DNA of 64,000 nt from Neodothiora populina (GCF_041146345.1 NW_027191413.1:744001-808000); one strand, 5' to 3'. Shown: positions 1 to 64,000, counted from the stretch's first letter. Program-made: numbers and translations. Notes: generated by a model from the sequence alone, not told the origin.

Positions 1-305
1 CAAAGCTTGCCGGTGACGTGAAGATGGAAGAAGTCAATCAAATGTACCTTCGAAATTATCTCCAAAAGCGGGGAAAGGGTAAAAGTAAGGTCCTGTGGAA
101 GCTGGCGGGCTTCCGTCACCAGGGAAGCAGAAAATAGATCGTCCCAAGATTCTCGAAGGAACTTATCAACGCCCCAAGACATAGGCATCCAAGGAGAAGG
201 AGGGGGCTTGATATCGTTGGGGTAACTCAAATTGTTGGGCCATTTCCGGGCCAAGGCAGGTACAAGTACATAGAGGGTGAGATAAGGTGAGGCAGGCGCA
301 CGCAT
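1..305 (-). CDS. Possible coding exon of an unidentified gene running off the window start
   Basis: Minus-strand frame open from ATG at 305 to the window edge (MRAPASPYLTLYVLVPALARKWPNNLSYPNDIKPPPSPWMPMSWGVDKFLRESWDDLF...). No family recognised. Confidence 0.25.
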   Translation of the reverse strand, partial: MRAPASPYLTLYVLVPALARKWPNNLSYPNDIKPPPSPWMPMSWGVDKFLRESWDDLFSASLVTEARQLPQDLTFTLSPLLEIISKVHLIDFFHLHVTGKL

Positions 306-1640
306 GTGACAGCTACATGTGAGCGAGAAGGTACACGGGTTGTCTTACCATGAAAAATGAGTACGCGTCTTGTAGCATTGCATTGATCACATTCGATATA
401 CCGGATGACTTTATGACGCAAGTGTGTCAACACCTTGTACTACGTCTAGCGGAAAAGAAGGGGGCTAGATGGGCTACGGGCCTGCAACAGTAAATAATGG
501 CGGTTATATGACTAGAGCCATCAAAAGAGCGATGTGTGTGGGAAAAGGCATTGTACTGTTCCCCAATGAGGGGAGCGGTACCTCTGGAAAAGAGAAGGTA
601 CGACGCTACAAGACATGCATGGTCGCTCCCCCACGCCTTTAACGTGCAGGTTACAATATTGTCTCGTCCCCGCGAGCGGGACGAGCGGGTAAGGCACTTG
701 GTATTGCAATATTCCGGGGAAGGTACCGACGCCAACTTCGTCCATGGCTTGATGACAACTGCCTGCAAGGAAAAACTGTTGAAGAAATTGAGCAGAGATG
801 TAGGTGCGCGATATCCGGGAGCCTGCGACACAGACGTGGTCCAGATCTTTGTAGCGGGTAATCGTGTCGTAAATCACGTGCGCCGCCACATAGAAGTCGC
901 CATTTGGGGGCGGAACTTTGCGACTGGATACGGCACCCTTTGCGGCAGACACTGACATCCCGTGTCCGAGTACCTTTTTTTCTGGCAGTAGCTTCCATAT
1001 CCCCAGATTCGAACGTAAATGCTTGCCGCACCTTTAAATCCTTGCGGGAATCTGGGGAAGATGCGTGTTGTGGAGGTGACTGATCTCATAAGAGATGGCA
1101 GTGTTCATCAGGGCATTAATCGGTCAAGGTACTTGTGAGACGATAAAATGTAGAATTCATGTAGCGAATTGCAGAGAGATTCTCGGAACTGCGCAGGTTC
1201 TGCGTCTTAAAAGGTGTCAATAATCTATATATCTAAAGCAATGTGATTCACGCGTTACAAGAGAAGAGGAGACTTTGAGTGAAAACGCGTTCGAGATCGA
1301 ATCGACAAATCCGAGAGAAAAAACTCGTGACCATCGATTATTTGAGTGAGAAAAAAAGGCAAGGGGTGACAAAACAATGTTTAGAAAGAATCGCTATGCC
1401 AATCTCGTGATTGCTGGTATCGTCGAACGCAACTCGTACCAGAGCAGCCGTCAAACCATAAACACAGGAACTTGCCATGTCCTCAGCATACCGTCCCACC
1501 GACTCCAGACCGATCTATAGGATAAAAGAAAACGCCGCGCACAGGTTAAAAGTGTTGACATGTTTGCCGGAAACGCCTCGGGGCTCCTATGGGGTCCGCC
1601 CATTGCCACAACTCCGAATCCCAAAGCTTACAAAGTGCTA

Positions 1641-3113
1641 TCAAGATGAACGTTCGCCCAAGTCGCCGGCAACACTGCCTGTGGTGCTCGATTGGCCACT
1701 GCTGAAGCCGCTGCCAGGGTTCAGGAGGTCGTTGACTTTCATGGCAGACGGCACCATGGGGATCGGAAGTTTTCGCTGCGCACCGTCTTCTCGCTCCATG
1801 ATCTCACTAATGCGAAGGCCGCTGTGATGGGTTGGAATGTACGGCTGTTGACCGTCAGCGGACGGCTCAACAGGAGCAAGGGCGGGAGGCGGTTGTTGGT
1901 GCTGGAGGGAGAGATGGTGAAGAGTGGGGAGCTGCACACCGTTGTGGAAGTATTGCGGACGAAGCCGAGGAGAATGCGATGGCGTAGCCAGCGGAGTGTG
2001 GTCGGGCGTCGGAGACGTTGACTTGTGGGAGAAAGACGGCGAGGGCGGGGCGGTGGACTGAGGGCTACCCGGTCGCGATTTCTTGGTCATGCGGTGCGAG
2101 TAAGGATCGTCGTCCTCGTGAGAGTGAGACCTCGACATGGGCTGGGAAGTGGGGTTTGAACCATAGTGGTAAGAAGAAAGAGAAGGAAGACGACCGGTGG
2201 AGTAAGGGTGGTGACTGTAAGGATGAGTGCCATAGCTATGCCGTGTTGGGAAGCTAAGGTGGTTCTGAGGAAGTGAGGTCTCGCGCTCGACCTGAGAAGC
2301 AGCCGAGGCCAGGAGGTTGATGTCCATGGGATGGTGGAGACCGGCGGGACTCAAGTCGCCACTCACATTACGGGTAAGGTATGAGCCAGGGTTGCTGGTG
2401 TAGGCGGCAGTTGCGTAGCTATGAGGGGGAGAGACATTAGGAGAGGTCAGAGCAGAGTTGGGAGCAGAGGCAGTCATGGCCTTTGGTGGGGGCGGCATCA
2501 TCTGGTTGAGCTGGTTCATGTGGTTCATGTGGTTCAGCTGGTTGAGCTGGTTCAACTGATTCATCTGGTTCATCTGCTGCAGGACAGGGTGTTGCTGGGA
2601 AGGGTCGAGAAGACCGGCCTGCGCGGCGGCGGCGGCGGCTGCTGCGGCAGCAGCGTGTTGCTTGTTGCCTCTGCGCGAGTTGGGGTTGTTGTGTATCCTC
2701 GAGTGACGGGTGAGCTCGTCGGATCTGCTGAAGCGCTTGGTGCAACCAGGGAACTGGCAGGCGTGAGGCTTCTCGCCAGTGTGGGTGCGGATGTGTCTGG
2801 TCTGATGCTCGAGGCGGTGGAAGGCCTTGTCGCACAGAGGGCACTTGTAAGGGCGGGGAAGGTCAGGACGGTGATCCTGATCCTGGGGCTGCACGGAATG
2901 CGCCATGGCGGGGACAGTGGCAGCGGCAGCGGCCATGGATGAGTTTTGTGGTGATAGAGTGGTAGGGTTGGACTGGACACCGGCGTCGACGTAGAGTGAC
3001 GAGGGAGTGTTGGTGCCTGAGGAAGCAGGCGACGGAGAGGGATTGGTGCTGGCGTTTGATGGCGATGGATTAAGCAGATTGGAAAATCCGACCCCAGACG
3101 ATGTGCGCTGCAT
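1641..3113 (-). CDS. creA: Carbon catabolite repressor CreA/Cre1 (Mig1 family C2H2 zinc-finger), 490 aa, intronless
   Basis: [55 protein letters not shown] fingers, poly-Ala, SHEDD acidic motif, [29 protein letters not shown] region and C-terminal QRKLPIP. First ATG at 3113; the ORF track starts at a GTG. Confidence 0.97.
2502..2573 (-). repeat. Coding tandem repeat, eight 9-nt units encoding (M/L)N(Q/H) in CreA
   Basis: + strand units ctggttgag/ctggttcat/gtggttcat/gtggttcag/ctggttgag/ctggttcaa/ctgattcat/ctggttcat, encoding [24 protein letters not shown]. Confidence 0.9.
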
Positions 3114-5050
3114 TGACGAAGACACGTAGACCCGGAGAGACGGGGGGAGAAGGGGGGGATTTGGCGTTTGAGGGGATGCAGACGTATTTGTACGGCGAGA
3201 AGTGGATGGTTATAGAGGGCAGGAGCGAAATAGAGCGAAATGAGATTGTAAAGCTGACAAGTGACGGAAGAAGCGTGGGGGAAAAGCACAAGGTCGTTAC
3301 GAGCATCTTTAGACTGACAATATGAGATTTTGCTTCCAGCTGCCAAGACTCGAGAATACGCCTGATCCAGGGCTAGCCGCACGGATCACCTGCGCAAAAC
3401 TGGCACTGACGTTATCGACAAAAGGCCAAACTTTGCGGAGCTTGTCGGGATGTGATGAAAAATGGGATCTTCTCGGCCTCTCTGTCAGACGGAAACTCAG
3501 CCAACTGTAAGGTACAAGTCCTGCGTACTGCACTACTGAGATGTACTGGATGTACTGCCCTGTACAGTGCGAACACCAGATGGGAAGAGCACTACCCGAT
3601 CTTCAGGACCCCAGATCTGTTCTTACGATTTGTGATTGTGGAGTCTGCCACAACCTTCACATGTTAAACCACCTTCCCCCCTTCACCAGCCACGATCCAC
3701 CACTCTGCACAGCAAATAGAATAGAATAAAATAAAACAGTCCAGCAAGCAGCATTTGACGTTAGTATGCGGTAAGGCAGCCTGGCACCATTGCCGCGCCA
3801 TCCCATTTGTGACTTAATCATTTTATTACTGTACTGTACCTACGTCGTACCTGGCCCTGACACCCAATCGAGCGTCTCTCCCGGAGTTATTTCCTTCATC
3901 AGTCTCACGCTGGACTTTCCATAATTCCGTCCTCTTGAGCCTATTCACCGCCGACCGGCTTTTGCTGGCCCATCACCCTATCGTGAGGTTGGTGCTACTA
4001 CTGTATGGAATGTTCGCATGCTCTGGCTAGGGTGATGTAATTTGCAAACCCTCGCGACCGCATTGAGAATGCTACAGTAACCAACTACTCATGCTACACG
4101 AGTCGCAGTCGTTCCCCAGCCCACTCATCGCTTCGCCCTCTTCCAATTTGCGATAAAGTCCAGCTCTCGACTCATACAGTACATTGCTGCCCCTGCACAC
4201 TGCGTGGTGCTACAGCTGGCTTCATGTGGGGCAAAAGGCCGAATCAGTAAGGTGGAGCAGTAAGCTGGGCGAGTAAGATAGCCGTGCTGTGCCTCATTTG
4301 CGAAACGTCTGGAAATAGAGCAGTCGGATGGTGTCCTTTGCACCCATCCGCACAGGCAACCAACTACCCAATGAGAGTCAATACTCGACTACTCGCCGTC
4401 TCTGCTATTCCCCATCCTCGCGCCCCGTGCGGGAGAAGGACGGAAGAAACCAGTGAAACTCGTCCCAAGAAGGTCTAACTTCGGCTCGGTCTTATTGAGG
4501 CCTGTCGGACCCGTTCTTGTCTGGGGTAAATTCAATCCCCATTTCCCGTGCTCCACTAACATGTGCTGCTCTTGACAATCTGGCCATGTTTCCTTGACTC
4601 GTGCTACACGAAAATCCCGGCAGCATGTGGCCCAGATCATGCCCCTCGGAGACCGACCCTCCGTTTCTCTGGACGCTCGTAATCAAATTTCCCAATCGCA
4701 ACAGGATGTGATGCCCTTGTGTCTGGGTCGCTACAAGCTTGCCGACGAAGCTTTTGGTGTCTGCTAGGGCCGCCGACTCCAGATCACGGCAAGCCGCATA
4801 TCCGTAAATGAACCAACCCCCGTGGGATCATAGACCTGTAGCGCTGAACATCACCCCCTTTTTCGTGATGATAATGCGCTGTGCTGCATCCACAATCTTA
4901 TGAATGCAGACGATCCTCGTCATGGATCGTCCTCTCCGTTACTACCTCGGATCGAGCCTGCACTCCTCTGATTGGCTGTTGATCCCCATACTAATGCTTA
5001 TGTTTGCTTGTCTTTCTCACATGAGCAGGTGTGAATCATAATCTTGTGAT

Positions 5051-5105
5051 CCCCAGTCCTTAGATCCCCGCAAGGCGGACTAGGCGGAGGTACAAGCATC
5101 CCCAC
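5051..5105. promoter_or_regulatory. Cluster of four CreA-consensus (SYGGRG/CYCCRS) sites upstream of creA
   Basis: ccccag 5051-5056, ccccgc 5066-5071, gcggag 5084-5089, ccccac 5100-5105, about 2 kb upstream of the creA ATG. Confidence 0.45.
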
Positions 5106-8100
5106 GACGACCCTGTATCGCACAGTATCGCGACAGCCATGTGACACAGCAGATCGTCAATTCCGTATCTCCTCGCTATCGACTGACTTTGTGATTGTAT
5201 CGCCTGTCTCAGTCAGGTGGTGAGGTGTCAGTCTAATGTGTCACGCTATCACTGCTTCTACGCGTACCATCCTGCATTTGCTCCCCAGAGTGCGGCGCTT
5301 CGAGATCTAAGAACATGGGGAAACAAGCATTGGCTTGGATGGGACCTGCAAGAAAAGAACCAGATATTACGTTTCGATCCGAGCTAATCGGAAGCAAGTA
5401 CAGTGCTATGCGCAGAAACATGTTCATTATCAACTGGACCATACTGCTATGGAATTAGTCTCCGGTGTTGCGGAAAGTGCGGTGAACATGACGATAGCAC
5501 ACGAGCCTTTCGTCGAACTCTGGTCTTGGTGCGTCGAGCATGCTGGCCGTTCGATTATTGAATGACCACTCTCGAGGTTGATTGTTTACCTGCAGAAATC
5601 AAACCAGATAGAGTACTCGTACGATTTCCGTCACGAGGGTGACTACGCGGTCTGATATGGAAACAACGCCACTCTCCAGACTTCCCCGGTGATGCTCCAC
5701 CTTTCACGCAGATCGCAGGGTTAGACCGGAACATCCATCTCCCGTGAGGGAGATGTGCACATCTGGGGTCGCAGCCAAACTCTTTTCTTCCCCACGGTTA
5801 CATGGATACTTGTACATTGAGCCTGAAGGTGACAAAATCTGTGTAATCGGTTATCATACGCTCGCATGGTACCAAGAGTCAAGGCCAAGGACAAGACAAT
5901 CGAACGGGCGACGGCCAGACGTGCAGTCGATGTAGCCGCCGCAAGTGTCACAACTTGAGAAATGATGCGACCATGCTCCACTCAGTGTCACGCAATCTGG
6001 ACTGCATCGGTGACAAAGCCCCGTTAATCGGCCTGACGGCTGCAGAAATCCGACCATTTCGAAACAAGCAGAGCGAGGACAGCATGTTTCCCTTATGAAC
6101 GGACTGTTGGGGTCGTCTGCGTAGACCACGCCACGCCTTTTCCATCATACCTATTCTATCGAGCAATATCGCTACCGTAGCATTCGGCGGTTGGAATCGG
6201 CTGCCTCTTGCAGTGTGATTGTATAGCCATCAAGGTCGCCTAGCTTTGATTGGGGCCAAGAATAAACTCCTTCGGATGAGCGAGAAATCCGCGAGAAGCC
6301 CAGCGACCAAGCGACTTTTCTCTCGGCAACGAAAACCCCAACTTTCGGCTGTAATCAGCGGAGCCAGTCTCCACAAAGCATCCGGAGCACGTTTTTTCAG
6401 TCCAGTCATTCCATTGAAAGTCTACTGTAATTGTCTTTGTCGCTTCCTCTATCTCTATCTGCGCCACTCTCTTATGACAATCCTCATGGATGCCAAAAAA
6501 ACAAAATGACTATCTCGGACATTAGCGCCGAGATAACGCTGTCCCCAACAAAGATGGATGACGAAATGTGGACTGTCTGGTCAATTTTCAAAGCCCCCCC
6601 ATCACGCCCGGCGCCGCTGCCATCCCTCCGAGACAAGGCCGATGCCCAACATATTTGTGATGACAGAAGATAGAGGGAGTTTTCGCTAGGACCGAGAAAT
6701 TTCTTCACGGCGGGCCTGCGGCGTAGCAATTTGCTTACAGAGCGAGTACGTTATCGATGTTCTCGGCGGTGTACCGGAGAGAATGGAGAATTACTTGATA
6801 ATAGACTCTCGCGTAGCACACAGCGGTTTATGGAGAGGAATTTTCGCATCCACGTCCACCGTCATGGCGGATGGAGCTACAGTACAACAACATGAACCGC
6901 TTCCGCCTCTCGGCTCTGTGGAGAGCAGCAGTGTGGAGACACGTCGCGAGATTCTGATGAAGCAGTCATCCATTCTGCCGCATCGGATCTTCTGCTCATT
7001 GCTGTGCTAGTCTGGAAGAGGACTGGTCTGAGCGAGTAAGTCTAGATTGATTAGTGAACAAGGGTCGTGATACACAACCCATCCAAATGCACTAGGATGA
7101 TGACCCAGAAGCGACCGTGGTGCAAGCTTGGCTTGGTCCCTTCGGCTTTACCCCTCCTCGGAGCAACTCGAGGAGAAAGGGTGGACTGGGGTTCAGCTGT
7201 TGTTGCTGTGCCGCAAAGGAATGGATTCGATAACGTCGCAACCCATGTGAATTGATCCAGCCTACGCATATCCATCATGCATGTGTGGCTCAATGGCAGG
7301 GCTTGCTGCTGTCTACAATCGTAGGTCTATCGCCTTTTGTTTTCAAACCTTACCGAAGAGGGTGTCTGTCACCCTTCATACTCACCACTGCATGTCACCT
7401 ACCTACCCTATGGAGTAACGTATGTTGTCGATTGCCTTTTGGCTGAACGAATATGGGGTTACTTTCTTCTCCACACCATCCAAATTCTGCACGTGGAAGA
7501 TGATTTTCTCTTGGAAAGAGCTTCTTGTGTATGATGCAAAGTACTGTACCTATGTCTGTTTCAGCCCCTATCTGCCTACCTATCCTTGTCGTTGTGGAAC
7601 AGGAACGCTGCTGCGAGGTGATGAGTATGGCTTGACCGATTGAGATGCATGACACGGTATAGTAGTACGGCACAAGCACGCCAATCCTACAGGCCTATCT
7701 ATGTACTTGTACTGTTCAGCTGTAGATCAGGGGGCCAGCAGCCATGTTGTGCTGTTGTCGCGCCAGGCATTCTGTTTACGCAGTGATAACCACCATAGAT
7801 AAGGTAAGATAGGCACGGTACGGTAGACATCACAAGAGTCGGCGATGAACAGCCAAGCATATGCGATGGATCCCCAGAAAATCACGAAGGGGGGGATGTT
7901 TGACACTGCCAGAAAACTGGGGTAGCATATTTGCTTGTGATTCTGTGTGTATATGCGGTATTATAGGAGGTAAAGAGTCACTACTGTATTGAATGCGGAG
8001 GATGTGGTATTCATCGACAGAGTCACCAAAGCGAGCGTGATTTCAACCATGTTACACATACAAAACTCACCTTCATCTAGAGGCAGTCTCTTCGCCGGTG

Positions 8101-9065
8101 CAGTGTGTATACCTCTATCACACACATATGTCAAAAAAGAAAAACATCCCACATGTAATAGCCTTTGCAGCAAAGGGAAAAAACCCTACACACAGTATAT
8201 ATGTATATATGCATTCCCGCTCTCCCGGAAACCAGTAAGCTGATGTAATGCACAAACGGATCTACCTAAAGGCGATAGACAAGCTACTTACCTAAGGTAT
8301 GCAATGCTTATTGAAAGACAATGCCACCGTACAAGCGAGCGAACAAAGAATCCCAACTCGTCTGCCTTCTGCCACACCACATCCCTTCTCAGCTTGATAT
8401 TACTGTCTATCCTCTACCAAAAGCACCTACTCGATAGAGCGCAAGCAGCACAATCACATGCCGCACACACGTGTGAACAGCTCAACAGAAAACAGACAAA
8501 TGAACGACTCAGGCGAGAAGCAGTGCAGTGCAGCGCAGCGCAGTGCAGGTGAAACATGGCATATCAGGAGCCATTATTGTCCAGCGTGGGATATATCGGG
8601 TGGAAATATATGCGTCCACCAATTAGACTTGGACAGAGAAACGCGAAATTATATCCGTGTTTGGGACACTCACGTGTACGGCCTCGCTGATTACCTCTGA
8701 TGAAAGAATTGAGCGATCGATTGATGGCTGTGTCTTGGATCATTATGCGAGCGGCGGGAGGGACTAACGCTTGTCTTCGCATACGCGAGGAGAATATGGG
8801 TTGCTTTAGTGGAGGGGTGCTGTTGTTGCTGTCACTTGTGCGACTTGTGAGCGGCGTGAGTAATTCATCTGTCGAAAGGGACAGGGTTGCCCTATGGTCT
8901 CGACCTGGGGACCGTTTGCAGCAAGTTTTTCTGATGGGTTGTCACAAAACACTTTCATGATGTTCCACTTGCATTCGCAGAAGTACAGGGTGAGGTTGAC
9001 TGAGGAAAAGAAGATACAAAAATGCAAAAAAGAACACATGTCGAAGGTGATAAGACACATGGAAT

Positions 9066-9137
9066 TGAACCACACCTGATTTGAACAGGTAACCTTCTGG
9101 ACTGGAATCAGACGCGCTACCATTGCGCCAGCGGTCC
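9066..9137 (-). tRNA. tRNA-Trp (CCA), intronless, 72 nt
   Basis: GGACCGC TG GCGC AATGGTA GCGC G TCTGA TTCCAGT CCAGA AGGTT ACCTG TTCAAAT CAGGT GTGGTTC A. Cloverleaf with A and B boxes, anticodon CCA at 9105-9103, T-runs downstream on the minus strand (~9017-9031). Confidence 0.93.
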
Positions 9138-9437
9138 CAATTCGATAAAGTTTCAGCTTGCTTCTTGGTATATAAAGTGTGAGAACAGAAGCTAGGCTGT
9201 GGAGCTGTGCCGGATTAACTGTCGCCGGAGAGCTTCGAAAGGGACAGGGACACGGTAGGCACCACGCGTCTCTCGGAGCGATCACCCTGTAGATTATCAC
9301 CACGCGGAATACCTTGCTCTATAGCTCCCGTACAAGATAACTCTCAGGCACACACTTTGATTCATTCAATCAGTGGACATATTGTCGCAATAGCTGGACC
9401 GTTCCATACCCTCGACTCCGTTGCAGCATAAACCATC

Positions 9438-10514
9438 ATGGCAGCAATGATGCCTAGTGGATCTGGGTCAGGGAACCCTGCGCACTACGATCCCTACGAC
9501 AATGACGCCGACCTCATTGACCCAGATGATGGTGAGTTTCGTTGAGCTCTTATAGTCGTCTGAAAAGATTTCCGTCTGAATCAAGCTCAGCAACCCTCGA
9601 TGACCTGGACCCCATCACCAGCTCCGACCGAGCTCCTCTCACTGGCAACCTTCAACCACAAGACCAACAGCGCATCCAGCAATCGCAGTCATATCTCAAC
9701 TCAGCCGTGGGCGGAGAGGACCGGCGCGCGCCCTCGAATACGATCGATGAGACGGTGTGGACGACACTGAAACGGGACTTGCTGGCTGTGTGGGAGAAGA
9801 TGCGCCAGGTCCTATATCCCAAATACCTGCTCGGCGGCGTCATGGAAAGAGGAGGTGGCATCGGGGGAGCAGAGAGACAGGAGGGAGATGCGGCAGGTGG
9901 TCTTCGAGGTCTTGTGGGGAGATGGCCATCGGACCTGCCACAGGTGCTACTCGAGCAAGGTGGCATGAGCGAGGGCTTGAGGGATTGGGATCTATGGTGA
10001 GAAAGAAGTCAAGCTCGGAAAGTGTGACGAGAGAAAGACTAACGGCATGGCAGGGGTCCCTTACTATTCTGCCTCTTACTGAGTTTCTTCTTGAGCCGAG
10101 GAGCGCAGGACACGCAAAAGAGTCTCGTCTTTTCCGGCGTCTTCACTATGGTCTGGCTCGGTGAAGCTGTCGTCACTCTTCAGATCAAGCTGCTTGGCGG
10201 AAACATGTCGGTCGATTCCATAGCTCGAGATGCGCAGTTGGACATGAAAGCTAACGTGATGCAGTTCCTTCTTCCAATCTGTCTGCATCATCGGCTACAC
10301 GCTCTTCCCGCTCGTCATCGCATCGATCCTCAGTGCAGTCGGACTTCCCATGGTGGCGCGCATACCCGTCTATATCGTCCTTGCATTCTGGTCCGTGGCG
10401 GCAGGAGTCAGCATTCTCGGAGGATCAGGGGTTGTCAAGAACCGCGTGTTCCTGGCAATGTTCCCGTTGTTTCTGTTCTACACGGCGCTGACCGCACTTT
10501 GCTTCATCAGCTAG
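9438..10514 (+). CDS. YIP4: Yip1-domain Golgi membrane protein (Yip4/YIPF6-like), 4 exons
   Basis: Exons 9438-9531, 9591-9996, 10054-10206, 10265-10514 join in frame. Motifs TIDETVWTTLKRDL, LRDWDLWGPLLFCL, LLGGNISFFQSVCIIGYTLFPL. Confidence 0.88.
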
Positions 10515-11303
10515 ATGGACGAGAAAGACGGGGCATGACGGTCGTGCTGATATACCCGCCCCTGGCGTAGCAGGTTCTGGCCGAGGCAAGGTGTCGTCTT
10601 TGATAAGACCAAAAAAATGGGACCTTAGACAAGATAGCAGATTAGAATGACTTTTTGTAGTCACCGATGGATTCGATGCATACATCACCACGGGGTATTT
10701 GATGTCACTGGGAACTTGCGATTTCAGCACACAGCTGTAGTGAGACCCCAGATCTGGTAGGGTACAGATGCATTTATATGTATATATCGCACAACTTCTA
10801 TATCAACACTACTTACGACTAACGACTATGATCGTGACTGAGCGTATTGGTTGCAGCATGATATACGGGTGGTGATACGGCAGCCTCCTGCAGTCAGTTG
10901 CAGTGGGGTAACTTCCACTTGTACACACCAAAGCAAAGCCGTACAACCTGAATCGGAACCACGAATTGCTCTCTTTTCTCCCTTTCTCTTCCATCTGACA
11001 ACGTCCACGCTGGCCCGACTCACCCTGCAGCTGCAGTATTCGATCGCCATTCCGCATCCCAAAACATTCATAGCGCTCCTACCGCGTAGAGCAAAGCTAT
11101 CGACGGGACAAAGCTGTTCAGAGTGTCGTTCCTCCCGTCACTGTCGCTGTCGCCAGTCGGCCACCAAGAGAGATCGTCATCCGACGTGCAATAGCAGTCT
11201 CTCCGCTGCGTCAAGCTTGTAAACACACAGAGCAAGCACAAGTGCAGCAAAATCCCACCACAACAACATCAGCATTGATCACGGACGACGGGGTCTGTTC
11301 ATC

Positions 11304-13091
11304 ATGTCGTCGTCGCCCCGTGCTGCTTCAGACACGGAAAACCACGAGAAGCCCGTCAGGGAAAAGCTTCGCAACGCGTCCATTTCAGCTGCAAGCACGC
11401 TCAACACCATGGCCGAATCCACCTCTGAGACTGCCGCTGCTCCTGCCATTGTCGACGACGACGCCAGAGACTCAGCGCAGCCCGGGACGACTCCTGCAGC
11501 CGACATGACCACCTCGGCCCCCAACGACAGCAGCTCTGCTCCCTCGACGGACACCAAGACCAGAGGAAGACCGTCGAGAAAGAGAAGCCACGAGGACATT
11601 GCCGACGAGAGCCAAGAGGAACCCGCCCCCAAGACCCGTCACGCACGCAAAAGATCACGCGAGGCCTACGACTCGGACGAGCCAGATCACTCCCAAGAGC
11701 GCACCTCCCTTGCTTCCGGAGACAACGCGGCTGCCAGGTCTTCATCGACGGCGAACAAGAGACCTGCCACTCCCGCAGACGACGAGGATGCTTCGTCACT
11801 CGCCGACAAGGTCGCCAGCCCCAGAACGAAGAAGAGCAGACCTGACGAGCCAGTGAACGGATCCGAGGAGAGTGCGCCTGCGTCAGAAGGACAAACAGAA
11901 GACGCGAAACCCACGCCCGCAGATTCGACTGAGTCGTCCAGCTTCACTAAGATCCCTCCCACGAGCGGCTTTGCCAATCCCTCGACTGCCTCGCCTTTCA
12001 CTGCACTTGCCAGCAACAAATCTCCTACGAATGGAACCACGCCCTCTGCCTTCGAGTCTTCATCCTTTGCCAGGCTCGCTTCGTCATCCACCTCGGGCTT
12101 CGCTTCTCTGGCTGGGAATGCCCCCAAGCTTTCATCCTTTGCGAGCGCCTCGCCGACACCTCCGCCCGCAACCGCCGCTGATTCCGGGAAGAGCGAACAT
12201 GACAAACCCGCAGCTCAGACCTTCGGAGGCGCCTTGGGCGCATCTTCGCCCTTCACTGCTGCTGCAATCCAAGGGGCGACTCCTTCACCATTCGGATCCG
12301 CTGGCGCGTCCTCCTTCGGCCAAGCGGGCAAGACTGGCTTCGGCAGTGGGCTCGCTGGTGGATTTGGCGGACTCGGCAGCTCCAAACTCTCTTCGTTTGC
12401 GAGCAGTGCAACGCCAGCCTTCGCTGGAAGTGGCGCGCTCAAAGCAGCCAAGCCATTCGGCGCCCCTGCCGATGATGGCGAGGGTGACGAGGGACCAGGC
12501 GGTGACGCAGAGGAAGGAGGCGCTGGCGACGAGCCTAAGAATGATGCTGACAACGACGAGAAAGATGAACGTTTCTACGAACAAGACAGTAAGCCGACCG
12601 AGCTACCCCTGAGAACGGCTTCAATACTGACGAATCGCAGTTGAAACCGGCGAAGAGAACGAGACAACCGAATATACTTGTAGGGCGAAATTGTACAACT
12701 TTGTTAAGACCGAAGATGGTACCAAAAAGGAGTGGAAGGAACGTGGTCTCGGTGTCGTCCGTCTCAATGTCGCAAACCCAGGTCCCGAAAGTGGCGACAC
12801 AGCACCGAAAGCGAGATTAGTGATGCGCGCCGATGGTAGTCACAGAGTCGTGCTGAACACGCCTGTTGTGAAGGGAGTCTCTTTTGGAACCGTCCAGGGA
12901 GAGGCTCCGGTCGGAGGTTACGTCTACTTCATGGGAAGCATCGATGGGAGTGCGAAACTCGAGCTGCTCCAGATGAAGGTGAGTCAGTGTCCTTTAAACA
13001 CATTGAGCATCACTGATCAATTCTGCAGCTCCGTCCACAATTTGCACTTGAACTGTACGAAAGAATTGCAGATTTGCAAAAGGCTATGTGA
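11304..13091 (+). CDS. Ran-binding domain (RanBD1) protein with FG/FxF-rich region, Yrb2/Hba1-like, 3 exons
   Basis: Exons 11304-12588, 12641-12978, 13029-13091. Motifs ETGEENE...CRAKLYNF, WKERGLGVVRLN, RLVMRADGSHRVVLN; basic NLS-like clusters; FG motifs upstream. Confidence 0.85.
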
Positions 13092-13828
13092 TGAATCACG
13101 GAATGAGACTTTGCAACAGAAACCTAGTAAACCAGCAGCGCGCAGCCGCAGCTCCCGTTGTAGTCTTCGCCTTTCCGCTTCTCTTCTATCAGGTCTCGAG
13201 AGCCTTCACCCTCCATATCGAGTGTCTTCGCACTGGTGTGAAGACACATTGACGATAATTTCTGGCCGCTTCGACCAAGTCCTCGAATTTCATATATAAA
13301 TGCTCAGCAATGCTTGGAAGCGATACTGGCTTTGGAAGTAAACCTCCGAAGCGGCATGTTCTACATAGCATCTTGAGATTGCATAAAAACCCCCGAATCA
13401 CCAATGACTTCTGGTTCTTCTTTTTTCCTTTGTAGGTCAGATTCTCATGTGCTGGGTTGCAAGGAGGTATATACCCGTCTATTCACGCCCATAGATCAAA
13501 TTCAATTTAAAAGTCTTTCTGGAGGCTCGTGACTCCGCGTTGTGGGGAGACGCGCCAAAAACATTCCGTACCGAGTGAACTACATCATCGACAGCGACTC
13601 GCCACCCGACTTGTGCTGTGATTCTGTATATTGCAGTAGCAGACATTTGGATTTCATGTACTTGCTGATCAGATCATTCATCGAGTGTGAAGATAATATT
13701 CATTCCTTGAGTTTCTGAATTCGATTCCACGATTTGGACTGCCTAGAATAATACTTATACACAATTCAGTACGTCATTTAAACATCAGGCACACTTTTTC
13801 AATATCGTGCCACATAAATGTCTTGATC

Positions 13829-16800
13829 ATGGTAAGATTGCAAGCAGCCACTGTGTCAAATCAAATCGTTCGCAAAAGGAAGAGAAAGTCTGCCGAAGGA
13901 CCCAACAAGGATACGGATGGTTCGGTGCAATCAGAAGAGCAGACTGCTGCTGCAGACCAGACGAATAATGCAGACATCATTACGTCCACCAGCAGCACGA
14001 CAGCCGTCCCGACCAAGACCCACGATGGAGGCAAGAAGCCGCGGAGGACGGCAAAGGCAGTCAAGCCGCCGTCGACTCTCCGGCAAGACTCGTCCAGCTT
14101 GATCGAGTCGTCAATACCATGGCCGGACCATTTCACAAAGCTCGGCCAGGTCCATCGAGCTCTGAACCTCGTGTACACTTTCTGCTGCACGCGCAAGCAA
14201 TTGGCGACGACCTTCGAGACGATCAAAAGCGCCGTGCAGGGCCACATCGGCCGCGAGCTGAGCATCGAAGACGTAGCTAAGATCAAGACACTGCTGCCCC
14301 GCGCCATCCAGTTCGCGTATGTGGATGAGGCGGCTCTGCAGGTGAACCTCATGGGCGAGCCTGAGGCGCGGCAGAATATCCGAAACAAAGCGTACTTGAT
14401 CCCTGCCGAGCCGAAAGAGAGCAGTGACCAGGACGGAGAGCAAAAGGAAGTGCTTCTGTTTGAATTCATCGACGGCGATCTGAAGAGACAGGTGCAGCAT
14501 TCCAAAACGGGCGAGCCGACGAGGGCGACGAAAAAGCTCCGCGAGGAAGATCTCAAAATGCCGGTTTTCAGTCAGAAGCAGATGGTGAAGTTGATTGAGA
14601 AACGCAATATCAAATTCACTTCTGCTGTGAATGTGTGGCTCAACGAGTGTATGGAGGAAGGCGTTGATCCGGTGCAGAAGTTAGAGGACGAGCACAAGGC
14701 GTTTGTGCCGGAGCCATCTGATAGTAGAGCAGGCACACCCGCATCTGACTCGAAGAGGACGGGCATTATGCCGCCAAAATCAATCCCACGCGAGAGAAAC
14801 AGTATCCCGGAGATCATCTCCGAGATCAAGACGCTGGAGTGGTATACAGGCCAGATCGTACCGGATGGCCATAGAGTTTTTGATCCCCAGCCACCGATTC
14901 ACGGTCCCCTGAACTTTGAACTCAGCCAAAACCTCGTGAACGCTCTATATAACACGAGAGGGATAGAACAACTATACGCACATCAGGCCGAGGCAATCAA
15001 CAACCTCTATGAAGGCCATAACGTCATCGTGTCCACATCTACCAGTTCCGGAAAATCGCTGATCTACCAGATTCCTGTCCTACACGAACTCGAAAAGGAT
15101 ATCAATACGCGAGCCATGTACATATTCCCTACAAAAGCACTCGCACAGGATCAGCGCCGGAGCTTGAAAGACATACTACATCTCATGCCTGGCCTGCAAG
15201 ACCTGGTTGTCGATACTTTCGATGGCGACACGCCCATGCCGGACAGAAACATGATCAGAGACGAGGCACGTATCATATTCACCAATCCCGATATGCTGCA
15301 CATAACCATTCTTCCGCAAGAAGAAAAGTGGCGGACGTTTCTTCAGAACCTCAAGTTTGTCGTCGTGGACGAATTGCACGTCTACAATGGACTTTTCGGC
15401 GCCCATGTTGCCCTCATCATGCGACGGCTAAGGCGCATATGCGCCGCAGTGGGAAACCGACATGTCAAGTTCATATCTTGCTCGGCAACTGTTGCGAATC
15501 CAGAGGAGCATATGACGACCATCTTCGGAGTTGATCAAGTGAAGCTCACAGATTTTGACGGAAGTCCTAGTGGACGTAAAGAGTTTCTGTGTTGGAACAC
15601 TCCGTTCAAAGATCCAGCTGACCCTACGAGCGGAAGAGGAGACGCACTGGCCGAGAGCGCAAAGGTATTCTGTCAGCTGATATTGCGAGGTGTGAGAGTA
15701 ATCGCGTTCTGCAGAGTCCGGAAACAATGCGAGATCCTGCTCGGCGCAGTCAAGACGGAGCTCACAAGTCTCGAGCGACCGGAAGTCATGGCCAGGGTCA
15801 TGGCCTACAGAGGAGGCTACACACCTCAAGACAGACGACAAATCGAGAGGGAGATGTTTGATGGAAAGCTTGTCGGCATCGTGGCAACCAATGCTCTCGA
15901 GCTTGGAGTAGACATTGGATCACTAGACGCAGTGGTCACCGTCGGATTCCCCTACACGATCGCCAACCTCAGGCAGCAAAGTGGCAGAGCGGGACGCAGA
16001 AACAAAGACTCGCTGTCAGTTCTGATCGGAGACTGTTTTCCCACAGACCAATACTACATGGAAAACCCAGATGAGATCTTCACGAAACCAAACTGTGAGC
16101 TCCAGGTCGACCTGACCAACATGCTCGTGCTGGAAGGGCACATCCAATGCGCCGCACACGAGATGCCAATCCGGCCCGACGAGGACAAACCGTACTTTGG
16201 CAAGCTCCTGCCCGAGATAGCAGAGACACGGATGCGCAAGGACGATCTAGGCTTCTACCACACCCACGAGCGATTCCTACCGTACCCTTCGCGCTACGTA
16301 GCCATTCGCGACACGGAAGACGACCACTTCGCCATCGTCGACGTCTCGAACGGGCGCAACGTCGTGCTCGAAGAACTCGAAGCCTCACGCGCCTTCTTCA
16401 CCATCTACGAAGGCGGCATCTTCCTGCACCAAGGGCACAAATACCTCGTCAAAGAAATGTCAGTCGACAGCAAACTCGCCAAAGTCGAGCGCGTCAACGT
16501 AGAGTGGACGACGCAGCAACGCGACTTCACAGACATCGACCCGGTAGAAACAGAAGCCATCCGGCGCATCCCCAAGTCTCTCTCGCGCGCCTTCTACGGC
16601 AGCATCCGCATCAAACAAGTCGTCTTCGGCTTTTTCAAAGTCGACAAGCGGCGGCGCATCCTCGACGCAGTGCAAGTCGACAACCCGCCCATAACAATCA
16701 TGTCCAAAGGCATGTGGCTCGACGTGCCCAAGCGCGCCCTTGAGATCCTGGCCTCGCGCCGCCTCAACGTCGCCGGCTCCATCCACGCCGCAGAACACGC

Positions 16801-17398
16801 CCTCATGTCCCTGATGCCCAACTTCGTCATCTCCACGCCCGGCGACGTGCGCACGGAATGCAAGAACGCGCTCAAGGAATTCGCGCAGAAGGAAACCCAT
16901 CGCAAGCGGCCCGCGCGCCTGACCTTCTACGACGCCAAAGGCGGCGCCTCCGGAAGCGGCATATCGACCAAGGCCTTCGAGTTCGTGGACCTCTTGCTGC
17001 ATCAGGCTGTGCGCAGAGTCGAGGCGTGTCATTGCGAGGAAGGGTGTTTGGAGTGCTGCTGTGACGAGCGCTGCAAGGAGGCGAATATGGTCATGTCCAA
17101 GGCGGGCGCCGAGGTTATTCTCAAGACGCTGTTGAATCAGGATATTGATGTTGAGAGTTTGCCGTGGGGCCCGGAGGACGAGAGGTGTCCTGCGGGTATT
17201 GAGACTGTTGTTGTCGCTGAGGAGGTCAGGCCTGCTAGGGGTAGGGTGATCGAGGAGGTCATGGTCAAGAGGGAGAGTGGAGGACGAGTGGTTGGTATGG
17301 TCACTGTGGGACGTGTGGGAGGAGAAGGAGCTGGAGCTGACGATGATGATAATGACGGTGTTGAGGAGGTCAGGATCAAAGAAGAGGTTGTTGACTAA
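13829..17398 (+). CDS. HRQ1: Hrq1 (RecQ4-like) DEAD/DEAH-box DNA helicase with C-terminal DUF1998/Zn-binding region
   Basis: LYAHQAEAI, TSTSSGKSL (motif I), FPTKALAQDQ, VVVDELH (II), SAT (III), TNALELGVDIG, QQSGRAGRR (VI), HAAEHAL, CHCEEGCLECC. Single long ORF, first ATG at 13829. Confidence 0.93.
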   Translation: MVRLQAATVSNQIVRKRKRKSAEGPNKDTDGSVQSEEQTAAADQTNNADIITSTSSTTAVPTKTHDGGKKPRRTAKAVKPPSTLRQDSSSLIESSIPWPDHFTKLGQVHRALNLVYTFCCTRKQLATTFETIKSAVQGHIGRELSIEDVAKIKTLLPRAIQFAYVDEAALQVNLMGEPEARQNIRNKAYLIPAEPKESSDQDGEQKEVLLFEFIDGDLKRQVQHSKTGEPTRATKKLREEDLKMPVFSQKQMVKLIEKRNIKFTSAVNVWLNECMEEGVDPVQKLEDEHKAFVPEPSDSRAGTPASDSKRTGIMPPKSIPRERNSIPEIISEIKTLEWYTGQIVPDGHRVFDPQPPIHGPLNFELSQNLVNALYNTRGIEQLYAHQAEAINNLYEGHNVIVSTSTSSGKSLIYQIPVLHELEKDINTRAMYIFPTKALAQDQRRSLKDILHLMPGLQDLVVDTFDGDTPMPDRNMIRDEARIIFTNPDMLHITILPQEEKWRTFLQNLKFVVVDELHVYNGLFGAHVALIMRRLRRICAAVGNRHVKFISCSATVANPEEHMTTIFGVDQVKLTDFDGSPSGRKEFLCWNTPFKDPADPTSGRGDALAESAKVFCQLILRGVRVIAFCRVRKQCEILLGAVKTELTSLERPEVMARVMAYRGGYTPQDRRQIEREMFDGKLVGIVATNALELGVDIGSLDAVVTVGFPYTIANLRQQSGRAGRRNKDSLSVLIGDCFPTDQYYMENPDEIFTKPNCELQVDLTNMLVLEGHIQCAAHEMPIRPDEDKPYFGKLLPEIAETRMRKDDLGFYHTHERFLPYPSRYVAIRDTEDDHFAIVDVSNGRNVVLEELEASRAFFTIYEGGIFLHQGHKYLVKEMSVDSKLAKVERVNVEWTTQQRDFTDIDPVETEAIRRIPKSLSRAFYGSIRIKQVVFGFFKVDKRRRILDAVQVDNPPITIMSKGMWLDVPKRALEILASRRLNVAGSIHAAEHALMSLMPNFVISTPGDVRTECKNALKEFAQKETHRKRPARLTFYDAKGGASGSGISTKAFEFVDLLLHQAVRRVEACHCEEGCLECCCDERCKEANMVMSKAGAEVILKTLLNQDIDVESLPWGPEDERCPAGIETVVVAEEVRPARGRVIEEVMVKRESGGRVVGMVTVGRVGGEGAGADDDDNDGVEEVRIKEEVVD

Positions 17399-17639
17399 GT
17401 GGTCGGACCCTTGTAGATATTGCGCACATTTATTCCTCCCTTGCTACTCCTCCATCTCTTCTTTAGACAGATGATTATACCAAGACAAATCTAGAACTTG
17501 TCACGTCTACCATCCATCCCTTTTTAGTTTCGTTCAGTCCTCTAACTCCACGAAAAGAAGAACTAGACCAAGAATCCGAAAAGACCAACCCAATTCCACA
17601 GCCCTTACCCCCAACCCCCTCTTTTTGTTTCTCTTCTAT

Positions 17640-19111
<1,472 letters not shown>

Positions 19112-22100
19112 GTTTTCCTGTCGCTGTCAAATCTGGACGATTGCTTGCTGTGGTTTAGCAAATAGTGATAGAAGCAATACTCAGTCTTACAAAAGTCGAG
19201 AACTCGTCGCTTCACTCGCACCAAATCCTACCACAAAGGAGCAGGACAATAATTTTCCCACCATGTCCCCCTCATTGCTGCTCACCTGTCCTTCCTCTTT
19301 CGTCACTCGCGTTGGCGGGGCATGCGGGCAGAGCTGGGGCAAGCGATCGTCCGTTATTCGCTCATCATTCGCGACCCTACCCTAATCACTAATCACCTGC
19401 ACTTTGGCCCTTACACTTGCTTGCCTACCGAAAGATTTCTCCGCCAGGCGACCGGCCATGTCCGCCATTGCAAATTCCTACTGTACGCCCTGTCCACTGC
19501 CTCCTTAGCACGCGTCTGCTGCTGTACCGGACTGTATGCCCTGGATAAAGCTGCGGCTAAGTGCGTTACAATTCTCTGGTTCGGTGAATTCGAATCATCA
19601 CATGGTCCATGTCACTATTGGACGCCCAGGTATTGAACACCGTACAAGCTGCAGCATGTCGTCGTGTGAAAGAGCCATCCCTACCACGACTATGATGCGT
19701 AGGTGTGCATCGTTTTCTCTCTCTTGTTGACCTCGAGTCGGAGTATACTCTATGTCTGGACTATGCTGGCTTCCGAGCTCGAGTTTCCGTTTGTGATAAT
19801 CTTCGCCACCAGGCTAAAATGGAGTCTTGCCCATGCGCACAATTGCACGACACACAATCTATGATCCGGTCGATCCCGTAGAAAGTCGGTTCGACAGCAA
19901 CATCAGTCCGCGCCTGAATCTTGACCATCAAAGAGGTCCTTGCGCCGCATATGAAGCACAGCCCGTGAGAGTATTATGGACCGTTATGTAGGTAGGTAGG
20001 GTTGTCGATGATCCATGGCAACCAAGTTCACAAATCCGGCTTGCATGGCTGCTGTCGCTCCTCGAGTTACGGCCGAAAATTTGCATAACTGGAGAAGTTC
20101 ATAGTGTTTGCTTCACTATTATCTACACGACGCTGTGTTGGCGTTCGGAAATAAACTTTACAGCCAAGCAGTGTCTATAAGTGTAATGGCTTGCAACTAC
20201 CTGTACGAGTAAGGTATGGTACATACTAACGACACGGAATTTTGAGTTGGTGGCCGACGGTCCGACACTTGGACACTGGCGCGGCTAATTGCGGCCTTAT
20301 GGCGTTCGGAGCACTAAATTACCTCATCAGGGCAACAGCTGCCCTAATTGTTGCTGGACGGATAAATCGAATTGCGCCATGTTGGTTTGTTGCCCGCAGC
20401 TGTCGTGAAGGTCGTACAAAGCGAGCCGGCGAAATGCGTCTCTGACGTCAATCGGCAGTGATAAGACGCACAAGTAAATAGGTACTGTCCTGTGTGAATC
20501 AGTAAATTCTTACCAAGTGAGGTTGCACCAGCGTAGCAGATGCCGACGACGAAGACAGGGAACCGCTGCCAGCAAATCGTCAAGAAAATATGTCTGACCA
20601 GTGTGATAATAGAGTAGCTAACAAACTCGCATGTGCAGCTGTTCTCACATGCTGCTGCTGCAATCAACTTATGTTCTATGCATATACCTTTGTGGTTTGC
20701 ACAAGTATCGGACAAGACTTTCATATCCAGGTCAGACTTTGTTAGACTCCCGCCAAGCTAAGCCACCGACGGAAGTCCAAGAGCCGATCCGGATAAAACT
20801 GCCCGCTTCCGCGTCGGCAGAACCAAGCGAGCTCAGAATGACACCCTGCATACCAGACTTTTTAGACTGTAACTCCGCGACGTGTCACGTTGTTGTATCA
20901 GGGCATAGCTTCCGTGAACGGTATCTCGAGTCGGCTTGTAGACCCTGTGGCCGCGGCCGACTCCGTGGCGGTTTTCTTTTGGGCATAAGCGTCGGTCATA
21001 CAACGGGCCTGTCAAGTCGGTTGGACTAGCTGTCGCTTAGGTTTGTTGAGAGACAGGGCAAAGGCCAGAAGATATCCAAAGAGAGGCATCCTTCTAGCTG
21101 GTCAGGTGCGAACGCGATGGACGTGCTTTTATGCCGCGCGACTTACGCCGCCGAAGAGCCAGGTTCGCAGACTCGTGCTCGAACGATGGATACCAACGCT
21201 TGCAAACTCCCTTCCAGTGGTGACGGCGCCTTGGGAGTCAGTCGGGTATAGAAGTCTTGTCAACAGACAATACAAACATGAAGTGCGGCAGATGGTAGTC
21301 GTGGAGGATACGATAACCATGACTCGAGCTCTGCATGAGATTACCTCATCTTTGGCAACACATATCAGCGATTAAACCGTGATTCCGAGATCTGGAAAGA
21401 ACACCGATCAATCGCAAGACCTTGGCTACACTATACATGCTTGTGCTTATTAGTCCGGAGGTACGGTATTGTATGTGCGACCCCCAGTCGCATGGACGCC
21501 AGGCAGACAATCAGGACTGTGCGGCACACGCTGACTCAGTCTCAAAGTACCAAGTCCGCACGAGTCACACGAGCTCGCAGACGCTTTTACGCTTTTGCTG
21601 TGATCGAATACAGTAGAGCACCGCTCGTGAGATTTCTCTGCAACGTCGTGAGTTTCGTGAACATTGCAGAGTACGACATGGCCTCCGGAAGTTTATGCGA
21701 GATTCTGATCGTTTCCTTTCTTGCTCCGATCGCCTGAGAATGAATGTGATCCAGCAGACTCGTTATCGGTGTGCCATAGCATAATGAAATATACCTCCAA
21801 TTAGAAACTTGATGATCAAAATGACAGTCCTCGTATCCGAGAATGGAAAGAGGCTGTGGTGCTGAATTTGTACCTGCTTGCCTGTATTGTAGTCCCTGCA
21901 TAGTTGGGCTTGATGCCCGCCGCAAACCATAGGTACAGTCGCGATCGTGGCGCCAGAGATCCGTGGCATTGTCGCCACGAAGATCATCTCGGGACATAGT
22001 GCGAAAGCATCATTACGGTATCGACGAATCGAGGCGACCTGTTAAGAATTACTCCGGACCTTCATCACGGTAGTGGTGTGTCAACAGAGGTTAGCCTGCA

Positions 22101-23342
22101 CAGCTGGTGCAGCATGTGCGTAAGGATTAGCTATGCACATCACTGCCGTATGCGTGAATTTCTCGGGAGAACCAGAGAAGGGGTTTGGGACTAGCGAAGG
22201 TCAGAACGTTGCAGCAACGCAGGATAACGCCGCCATCTTTTATCTGATTCGGCAGAGGAAGAAGGCTTCTGAGGTGACGTTGCTGCGCTCAACGTCGACC
22301 GTCTGCGACTCAGCGAGGCAAGCGTGATTTCTTCACGCCGATTTACGCCCTTGTCTCGTTCCGGCGGGCATTTCATCATTTGACAGACCACCGGTTGCAA
22401 GAATTGTGCCTTGTCACCTCGAAAAGAATTCGCTCGTCCGTTGTAATACTATTCTTCGCATTCCAAAGATACCGTCACTACTCGAAATCTGCGTTTCTCC
22501 ATTGTTTTCCCCTTCTCGCAGCCCGTCATCCAGTCATAGACCCTCGTCGCTCCATCTGACACCGATCCACCACTTGCGGGTTCTTGTGGGTCCCGCCTAT
22601 CAGCCGCCGCCGCCGCCTGTCACGACATCCCGGCATTATCTATCTATACGAACATAGTGCATAACAGCCGCGCTGTCTCGTCAAGACACACAGTAGTATT
22701 GTCAGAAAAGGGCATAGATATTGACCTTGACCAAACTGAGACCCTCCGTGTCACGGTAAGGCACTTGACAAGGACAATTGGCGGATCGGAAAACGTCTAT
22801 TGTCTCTCTCACTGTCGCTCAGATCTGCTGTTCTCACATCTGCAAGTCTGCACTTCACAGCATCGGCGACGTCGGACGGATCAGCCAAGGATCCGAACAA
22901 AATTTGTGAGAAGCTCAAGGGAGTCTAGTTGCACGCTGGTTGACTTCAAGGTTGGATCTTGCCAGTCTCAGTCTCGCTCTGCACGCACGCACTTGCCCTC
23001 GCTATTACTGCACTTACCCTCGAGTGCCCACTTCTTTCCAATACTGTCCCTACCGCGCGTTTGGAGTCTACCGTCGTCTTGTCTTCCTTGAGTGTGTGTG
23101 TCTCGCCCTCTCGCATCTCGTCAAGCTCCTGGTGAGCCAAAAATTCATATTTTATTATACCTCGGCGGCTTCCATCACTCTGAAAGAGAAATTAGCTTTT
23201 TTTCTTCGCTGTTCCACTTTACCCGCGCGTACCCGCTGATGATATCGGCACGATAGAGATTATTCTACCCTCTCTTTCCCCACTACGGCCACAGACGTCA
23301 ACACCTCCGGAGATCTCGACCTCTCCATCGCTATTGTCAGCC

Positions 23343-26300
23343 ATGGATAGTCAGTACCAGCCGGGTAGCTACATGCCCATGACCTCAACAAGTCAACAAG
23401 GCCAATACGCGCCTTTTCCCGCGTATTCATCCCACCACCATCATCACCACCACCATCAGCAGCAGCAGCAGCAGCAGCAGCACCCGCATCCGCAGCAACA
23501 ACAACCTTCGCAGCAGCAGCAGTCGTCGCAACCGCCGCCCTCGCAGCAACAGTCCCAGCAACAGCAACAACAACAGCAGGAAGCTGCGCGAGAGAACTCT
23601 ACCCTGCCGCCTCTTCACACCCAGGCTGGCGGTTTCAATCAACTCCCCTCCCTTTATAGTGGCAGTGGGAGCCACCCTCACACGCCAACTAATGCGTCGA
23701 CCCCAGCCACTTCATCTATGCCCTCAAGCACTCTCCACTCCTTCTCCCACCACTCGTCGCCTGCAACAAGCGGATCAATGCTACCACCCTCGTCCTCCTA
23801 TGCGCCTTATTCGACGACACAGCCTGGTATGTCTGCTGCTGCCACCACGACTGCCACGAGCGGATCGGCATTGGCGCCCACGCCTGCGCAAAACCGGCTC
23901 CCGGATCTGCGGCCAATCATGCCCCAAGCTAGCTACAACAGCTCTCTGTCCGGTCTGCCCAGCTTCGGAGCATCGTCAGGACTCGCGTCCGGTCAGTCAT
24001 ATATGGCTAGTCAGGACCCCGAGCCCACGCACGTCGTAGGCTCACAAGGCAGACGAGGAATACTGCCCAGCGCACCTGGTCGCGCAGCTGCGCCCACGGC
24101 TGGAACCACTGCTGCTTCTACCAAATCAATGATTCCAGCAAAGGACGCTGACGGCAAATTTCCTTGCCCTCACTGCAACAAGACGTACCTTCATGCTAAG
24201 CATCTGAAGAGACATCTTCTGAGACGTGAGTCCTTTCAACTTGTATTCCCAGACTTTGGACATTTTGACTAATCCGCGCAGATACTGGAGACCGACCTTA
24301 CATGTGTCACCTGTGCAAGGATACATTCTCCCGCAGTGATATCTTGAAGAGACATTTCCAGAAGTGCTCCATCAGGCGTGGCAATCCTACTGGCGCTAAT
24401 CACCTCGCGCACCAGCGCAGGAATACGAACTCGAACAGACTGTCTGTCAGCAGCACTGAACCAATCGGACTCGCGAACATCCCGGAAGTTGCTGGCCAAC
24501 CGTACACAAATGGCACCAGCATCAATGGTGTCCAGAGCAGTCCCACCGTCAATGGCGATCATTCCTCATACGCTTCCAGTGTCGCCTCCATGTCGGGCCG
24601 ATCGACACGCGCCAACAGCCTGATCCATCCTGGTGCCATGAACGGTGAGAACAGACACAGCTTATCAGGTATGAATAATTCAGCCTTAGTCTCAGGTGCG
24701 CCTAATGGTGAACGCATCCCGACTTCCGCGGCCGGTTTTGGCAGCAGCATTTCATCCTACGGAATGCGGCCCCATTCAATCTCCAATCCAATGCCTCCAT
24801 CCTACACTTTCAGCGGCCTAGGGTCCCACGTGTCTAGCGGAGGTTCTTACCCATCTTATGTCAAAGCCGAGGATCATGCCCCAAATGGATATACTCATCA
24901 AGCACCTCCAATCCAGGACAGCCGAAGCCAGGCGAACGGAGTAGGGCCTGACTGGTCTTCCATGTTTGCACCTAACGGTCAGGACGGGTTTATGACCCAG
25001 TCGCAGCAGGCGGCCTCGCACGCTCCGGTCAAGGCTGAAGCCGCGATGGATGGGCAGAATTTCAACGGACATGCTGAAGGCAACAATGAGAATTTCTTCA
25101 GTGGTCTATATTCAAATCCGTCGACTTTCGGCGAAGATTCAGGTGCGCATCACCTGTCTGGTTTTTCCAACTGGAACATGGACCTCCTGCAAAGCGATCC
25201 TTTGCAGAGCAAGGCAAATGCATTGCTGACATACGTCTTCTCAAACAGAACATCATCAAGCGATGACGCTAGCGACGAGATGAAGCGCTGCTTGACTGTT
25301 GACAACATCAAGCATTTCATCGAGCAGTTCACCAGCTTTCAGGGGCATTGGCCACTCATCCACATGCCGACCTTCGACATATTCAAAGCAAATGAGAGTC
25401 TCGTGTTGGCCATTATCTGCATCGGTGCTGTTTACTCGGAGAAGCGCGACGTATATCAAGTGCGAAAGATGATGGAGCTGGTCAACGAGGCGGTCAAAAC
25501 CTCGTCAAGGGTGTATATGGTCACATCAGGGCTGGTGAGCGAAGGGGAAAGCCCCCTAGGGACGTTGCAGTCGGATCTCGAAGAATTTCAAGCATGTTCC
25601 TTGCTTATCACTCTTTTTGTATGGCATGGCAATCCGGCGCAGCGTGCACTTGCACGGCAAGAGTTTGGGCAGATCGTGGCCATTAGTCGCCGCATGGGAC
25701 TTACCGAACCCGCACCCCCTGGACATCCATCGTATAGCTCGTTACACCACCCTGGGCAGATACTGCAAGGCGCCATTCCATCGTGGAACTGGTTGTCTTG
25801 GGTCGTCCAGGAGACCCGCAGCAGGATCATGTTCTCCATAGTCCTGCTTGACGCCGCCTTGGTAATGTTTTTCAACACCCAGCCACATGTCGATCACCTT
25901 GAGATCCGGTTGCCGTTGCCCGCAGACGACGCTGCTTGGGATGCAAAATCCAGTGAGGAATGTCGAGATGTTATTGGTCTGATGGGCTCAAGCGCACAAT
26001 TTGGGAACGTCAGTGGCAGTCAACGACTTCGACAACCTGACATGAGATCTGCAATGCGCTCGCTTATGGACCCGACATACACCTTCCAGCCTCGGTCCAC
26101 GAACGCATACTCCAAGTTCATTCTCATCCACGCGCTGAACGTGCAAGCCTGTAAAGTTCAGCGTGCCAATGTGTCGGTCAGCCATAACCCAGCTGGTGTT
26201 CTTGGGTCCTTGTCTGCAGCGTCAAGCGGACCCAACACGCCACTGGCTCAGCACGATTGGATCGCACAAGACGGGTCAGGCAGCAGTGGGACCGCTACAC

Positions 26301-26740
26301 CGCCAGAGATCACAGTGGCGCAGAACACTCACACTCATAATCTTCTCAAGACCATTCACCTAGCCATGAGCAAATGGAAGACGATGTGGGATGTGGACAT
26401 AAACATTCAATACCCGCCACATACCGTCGAGCAACGCTTCGGATTTTCCAGAGACGGCATCCATTTCTATTATCTTGGCCAATCATTCATGCGCTCTACC
26501 AAGGCTTCTGATTGGACCGCGCCCCCCGACGTCCGTTTCATGCAGGTCATGACTTTGCTGAAAAAGATCAAAGGTTTCGTGGTGAATGACAATTACCAAA
26601 ATGGACAAGACACTGGCTCGATCGGTAAGATTGACGATACATACGGTATCGGCGATCTCACCCTGGACATGAAACTTCTTTTTCGACCGCTCGGTAGCAA
26701 CGACTCTCCCGTGGTAGGCCTCCGCACCGATATCCTTTGA
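23343..26740 (+). CDS. C2H2 zinc-finger transcription factor with fungal-specific TF (Fungal_trans) domain, 2 exons
   Basis: Exons 23343-24225 and 24282-26740. FPCPHCNKTYLHAKHLKRHLLRH-TGDRP-YMCHLCKDTFSRSDILKRH; later HWPLIHMPTF and ETRSRIMFSIVLLD...LPLPADDAAW. Confidence 0.88.
23429..23579 (+). repeat. Coding poly-His/poly-Gln trinucleotide tracts
   Basis: CAC/CAT run followed by (CAG)n and CAA/CAG runs encoding HHHHHHHHQQQQQQQQ...QQQQQQQQ. Confidence 0.85.
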
Positions 26741-28777
26741 ACTGCACCTCATCCAACTGTGTGCCACGAACGCGCCCCCGCCCCTGCTCGATGCAGGACT
26801 TACGATGTGTATCAACAATCAAGCGACTTCAATTCTCGCACATAGCTTATCGCTACATTTTACTTCTTTTCACAACTTACAAAAAGTTTCCCGGCCCTGG
26901 AATTCACATGGCTGGGTGTTCTTCAAAATAGCTTCATGGCCCGAATGAACATGACATGCATGGCGGGCTCTATCGTTTCAGAAAATGGGGAATTACTGGC
27001 GTTATTGTTACACGGAAAGGTGAACATAAAGAAAACAAAACATAGATTTCTGGGGAGTGGGCAAAAAAGAATCGGATGGCAATGAAGTCATGAGCCTTTT
27101 CTTTTACTGTTAATTGCTTTTCAAAACATCTGAATGCTGCATCTGCTGGCGTCTTTTGTTTTGTTCGATCCTTCGTCATCTGCTTCTATACTTGCAAACC
27201 CGCTCCTTCACAGGTGTGCAAGTAAGTCTAGCAGGGCTTCATATACAATTCTAGCCGAACACTGCGTCTAATTTCTCAGTCAGCACTAGACTGAGAACAT
27301 GAATTGTCAAATCATTAGACGCGCGTTTGTGCTTTCAAGATGAGTTTTTCGGCCAACAGCTCGACCGCATTGAAGATGAGAATTTTGCTAGATATGTAGA
27401 TAGCTCAACAAGTCCAAAACCAATATTGAAGTTCAATTCATCTCATCTCGACACACGTATTCTCCTGCTCTGATGTAAAGCATGACCTAATGATATCGGC
27501 ACATTGAACGTTGATGTGGTTGAGTTCTGTTCCGGGAGGCATTTTGTGGTAGTTCTGACTCGAATGCACTGAATGAGGACGTGATCATGTAATTACCTTA
27601 TATTTCACAATACCCAAGGACATCCCGTACGAAGCCCAAGATGGGATCGAAGGTACCCGCCCAAAATGCATAGGGGCGTGCGCGCGGACATGCATGAGGT
27701 ACCTTACCATGTACGGTACATGCATCGAAACGTCCCTTACAAAGCTTGTCTTGAACCACCTTCCTTGCATCTTTATCGAAACTACCGAACAAGGAACCTG
27801 CCGTCAACAATACTTGTTCACAGGAAAAAAAAACCTTTCTTCGTTGATTTCACGACATCGGATTTACCATTTTGTCAAGCAGACCAGATACTTGCCGCAG
27901 GGCACAAAAAGGGTATCATACAGCCTATACATGCCATGCCATCAATTTTCAGTGCCCGATGGGCTGACCTTTACCTACGACAAGCCTACACCTCTCTTTC
28001 TGGCCTTTTGAATCTCCCGCACTTGGTGTTGATGGTACCCGACCGAAGTCTGACAGACTGGGGAAACCAGCAGGTATTTTGGCAACTTACAAGATCTTAG
28101 CGGAGTGGATGTTCCTGAACATCCGCGATTTTCGCTCATTTTCGTCATATGCCTGCATAGTGTGAGTGCTGAGATGAGGTATAGGGGGATACCCCATAAA
28201 CGCCGCTGGTTGTAGCTGCAACGAACTCATACACGGCCAATTGCGGCTTGCAACGAGCTTATAGGTAAGTGGCTGTGTTCTACAAATAGAGCCACAGCCA
28301 ATCGCAAGGAAGGTAAGTCTAATATAGGCATGAGAAAAGTCGTTCATCGCGAGTCACCGAAAAGATGTACTTTTCTCTGGACGCATATATGCCTTCTCTT
28401 CTCTTCTCTCTTCTCTTCTCCCATCTCTCATCTCATCATCCATCAAGGCATACTTGAACTTCATTCGATTGCATCCAAACAGCCAAGAACAGCATATCTT
28501 GATCTCTACTCGCACTCCCACGTCTTCGCTTCGAAAGGGTGATACCACTTGGTCTCATTGTGATTACAGAACACTTTGCATCAGACAATTCAAACAAGAG
28601 CCTCAGTCGAATTGACAAGAATCAACGACTATATTCTGGACATCAATCAGAGAATCAAGTCTGTCTCACTCAGCAAGCGCAAGATAAGAGGGCAAGGCCG
28701 TGTACTAGATCCAAGGGAGCAACAACGGCCGGCACAAGCACAAGCATCAAAATTCAAGTTCGAGGTCAAAAACCAAA

Positions 28778-30163
28778 ATGCCATCTCAATCAAACACTCG
28801 CCCTTCTGCCATCAGAAGCATGGCACCACCAGCAGCATCATCAAATGCTATGAACCACGCATGGCTGCCGCAAGATGCCATGCAACAACTGCGTCAAAGA
28901 CAAGCACAAATCGCTACTCAAGAAATGTCAAACTCCCGCCTCATCAACAATGACGGAGTGATGACAACAGCGCCATCAGCAGCTGCTACAAATCAATCAT
29001 GTCTATCACACAATGCTACGCTGCAACAGCGCCGAATACAAGCACAAATCAACATGCAACACATGCCAGCGACTCGCCCATCTGCCAACAGAAGAGTGGC
29101 AGCCTTGTTAGCAGCAGCATCAGCATCGGCAGATGCTACAAGTCAAGCAAGCCTGCTACGCAATGCCACGCTCCAAGAGCGACAACGACAAGCCCGCATC
29201 GTTCGTGCCGCAACCAAAAGAACATGGCAGCCAAAGAGTGGCGACTTAACCACTCTTGCCTCAACGCGAGCAAGAGCCTCTGGAGGGCTAGACAGAGCAC
29301 ACTCATCAGCATTACTCCCTGCTGCTCCTCTGCCCTCCAGTCCTCCTCCTCGTTATTCTCATTTTCCCAGCCAGGCCTCAGAGATCCAAGGACCTCGTCA
29401 AGTCAATCATGGCCTGGCAACATCATCAGCACGCGCCTTCGCTCAAGTCGGCGAAGAAGAACACACTGGAGGAAACGAAGACATCCTACCAGAATACACC
29501 ACCCATGACCCGAGAAATCCACCTCTCAATTGTCTAGTCTTCGTCTCTGGAACCAAGCCAGAATTTCGGGTGGCGATCAGATTGACCAACCGACCTGTCC
29601 TGCCCGCGTACAACGATACACGTCACGGCAGCAAGTCCACAACCACAACATCAACAGCTCCATATCGAGCTCAGACAACAACGCAAGGAGGACAAGGCGT
29701 GGAACAGGAAGGTCTAGGAGCTGCGATTTCATCCATCACCCTTCCAGCCTGCAAAGACCGTTCGATGACCAGCGCGGAGGCAAGACTATCATGCGGCTAT
29801 GAATTCGACGATCTCGTGGGGGAGATCCAGAAGATACTTCAAAAGCGCTTTGGCTCTCTGCTGAATGCCGCTGCTCCCACACCTACGTCCCAAGTACCAG
29901 ACAGAAAGGGAAGGATGACGGGCCTGATGAGCAAGAAGCGGCCGACGGAAAGGAAGAGGAAATTTGTCGCGCAGTGCGACATTCACGTGCGCTTTTATCA
30001 TCGCAGGAGCGACCGCTTTGTGAGCTCGGTTCTGACCGGCGACGGCGGCGGCAGCGGTGCCTGTGCCGTCAAGAAACTCGCACACGCGCTGGAGATGGGT
30101 GGCAGACTTCATGGTGGAATGGGCCTTGTTTGGCTCGAGGTCTTTTGGTGGTTGAAGGAGTAA
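28778..30163 (+). CDS. Hypothetical protein, 461 aa, low-complexity N-terminal half with PY motifs
   Basis: 1386-nt ORF with ATG. Q/A/S/T-rich, with PPPRY, LPEY and LPAY motifs. No family recognised. Confidence 0.6.
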   Translation: MPSQSNTRPSAIRSMAPPAASSNAMNHAWLPQDAMQQLRQRQAQIATQEMSNSRLINNDGVMTTAPSAAATNQSCLSHNATLQQRRIQAQINMQHMPATRPSANRRVAALLAAASASADATSQASLLRNATLQERQRQARIVRAATKRTWQPKSGDLTTLASTRARASGGLDRAHSSALLPAAPLPSSPPPRYSHFPSQASEIQGPRQVNHGLATSSARAFAQVGEEEHTGGNEDILPEYTTHDPRNPPLNCLVFVSGTKPEFRVAIRLTNRPVLPAYNDTRHGSKSTTTTSTAPYRAQTTTQGGQGVEQEGLGAAISSITLPACKDRSMTSAEARLSCGYEFDDLVGEIQKILQKRFGSLLNAAAPTPTSQVPDRKGRMTGLMSKKRPTERKRKFVAQCDIHVRFYHRRSDRFVSSVLTGDGGGSGACAVKKLAHALEMGGRLHGGMGLVWLEVFWWLKE

Positions 30164-30499
30164 AAGTTCAAAGTCAAAGACTTTGAGTACGGTGTTTTTG
30201 GATTGTAATGATACGACTTGTCCGATTGAGGGAGGCATTGATACTGAGTCGAATTCGGGAGCGACTGGAACGCTTGAGGGAGCACCAAACCCGAGGCGCT
30301 ATTATTGTGGTGGAATGTTACCTTTGTCCTTTTCATCATCATAGGACACTGATGACGGCCAAGGCCGTTTTGTAACATTAGATAGTCTGATCAAAATCAC
30401 AAAATGATCACCAAACAAATCACAATCAGCTCACGGAAAGAAGGAACGTTCGTGAGATTCACAACAAAATTCGTCATTCGAGTATGCCATTTGATGAAT

Positions 30500-31840
30500 C
30501 TATTTCAGACCCGCAAAATAGTATTGCTGCAGCGCTGTCGCAGCCATCGGGCAAGGGTACTTGAGATTCCTGCACTTCTCGATCGCATTTTCCTAAACAG
30601 TCATTAGCTTTTCTGCACTGCTGTCATTGGAACAAAAAAAAACTTAAAAAAAACTCACCAGTCTGGCAAGAACCGCTTGCGAGTCCTTGCACGCAGCTAC
30701 AGTCCACTCGTCGTTCTCCAACATCGCAGGGATATGATCAGTGAACATAGCGCAATTACCCGCCGCCTTGGAAATGATCTCGTACATCAACTTGCGGTCC
30801 ATCTCGAGATGCTTGCAGAACGCCATCGCCTCGACCGAAGCCGCGAGATGCGCGCCAGCCAGTAAATCATTGACAGTGTCCGCCGAAACCTGGTGATTCG
30901 AGCGCATCTTGACGTCTGCGCTGGTGCACTCTTTGACAGCCGACGCCGACGACGAAGCCATGTACATGGTGACGAGTTTTGCGTCGTCGTCGCGCAGAAG
31001 TCCGGCCTGCAGACCGCGGAGATAGAGCTGCTCGGCCTCGTTGACCATGGGTGTCGGGAACCAGCCTGCTCGCGCCGTCGCGGTGACGATTCCCGCGTCT
31101 TTGAGGATGATGCCTAGAGCGGAGAGCGGGGACCAGTCGTCTGCTAGCATGTGCACTGTGCGGTTCTCGAACATCCAGCTGTAGCCGTCGTGGGAGTTCA
31201 CGTGCTCGACGACTTTTTGCGTGTTTAGGCCTGCTGTGGCGGCTAGACCCATGGCTTCGGATGCGAGGATGATGTTGGTTGCAGCGAGGAGCTGGTGGAT
31301 CGTCTTGACTTTTGTGCCGCTGCTTATACCGCCGACGATGCGGTAGAGGTTGCCGCTCATGCACTCGAGGATCTCCTTTGCGTGGTCTAGATGGTCCTCT
31401 GGGCCAGACGAGAAGATGGACAGGGTTCCGTTGCCGGCGCGGATGGTGCCTCCAGATACGGGACAGTCGAGCAGACGGACGTCACTCCTGCCTGCATTAT
31501 CTAGCTTCTCTCGCAATTCATGAAGGTAGGCTGGGGGACAAGTCGAGAGGAGAATAACAGTCTTGTCTTTGGCCAGACCGGCAAGAGCGGCTTTGTCATC
31601 GCCTTCGAAGAGCGCAGATGTGGTCTGCGCGGCATTGGCCACCATGATGCATAGGAACTCGGCGTCTTTGGCTGTCTCTGCTGGAGTCGGGGCTGCCTTT
31701 CCCCCTGCTTCTACGAGCTTGTCCACAAGCGGTTGCGCGAGATCGTATCCTGTGACTGACCACCCGTTCTTGACCAGGTTGATGGCTACGCCGCCGCCCA
31801 TGGCACCGAGTCCGATGAAGCCTACTTTTTGAGATGGCAT
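30500..31840 (-). CDS. Beta-hydroxyacid dehydrogenase (3-hydroxyisobutyrate/L-threonate dehydrogenase-like), 2 exons
   Basis: Exons 31840-30659 and 30592-30500. Rossmann GFIGLGAMG, LDCPVSGG, catalytic Lys in KVKTIHQLL; second copy of the helical C-terminal domain. Confidence 0.88.
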
Positions 31841-32402
31841 GCTGACAGTTCAATAGTAACGCAGTTGCTAGGTATAATATTATCTGGTGACCAGGATTTG
31901 GTAGTCAGTCAACATTGGCGTCAAAGCACTGGTGAGGTATGTTACATACTTGGAGGAGTGTTACAATACGGAGGACTACGTAAATGTGAATATATTGGGG
32001 AGTAGCTGGTGACACAGAGGATTTGGCAAGCAAGCAGAACAAGTTTGCCAGCGCCGGGATAAAGAGTAGATCATAAACATCATCATCATCATGATATGTT
32101 CCCCTATATAGCTAAATAAAGGCAATGTACTACTGTCTGTTGCCCCACTATACGAATGGCATGTCCACATAAAGGTATCCACCGATAGCGGGGTGCGGCA
32201 AAACACTTCGGGGCAAAGAAGGCCCGGGTCTGGGGGACCTTGTGCCACCCCCCACATGCTGTGCTGCTAACAGCTCCCCCGTTATATTCGCTTCAAACAC
32301 CGATCATTGACGTGCTCGCCGCTCGGCTGCATCATAATCGGTTGTGGACATTCCCGCATACATTGCTCATATCGACAGATACTTTCTTCACAACTGGATC
32401 GT

Positions 32403-33487
32403 TCATTTGTTCTCATGTTCAGGGCCTGTCACGGCGACCATTCCGACGTCACTCTCGGCATCTGAGTGTCTCTTCTCGCTGACCTCACTGCCTGCGGGTC
32501 GCTTGAAGCAGTATCCCGGGTGGAAGATGTTGAAGAGAAGCACGGCGATTGCAATCATGCTGTCGGATACTGGTCAACTTTCGGTTCGAATATTCAGAGA
32601 CATGATCTAAAGGGGGGGAATACTCACACCGACTCGAGGACGATAAAGTCCGTTTCGTTACGCATAATCGAATTACCCCAACCACCCTGCAGCTCAGCGA
32701 TGCGATATGAGCATCTGATGAGGATGCATAGATACGAAACGATAGTAGCCCCGATGAACAATCTGAATTTCCTGCTCGCGCGTAGAGGAGCGGTTTTTGC
32801 CGGTAATTCGTGACGGTGCTTCCACATGCTGTAGAAGACATCTGCGGCCAGAACTGCGAAGATGACCAGGGTCACGACCTGGAATGAAAGACCGGCGATC
32901 AAAAGGTCTTCTCCTGACTTGAGTAGACTGTCGCCATCATCGGCGGCGGCGGATAGTGCGCCACCGGCTCCCTGCAGGATGATGGATAGTACATCACAAG
33001 AGATGAAGATGTAGGTGTACAACTTGGGCTTGAGACGCGAGTATTGCGGGCCAAAAGTGAGGCAGAATTGTTTGAGGAGCAGGTAGATACCGGCGGTGAA
33101 AAACGCAGGAGCAAAGGTGAGGAGAACAATGTTCAGCTTAAAGCCCACATCGGAGAATGGGTTTTCCGACAAGAGGATTCTTGCAATATATCCCACTGAT
33201 TCGAGGGCGGTGCCTAAGGTCGTTGCAGCTGTGAAGCCCCACCACCCTCTCCATCGAAATCCTTGATAGAAGAATATGGCGGATGAGATTGCGAAGTAGA
33301 CGACGAAGAAGATGTTGGCGCCTAAGTTTGGAGCATAGCCATCTACGATTTGTTAGCAGCTGTTGGTAGTTGCAGTTGGACATGACGTACAGATTGAATC
33401 ACTAGCAGGACAGGTAGCTTTGGTGCAGCCGTCGTTCTCGTCTGCTCGCTTGATGAGCGCCATTGAGGCATGCAGGACGTAGTCCAT
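32403..33487 (-). CDS. RTA1-like (Rsb1/Rta1 lipid-translocating exporter) membrane protein, 3 exons
   Basis: Exons 33487-33391, 33342-32628, 32559-32403. Motifs CP..YGYAPNLGAN, LESVGYIAR, APAFFTAGIYLLL, FISCDVLSIILQGAGG, IRCSYRIAEL, FHPG. Confidence 0.9.
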
Positions 33488-35077
33488 GCTGTCGTTACAC
33501 TTTTACAGTGAGGTCCGATATGGCAGCAGTGTATCCTGGTCGACTCTACACTTGGTACTAGACAAACGAGTAGGAAGGGGAGATATGTCTTGAAGTCGTT
33601 CAGGGAATACAGCCTCACAGCAGAAGGGCAGATCAACGACGATATGGAAGCAAGGAGTCGAGGTGATTGATGGGCAGGAACAGGAGAGAGGAAAATCAAC
33701 AATGCTAGATGACTGCTCATAAATCACCACACCTTTGCGAGTGGATCGAGTACTTATATCCAAACACCTTGTCCTAGAAGGATGCTCCAAAGCAACGGTC
33801 ATACGAATCACTTACTTAGCGGCGACTGCGCCCCTGCGACGTATTGTTGCAAAAAGTCATGATATATTTTGCCGTAACAGGTAATTAGTCCGCCGGGAGA
33901 CATTGAAGAATGTCAATAATTGTAGGGGATGTCCGATCTGATTCTGCTAGAAGAATCATCAAGGATCCCAGCAAGCAACGTGCGGACGGGGGCTAAGCGG
34001 AATAGAAGACAACGCTAGACCACGGGTCTCAACTCAACGTCAGTAAAGGTGTCGCATGTGTGGACGGCCTCACAAGCATTCACGCTCATTAGCGGAGGTT
34101 ACTGTAGTGTACTGTACAATAAAAAAAGCAACACCACGGGGATTGGGTTTTGATCAGAGGACGTGCGCCGTATAAAAGTCCACATGCGGTAAAGAGTGCG
34201 TCCTCTGCAGATCAGAGAAGGCCGAAGGACTGACGTACCGGTAGGCTACCACAATAAGCTCGACTATTTGGCGAAACGCTATACCGTCCGTGGCCCTGGT
34301 CGCAAAGAAAGCTTGGCTTCTTAAAGCCACAAAACATGACATGATCCTTCAGACTGCCATTCGAGCGATCTGAAGGTGAAGCGCTGACGACACGTTCAGG
34401 AACAAGTAACGTTATAGACCCAGGTGATCCTACGTCTGCATGTCACAGGGATCGTGGGAAATGGAGGCAGAGTCCAACGTGCTATCTCAGCTATATGCTT
34501 CGACACGTTCAGGCAACGATTATGAGTTACCATTTGAACCCATGCACGGGGCAGTGCACTGGTCGTAATCATTGCCAGTTCTGAACGAGTGAATTGCCAA
34601 CCTGGTATGAGCAACCGGCAGTGCTAAGTCGGTGCCTAGTGATAACGTGGGGGATCTCGTATCGTGGCGTTTCATATTCAGTTGAGTCAGCCATTGCCAT
34701 GGTCTGTAGTGAGGTACATCATGAATGCAATATGTAGTTCAGTACAACTACAAAGGAGTACGGTCTCTGGATTAGGAGCTGTGTTAACTCAGACCTCTTG
34801 GCTGCTCTACAATCTGGGTTCTAGGACGCTTGTGGTCAAGACTAGGACGCGTCCGCCTTGCGCTGTAGATATGTAGAGGAAGCAGACTTACCTACGGCAC
34901 ACACGAATGGACGTAGACGGCCCGCCTCATGAAAGCGCGCAATGCTAGCACCGTTCGTTGGATTCAGAATGTGGAGTATTTCATCAAACGTTTCATTTCT
35001 GATGGCGGAGCAATTAGCCAAACATGCTCGGGCCGCACGCAGCAATGGCCGTGTATATGCAGGCACCTATAAATACT

Positions 35078-36773
<1,696 letters not shown>

Positions 36774-37396
36774 TCACTACTCCCGAACTCCTGACAATCA
36801 ACGACTGATATAGCCGAACGCTACAATTAGAACAGTAAGAGAACTTTCAGGTAGGCAATGCAAACACAGTCTGGCGCAGCGGTCCAATAGCGAAAGGTGG
36901 GTCAGGTGGAAGGTGGCAGGGTCAGTAAGGTATTCAGCCGGTCTTGGCTATGGCGACTAGCGGGTAATAATGTTATCGACGATAAGTCAGAATGCGGGAT
37001 ATCAGTGCGAGGTGGGCGTGGAGTCGTGGCACCGCAAATGTTGGATGAGTGTGCCAGTCGAAGGAGAAGCTGGGATTGAGCGAGCACAGAGGATACAAAT
37101 AGTACGGAAGGATGGGTTTTAACTCTGTGAGCTGCATTCTGTATATCTTACCTAAGGTAAGGGAAGCAAATGGCATTCGTCCAAGGTATCGCGCCTCGGG
37201 AAACGGGGGAGCAGTCGGAGCCTCGGCTTGAGCATATGACTGCGGAGGTTGGGCACACTCGGACCGGCAGCTCGTGCTGCAAACAACACTCATATTGTAA
37301 TAATAGCAGAGCCAGAGTCAGAGTGGCGTTTGCGAACTCTCTGCGACTTTCGTGTCGTAGCGATTAGATTCGATCAGACGACGACTCCGCACGTCG

Positions 37397-38584
37397 CTAA
37401 AAGACGAGATCCCAAACCACCAGGAAGGCACAGAACGCGCATGTGCCATGAAACAACATCCTCGCCGTACTCGGTCTTTCGCTGGCTCTTTTCAATTCCT
37501 TGTTTCCCTTGCCTACGTTTTCCGTTGTCAAAAACGAGTCCTGAGTGAGCTGATCGATGTGCTCATTCTGCTGCTGGAGGTTAGACACCAGAGTCGACTG
37601 CAATTCAGATATCTCGATAAGTGATTTCTCAGCATTCCTGTAATGGAAAATAGTCGTTAGCTTGCAAGTCAACAAAGATACAGATATGGTCATAGACCAG
37701 CACGACTTGCCTGACTTGACTGAGTGTGTCTTCGTAATGCCTCAACATGTCATGGTTCTCTTGCGCGAACAGCTGCATTTGCTCTTCGCTCAGCTGTTGC
37801 TCGGGTGTCTCGTAGGCGGCATCTCGCTGTGCCAGAGTGTCGGCAGATATCGAGGACCTCGCTTGTTGCAGTGCACTGCCTCCTTTCGCTTTGTACAAGA
37901 CACTCTTGCTCTTTTCCACCTCTCGCTGTATCCTGATATCCATCATGGTGGCCTGTAGACTCCCAGCTTCTTGCAGTTTGGTCTGTAAAAACCAGATGAT
38001 GGCTTCCCGATGTGCCGCTAGCATCTTTTGCTGCGCCTTGACTTGGAGCTCCTCGTCCGTCTCAGGAACCACAACTCCACCTGCTGCCCATCTCCCTAGT
38101 GCGCCCATGCCCCCTCTCTGCGCGCGCTTCTTCATTGCGACATGCGAGGCTGTGTCCTGCCGAATTTGTTCGGTTTGAGCTATTCTTTCCACCGCCTGGC
38201 TCAGCTGCCTGATCACGGCCTTGGCCTCCGCATCAATCGCTGCACGTTCTGTGTCGGTGAGGTGTCTCTGAGGGCCATCCTTTTGCGAAGCCACACCAGG
38301 CTGGTGCCGTGTCTGACGGGCTGGTGGAGTAGTGGACAGGTACGATGGACGAATGGCGCGAAGGTACGAAGTGAGGTCTGCAATGCGTGCGTTCTGGAGC
38401 TCTTATCAGCCTGATGATGGAGAAGATAGGGATAAGGGGACGGAAAGCAATGCCTAAGTCATACAATATTGTAAGCCTCTTTCAAGAATTCATCCAGTCG
38501 ATCAATGGAGTAATGATGCGTTGTCAACGGAGGCGTATTGTGTTCACGCAACACAGAACTGAAAACAGGGGCCAGGTCTGTCAT
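37397..38584 (-). CDS. UFE1: ER t-SNARE syntaxin Ufe1/Syntaxin-18, 3 exons (second intron GC-AG)
   Basis: Exons 38584-38465, 38393-37711, 37637-37397. N-terminal MTDL...DEFLKEAY..YLRAIRPSYLS, SNARE motif AEKSLIEISELQSTLVSNLQQQNEHIDQL...NVGKGNKELKRA, C-terminal TM ending WDLVF. Confidence 0.88.
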
Positions 38585-39391
38585 GTTTTCGACGTTGATA
38601 TGGTATGTCTGGAGTTTGGTCACCGCACAAGGTCCAAGTTAAGGTCTCAGGTGACAGGCAGATGTAATGTATCTGGAGCATAAAACTCACGACGATCGGC
38701 CGATAATCCATGCATACCGCATACCTTAATGCTGGCTTCAGGTTGATCTGCCTATCGAAGCGTCTGACTCACAAATATGGGGTCGCATACTCAACACGAG
38801 TCATGGCAGAATGGCGTCAACTAGGTAAGGTATGCGTTGCCGGTCGCCACTTACACGTACTTGTACCTTACCTTACCTTAGCCGTGGATCTGACTTTTGA
38901 AGAACTCGAATAGGGTGGGACATATCAACAAAAAGCAACAGACCAGATCAATTGATTGATTTCTCGCTGCTGTCCATCATACAGCACCGGCTGGCCAGAA
39001 GCTGCGCGATGATAACATCAGTTTTGTCCTCCGAACACGGCATCGTACTCGCCCTTCGCCCTGTATAACGCTGCAGACGCCGAGACGGTACGCACGCTTT
39101 GGCCGAAGACGGCGGACACTCGCACCCCGGTCTTGACATCAAGCCAATCACAACAAGGCGTAATGCCAGGCTGATGCATCTTATTTCCGGCAACGCACCT
39201 GCCTGACTGTGTGTGCGCCTTCGGACCACCGACGATTGTGTAATAATGTTCAGAACGTTCACGATAGACTCGCTCGGTAGATCTATATAGTCGACATGGC
39301 CGCCTCCTTCGCTGCTACTGTATTTACCACAAGCTTCCTGCCTACCCAGCTCACTGTTTCATAATTGGGGCTTTTGGTTCATGTAGCGCCT

Positions 39392-41298
39392 ATGACATCC
39401 ACAACAACCACTGAACCACATAATGGAGAGAAGGCGGAGATCGCAGCAGGACCAGGCACCGAAGGAATAATCCTGGGACAGGATGATTGCCTGGGTAGCA
39501 GCCAGGCCAAGGTCGACTACCATGAGCAGGCTGAATCTCTACCACCAAGCGCTTCATCATCAACACATGTGGATGATGACCTCGACACCGAAGATGGCGA
39601 GGACCAGCAAGACCCGCCGAATGACCTCGAGGCAGTCACAAGCGTGGCCAGCAACCGACCTCCCTTCACTGTCTTCACTACTGGACAAAGGAGATTCATA
39701 GCACTCATGGCAGCTTGCGGCGGGTTCTTCTCCGCCGCCTCGGCCAATATTTACTTTCCAGCTCTGAATGCATTGACTGTCGAATTCGACAAGTCCTCTA
39801 CCCTTATCAACCTGTCCCTCACCACGTACATGCTCATGCAGGGCATCGCGCCCACCTTCATAGGTGACATGGCTGATATGCTCGGCCGCCGTCCGGCATA
39901 CATCACATGTTTTGTCATTTACATCGGCGCAAACATAGGTTTGGCGCTGTGCCAGAACTACGCTTCCCTGCTCGCTCTGAGAATGATGCAAGCTGCCGGT
40001 AGCTCTGCCACCATTGCGCTAGGAAGCGGCGTTGTTGCTGATATAGCCACGAGTGCGGAGCGAGGCAATTGGATGGTAATGAGCCCCTGTCATGTCCTCG
40101 GCTTCTATACCATACGGCTAACATTTGTAGGGTTGGGTTACTGCTGGTCCTATGGTTGCCCCCGCCCTAGCCCCAGTCCTGGGTGGTATCCTCGCTCAAT
40201 TCGCAGGCTGGCGATGGATCTTCTGGTTTCTAGTCATCCTGTCAGCATCCTATCTGATTGTTTTCGTTCTCGTCTTCCCCGAGACAGGACGCAATGTCGT
40301 GGGCAATGGCTCAGTCCCGCCACAGAGATGGAATGTCTCTCTAATCAGTTATCTCCACACCCGCCGAGCAGCAAGACAACAAGGCCTCACCCGCACAGTG
40401 ACTCGCGAGAGCAAGCGTGCGGAAAGGGAGGCTCTGGCCCGAGGCCGCAAACTCCACTTCCCTAACCCTCTCAATACCCTTCGCGTCATCGCAGAGAAAG
40501 ACGTCGCATTGCTCCTCTTCTTCAACAGTATAATCTATACAGCCTTCTATGACCTGACCGCAGCCACCCCAAGTGTCTTCGCCAGAATCTACGGCTTCAA
40601 CGACCTGCAGATCGGTCTCTGCTTCATCCCCTTCGGAGTAGGCTGTTTCCTCGCCCCCGTCACCTTCGGCAAACTCCTCGACTGGAACTTCCGCCGAGTC
40701 GCCAAACAAGCAGGCATGCCCGTCGACCGCAAACGCGCCATGGACCTCAAGGACTTCCCGCTGGAAAAGGCCCGGGTGCAAGTGACTTGGCCTCTAGTGC
40801 TCATCGGCGACGCGTGCATGCTCTGCTACGGCTGGGCGCTCGAGCAGAACCCCAATCTCGCCGCGCCCTTGGTGCTGCAATTCATCATGGGCTTGACGTT
40901 GACGGGCGCTTTCAACTGCAACAGTGTCATGCTGGTCGATCTGTATCCTCTGAGTCCCTCGACTGCCACCGCGGCGAATAATCTCGTGCGTTGCCTTATG
41001 GGCGCTGCGGGCACGGCGTTGATTCTCATCATGATAGATGCAATGGGGCTGGGGGTGGTGCTTCACCTTCATCGCTCTCGTCGTGCTGGCCTGCATGCCC
41101 ATTCTTTTCGTCCTGCAGAAATGGGGTGGTGGTTGGAGAGAAGCGAGAAGAGTGCGGCTAGAGTTGGCTCAGGCGAAAAAGAAGAAGATCGAGGACGAGG
41201 AAGACAGAGTCGCCATCGAGGCCGCTACTGCTGCTGCTGATGCACAGGAACCATCTCACGCTGCATTCTCACAAGAGAAGTCGAATAAGAAAAAATGA
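39392..41298 (+). CDS. MFS drug:H+ antiporter (DHA1, Qdr-like), apparently frameshifted near the 3' end
   Basis: Exons 39392-40075 and 40131-41298. Motifs SANIYFPAL, GDMADMLGRRP, GVVADIATSAERG, GWRWIFW, PET, AANNLVRC. One extra G in the run at 41051-41055 moves GWCFTFIALVV into another frame. Confidence 0.88.
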
Positions 41299-41307
41299 AA
41301 TTTTGTG

Positions 41308-41337
41308 TGTTTGTTTGTTTGTTTGTTTATTTGTTTG
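41308..41337. repeat. (TTTG)n microsatellite just after the MFS gene
   Basis: tgtttgtttgtttgtttgtttatttgtttg. Confidence 0.8.
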
Positions 41338-41596
41338 TATATATATGATACCACTCAACCTTGATTTTTCGTCGTTCATCATTCTCAGTCGTTGACTTCC
41401 CGTCTCAACATGCCCTTCAACTCTCCTAATACACCAGTAAAGTCTTACTGCTACAAATACAAGATCCGTATCCTCATGCGGATTATTGGTCGAGTTTTGA
41501 GTACAAGACCAGGCATGTTGTCCCGCTGCCGTAGTGGTTGCAGTCGGTAGGTACGACTTAGGGAGACCGACATCATCATGCCACAGATAGCCAAAT

Positions 41597-42825
41597 TTAC
41601 TCCTCTTCCAACAGGGGTTGGCGCTCGGCGTCTTGGCTGACAACAACACCGCGCTTGAATGGGTCCTGTCCGATGATACCAGGCACACCGACAAGAAGCG
41701 ACAGGATGAAGAGTACGCCCATGATGACAAAGGCGAAGATCCACTGGAAGGCGATGACGTGGGTCAGGAATTGAGATACTCCGAGGGCTAGTAACACAGA
41801 AGAAGTTAGTATTGGGGCGGTGTAGTATGTGTTGTGGTATATCATGGATGTGCTAGTGTGGTTGCAGATGTGCGTCACAGTCTTAGCTCATAGTGGCGGT
41901 CAAGGCCGGATGAACCCTTCATTGGGAGCCGGTCCCTTGCCGACACAAAGCGTTGCCCCTGATGTGTTTTCGAGGGGACAACGAGGGAGGATAATAACGA
42001 AGAAAAAAACTTACCAGCCATAAGAACACTGAGCTCGAATCCCATGGTGTAGTCCTTGTAGGCAACAAGGAAGAAGAAGCCATATCCAAGGATACTCCAG
42101 ATCATGACATTGGCAAAGATTCTGGCAATAAGAGAGTGGGCATTGACCGCGGCAGCTCCCACGGCGAATAGGGCCACATAGTTGAATGCCAAAGGTCCGG
42201 ATACCACAGGAATGTGGATGAAGCGGGGAGTCCTGGAGTGGCGAAAGTACGCAGCGGACAAGTTGAAGAAGTTGATGACAAGCAACAACAGGCAGAGCCA
42301 AAAGTGCGAGCGGACCCAGAGATGGACAGCGCCGAACAAAAGTAGGTTGTTGACAACAAAGTGCGAGCCTACGTTAGCCGCGGCAGTGACGTATGCGTCG
42401 TTGCCAGAGTAAAGGTGCCAGGAATAGCCAAGTTGGCCAATGTACAACACAATCCAATAGATCGACACGATGATTGAGTTGAGAGCAAAAGGCGTGTGTC
42501 TACGGGAGTTCTGACCGAAGATTGTGTCTCGGTGATGTTTACCCTCTGTCGGTTTATTGAAAGTGTAGTAGAATGAAGTGATGACCAGAAGAAGCCAAGA
42601 GAGAGCAGTTGAGACCCTATACGCATGAACGCTGCGCTTGGGATAGGTCTCTCTGCTCATGAATGGGTTGACTGTGAAGCAGTGCAAGATAGGTTAGCGG
42701 TCTGGTTCGAGTTGTGATGGCACACGTTCCAGTGACAATATATTGATGGTATACATACTTGAGTGGACGTTCTCGCTCGTCGCTTGGATTTGGCGACCAA
42801 CGCCTTCAGCTGCTCCGTCAGACAT
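41597..42825 (-). CDS. Fungal multi-pass membrane protein, DUF1774-like, 3 exons
   Basis: Exons 42825-42759, 42671-42015, 41787-41597 join in frame. Motifs TPF..IYWIVLYIGQLGY, VGSHFVVNNLL..LWVRSHFW, KDYTMGF, QWIFAFVI, ERQPLL. Confidence 0.78.
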
Positions 42826-43405
42826 GATGGAAAGAGCACGACTTGTACACTTTCTGAACTTGGTTGAGAGGTAGGAAAAAGGCAGAAGGCGTAAGACCAA
42901 AAGCAAGGTTGAGTTTTGTGTTCAGGCACTTGTACCTTATACGAGAGTGGAGGATCAAGGTGACCATTTAGAGCGGGGCACCTTCCGTCATTGGCGCTAT
43001 GACCTGCATCTCACGCGACGAATCCTTGAACACGCGAACTCTCAATACAAGCTCGACAATTAACAGGGATTCGTATGCGGGGGCGTTATGTTCCAAGCTG
43101 GTCACAACAGGTTTGAGAACGTCATTCGGAGTATTATAATCGATCGGCTTACTGCCGCTATCTGATCCGCTGGCGCTTGTTGTGGCCGCGTGAGAGCGGC
43201 CACCAAATCAATGTACATGCATGTTGCTCATTGCCGTCGTCAAGGAACTATCGTCTGGTTAGTTCGAACAACTGATTGACCGCTGAATTGGACACATCCG
43301 CTCAGAGATCATGATTGGGTCCACCCATTGAGTTTCTAATGGTCCCTCATGACTGGCCTGCGGAGCTTATATAACATAATGCTCAATATGGTCGTGGACA
43401 ATTCC

Positions 43406-44454
43406 TTACGCGACCTTCTTGCCCTCTCGTTCCGCCTTCCTCAGAGCGCGTTTGCGGATATCCTCATGCAGGCCTTTGTTCTTGTCAACAACGATTGAGC
43501 TGGTCGTTCCAGTGATAGCAAGTAGGGCCCAGTGCATTACACCGTGAGTCCACCAAGGGCTGCTCGTGTAGGCGATGCCCTGTGCGCCACCACTGCGACC
43601 AATCTTGGACAGGGCTGCCCTTACAAACTGTTTGGGAGTAGGAATAGTAGCACTGGAGCGTCTGATCTTTGACATGGCTGAGGTGACCAGGTAAGACTGG
43701 ATGCATTGCACGTGAACGCCATGAGGTTTGAGCTCGGAGCCCAGAGCTGTGCTCCAGTACTGGAGGAATGCCTTGCTGCCGGAGTATGTTGCCAAAAGCG
43801 GAGTTGGAAGGACACCGCCAAAAGATGCCATGTTGAGAATGAGACCATGTTTGCGTTGAACCATACCAGGAGCAATGAGCTGTGTGACACGTAGAGTGCC
43901 TGTGCAGTTGATGGTGATGATGTCCTTCATTTCCTGTTCAGGAGTCTGGATGAATGGCACGGGAATGTTGTGACTCAGACCAACATTGTTGACGAGGATT
44001 GATACCTCCAGGTCCGAAACAAGAGATCCCAAGGAGGCGAAGTCGTTATCCTTGTTTTGAGCAAAGTCCATAGCAAATGTCTTGGTCTGAATAGCGCTGT
44101 ATTTATACTCAATCTCCGTTGCAAGTGCATCGAGCTTCGACTGAGTGCGGGAGACGAGAACGACATTGAAGCCCTTAGCAGCAAGTTGCAAAGCATATTC
44201 TTTGCCGATTCCATCGGACGCTCCGGTCACGACAGCCCAAGTTCCCTTCTTGCCGAACTTTGAGAGCTGCCAGGAATCAGCATGCTTGCATGTGTCGTTA
44301 TCACAATCGTACTCACAGAGGCACCCGGAAGGATGAACAGACTGGCAATCAAGCGCCAAAAGCTGAATATCTTCAGCGATACGAACAGCACACCGATGAG
44401 AGTGAAGGCTGTGGTCAAGGGCTTTTCCCACACATCTTGAACTATCTCAGACAT
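43406..44454 (-). CDS. IFA38: Very-long-chain 3-oxoacyl-CoA reductase (SDR), 2 exons
   Basis: Exons 44454-44317 and 44266-43406. Motifs [30 protein letters not shown] catalytic motif, C-terminal [12 protein letters not shown] di-lysine. Confidence 0.93.
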
Positions 44455-44867
44455 TTTGAATTACAGTATCTCGCCAATTATGTGGTGCTTGAGAACGTGA
44501 TAAGCTATCGAAGGACATGTAAACATCCCGTTCGTGGAGTAGCTTACAGCTTTTCCCATACGGCAACGCGATATGGCGCATGACTAGTAATAGTAGTGTG
44601 GCTTCGTGCGGTTTGAGTCATGACGACAGCAACCACCGTGCGATCTTACAGAGCTAAGGTATCGTAAGTCCACGATCACGCATTCAGCCGCGTGTTTCAG
44701 GTGTCGAGGATACAAACACTAAGATTGGATTTCTGTCATACTTGTTGTCACCCCGACTTGCTGCAACTTCAAGTTGTACTTCACATACAAGCTCCATTGG
44801 CTGATTAGCCGTCACCTGTGCATCTCACGTTCTATAATCTTTACAAAAAGGTCTGATCACACATACA

Positions 44868-45410
44868 ATGAGCATGAGTTCATCGATCCTGAACTATCTA
44901 CCACCTGCGGATGGCTTGTTGCCGAAATGGCTACTGTTCGTATGTAGATACACACCAAGAAATTGATAGACAGACATATTAACGTCTATATCCAAGATCT
45001 CGGTAGTGTCAATGGCCAACAGCATTCAAGCTTACGCTTCTCTTGCACCTACCCAGCGTGTTTACTGCGGATCTATTGGAACTGCTGCTGCTGCCTCCTC
45101 TAGCACTTCCAAGAAGTCTGCTGCTGCTGGTCAAGAATTGTCTCCAGTAAACGACCTCTCAGCCCGCACATTCGGCACATGGACCGCCATCACCGCGGTG
45201 GTGCGGTTGTACGCAGCCTACCATATCGACGTGCCTGTTATGTACGAACTTGCTCTGTGGACCTTCGGCGTCGCCTGGGCCCATTTCGTCAGCGAATGGC
45301 TTATCTTCAAGACTACTAAGATGGGTAGCGGTCTTGCAGGCCCCGTCATTGTTAGCACCAGCAGTTTGATCTGGATGTGGGTGCAGTGGGATTACTACGT
45401 GAGAACATAG
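44868..45410 (+). CDS. ERG28: Ergosterol biosynthesis scaffold protein Erg28, 2 exons
   Basis: Exons 44868-44939 and 44997-45410. Motifs GLLPKWLLFIS...NSIQAY, LSARTFGTWT, RLYAAYHI, HFVSEWLIFKT, PVIVSTSSLIWM..QWDYY. Confidence 0.93.
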
Positions 45411-45499
45411 TTTCCGAGTTTCAGTGAGAAGTGGTACGACTTCAGAACGCACCGTACCCTGCACGCAATTTCAAGCATCAGCTTGTGTTCTCTGACCAA

Positions 45500-47600
45500 T
45501 GCAGCTGCACCGATCCGCTGCATCCGTCCCTATGGAGACATGACGAATCATTGTCGGATAGAACCACTCTGCGTTATACTTCCATTCCAAGATGGAACCG
45601 GATATTTCCAAACACAGCAGCCGCTGTGATTCCAAGCAATTGCAATGGTAATTGTTCATGAGAAGACGTTCGCCAATATGTGATATACCATATGTATGAT
45701 TTTCATGGTGTCTACCATTCCTTCACTGGAGATCATTGTGGAAACAATCTATCGTGTACGGGTATCTGCATGCTATCTGGGCGACTTGACCAGAACACAC
45801 TACTCCATGTATCTCATCTTGCCGATATGCACTACGAAAGCGTCACCAAGGGAGATGCGTATCGCGATTCTAGAGGCAATCTTGCCATCAGCACATCTTC
45901 TCGTAATGCCGAAGTAGTGTTTCTGAGGCCACATTCAGTTGTCTCACGCATGCGAAGTGGCACAAAACGCTATATCGTCCACAGTTCGTGAGACTTTGGT
46001 ACTCTGTGAGGATTCGTCATGCCTCATGTGTACAGGTTCGAAGAACACAGGGTAGTGCATTGACTACTCTTGGTGAAGCTTCGATAATTCTAGGAATGTT
46101 TGGAAATAGTGATGTACTCCGGTGATGATAACGCCTGGATTTGCCACCCAGCGTGCAATTGATGGGTCTGCTGTCTCACGGATTCCGTTTCTACAACATC
46201 AGTCTACTCGTAACGAGCTGTCGATCTCCTCTGAACAAGTATGTGGCGCCATCGAGGACTGTTTGAAATGAGATGCTCTCCCGTTGAAATGGTCATAGTC
46301 ATGAAAATGACAGGGTCATCCTTGCTTGAAACTGACATGGTCAGATCCGTGTCGCCAGCTTAGGAAAATGGTGTTGCAGGCTGTGAGACTCGTGGCACTT
46401 CTCTTGATCTTGGTCAAGCGGATTCCCTTCTATATATGTTACGTGAGGCACAGAGGGTGACAAGATCCTCTCCTCGATTAGGGTCGCATATGAGATGCAG
46501 ATTCTCGCCCCCACCACCACTGCCAATCCCACCACTAAGCATGCATATCAATGACGCCAACAGACTTGTCTTCCTGTAGACCTAGAACTTATCCGCTGCA
46601 ATAAGCATTCCCATGCAGTACTGTTGTGCAGAGATTGGATTGGGCAGGGACTAGATCCGGAAGCAAAACGATACACCCTATATTGTGCTCGGGCCTGGCT
46701 TGAGAGTCGTTGAGAAGCGACGCGCGATTGGGTGACCTTTTAGTTGCAAAGCTCTCCTACCACACAGGCGTACGGAGTGGCTGACACTGGACGACAACAA
46801 AGAATGAGTTATGAGGGTCACAACTAAAAATTGTAGTCGGTCACTAAATACCAGCCTCATGGCCCAATTCAGAGCCGCAATGGACAAGCAAGGTGTGACC
46901 TGATGTTAGCACAGTCTAGAATTGCGAGGAACCTTGGCAATTTGATGAAACAAGTCGATATTACCGTCCGAGGGAGAGAATGGAAGGGAATGTATAAGTA
47001 CGCTCAAAGGAGCATCCACAACATCAAGTCCTCTCAGGAAGCTCACCTCTAGTCCAATCGTGATAGACTGCACAGGAGAAAGAACTCACCGGTCACGCAT
47101 CACTCCACCACAATCCTTGTCTTCGAGGCCGAAAACTTCAGCTTCTGCATAAATCTTACTGCCGAATCGCATATCATGCCTTCTTCTGCTCTCGAAGGAT
47201 CGAAGTTGCAGCCGATGGCTGAAGCGAAAAGTCAGCCATGGCTTGCAGTGTGGCCAGCCAATCGCGAGGCCCAGCCACAAGGCCAGATATTCGGATTCGA
47301 AAAAGGCCAGAAAATGGTCTTCGACGGCAACGCTGGCAATTTCTTCGCCAGAGATGGATGGGTCGTCGAGCAGGAAAGTCGCACTGCTACTTCACCTTCG
47401 CGATGATACGAGATTCTTGCGCGCGCGCATACCGTAAGGAACTTCAGATTATCCTGTGTCAGTGTCTCGGAAGACTGACGGATACGACAAGGTTACGACT
47501 AGTCATATTTATGAGGTGTTTACCTGGATGCTGCTGCTACGTGTGCACATGGCTTACCACGTGCATGCGCCTTTCACTTTTTCGACCCAATCCTGGAAGT
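45500..47600 (-). pseudogene. Possible degraded or highly fragmented gene of unknown family
   Basis: A protein-like open stretch (~47380-47090, FLLDDPSISGEEIASVAVEDHFLAFFESEYLALWLG...) ends at a GTGAGT donor. Further donor/branch-like signals follow, but downstream frames carry many stops. Boundaries approximate. Confidence 0.25.
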
Positions 47601-47943
47601 GTTCACTAGCAATAGTAGTCTTTCACACCATCTGATATGCTCTTCGCTGTTACTGATGGCGGTGCTAGTCACTCGTTAGGACACGACCAAAGCATCGATA
47701 TCACCATCTCGATACTTATTGGTCTGTCGATTCGCAGAATAACGCGTTGTTTTGAAGCAAGGAGGGCAATAGCGTCAAATTTCAAGCAATGTTTACCATT
47801 CCAATCTCGCATGAGTCTAATGTGCTCTTTCTTGCTATCATGCGGTCAGATTCCCCAGCTCAGGCCAAAAAGAAAATCCACCATTGAAAAACACCTACCG
47901 ACTGACCATCCCGTGCCAACGCATCACAGCCTCCTCCTTCAAC

Positions 47944-49069
47944 TCATGTATAGTATACCAAAGCACGAGCTTCAATACTTTCTCTCGATGGATCGTCTGG
48001 CGATGCCAACGGATTCGGGAACGAGGTATGTGGAACTAGCACGAGGGCTTAGCTCGATACACCAACAGGACATGTCGTAGACAAAAGCCATACCAGCCAC
48101 TTGCCCATTCTCTGTATCCGACTGGACGAAGACCCACGCTTCCGAGACTTGTTGGTCGGAAAGATAGACCCACCTGTGAGTAGGCCTGAAGTAGAGCTGC
48201 AGGTTTTCGACCACGTAATCTACGACACTATCAGCAAGAATGGTCTACTTGTATCGTGTGCGGAGCGCGAGACCGACCTGGATATACGAGATCGCATGGC
48301 TCATGATCCTCTTTAGGTACGACGGTGCGAGGATCACACATAGCCAGAGGCCAATCTCGCACAGGTCCGATAATAGGCTTCCAGACACTGAATCATGCTT
48401 AGCCAAGTTTCACTACACGTTGTCAGTGGGAAGTGCACTTGCTTGACGCATTGTAAGTGACCGTTCGTCGTCACATCGTTGTTCCCATCATTAAGAGTCC
48501 GAGCCATGGATACTGCCCAAGGCACCGTGGTATCTTTAAATATTAACATCATCATGCCAATGGCCTGGAAGGATGGACCAACCTACCTACGTGCGCCATC
48601 GACGTGGGTTGATTGTATTGATAAGGCTCTCCGGTAGATATCGGAAATATCTCATGCCGCTTGCGTATCTTGTAGAAATCAGAAGTCGACCAGAGTCAAA
48701 GAGGACAGGTGGGGGGGCACTTACTGTATGCTCGAAAATCTGGACTCGAGTGGCTCCGAGATATTGTCGCAAAGTATTGGACAATTCCCGCAGATATACG
48801 TCTATGACCTTGTCTTTGTCGTTGAAGTCTTCGTATTGCATACTGCTCTCCAGAGGCATGATAGAGAATCCGTTCTTCTTGAGACTAAGCTCCTTCACTA
48901 CCGGACGTACATCTTCGATTGTAATATCGTGAGCCTCGAGCTCGACATTGGCGCGAGGAAAGCCAGCAGGCGGCGTGAAACGAAGTGAATATGGCTTCAC
49001 TGTGTCGTATTTGGGGTCTTTCTTCAGGAAGTATACCTGTGAACTTATGATCTTCGTATTTTCCGACAT
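47944..49069 (-). CDS. AsaB/CmcJ/GA4-desaturase-like oxidoreductase, 6 exons (third intron GC-AG)
   Basis: Exons 49069-48725, 48668-48587, 48533-48443, 48387-48278, 48219-48094, 48035-47944 join in frame. Motifs IEDVR..SLKKNGF, FEHTIRKR, AHVD, NVWKP..GPVRDWPLAMCD, HRWVYLSDQ, PHTSF, RESIEARALV. Confidence 0.85.
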
Positions 49070-49291
49070 TAGGAAGACGCTTACGACGGAAGTGAGGAGT
49101 GTTCTCATGCCTAGGATACCGTCCTTTATGTCATGCATTCTTTCCGTGTGGCTGGACTAGCTGCAGCAATGAGGATTCTTTTGTAGCGGCCCTGCATGTG
49201 GAATCGCTTATATGCCTGCCGCACGTTTGATGTAATTCACAAGTGGCACATTAAGATACCGTATGTGGATAAGCCCAGAGTCATTGCCATA

Positions 49292-52200
49292 CTATCTCGA
49301 CCAAAACACGATGAGCTCGTCCATTACCACATCGTTGAGCTCACTCAAACGCCTGGTATCATGCGGCACTTTTGTTCTGTATAACCGCTCACACGCACTT
49401 TCCATCGCGTTCGCTTCAGCAGTCTTTCCCAGAGCGCGGAGAACTTTCCACTGGTTGTATATTGCTCTTATTCGCTCCGGAAGAAACACTGCACTATTGC
49501 CATAGCATCTCAGAGCCTGGTTGAGCAACGCTCTGTACAAGTAAGCAAGCGTATCAATGGGAAGAGAGGCAAGAGTCTACCTAGCTAATTCCCAGTGACG
49601 GAGGCGTAGATGGTGGCCCGCAACTTTGACACAAAGATCAGCCGTTCGATGGTGATTGTTGCCCAGAGTGGACTTGTACTGAAGCAGAGCTCGTCGGTGA
49701 TACGTAAAGCTTTCCTCGTGCAACCCTTTGGAGTACTTGACGTTTCCGGAGGCATGTAGAATTCTACCAGTACTGGGACACATCAGGTTCTCAGTCTCCA
49801 AAGATTTGGCGGGCTACTCACATGAAAGAATTACCATCGTCTTCGCCAAAGACTGCTTCGCGATCTGCAAGTGCTTTCGTGAGAATTTCAGATGCATCTT
49901 CATATTTGCCAACAACCCAATACGCCAAAGCCAAGTTAACCAGCGGCAAGGACAGCTGCAAAGGGCTGAAGTCGTCCAGAAGGTTCATCTGCGCGATTGA
50001 CTTCTCGAAACATACTCTACCTTTCTCCCAAGCTGAGTTCAGCATGTAAGCATTACCTAGCTCGTTCCAAGATATTGCCAGGCGCATGTCCTTGCGAGCT
50101 TCAGCCTGGCCTATCTTGATTAGCATCATCTCGTTAAACCTGCTATGGTACTCCAATGCCCTGATCGGAAGATTCGTCTCTGTGGCAAAGCACCCTTTGT
50201 TGTGGTATAACTCCGCGATGGTAGCCTCAAATGCCTCTTTCTGCACTGCTGGAATATGGGAGCTGCCAGGAATAGCTTCAACCAGGGGCTCGAGGATTCT
50301 TAGAGCAACATCGCTGAAACGAGTGGACTCGTCACTGTGTCCATTCTCATGATAATACCAACCCGCATCCGTCAACAATCGCGCAAACTCATAACAGCCA
50401 TCCAAGTCACCGCCTTCGGTTCTGACAGGGCCAGACAGTTCAAGTAGCCGAGCCACATGCGGGAATAGAATCGCACACGTTGACCATCTCTCCACACCAT
50501 GACGCCATGTGAATAGCTCATATGGCCACGTCGCGGATATCAATCGAACTGCATCAAGAAAGGCAGCGTGATACTCGCCAGGTGCCATCTGTGTTCTTGT
50601 AATATCTTGGCACATACGGTGTAGCCAAAGCTGGTTGGTTTCCTTATCCTCGTTGACTAAGGATGTAGAGAGAAGCTCATGCTTAGCCTCGAGATAGGCC
50701 GCGAGGGTTTGAGGGTAGCCCTGGTATCTTGCCTTGTTTATGTGCAACGTCAACAGACGTTCTGGTATGGCGTCTGGATCAAGCATCGAAATAACATTCA
50801 GCAGGCCCCTGCCGTGCTTGAGGCTTTCGACAGCCCAGACCGAAGCTAACATGTTTCTGTGCAATGCTAGTGGAGATGTGGAATCGATGCTCCTTCTCTC
50901 CCCATATGCTGCCAGGAAGTCCGACATGGACCAATGCTGTCTCATGATCATTCCAGCCATTTGTGATAAGATAAGAGGAACCCCTCCAATTCGATCCACA
51001 ACAACCTCGGCCTGCTTCGCTTCATGAGCGTCATGCTCTCTATCAGTGAGGCATAGTAAGAGCCTCGTCGCATCATTAGTGTCGAGGGGTCCAAGTGTGA
51101 TGATTCTGGCCAGCGATCCAAACGAAAGCGGATCTCGACTTGTAATCAGAATGCTTCCAGGTGCACCATAAGGCCACGCCTCGTTCAACACTTCGGGGTC
51201 ATCAACCCCATCAAAAACGAGCAACCAAGTAGCAGTCTCCTGGAGTTCATCTTGGGATCGTGCCAGCTCCTTCCGAGGGTTCATCAACCAATTTTTGAGT
51301 AGATTCCGCGTCAGTGCCTGGTCATTGGAATCAACGGAGTCATCTGCTACCAATCCAAGCTTGACCGCAATATCTCGGAAGTCTTGCAACAGCTTCGCTC
51401 GGGTATCACCATGTACCCACATCACTGCATCAAATTGATGGAAGTAACTGCGTACGAAGTCTGATGCAGCAGAGGTCTAGCCCATACCACCAGCTCCACA
51501 TAACGCAAAGGTATTCAGTGTAGAGGTAGAAATACCGCTTGTCGACGTCGGACATAGACCTTTCGCCAAAGTCTCGCGAATACTACTGCGCACTTCGCAT
51601 CTCTTGTCCGGATTACGAGGTAATACATAGCATGGCAGGACAGGTCCGTGTGACGGTCGTGACATCGGCGAGAGTCCAAGATATAACTTACGCAAAAAGG
51701 GCTGGAGAATCGGATCTCGTTCATGGCCACTGTAGAACTTGGCTGATAAGAAAGCCCACTCCAACTCATGGCCGTCTCCGGACATAACGCTATTCTCAGG
51801 ATCGCCAGGCTCCGGATCGAACAAGAGGTCTGCAAACTCGAGGCTAGAATCTGCAACTTCCCTCTCCGACGACACCCTCGACTGCTGATCGAGATCACTC
51901 TTCTCGCTCGGACCGTTGTCAGCCGTATCAAGCCATGGTAGTGACAACAAAGCTACCTCTTGCAGATGATAACGTATGTGATCGATCATAGATTGCGGAT
52001 CCAATACTCCTGCCGCGCTTGAAACTTGACCTAGGCCCTGAAGGTGTATATCCGAACAGAATGGACACGAGGTGAAGGGGGACATCACCCTTCTCTCGCT
52101 AAGTCTCATCAATGCAGGCATCTGCGATGGCGAGAAGCCCTTCGAATGTGCCTCATAGAGATGAGATTCGAATTGCTTATCGGTATCAAACATTAGAGGC

Positions 52201-53505
52201 TTGTGGCTAGAATTCGTACAAACCCATCTCAAGGTTCGGCTTTGCGGATGCGAATGTTGATGGGACAACCACGAGTCTGTGATACGGAAGATTCTGTTTC
52301 CCTCCGAGCATCCCTCGATGAGGCACACATATGGTTCAATGTCATTCAATACGTGCTGTTTCCAACGTTCAGGCTCGGTCTCACGAGACATAAGCACGGT
52401 GCAACAATACGGACAGATAAACTCCTCACACCCAGTGGCAACTTTTGGAGGTGGAGGTATTATGACTGGTGAAACATCGGTGGGTTGATAGACAGTTGTA
52501 GGAGCATCTGCGGCATCGAGGTCGAGGCCTCGAATCTTCGGATCAGAGAAATGGCTCGCTGTCGTGTCTTCGTACTGAGCCGACCGATTACGCTGCAAAG
52601 GTATGTCTTTGTTCGAGGCTTTAGGCAGTGGGGAGATCTGAGATGGATTAACCGTGTGGTTATCTGTCGCAAACATTACTGGCAACTGTCCATCTTTCGA
52701 GAGTGTCAACCCTTTTGGGTCGAGCTTTTGTTGATGTTTTTGTCGCCATAAGAATCGTCTACGGCGTGCTACAACAGCATCAGACAAGCGTCGCGATAGG
52801 AAATTTGGTAGATCTGGGTAGCGCTTCAGCATTCTTTGCAATACGTATGCCTTAAAATCTGGGCTCGCATCTCTGCCATCGTCATCTCTCATAACATAAG
52901 CATCAGCCTTGATGTTTCGATGAATATCCGTCGGCCTTCGGATGAGAATCGACAAACGGTATAGTCTGCTTATGGCGCTACCAATATCGGCGATAGTTCT
53001 GAGGAGGAGTATCTTTACGGGATGCTCCTTGGCCGGGTCAAAGTCGACAGTACTGAGAGCGGAGGATACATAAGAAGAGAGATTTGCAGGTCGCAATCCG
53101 TATTCTTCGTAATCTTCTTCATCAATGTCGCCTTCGTCACTTGGATCGTCATTCTCATTCATTATCTCCGTAACTGAGCAGGAATTTGGCTGTGTCAATG
53201 ATTATGTCGAGAAGCACAATGCGTATTCTCTCACCACGTTGTAGATTAGCGAGTAGCCCATCCATCTGCTTGACAGTCAAGTCTTTGGCCAAAGGGCTGT
53301 CCTTCAGGCGATAGTCCAAAGACCCATGGGCGTTAGCGAAGACGCCCAGATTACCAGCCCATATGTTGAAGCGACCGCTTTGTTCCTCGATTCCCATCGA
53401 GGTATCATTGTCAAGGAATGGCTTGTCTTGACTGACGATATTTGAGATACCATGAAAGTGATCAGTGCATGCTTTTGCTATGTCTGCTATATTGACGTCC
53501 TCCAT
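49292..53505 (-). CDS. NLR-like STAND protein (helical N-terminus + C2H2-like fingers + NB-ARC + TPR) interrupted by an in-frame TAG at the P-loop Lys; possible pseudogene
   Basis: Exons 53505-53235, 53173-49822, 49772-49581, 49532-49292 give 1351 codons. Motifs RFNIWAGNLG..SLDYRL, FICPYC..WKQHVLNDIEPYVC, CPFC..HIRYH, GAGGMG*TS (TAG 51479-51477), WLLVFDGVDD, GSILITSR, GGVPL, LHRMCQD, TPR-like repeats, C-terminal LIVFWSR. Confidence 0.85.
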
Positions 53506-53836
53506 GTCAAGGGATTGTGTGGAGACCAACAAGCGTGTACGAAATCCAAGCAGATAGTTTCAGGCATCCTGGCGCAGCCGTGACGTTACTATTAAGCACC
53601 ATGGCTTCAGGTGCATGGTCAAGACTATCACACGACCGCGAGAGCCAAAACAAGGCGTCGCATGCATGATGGGCGTAAGCCACTAGACGTGGGTCATGGT
53701 GAGGCTGCCATGCGCTGTCACCTTAGCGATCTTCATGGTTGTTGAAAGTGCATATACTCTGTCCTCCAGCATCTAGACCCTATTCCTACCAGATTCTCAT
53801 CTCGTTCCGCACAAGACTCACCAGGATTACGCCGTA

Positions 53837-55563
53837 ATGTCAGGTATCGAGATCGCTGGCATTGCCCTGGCAGTCATTCCGCTGATAGTGGGAGCTGCCA
53901 ACCTTTACAGAGAAAAGGTTGATCCGAGACGCAGAGATCAGAGGATTGCAGACTTCTATCGCGATCTCGCATTCGAGGTGGAGTTTCTGCGAGTGATGCT
54001 GAGTGGCATGGTCGAACAGCCAGGGAATAGTCGACATCATCGATCAGATAGTGTGATGCAAGATCGCATCCACCATGAGCGTCTGGCGGAGAGACTTGGT
54101 AGTTCGACACCGATATTCTTGGACATACTGCAAGACAACCTGGAGTCGTTTAACCATCTCGTCTCTGAACAAGGACTGGGCCTAGAGGGCTCCTCGATGG
54201 TACATCAATCTACGATGACTGGAGAACAACGACTGACTTCGTGAACAGACCCATGGTACAGTTGTATATGCCAGACTTATAGCACTCAAGAGTCAAAGAG
54301 AGTCAGGCAGAAGTATAGCCGAGCTGAAGAAAAGGATTGTGTTCAGTTCCAATGAGCAGAGGAGGCAGAGGCTGGTCCAACGATTGCAAAGGAACAACGA
54401 AAAGCTGGAACGCTTGCTCAATCTGAGGACAATCAACAACGTAGGAAAAGACGTTAGTGGTAACGCGCCATCAACAAATTCTCGAGATGTCTTGATGCGG
54501 CTATATAAAGCCGTGGCAAAGGTGTGGCAGAAAGAATCTTGCCCATACCATGAAGCAATGATATCTCTCAGGTGTTGCTGCTCATGGTCAGAGCTTGGGT
54601 CTGGGATCAACAACGATGTGAATATTGTCATGTCTGCGCACTCAACTAAGGATTCATCATGGCAAGAGAGCAGGTTGAAATTTGCGTGAGATCTGCGGAT
54701 ACCTCGGCATCTTATGATATCAGACTGACCATTAAAATAGGAATGCTCATAGTACTAGAATCCGTTTCGCTACTGACCCAGCTGCACCAAGCCTAGCCCA
54801 AGTTCATGCTCAACGCCGACCATTTGACAGGCTTTGCGATACGATACACCAAGCCCAGCAGCATAGAGCAAACATTTGTGTTGAGTATGATGGCACCGAG
54901 CTCTGGCATGCTAGATCAACTGCAGCGCCGACGATACATATGTTGGCTTTGCGCACAACCCTGCGTGATTTGTTCCAGCGACGTCACAAGGTCTCATTAA
55001 AACAAAAGCGCATTCTCGCTGTCATCCTTGCAAAAGCACTCCTGCATTTCGGCGAGACAGTATGGTCGCAAGGAGAGTGGAACAAGATGCAATTAACATT
55101 CCTCTCAGATCCCAAAAGCACGGATCGTCAAGATTATGATTTGGACCATCCTTACATCGATGCAAAATTCGCGAAGCCTGAAAAAAGCTTTTTGGACGAT
55201 TCGAAAACACAATTTCAGATGCACCCCAATCCAAGTGTCCTGTCACTTGGTATTCTACTCCTTGAAATTGATCTTTGGGACGAGATCGAGAAACACAGAA
55301 CTGAAACAGACATGGCTGACGGGATACCCAATGTAAACACTGATCTAACCACAGCACAGGGTCTACTTCAGACCCGGTGCGATTATATCCAAGAAGATCA
55401 CAGGGCAGCACTCAACGCTTGTCTTAAGTGCGAATTTGCTGGAGACTGCAGGGTTGCGTCCTTGACAGACGACAAATTCCGGCAAGGGTTCTATGATCAG
55501 GTGGTAAGGCCGCTCGAGAAGGAGCTTTTTGTTGGGTTTAAAATCGAGGTCCATAGTTCATGA
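53837..55563 (+). CDS. Protein with HeLo-like hydrophobic N-terminal helix and a C-terminal fungal helical domain (DUF7580-like), 540 aa, 3 exons
   Basis: Exons 53837-54199, 54249-54685, 54741-55563 join in frame. N-terminus MSGIEIAGIALAVIPLIV; C-terminal RILAVILAKALLHF..W..W, HPYI, HPNPSVLSLGILLLEI, ALNACL, FYDQVVRPLEKEL. Confidence 0.78.
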
Positions 55564-56402
55564 CTCCCGTAGCTCCATTGATTACAACATCTATACGCCT
55601 TTGTTACTTGATCTTACCCTCGACATGCTGCACTAAACTCCATTCCGACAGCAACAGATTGGTTGGAAGCAAGAGCGAGAGGCGTCGACCCCGCTTCATT
55701 GCGAGACTCACTATTGCTCTCTGATGTACTGCCGCTGCGCTGTGACATGTCTGTGAACCAATGCATGCATCTGTATGCATGAAGCGTTCCACTGTCACGC
55801 GTGCATTGGGTCCATGCTTGCCAGAGATAAGTGTCCATTCGATTGGACCAAGGAACGCCAGCTTATGGATTGCACATCGCAAATACGGTTGAATGAGGCA
55901 ACCGATCGACCACTTGACTTGATGTGCTGCTTCGTCAAGGATATCAGCTCTGCCAGACAGAGGCGACTTGATCAAGCCGATGGCGCTCATTGGCGTTCTG
56001 GAGCTCTCTAGTGCGAGGCTGAAAGTGCTTGAGGGTCCGCCTTTCATTGAAAGGGCAGGCATCGTTTGCCAGTCATCTTGAGCGTATCAATGCAGAAGAC
56101 ATGTGGAAGATCGACGATGCAGTAGTGCAGCTGCAGCTGAAATTGAGTGTATAATCAGTAGTTGTGAATGGAAATTCTCTGCGGGGAGATCATGGTGGAC
56201 GTTTAGACGCGAAATCCGATCGTGGTAAATGTATCTGAACCAACGATTCAGATATGGGACCCTCCACGGAATGATCCTGACAAGAGGGTCATTCAAGTCA
56301 TATGTAGAAAAAGGCCAAACACCTGGGGACGCCGTTGACCACCATGAAATGCCAATCGCTGAATGTGACACACAAAAGAAGTATAAGGTGATTTACATCA
56401 CT

Positions 56403-57540
<1,138 letters not shown>

Positions 57541-58123
57541 CTTGCCGAATTCCCTCTGATTCCACTGCTTTAAAAGTGCACTGATATACAGAAGTCTGGC
57601 GAGGATAGAAAAGACTGGATGGAAGAAAGTCGATGATTGCCGCGGCGAATAATTTGGAAAGTACGAAACACTTTCTACGCTCCAAAGAGGGAAGGCGCAG
57701 TCTTGGCACCAGGGTTTGCGGGGAAGTCGCTAGTTCTTGCCCTTGGATTTATCTCAGATAGGTACTGTACCGTATGCAATAAAGTCTTACCTCCGAGCCA
57801 TTTCGCATGTGCCATTCGTTGATCAAGGGTTCGGACTGTTCTCAGGTTATTCTGCCTATCCTTGTCGTGCTGGGCTCTGCCTCCCCTTGTGTTGCTTACG
57901 CTACACTGACCGGTCACCTATCTACTTGTATCTAGTCCATTAGCCTCCACGAGTCGTCGGAGCGCTGCACGAGTGACCGAGTAGCTGAATCATTGTCACG
58001 CAGCGGCAGGTTTCACTATAAAGTAGGTTGTTACTTTGTCTTATCTTGCTCCAGTCTGTTCATCTATATGACTACTACTCAAGGTGAGAATCTTACCAAA
58101 GTGCAATAGCAAGGCCAAGCAAC

Positions 58124-59475
58124 ATGACCGCTGTCATTCGACCTCGGGTGTTCCTGGACGTGACGATCGGGACGGAGCCAGCAGGTCGTTTGACTATTGA
58201 ATTGTTTACGGATAAGACACCAAAGACATGCGAGAAGTTCGTCGAGTCTATCATCGGATGCTTGACATGCTACTGATCTCTCTCTGCAGTTTTCGCCAGT
58301 TATGTACTTCGTCAGATCCAGCAGCTTCGTATGCAGCTAGTCCTTTCCACAGGATCATCGATGAATTTATGATCCAGGGCGGTGACATCACTGCAGGTAA
58401 TGGGACTGGTGGTAAGAGTATCTACAATGATGGCGGCGAATTCGCAGATGAGAACCTCGAGTGGCGTCAGCTGGACGCTACGGGTCTTGTCTGTATGGCG
58501 AATAGAGGCAGGGATACGAACAGCAGTCAGTGAGCACAATCTCTCCTGTTACCCTTCGATCTCACCACCCATGAAACTTGTTTCCAGATTACTCATGCTG
58601 TAGCCATTAGGTTCTTCATCACTCTCGAGCCATGTCCCCACCTGAACGGCAAACATACCGTGTTTGGCAATCTGGTCGGCGGCCATGATGTTCTGCAGAG
58701 GATGGCCAAAGTGAAGGTCAACGACGATGACAAGCCTTTCGAACCAGTCCTCGTTGCCAGATGCGGGGAGCTCGAAAGAAAGAGAAAGCCTCCTGCCATC
58801 AATAGTGGCTCACCCGAGAAAGTCGCTGACCGTGGACGTAAGCGTAGCGATGGTTCGTCGCATTCACCAGTCCGGAAGACGAATGGTAGTCCCAGAACAA
58901 GCGACAAACGCAAGCGCCGCCAAAGTGACAACCAAATCGACGAGAATCTGCGCGGCAGACCGCGTGCTCGTTCTGATGATGAGTCCGACGCGAACACTCA
59001 TCGCGACTCGCGTAGTCCGGCGACCATTCACAGGCGCAGACGCAGCCCTAGCCCCAGCAGGGTTCCACCAGATGTGGGAGGGCAGAACAATAGCGACAAC
59101 GCTGAAGCTGATTACGAGAGAAGACGACGAAGGAGCTTACCGAATCAGTATCATGATGAACAACGGCGACGCGGTTCCGAGACGAGAGATAGGGAGCATA
59201 GCAGGAGTAGGAGCAGAGATAGACGGTCTTATCGGAGAAGTGGGCAAAATGCCTGGAACGAGCCCAGAAATCACGACAGACGTGATGGCACTCGGGGAGG
59301 CGAACAGAGACACAAAGGCTATGCCAGAAGACAGCAAGACCGCTACCGCCCCAGCATGGAAGGTCGACTGGGCGGTGGCAGCAGCGGCGAGGGCGCTGGG
59401 GGTGACAACGAAAGCGGCATCAAATTCAAGGGTCGTGGTAGCATGAAATATCGAGAGCCCGACCGGAAATGGTAG
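58124..59475 (+). CDS. Cyclophilin-type PPIase with Arg/Ser-rich C-terminal tail, 3 exons
   Basis: Exons 58124-58236, 58290-58529, 58611-59475. Motifs [62 protein letters not shown]-rich tail ending [12 protein letters not shown]. Confidence 0.9.
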
Positions 59476-59501
59476 ACTAAGCCACACTTCGAAATGGAAC
59501 A

Positions 59502-60100
59502 TCAGAGCTTTCCATCTTTCGTGCCCGCGCCAGTTCCCTCGCCATGCACAAGCACACACCAGCCTTCATGTCTGTTGCAACCACTCAGCCCTTCGAAACC
59601 GCCGACCGCAGCACCGGGGAATTGCTCCTTGGCTTGTTCCAGAACGTCATCGTCGAAGGTTCCAGGTTGTAGCCAGACGGCCTGGATGCCTGCGTCTTTG
59701 GCGTCCTTGAGCAGCTGCTTAGTGACTGCAGGAGGAGTGACTATGCTGAGCGAGGTTGACGATGCATTCTTGAGCGCAGACGGCGCCGCTGCAGTCTGGA
59801 AATTGTTGTTCCTGACGGAAATCGAGGAAGCGCGAGGGTTCAAGGGAGTAGGCTGGATACCCTGGTCAAGATACCAAGCGAAGACTTGCGACATGTCAGT
59901 GCCATAGTCTTATCTTCTACGCGTTGTATGTAGGCTCGAAAAAAGGTATTGTAGATACATGACTCGTCCTATACTCAATTATCACACTACCTACTTTTGT
60001 TCCCGAATTTAGCTGCATCGCTCGATGCGCCGGCCACGGCGTAATGCGGGGACGAGAAGAACTTCTTTGCTGCCGCTTGCATGTCGTCTGTAGTTGACAT
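59502..60100 (-). CDS. CoA-binding domain protein (YccU-like), 2 exons
   Basis: Exons 60100-59995 and 59884-59502. Motifs FFSSPHYAVAGASSDAAKFGNKIFAWY, PLNP, SLSIVTPPAVT, AVWLQPG, CVLVHG. Confidence 0.85.
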
Positions 60101-60739
60101 GGCTTTGCTCTTCTTTAATGGATGCTGTTGTGAAACAAGAGAAGAGTTGGAGTGGAGTGATGGTTATCATCTTTTCAGGGAATAATGTCCGGTTTTCCTG
60201 GACCTCGGCGTGTTATGATGAGAGAGGGCAAGGTGAGCTCCGATAAGATAAGGGGTATGGATGATGTCAGATCACGAAAGGGAATGCGGACAAGTCACCT
60301 CCGTCGGTTGAGGATTGTGGTAGAGCAACAGTGATGATGGATTGTGATTGAAGCCCATAACGAGGATGGGTCCTATGATTACTTATGGCAATCTCACTTA
60401 AGACAGAAATGGCACGTTGTTGTAGTCGGCGGTTTGTGCACATCACGACTTCCTTCGCCACAGCACGCGGGCACCGGATATTGATGCTCCGACTTCGTGC
60501 TTGTCTAGGTCCGAGGGCAGATCAGATCAGATCATGTCTAGCATTCACTCACGCTCGTCGCATAATCACACAGTATTGATATCACTCCACTCTCATCTGT
60601 CTTCTCCCTTCCTCGTGCGTCTCTTGTGTGTGCCTTCGAGTCGTTCATCCGCTTTGATTGCTTCCCTTTATAGTCTTCGATGACCACTGGACAATCGGAC
60701 TCTGACCCGGCAGGAGAGATGCCTCCTTCATCTTCGGCG

Positions 60740-61573
60740 ATGAGCAAGATTATTTATTTCGGGCAGTTTGCTGTGACGCCCCAGGTACGTTTTTCTTCTT
60801 CGTGATATCTGTCTCTCGCATTTGCTTGTTTTTGAAAATCGTCTGGTTTTCGGGTCATCTTTCGGCGGCGAATTGCAAGACATGAATTGGCGACAGAAAG
60901 AGAGGTCGAAACATATACACAAGCAGATCGCGCACAGCCAGCATCTCAAAACCCAAGCCCAACAGCAATCCAATCCCCCAGATCCTCTCCAACTGACCCA
61001 ACCCCTCCCGCACAGGTCTTCCACAAAACGCAACACTCCTTCTGCCTCGTGAACCTCAAGCCCCTCCTACCAGGCCACGTGCTAGTCTCGCCCCTGCGCC
61101 GTGTAAGCCACATGACGGACCTTGCCGCGCCCGAAATCAACGACCTCTTCCAAACAGTGCAAAGAGTCGAGCGCACGCTGAAACGCCTGTACGGCTCGGA
61201 CGCCTTCAACATCGCGATCCAGGACGGGCCGGCGGCGGGCCAGAGCGTGCCGCATGTGCACGCGCATATCATCCCTCGGAGATGGGGCGATATGGACTCG
61301 AGGGGCGGCGGCGATAAGATGTATGAGTTGCTTGAGGGCGAGGAGGGGGATGTCGGGTTGCATCTTGAGGAGCAACAGCGGGAGCAGGAGGAAGGTGGGA
61401 AGAAAAAGTATAATCGGTTCCCGAAACAGAGTGATGAGGATCGCAAACCGAGGGATATGGAGACTATGAAGAAGGAGGCCGAGTGGTTGGCGCGGGAGAT
61501 GGAGAGGGATAATGGGGTCGAGGGAAGTGCTGTTCTGCGCGAGCAGGATGAGAGCGCCGGGTGTTCGCTATGA
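60740..61573 (+). CDS. HNT2: Fhit-family HIT hydrolase (bis(5'-adenosyl)-triphosphatase), 2 exons
   Basis: Exons 60740-60784 and 61016-61573. Motifs YFGQFAVTPQVF, VNLKPLLPGHVLVSP, NIAIQDGPAAGQSVPHVHAHIIPR (HIT motif), RKPRDMETMKKEA. Confidence 0.9.
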
Positions 61574-62174
61574 ATGGATTCAATGCATGAATTAGGAGGC
61601 GCGTTATTCCCTGCTAAAGAGTAGAAGCGAGTCGGGGAGTTATATGATGCTCTGGAATGACTACTCTACTGCGGGACGTCACGAAAAGCAAGAAAAGGCC
61701 AATTGCAAACGAGAACCCGATGCTCAAAGAAAGAGAATGAAACGGACGAGGGGAGGGCGCAAAGACGTCTTTTGTACTGTAGGACAGCAACAGCGGATCA
61801 AGACCAACCGAACCAGTGCATCGAGTATCCCCATCTGTTGCTCCTCATATATATAGCAACACACTAGCGAGAATGCAAACAGATGCTCTGCCATGCATAT
61901 ACACTTTCTACCTCCGAGTCTCTTTTCCATCACAAGACTTTACGCCCGGAGAAGGAAAAAAGGAGACTTGAAACCAACTTCGAAATAATCAAAAAGGTGT
62001 AAATAAAAAGAAGAAGTAAAGAAAACAAAAAAAAAACGCCGGACCGATGCTCATTTACCCGTCAGCGGAGAGTGGGAAAAGAAGACTCCATCACTCCGTC
62101 CATTTCCATGGACCTAATCCATCCATCCTTCCCAGCCCAACCCTTTCTCCTCTTCGCAACCGGAAAATCACCCT

Positions 62175-63404
62175 CTAGTTTGCGAGAATGGTCTTGACGA
62201 GATCTGTGTTACATCGCCCGTCAGTCCATTGAAACTCTTTAGAAATTAGGCGCGACCGCAAGATAAACATACCCATGTAGTTGATCTCTCCTGACGTGGT
62301 GTCCACAGCCTTGAGCAACTCGTCGACCTCGTCGTCGCTCATCTTCTCGCCCAGGTTGGTCAGGATGTATCTGAGCTGACCGACGCCGATGAAGCCCGTC
62401 ATCTCCTTGTCGAAGACCTGGAAGCCGCGGCAGTATTCCTCGGGCTCGCCGGGATCGCGGAAACCGCCTGGGCGGTTGAGGACTTTGCTGAAGGACTCGA
62501 AGTCGACTGGTGGAGAGTTGTATTAGCGCTTGCTGTTCTTCCATGTCGTATCTCCTCGTGTTTCTTCATAGTCGTGTGTGACTTGTTATTCTCGCGACTC
62601 TGTGTCTCGATATTCTCCTTCTCTTTGGCCTTATGTCGCTTCGCATTCTCTCGTCGAGAGGCTGTTTGCTGGTAAACAAAAGAAAAATACTCACAATCGC
62701 CGCCGATTCCTTGCTCCAAGTCTCCAATCTCGGCGAGCGTGGGGTTCTGTCCACACGCGCGCAGAAGATCACCGAGCTGGTTCAGAGACACACGTCCGTT
62801 GCCGCGCTTGTCGAAGAGGGCGAAAGCCTCCTTGTAGTTGGTGGTGCTTGCCTGTTGTTCCGCCATATTCGATTAATGATTGTTCTCTTGCGTGTCTGTG
62901 ATGTTCTCGTTTTTCAAGAATCTGTGGTTTCCGATAGATGGAGATGTGCAGCAGATTGTTATGTATATGTGTTGTGTGTATGTGTTTCAGTGTGAGTGAG
63001 TCCGTTGCACGAGGATGCGTTGATCAGGGGATAGCCGCGGGGATATTGTTGTGGTGATCCGGAGACTGTGCTGCTGCTGCTGCTGCTGCTGCTGTCCGAT
63101 TTGTTGTTGTGGTTGCCGAAAAGGAAAAAGCAGCTTTCTTGTTGTCGAATCAGGAAAACAGGGGGGAGAAGGCAGTGATCGCTTCTTCTGTCGCAACCGA
63201 AACGCATACACAACACATATACACAAACAAAGCTGTTCTCTTTTCCTGCTCTCTGCATCTGCCGAGAACCAACTTTCCCACCCAACCCCCTCCTCTTTGT
63301 GGTTCTGTTCCACCCCTCCCCAAAACGGCAGGGTCTGCCGAGATTCGCACTCGACTCGGAATGCCGCAATTGGAGGAAAAAAGGTTGATCGCATGACTTA
63401 CCAT
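62175..63404 (-). CDS. MLC1: Myosin essential light chain (Mlc1/Cdc4, EF-hand)
   Basis: Exons 62851-62695, 62506-62273, 62203-62175, with NYKEAFALFDKRG, LGDLLRACGQNPTLAEI, GFQVFDK..GFIGVGQLRYILTNLGEKM. The start is either an ATG-only first exon at 63404-63402 (caaaaaATG|GTAAGT) or the in-frame ATG at 62866. Confidence 0.9.
63070..63094 (-). repeat. (CAG)8 microsatellite in the putative first intron/5' region of MLC1
   Basis: + strand gctgctgctgctgctgctgctgctg. Confidence 0.85.
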
Positions 63405-64000
63405 TTTTTGTTTCTTGTTCGCTCGCAAAGATGTTTTTCTCGGGGATGGTAGAGGAATGGAAGAGAGATCTCGAGGATTAGTTTGATAGTAGCGGTTTTT
63501 CGTATGACAGAGGACTAAGTAACAAAGGAGAGCGGGCGGTTTGTTGCTCTTTACGGGGGACTCGCGCAACGATCATCTCTAGGGTCGGTCATATGCCAAG
63601 GCCCTATCCGTTGTCAGGGTGATGGCTGTCCATGTCCATTTGACGCCAGATACAGGAGTAAGGCAGCATAGCACAAGATGGAGTCGATGCTGCAAGCATG
63701 TGGTAAGTGTCAAAACATTTCGGTTACTCAAAAGATAGTGCTATCTCTCCGTGCTTGCTTGCAAACGTTGATTCCCCTATCAGATTAGTAAACTGGATCG
63801 GCTTTCCAGATCCGCGTCTTCAAGTTATTCCTTCAGCCAGTCGGTGAATACTACGACATTGATAGCCATGTCTGATCATGCAGCTGAACATCATGTAATT
63901 GTCATCATACCACACAAATACAAGTCTCACTCTTGGTCATTTTCCCCATCTGCGACTTTCTGAGGCAACCCCTGTGCTTTCGCTGGCAAGAAGCGGATGG

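What the first reader, a model, noticed from the sequence alone, without database searches (positions are those of the whole stretch)
51477..51479. In-frame TAG exactly at the invariant Walker A lysine of an otherwise intact NLR
Seen: the minus strand reads GGT GGT ATG GGC TAG ACC TCT GCT (GAGGMG*TSAA) and continues in frame into Walker B (WLLVFDGVDD), GSILITSR, GGVPL, an MHD-like LHRMCQD, TPR-like repeats and two canonical introns to a normal C-terminus. No other lesion was seen in 1351 codons. Known: STAND P-loops are GxxGxGK[T/S], so the codon is most simply AAG changed to TAG. Inference: this could be (a) a recent null allele of an immune/incompatibility receptor, (b) a switch releasing a standalone 655-aa helical+C2H2 protein, with low-level readthrough (Gln/Tyr/Lys are the usual UAG readthrough residues in yeast) giving rare full-length receptor, (c) a target for A-to-I editing (UAG to UGG) giving a P-loop-dead Trp form, or (d) a sequencing error.
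Basis: partly seen in the sequence, partly recalled or inferred. Interest (0 to 1): 0.8.

Follow-up and report, generated by a model that had tools for sequence, protein, structure and literature searches.

The report
Fresh stop codon in fungal NLR
A fungal immune-receptor-like gene carries one real, transcribed stop codon exactly where its ATP-binding lysine should be, and it is most likely an ordinary, recently disabled copy, not a new kind of switch.

Summary
On the minus strand a four-exon gene (53505..49292) encodes a zf-C2H2_AcuF-type N-terminal region, an NB-ARC domain, DUF7779 and TPR repeats. Codon 656 (51479..51477) is TAG inside GAGGMG*TS. All 54 relatives that cover this site have Lys there. 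No other lesion was found: 695 stop-free codons follow the TAG, and the conserved columns are as well kept as in relatives.

The TAG is not an assembly error. An independent contig from a DNA run (depth 31) and a contig from a second run of the same sample both carry it unchanged. The second contig is spliced, so it comes from cDNA. The gene is therefore transcribed with UAG, with no A-to-G change in the consensus.

Nothing supports recoding. TAG ends other genes here, including this one. The context UAG-ACC is not a known leaky one. The local hairpin is no better than shuffled sequence. No deaminase gene lies nearby. The fungus is a Dothideomycete, a class without reported mRNA editing.

The best reading is a recent nonsense (null) allele of a fast-evolving fungal NLR, which is a known kind of event. 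Whether it is private to this isolate could not be tested, because no other run covers the site. Interest is low. The scan had no earlier finding at this place.

The parts
53235..53505 (-). Exon 1 (ATG at 53505..53503; 90 codons plus 1 base), encoding the conserved N-terminal motif ..RFNIWAGNLGVFA..SLDYRL..
   Evidence: tblastn of relatives P0004, P0005, P0006, P0009, P0010 and P0013 matches this frame. Model built.
53174..53234 (-). Intron 1, 61 nt, GTGAGA..CTCAG
   Evidence: It is needed to join the frame of exon 1 to that of exon 2. The junction LQR|V|TEIMNEN matches P0013 (..FIRRATEALKQN..). It is not seen spliced: the X1 cDNA-like contig ends inside it at 53226.
49822..53173 (-). Exon 2: the zf-C2H2_AcuF-type N-terminal region, NB-ARC, DUF7779 and the first TPRs. 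It contains the in-frame TAG.
   Evidence: One X1 contig covers 49822..53226 with 0 differences.
51477..51479 (-). In-frame TAG, codon 656, at the Walker A lysine position
   Evidence: sequence. (54 of 55 relatives have K, 1 lacks the motif). (TAG reproduced in contigs of runs X1 and X2).
51471..51497 (-). Walker A / P-loop motif GAGGMG*TS
50937..51512 (-). NB-ARC domain (Pfam PF00931), with Walker B WLLVFDGVDD at 51198..51227
   Evidence: 27.3 bits against a cut-off of 23.5, with X at the TAG. Coordinates.
50574..50837 (-). DUF7779 (PF25000), ending in the MHD-like LHRMCQD (50604..50624)
   Evidence: E = 1.3e-24.
49839..50081 (-). TPR repeats (TPR_12 / TPR_10) in exon 2. More TPR-like sequence follows in exons 3 and 4.
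   Evidence: (the C-terminus aligns with P0002 and P0003).
49773..49821 (-). Intron 2, 49 nt, GTGAGT..CCCAG
   Evidence: It is removed exactly in X1 record 1: the joint skips 49 nt, CT..AC on the + strand.
49581..49772 (-). Exon 3
49533..49580 (-). Intron 3, 48 nt, GTAGAC..TACAG, with an in-frame TAG at its start
   Evidence: P0002 and P0003 show a 16-codon gap exactly here. It is retained in the X1 contig.
49292..49532 (-). Exon 4 with the terminal stop TAG (49292..49294)
   Evidence: The protein ends ..LIVFWSR, as do the last residues of P0002 and P0003.

Best explanation
This is a genuine single-base nonsense allele of a fungal NB-ARC/TPR NLR-like gene in a Dothideomycete. The Walker A lysine codon, most simply AAG, became TAG by an A-to-T transversion (inferred). 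The change is recent, because nothing else in the gene has decayed. The mRNA is still made and at least partly spliced (shown). Ribosomes should stop at codon 656 (inferred), giving at most a 655-residue N-terminal fragment without the nucleotide-binding switch or the TPR sensor. With two introns downstream of the stop, the mRNA is a likely target of nonsense-mediated decay (inferred). In effect it is a null, or nearly null, allele of a dispensable, fast-evolving receptor gene. That the stop sits on the catalytic lysine is best read as coincidence.
For: The TAG is in the sequence. It is reproduced with 0 differences by Logan contigs of two runs of the same sample: X2, one 30329-nt contig at depth 31.4 that spans 49200..53600, and X1, a 5182-nt contig at depth 8.99. 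The X1 contig lacks exactly the 49-nt GT..AG intron 2, so it derives from RNA, and the TAG is unchanged in it. K is the family state: 54 of the 55 best relatives have it, 1 lacks the motif, and none has another residue. This includes P0007 and P0008, which appear to sit on the same contigs as the HRQ1 orthologues of this window's HRQ1 gene (inferred from gene numbers g6204/g6210 and equal contig lengths). The gene is otherwise intact: 695 stop-free codons follow the TAG (P about 5e-16 from base composition). The window protein departs at 5 of 129 strongly conserved columns, one of them the TAG, and 28 of 53 relatives depart at least as often. NB-ARC passes Pfam's cut-off. TAG is an ordinary stop in this genome: it ends this gene where P0002 and P0003 end, and it closes the Erg28 and aminotransferase frames. 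The only tRNA in the window is a normal tRNA-Trp with anticodon CCA. Stop codons and frameshifts in NLR genes that are intact in other strains are described for Podospora (PMC13449251, passages read).
Against: The stop hits 1 of 511 possible stop-creating changes, which is an unlikely spot for a random hit. The transcript is present and spliced, not silent. The fully intact downstream frame fits continued use as well as recency. No second isolate covers the codon: the four short contigs of X3 miss it and two metagenome scans found nothing. So a TAG private to this isolate and a fixed TAG cannot be told apart. Contigs show only the consensus, and the growth stage of the RNA sample is unknown, so low-level or stage-specific editing is not excluded. 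Nonsense-mediated decay and the truncated product are inferred, not shown.
Confidence: 0.74

Rival explanations
1. Conditional premature-stop correction. An adenosine deaminase edits UAG to UIG (read as UGG, Trp) at a particular stage, such as sexual development, stress or virus infection, so that a full-length protein is made only then. This would resemble the PSC pseudogenes of Fusarium or the OLD-ZAO module of Neurospora.
For: UAG has the U at -1 that fungal editing prefers (PMC11156358, abstract and passages). The minimum-free-energy fold puts the UAG in a 5-nt loop, CUAGA. PSC-type TAGs do not always derive from TGG (PMC10776026, passage). The mRNA is made and the downstream frame is intact. 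An in-frame UAG as a brake on a costly defence gene has a precedent in OLD-ZAO and CHE1 (PMC12754623, part 1 of 3 of the text; PMC11169179, passages).
Against: The cDNA-like contig has no A>G at the site (consensus only). The fold is no more stable than shuffles: z = -0.07, and 85 of 200 shuffles fold at least as well. The stop is not conserved: 54 of 54 relatives that cover the site have K. Trp in place of the Walker A lysine would give a receptor that cannot bind nucleotide normally (established knowledge of P-loop NTPases), so editing would not restore function. No deaminase family matched among the 39 reading frames of the window that I scanned. Genome-wide editing is reported only for Sordariomycetes and one Pezizomycete and was not found in Aspergillus nidulans or Botrytis cinerea. 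The 4 papers that hold 'A-to-I', 'RNA editing' and 'Dothideomycetes' are all Fusarium studies by their titles (listing only).
Confidence: 0.06
2. The truncation is functional. The 655-residue N-terminal zf-C2H2_AcuF-type protein works on its own, and basal readthrough of UAG supplies traces of full-length receptor.
For: The transcript exists. Atlas clusters of 360 to 769-aa ascomycete proteins carry PF26082 on 36-41% of their members (scores 0.81-0.82). At those scores they are leads only, since hits under 0.9 are weak.
Against: A search with the N-terminal part alone, over proteins of 310-987 aa, returned only 2 proteins, and neither is a clear standalone relative. P0002 matches through its NB-ARC linker, and P0088 has 30% identity over 50% of the query. 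The context UAG-ACC-UCU is neither the UAG-CAR-YYA type nor a stop followed by C, the contexts known to be leaky (recalled knowledge, not from a call). Two downstream introns make the mRNA a likely target of nonsense-mediated decay (inference). The stop falls inside the P-loop and not at a domain boundary.
Confidence: 0.08
3. Sequencing or assembly error: the true codon is AAG.
For: X1 and X2 come from the same sample as the assembly may have, so they are not independent of it. An adapter-like loose end, TACGTATTGCT, suggests long-read data, which have a higher raw error rate (recalled).
Against: Two different libraries, one DNA-like and one spliced and so cDNA-like, were assembled independently by Logan and give TAG with 0 differences over the 4.4 kb laid for X2 and over the 3978 nt that X1 record 1 covers. 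An A/T substitution outside a homopolymer is not a typical systematic long-read error (recalled).
Confidence: 0.03

Closest known systems
Fungal NB-ARC/TPR NOD-like receptors (Dyrka et al. 2014, PMC4986451; seen only as search listing and abstract)
   Same: Three-part build: a variable N-terminal domain, an NB-ARC NTPase and C-terminal TPR repeats. Pfam NB-ARC, DUF7779 and TPR all match. It evolves fast: the best full-length relative has 48% identity, while HRQ1 in the same window finds 87-90%.
   Different: The Walker A lysine codon is a stop, so the encoded product lacks the NTPase and sensor parts. The N-terminal domain is of the zf-C2H2_AcuF type (PF26082), and its role in NLRs is uncharacterised as far as I know (recalled).
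Strain-polymorphic NLR pseudogenes of the Podospora anserina complex (PMC13449251; passages read)
   Same: These are NLR genes disabled by stop codons, frameshifts or transposon insertions in one strain and intact in others, which is the same kind of event in the same gene class.
   Different: Here only one isolate covers the site, so polymorphism is not shown. The lesion is a single clean transversion in a housekeeping-gene neighbourhood (KRR1, Erg28, HRQ1).
PSC ('premature stop codon corrected') pseudogenes of Fusarium graminearum (PMC10776026, passages; review PMC11156358, passages)
   Same: An otherwise intact, transcribed gene with one in-frame TAG.
   Different: PSC stops are conserved among related species, are edited to UGG in sexual tissue, and mostly derive from TGG. 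Here the relatives have Lys, no edit is seen, editing would give a P-loop-dead Trp form, and the class is not known to edit.
OLD-ZAO antiviral module of Neurospora crassa and CHE1 of Fusarium (PMC12754623, part 1 of 3 read; PMC11169179, passages)
   Same: A defence-related gene with zinc-finger motifs whose full-length product is held back by an in-frame UAG.
   Different: ZAO and CHE1 are small C2H2 transcription factors (Che1L is 310 aa). ZAO lies beside its OTT_1508-like deaminase gene, and the CHE1 stop is conserved in closely related Fusarium species. Here the gene is a 1350-residue NLR, no deaminase family matched in the window, and the stop is not conserved.

Membership tests
STAND NB-ARC NLR (fungal NB-ARC/TPR type) | Walker A / P-loop GxxxxGK[ST] with the lysine | tested here: not met
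   The sequence reads GAGGMG*TS, with a TAG where 54 of 55 relatives have K. The flanking residues fit the motif, so the gene descends from a member but does not encode a complete one.
STAND NB-ARC NLR (fungal NB-ARC/TPR type) | NB-ARC domain recognised above the curated cut-off, with a Walker B hhhhD[DE] motif | tested here: met
   PF00931 scores 27.3 bits against a cut-off of 23.5, read with X at the TAG. WLLVFDGVDD lies at 51198..51227.
STAND NB-ARC NLR (fungal NB-ARC/TPR type) | C-terminal repeat (sensor) domain and an N-terminal variable domain in one reading frame | tested here: met
   DUF7779 (E = 1.3e-24) and TPR_12/TPR_10 match. The relatives' N-terminal parts carry PF26082. The spliced model is one frame, broken only by the TAG.
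Fungal PSC-editing genes (restorative A-to-I editing) | A>G at the stop codon in RNA but not in DNA of the same strain | tested here: not met
   The spliced X1 contig (depth 8.99) and the X2 DNA contig both read TAG, with 0 other letters. This is the consensus only and the growth stage is unknown, so rare or stage-specific editing is not excluded.
Fungal PSC-editing genes (restorative A-to-I editing) | Premature stop conserved in orthologues of related species | tested here: not met
   None of the 54 relatives that cover the site has a break there. The probably syntenic P0007 and P0008 have K. The nearest relative has only 48-60% identity, so very close species were not sampled.
Fungal PSC-editing genes (restorative A-to-I editing) | Edited A preceded by U and lying in a stable hairpin loop | tested here: inconclusive
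   The U at -1 is a given for any UAG. The minimum-free-energy fold has a 5-nt loop CUAGA, but the fold energy has z = -0.07 against 200 shuffles.
Fungal PSC-editing genes (restorative A-to-I editing) | Host lineage performs mRNA A-to-I editing | not testable with these tools
   The closest named relatives by HRQ1 are Dothideomycetes. The review reports editing only in Sordariomycetes and one Pezizomycete. No whole genome is held for this window, so AME1 and OLD genes could not be sought.
OLD-ZAO type module | Target gene adjacent to an OTT_1508-like deaminase gene | tested here: not met
   No deaminase family matched among the 39 reading frames scanned: 21 across the window at E<=0.1, 16 within about 5 kb either side at E<=0.01 and 2 upstream at E<=0.01. 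Short or heavily spliced genes could have been missed.
Programmed stop-codon readthrough | Leaky context (UAG-CAR-YYA, or a stop followed by C or CUA) | tested here: not met
   The context is GGC UAG ACC UCU. The motif definitions are recalled, not taken from a call.

The most novel reading that the evidence does not exclude
The UAG is a kept, regulated brake on a costly immune receptor. The mRNA is made all the time, but full-length protein appears only when the stop is recoded, by A-to-I editing to Trp or by induced readthrough, under sexual development, stress or mycovirus infection. This would extend premature-stop correction of the OLD-ZAO kind to an NLR and to the Dothideomycetes. Alternatively, the stop was selected at the P-loop as a suppressor of an auto-active allele.
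Probability: 0.05. Interest if true: 0.7.

Novelty: new member of a known kind. Interest (0 to 1): 0.2.

Why it matters
As it stands it matters little. It is one more example of the rapid birth and death of fungal NLR genes. It also shows a practical annotation problem: two protein searches returned no product of this window for the locus, although another gene of the window is in the same collection (P0089). It would matter only if the stop proved to be fixed and recoded. That would show an immune receptor gated by stop-codon correction in a fungal class where mRNA editing is unknown.

Tried and rejected
1. Whole-genome search: no genome is held for this window, so paralogues, AME1, OLD genes and suppressor tRNAs could not be sought genome-wide.

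2. Other isolates:
- The look-up of sequencing runs listed 3 runs. Two are from one sample that may be the source of this DNA.
- The third, X3 (another organism label and study), gave four contigs of 163-191 nt, each at least 99% alike. They lie at 49293-49461, 49608-49798, 51764-51954 and 52252-52414, with 1 difference (C>A at 49340). None covers the TAG.
- No RNA holder is listed.

3. Metagenomes: the protein-guided scan gave 179 pattern matches, none confirmed. The exact DNA pattern across the codon, with NNN at the codon, gave 0 matches.

4. A hidden intron around the TAG was rejected. The only GT..AG pairs there span 11-43 nt (read), and the spliced X1 contig is continuous from 49822 to 53226.

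5. RIP as the cause was rejected. AAG to TAG is a transversion, and RIP makes C-to-T or G-to-A transitions (established knowledge). A TGG or CAG ancestor is not supported by the 54 K-bearing relatives.

6. A different reading of TAG was rejected.

7. dN/dS was not possible.

8. Pfam on the N-terminal 564-574 residues gave no family, at E<=0.01 and at E<=0.1. PF26082 is known only from the precomputed column and from the Atlas.

9. Earlier notes of this scan: none at this place, and none on other in-frame TAGs in this genome. One look-up failed on a word limit and was not repeated.

Full report
**1. What is there**

The minus strand at 51497..51471 reads GGA GCT GGT GGT ATG GGC TAG ACC TCT, that is GAGGMG*TS, with the TAG at 51479..51477. 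Two stop-to-stop frames abut at this codon: 574 codons upstream (51477..53201) and 552 downstream (49818..51476). They form one continuous protein-like translation.

**2. Gene model**

- Relatives match the frame of 53505..53235 with their N-termini and the main frame from about 53186 onward.
- A 61-nt GTGAGA..CTCAG intron (53234..53174) joins the two frames as ..LANLQR|V|TEIMNEN... This mirrors ..FIRRATEALKQN.. of P0013.
- Downstream lie a 49-nt GTGAGT..CCCAG intron (49821..49773) and a 48-nt GTAGAC..TACAG intron (49580..49533).
- The second of these is supported by a 16-codon gap in the alignments of P0002 and P0003 at exactly that place. The protein ends ..LIVFWSR, as both relatives do, followed by TAG at 49294..49292.
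- The spliced model has 655 codons, the TAG, then 695 codons.

**3. Family**

- Pfam finds DUF7779 (E = 1.3e-24) and TPR_12/TPR_10 after the stop.
- Read through with X, NB-ARC scores 27.3 bits against a cut-off of 23.5.
- A search of the large protein collection gave 87 proteins with E <= 0.001 among 7999 scored candidates. The top 54 hits are fungal or unnamed records, and most of them carry DUF7779 with NB-ARC, TPR or both. The full-length ones also carry PF26082 in the N-terminal part. The Atlas names PF26082 zf-C2H2_AcuF.
- The best matches are P0001 (48% identity, full cover) and P0002 of Delphinella strobiligena (60% over 65% of the query).
- Among the 55 best hits, 51 show G-x(1,2)-G-x-G-K-[ST]. 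Three more (P0005, P0010, P0019) show GxGK[ST] with A or S in place of the first glycine. One (P0034) shows no such motif. No relative has anything but Lys.

So the TAG replaces the Walker A lysine of an NB-ARC NTPase.

**4. Is the gene otherwise healthy?**

Yes.
- The 695 codons after the TAG hold no stop. From the base composition that has a chance of about 5e-16.
- I ran a leave-one-out test on an alignment with 53 relatives, using columns where at least 90% of the other sequences agree. The window protein departs at 5 of 129 such columns, one of them the TAG itself.
- Relatives range from 0 of 127 to 21 of 123, and 28 of 53 depart at least as often as the window protein.

There is no sign of relaxed constraint, so the lesion is young or the frame is still in use.

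**5. Is the TAG real?**

One run search gave three runs, and all three were laid on 49200..53600.
- X2 gives a single 30329-nt contig (depth 31.4) across the whole stretch with no difference.
- X1, from the same sample, gives a 5182-nt contig (depth 8.99). It covers 49200..49772 and 49822..53226, skips exactly the 49-nt intron 2 (CT..AC on the + strand), and has no other difference.
- A contig that lacks a GT..AG intron must derive from RNA. So the gene is transcribed, intron 2 is spliced, and the message carries UAG with no A>G in the consensus.
- Both runs may come from the sample behind the assembly, so they are not independent isolates. They are two libraries that Logan assembled independently, which makes an assembly or sequencing error very unlikely.
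- X3, from another organism label and study, holds four short contigs that are at least 99% alike. This shows that the species or a close kin occurs elsewhere, but none of the four covers the codon.
- Two metagenome scans found nothing.

**6. Alternative readings of the codon**

- TAG is an ordinary stop here. It ends this very gene at the homologous C-terminus, and it closes the Erg28 and aminotransferase frames.
- The only tRNA in the window is tRNA-Trp with anticodon CCA.
- The context GGC-UAG-ACC-UCU is not of a known leaky type (recalled knowledge).
- No intron can hide the codon: the spliced contig is continuous across it.
- An 81-nt fold places the UAG in a 5-nt loop, but the energy equals that of shuffles (z = -0.07; 85 of 200 shuffles fold at least as well).

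**7. Editing**

- Fungal A-to-I editing prefers U at -1 and hairpin loops and often corrects UAG (PMC11156358).
- 71 such PSC pseudogenes are known in Fusarium graminearum. Their stops are conserved and mostly derive from TGG (PMC10776026).
- The OLD-ZAO and CHE1 systems use an in-frame UAG as a brake on a costly zinc-finger regulator (PMC12754623; PMC11169179).
- This locus differs on each testable point. Relatives have Lys and not a stop. No A>G is seen. No deaminase family matched among the 39 reading frames scanned.
- A Trp at the Walker A lysine would not restore an NTPase (established knowledge).
- The fungus is a Dothideomycete. Its HRQ1 helicase finds the window's own protein at 100%, an unnamed Logan record at 90% and Dothideomycetes sp. 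NU459 at 87%.
- Genome-wide editing is reported only for Sordariomycetes and one Pezizomycete.
- The four papers that hold 'A-to-I', 'RNA editing' and 'Dothideomycetes' are all Fusarium studies by their titles. I saw the listing only.

**8. Context**

- The neighbours are housekeeping genes: HRQ1, GAL7, KRR1, Erg28, an aminotransferase and others.
- This is not a repeat-rich or NLR-cluster region.
- In Dothideomycetes sp. NU459 the NLR relative P0007 (g6204) and HRQ1 (g6210) lie on one contig. The unnamed P0008 and P0092 share a contig length of 33976.
- These relatives are therefore probably positional orthologues, and both have Lys. This is an inference from gene names and contig lengths.

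**9. Verdict**

This is a real, transcribed, single nonsense change at the Walker A lysine codon of an otherwise intact fungal NB-ARC/TPR NLR. It is most probably a recent null allele. Such NLR pseudogenes, intact in some strains and broken in others, are described in Podospora (PMC13449251). The exact position is striking, at 1 of 511 possible stop-creating changes. It is a post-hoc coincidence unless population or RNA data show otherwise. What remains open is whether the TAG is private to this isolate and whether any recoding happens at stages not sampled.

Noticed in passing
window 49533-49580 (minus strand): Intron 3 of the NLR gene (48 nt, weak donor GTAGAC) is retained in the spliced cDNA-like contig of run X1, although intron 2 is removed. 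When retained it puts an in-frame TAG right after ..HWELAR and would cut off the last 79 residues.
   Followed up: partly
window 53220-53226: The X1 contig of the NLR message ends at 53226, inside intron 1. A second X1 contig (1420 nt) runs from 53220 upstream beyond 53600 and ends in 11 loose letters that look like a long-read adapter tail (recalled). There may be a transcript start inside 'intron 1', which would make ATG 53162 (MNENDD..) the first start codon and drop the conserved exon 1. Or there may be a long 5' leader of the divergent + strand neighbour running antisense over exon 1.
   Followed up: no
window 53838-55563 (+ strand): The divergent neighbour encodes a DUF7580 protein (E = 2.4e-33). 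Its N-terminus, MSGIEIAGIALAVIPLIVGAANLY.., looks like a hydrophobic helix and recalls the N-terminal helical domains found with fungal STAND and cell-death proteins (resemblance recalled, not tested). It gave no Pfam hit of its own.
   Followed up: no
window 49292-53505: Two protein searches returned no product of this window for the NLR locus, over 612-1950 aa and 310-987 aa. The window's HRQ1 protein is present in the same collection (P0089, 100%). The gene call at this locus seems to have been dropped or made outside these lengths, probably because of the internal stop.
   Followed up: partly
window 48587-49156 (minus strand): Just downstream of the NLR gene lies a spliced gene with no Pfam match at E<=0.1. 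Its product contains ..VYFLKKDPKYDTVKPYSLRFTPPAGFPRANVELEAHDITIEDVRP... Its function is unknown here.
   Followed up: no
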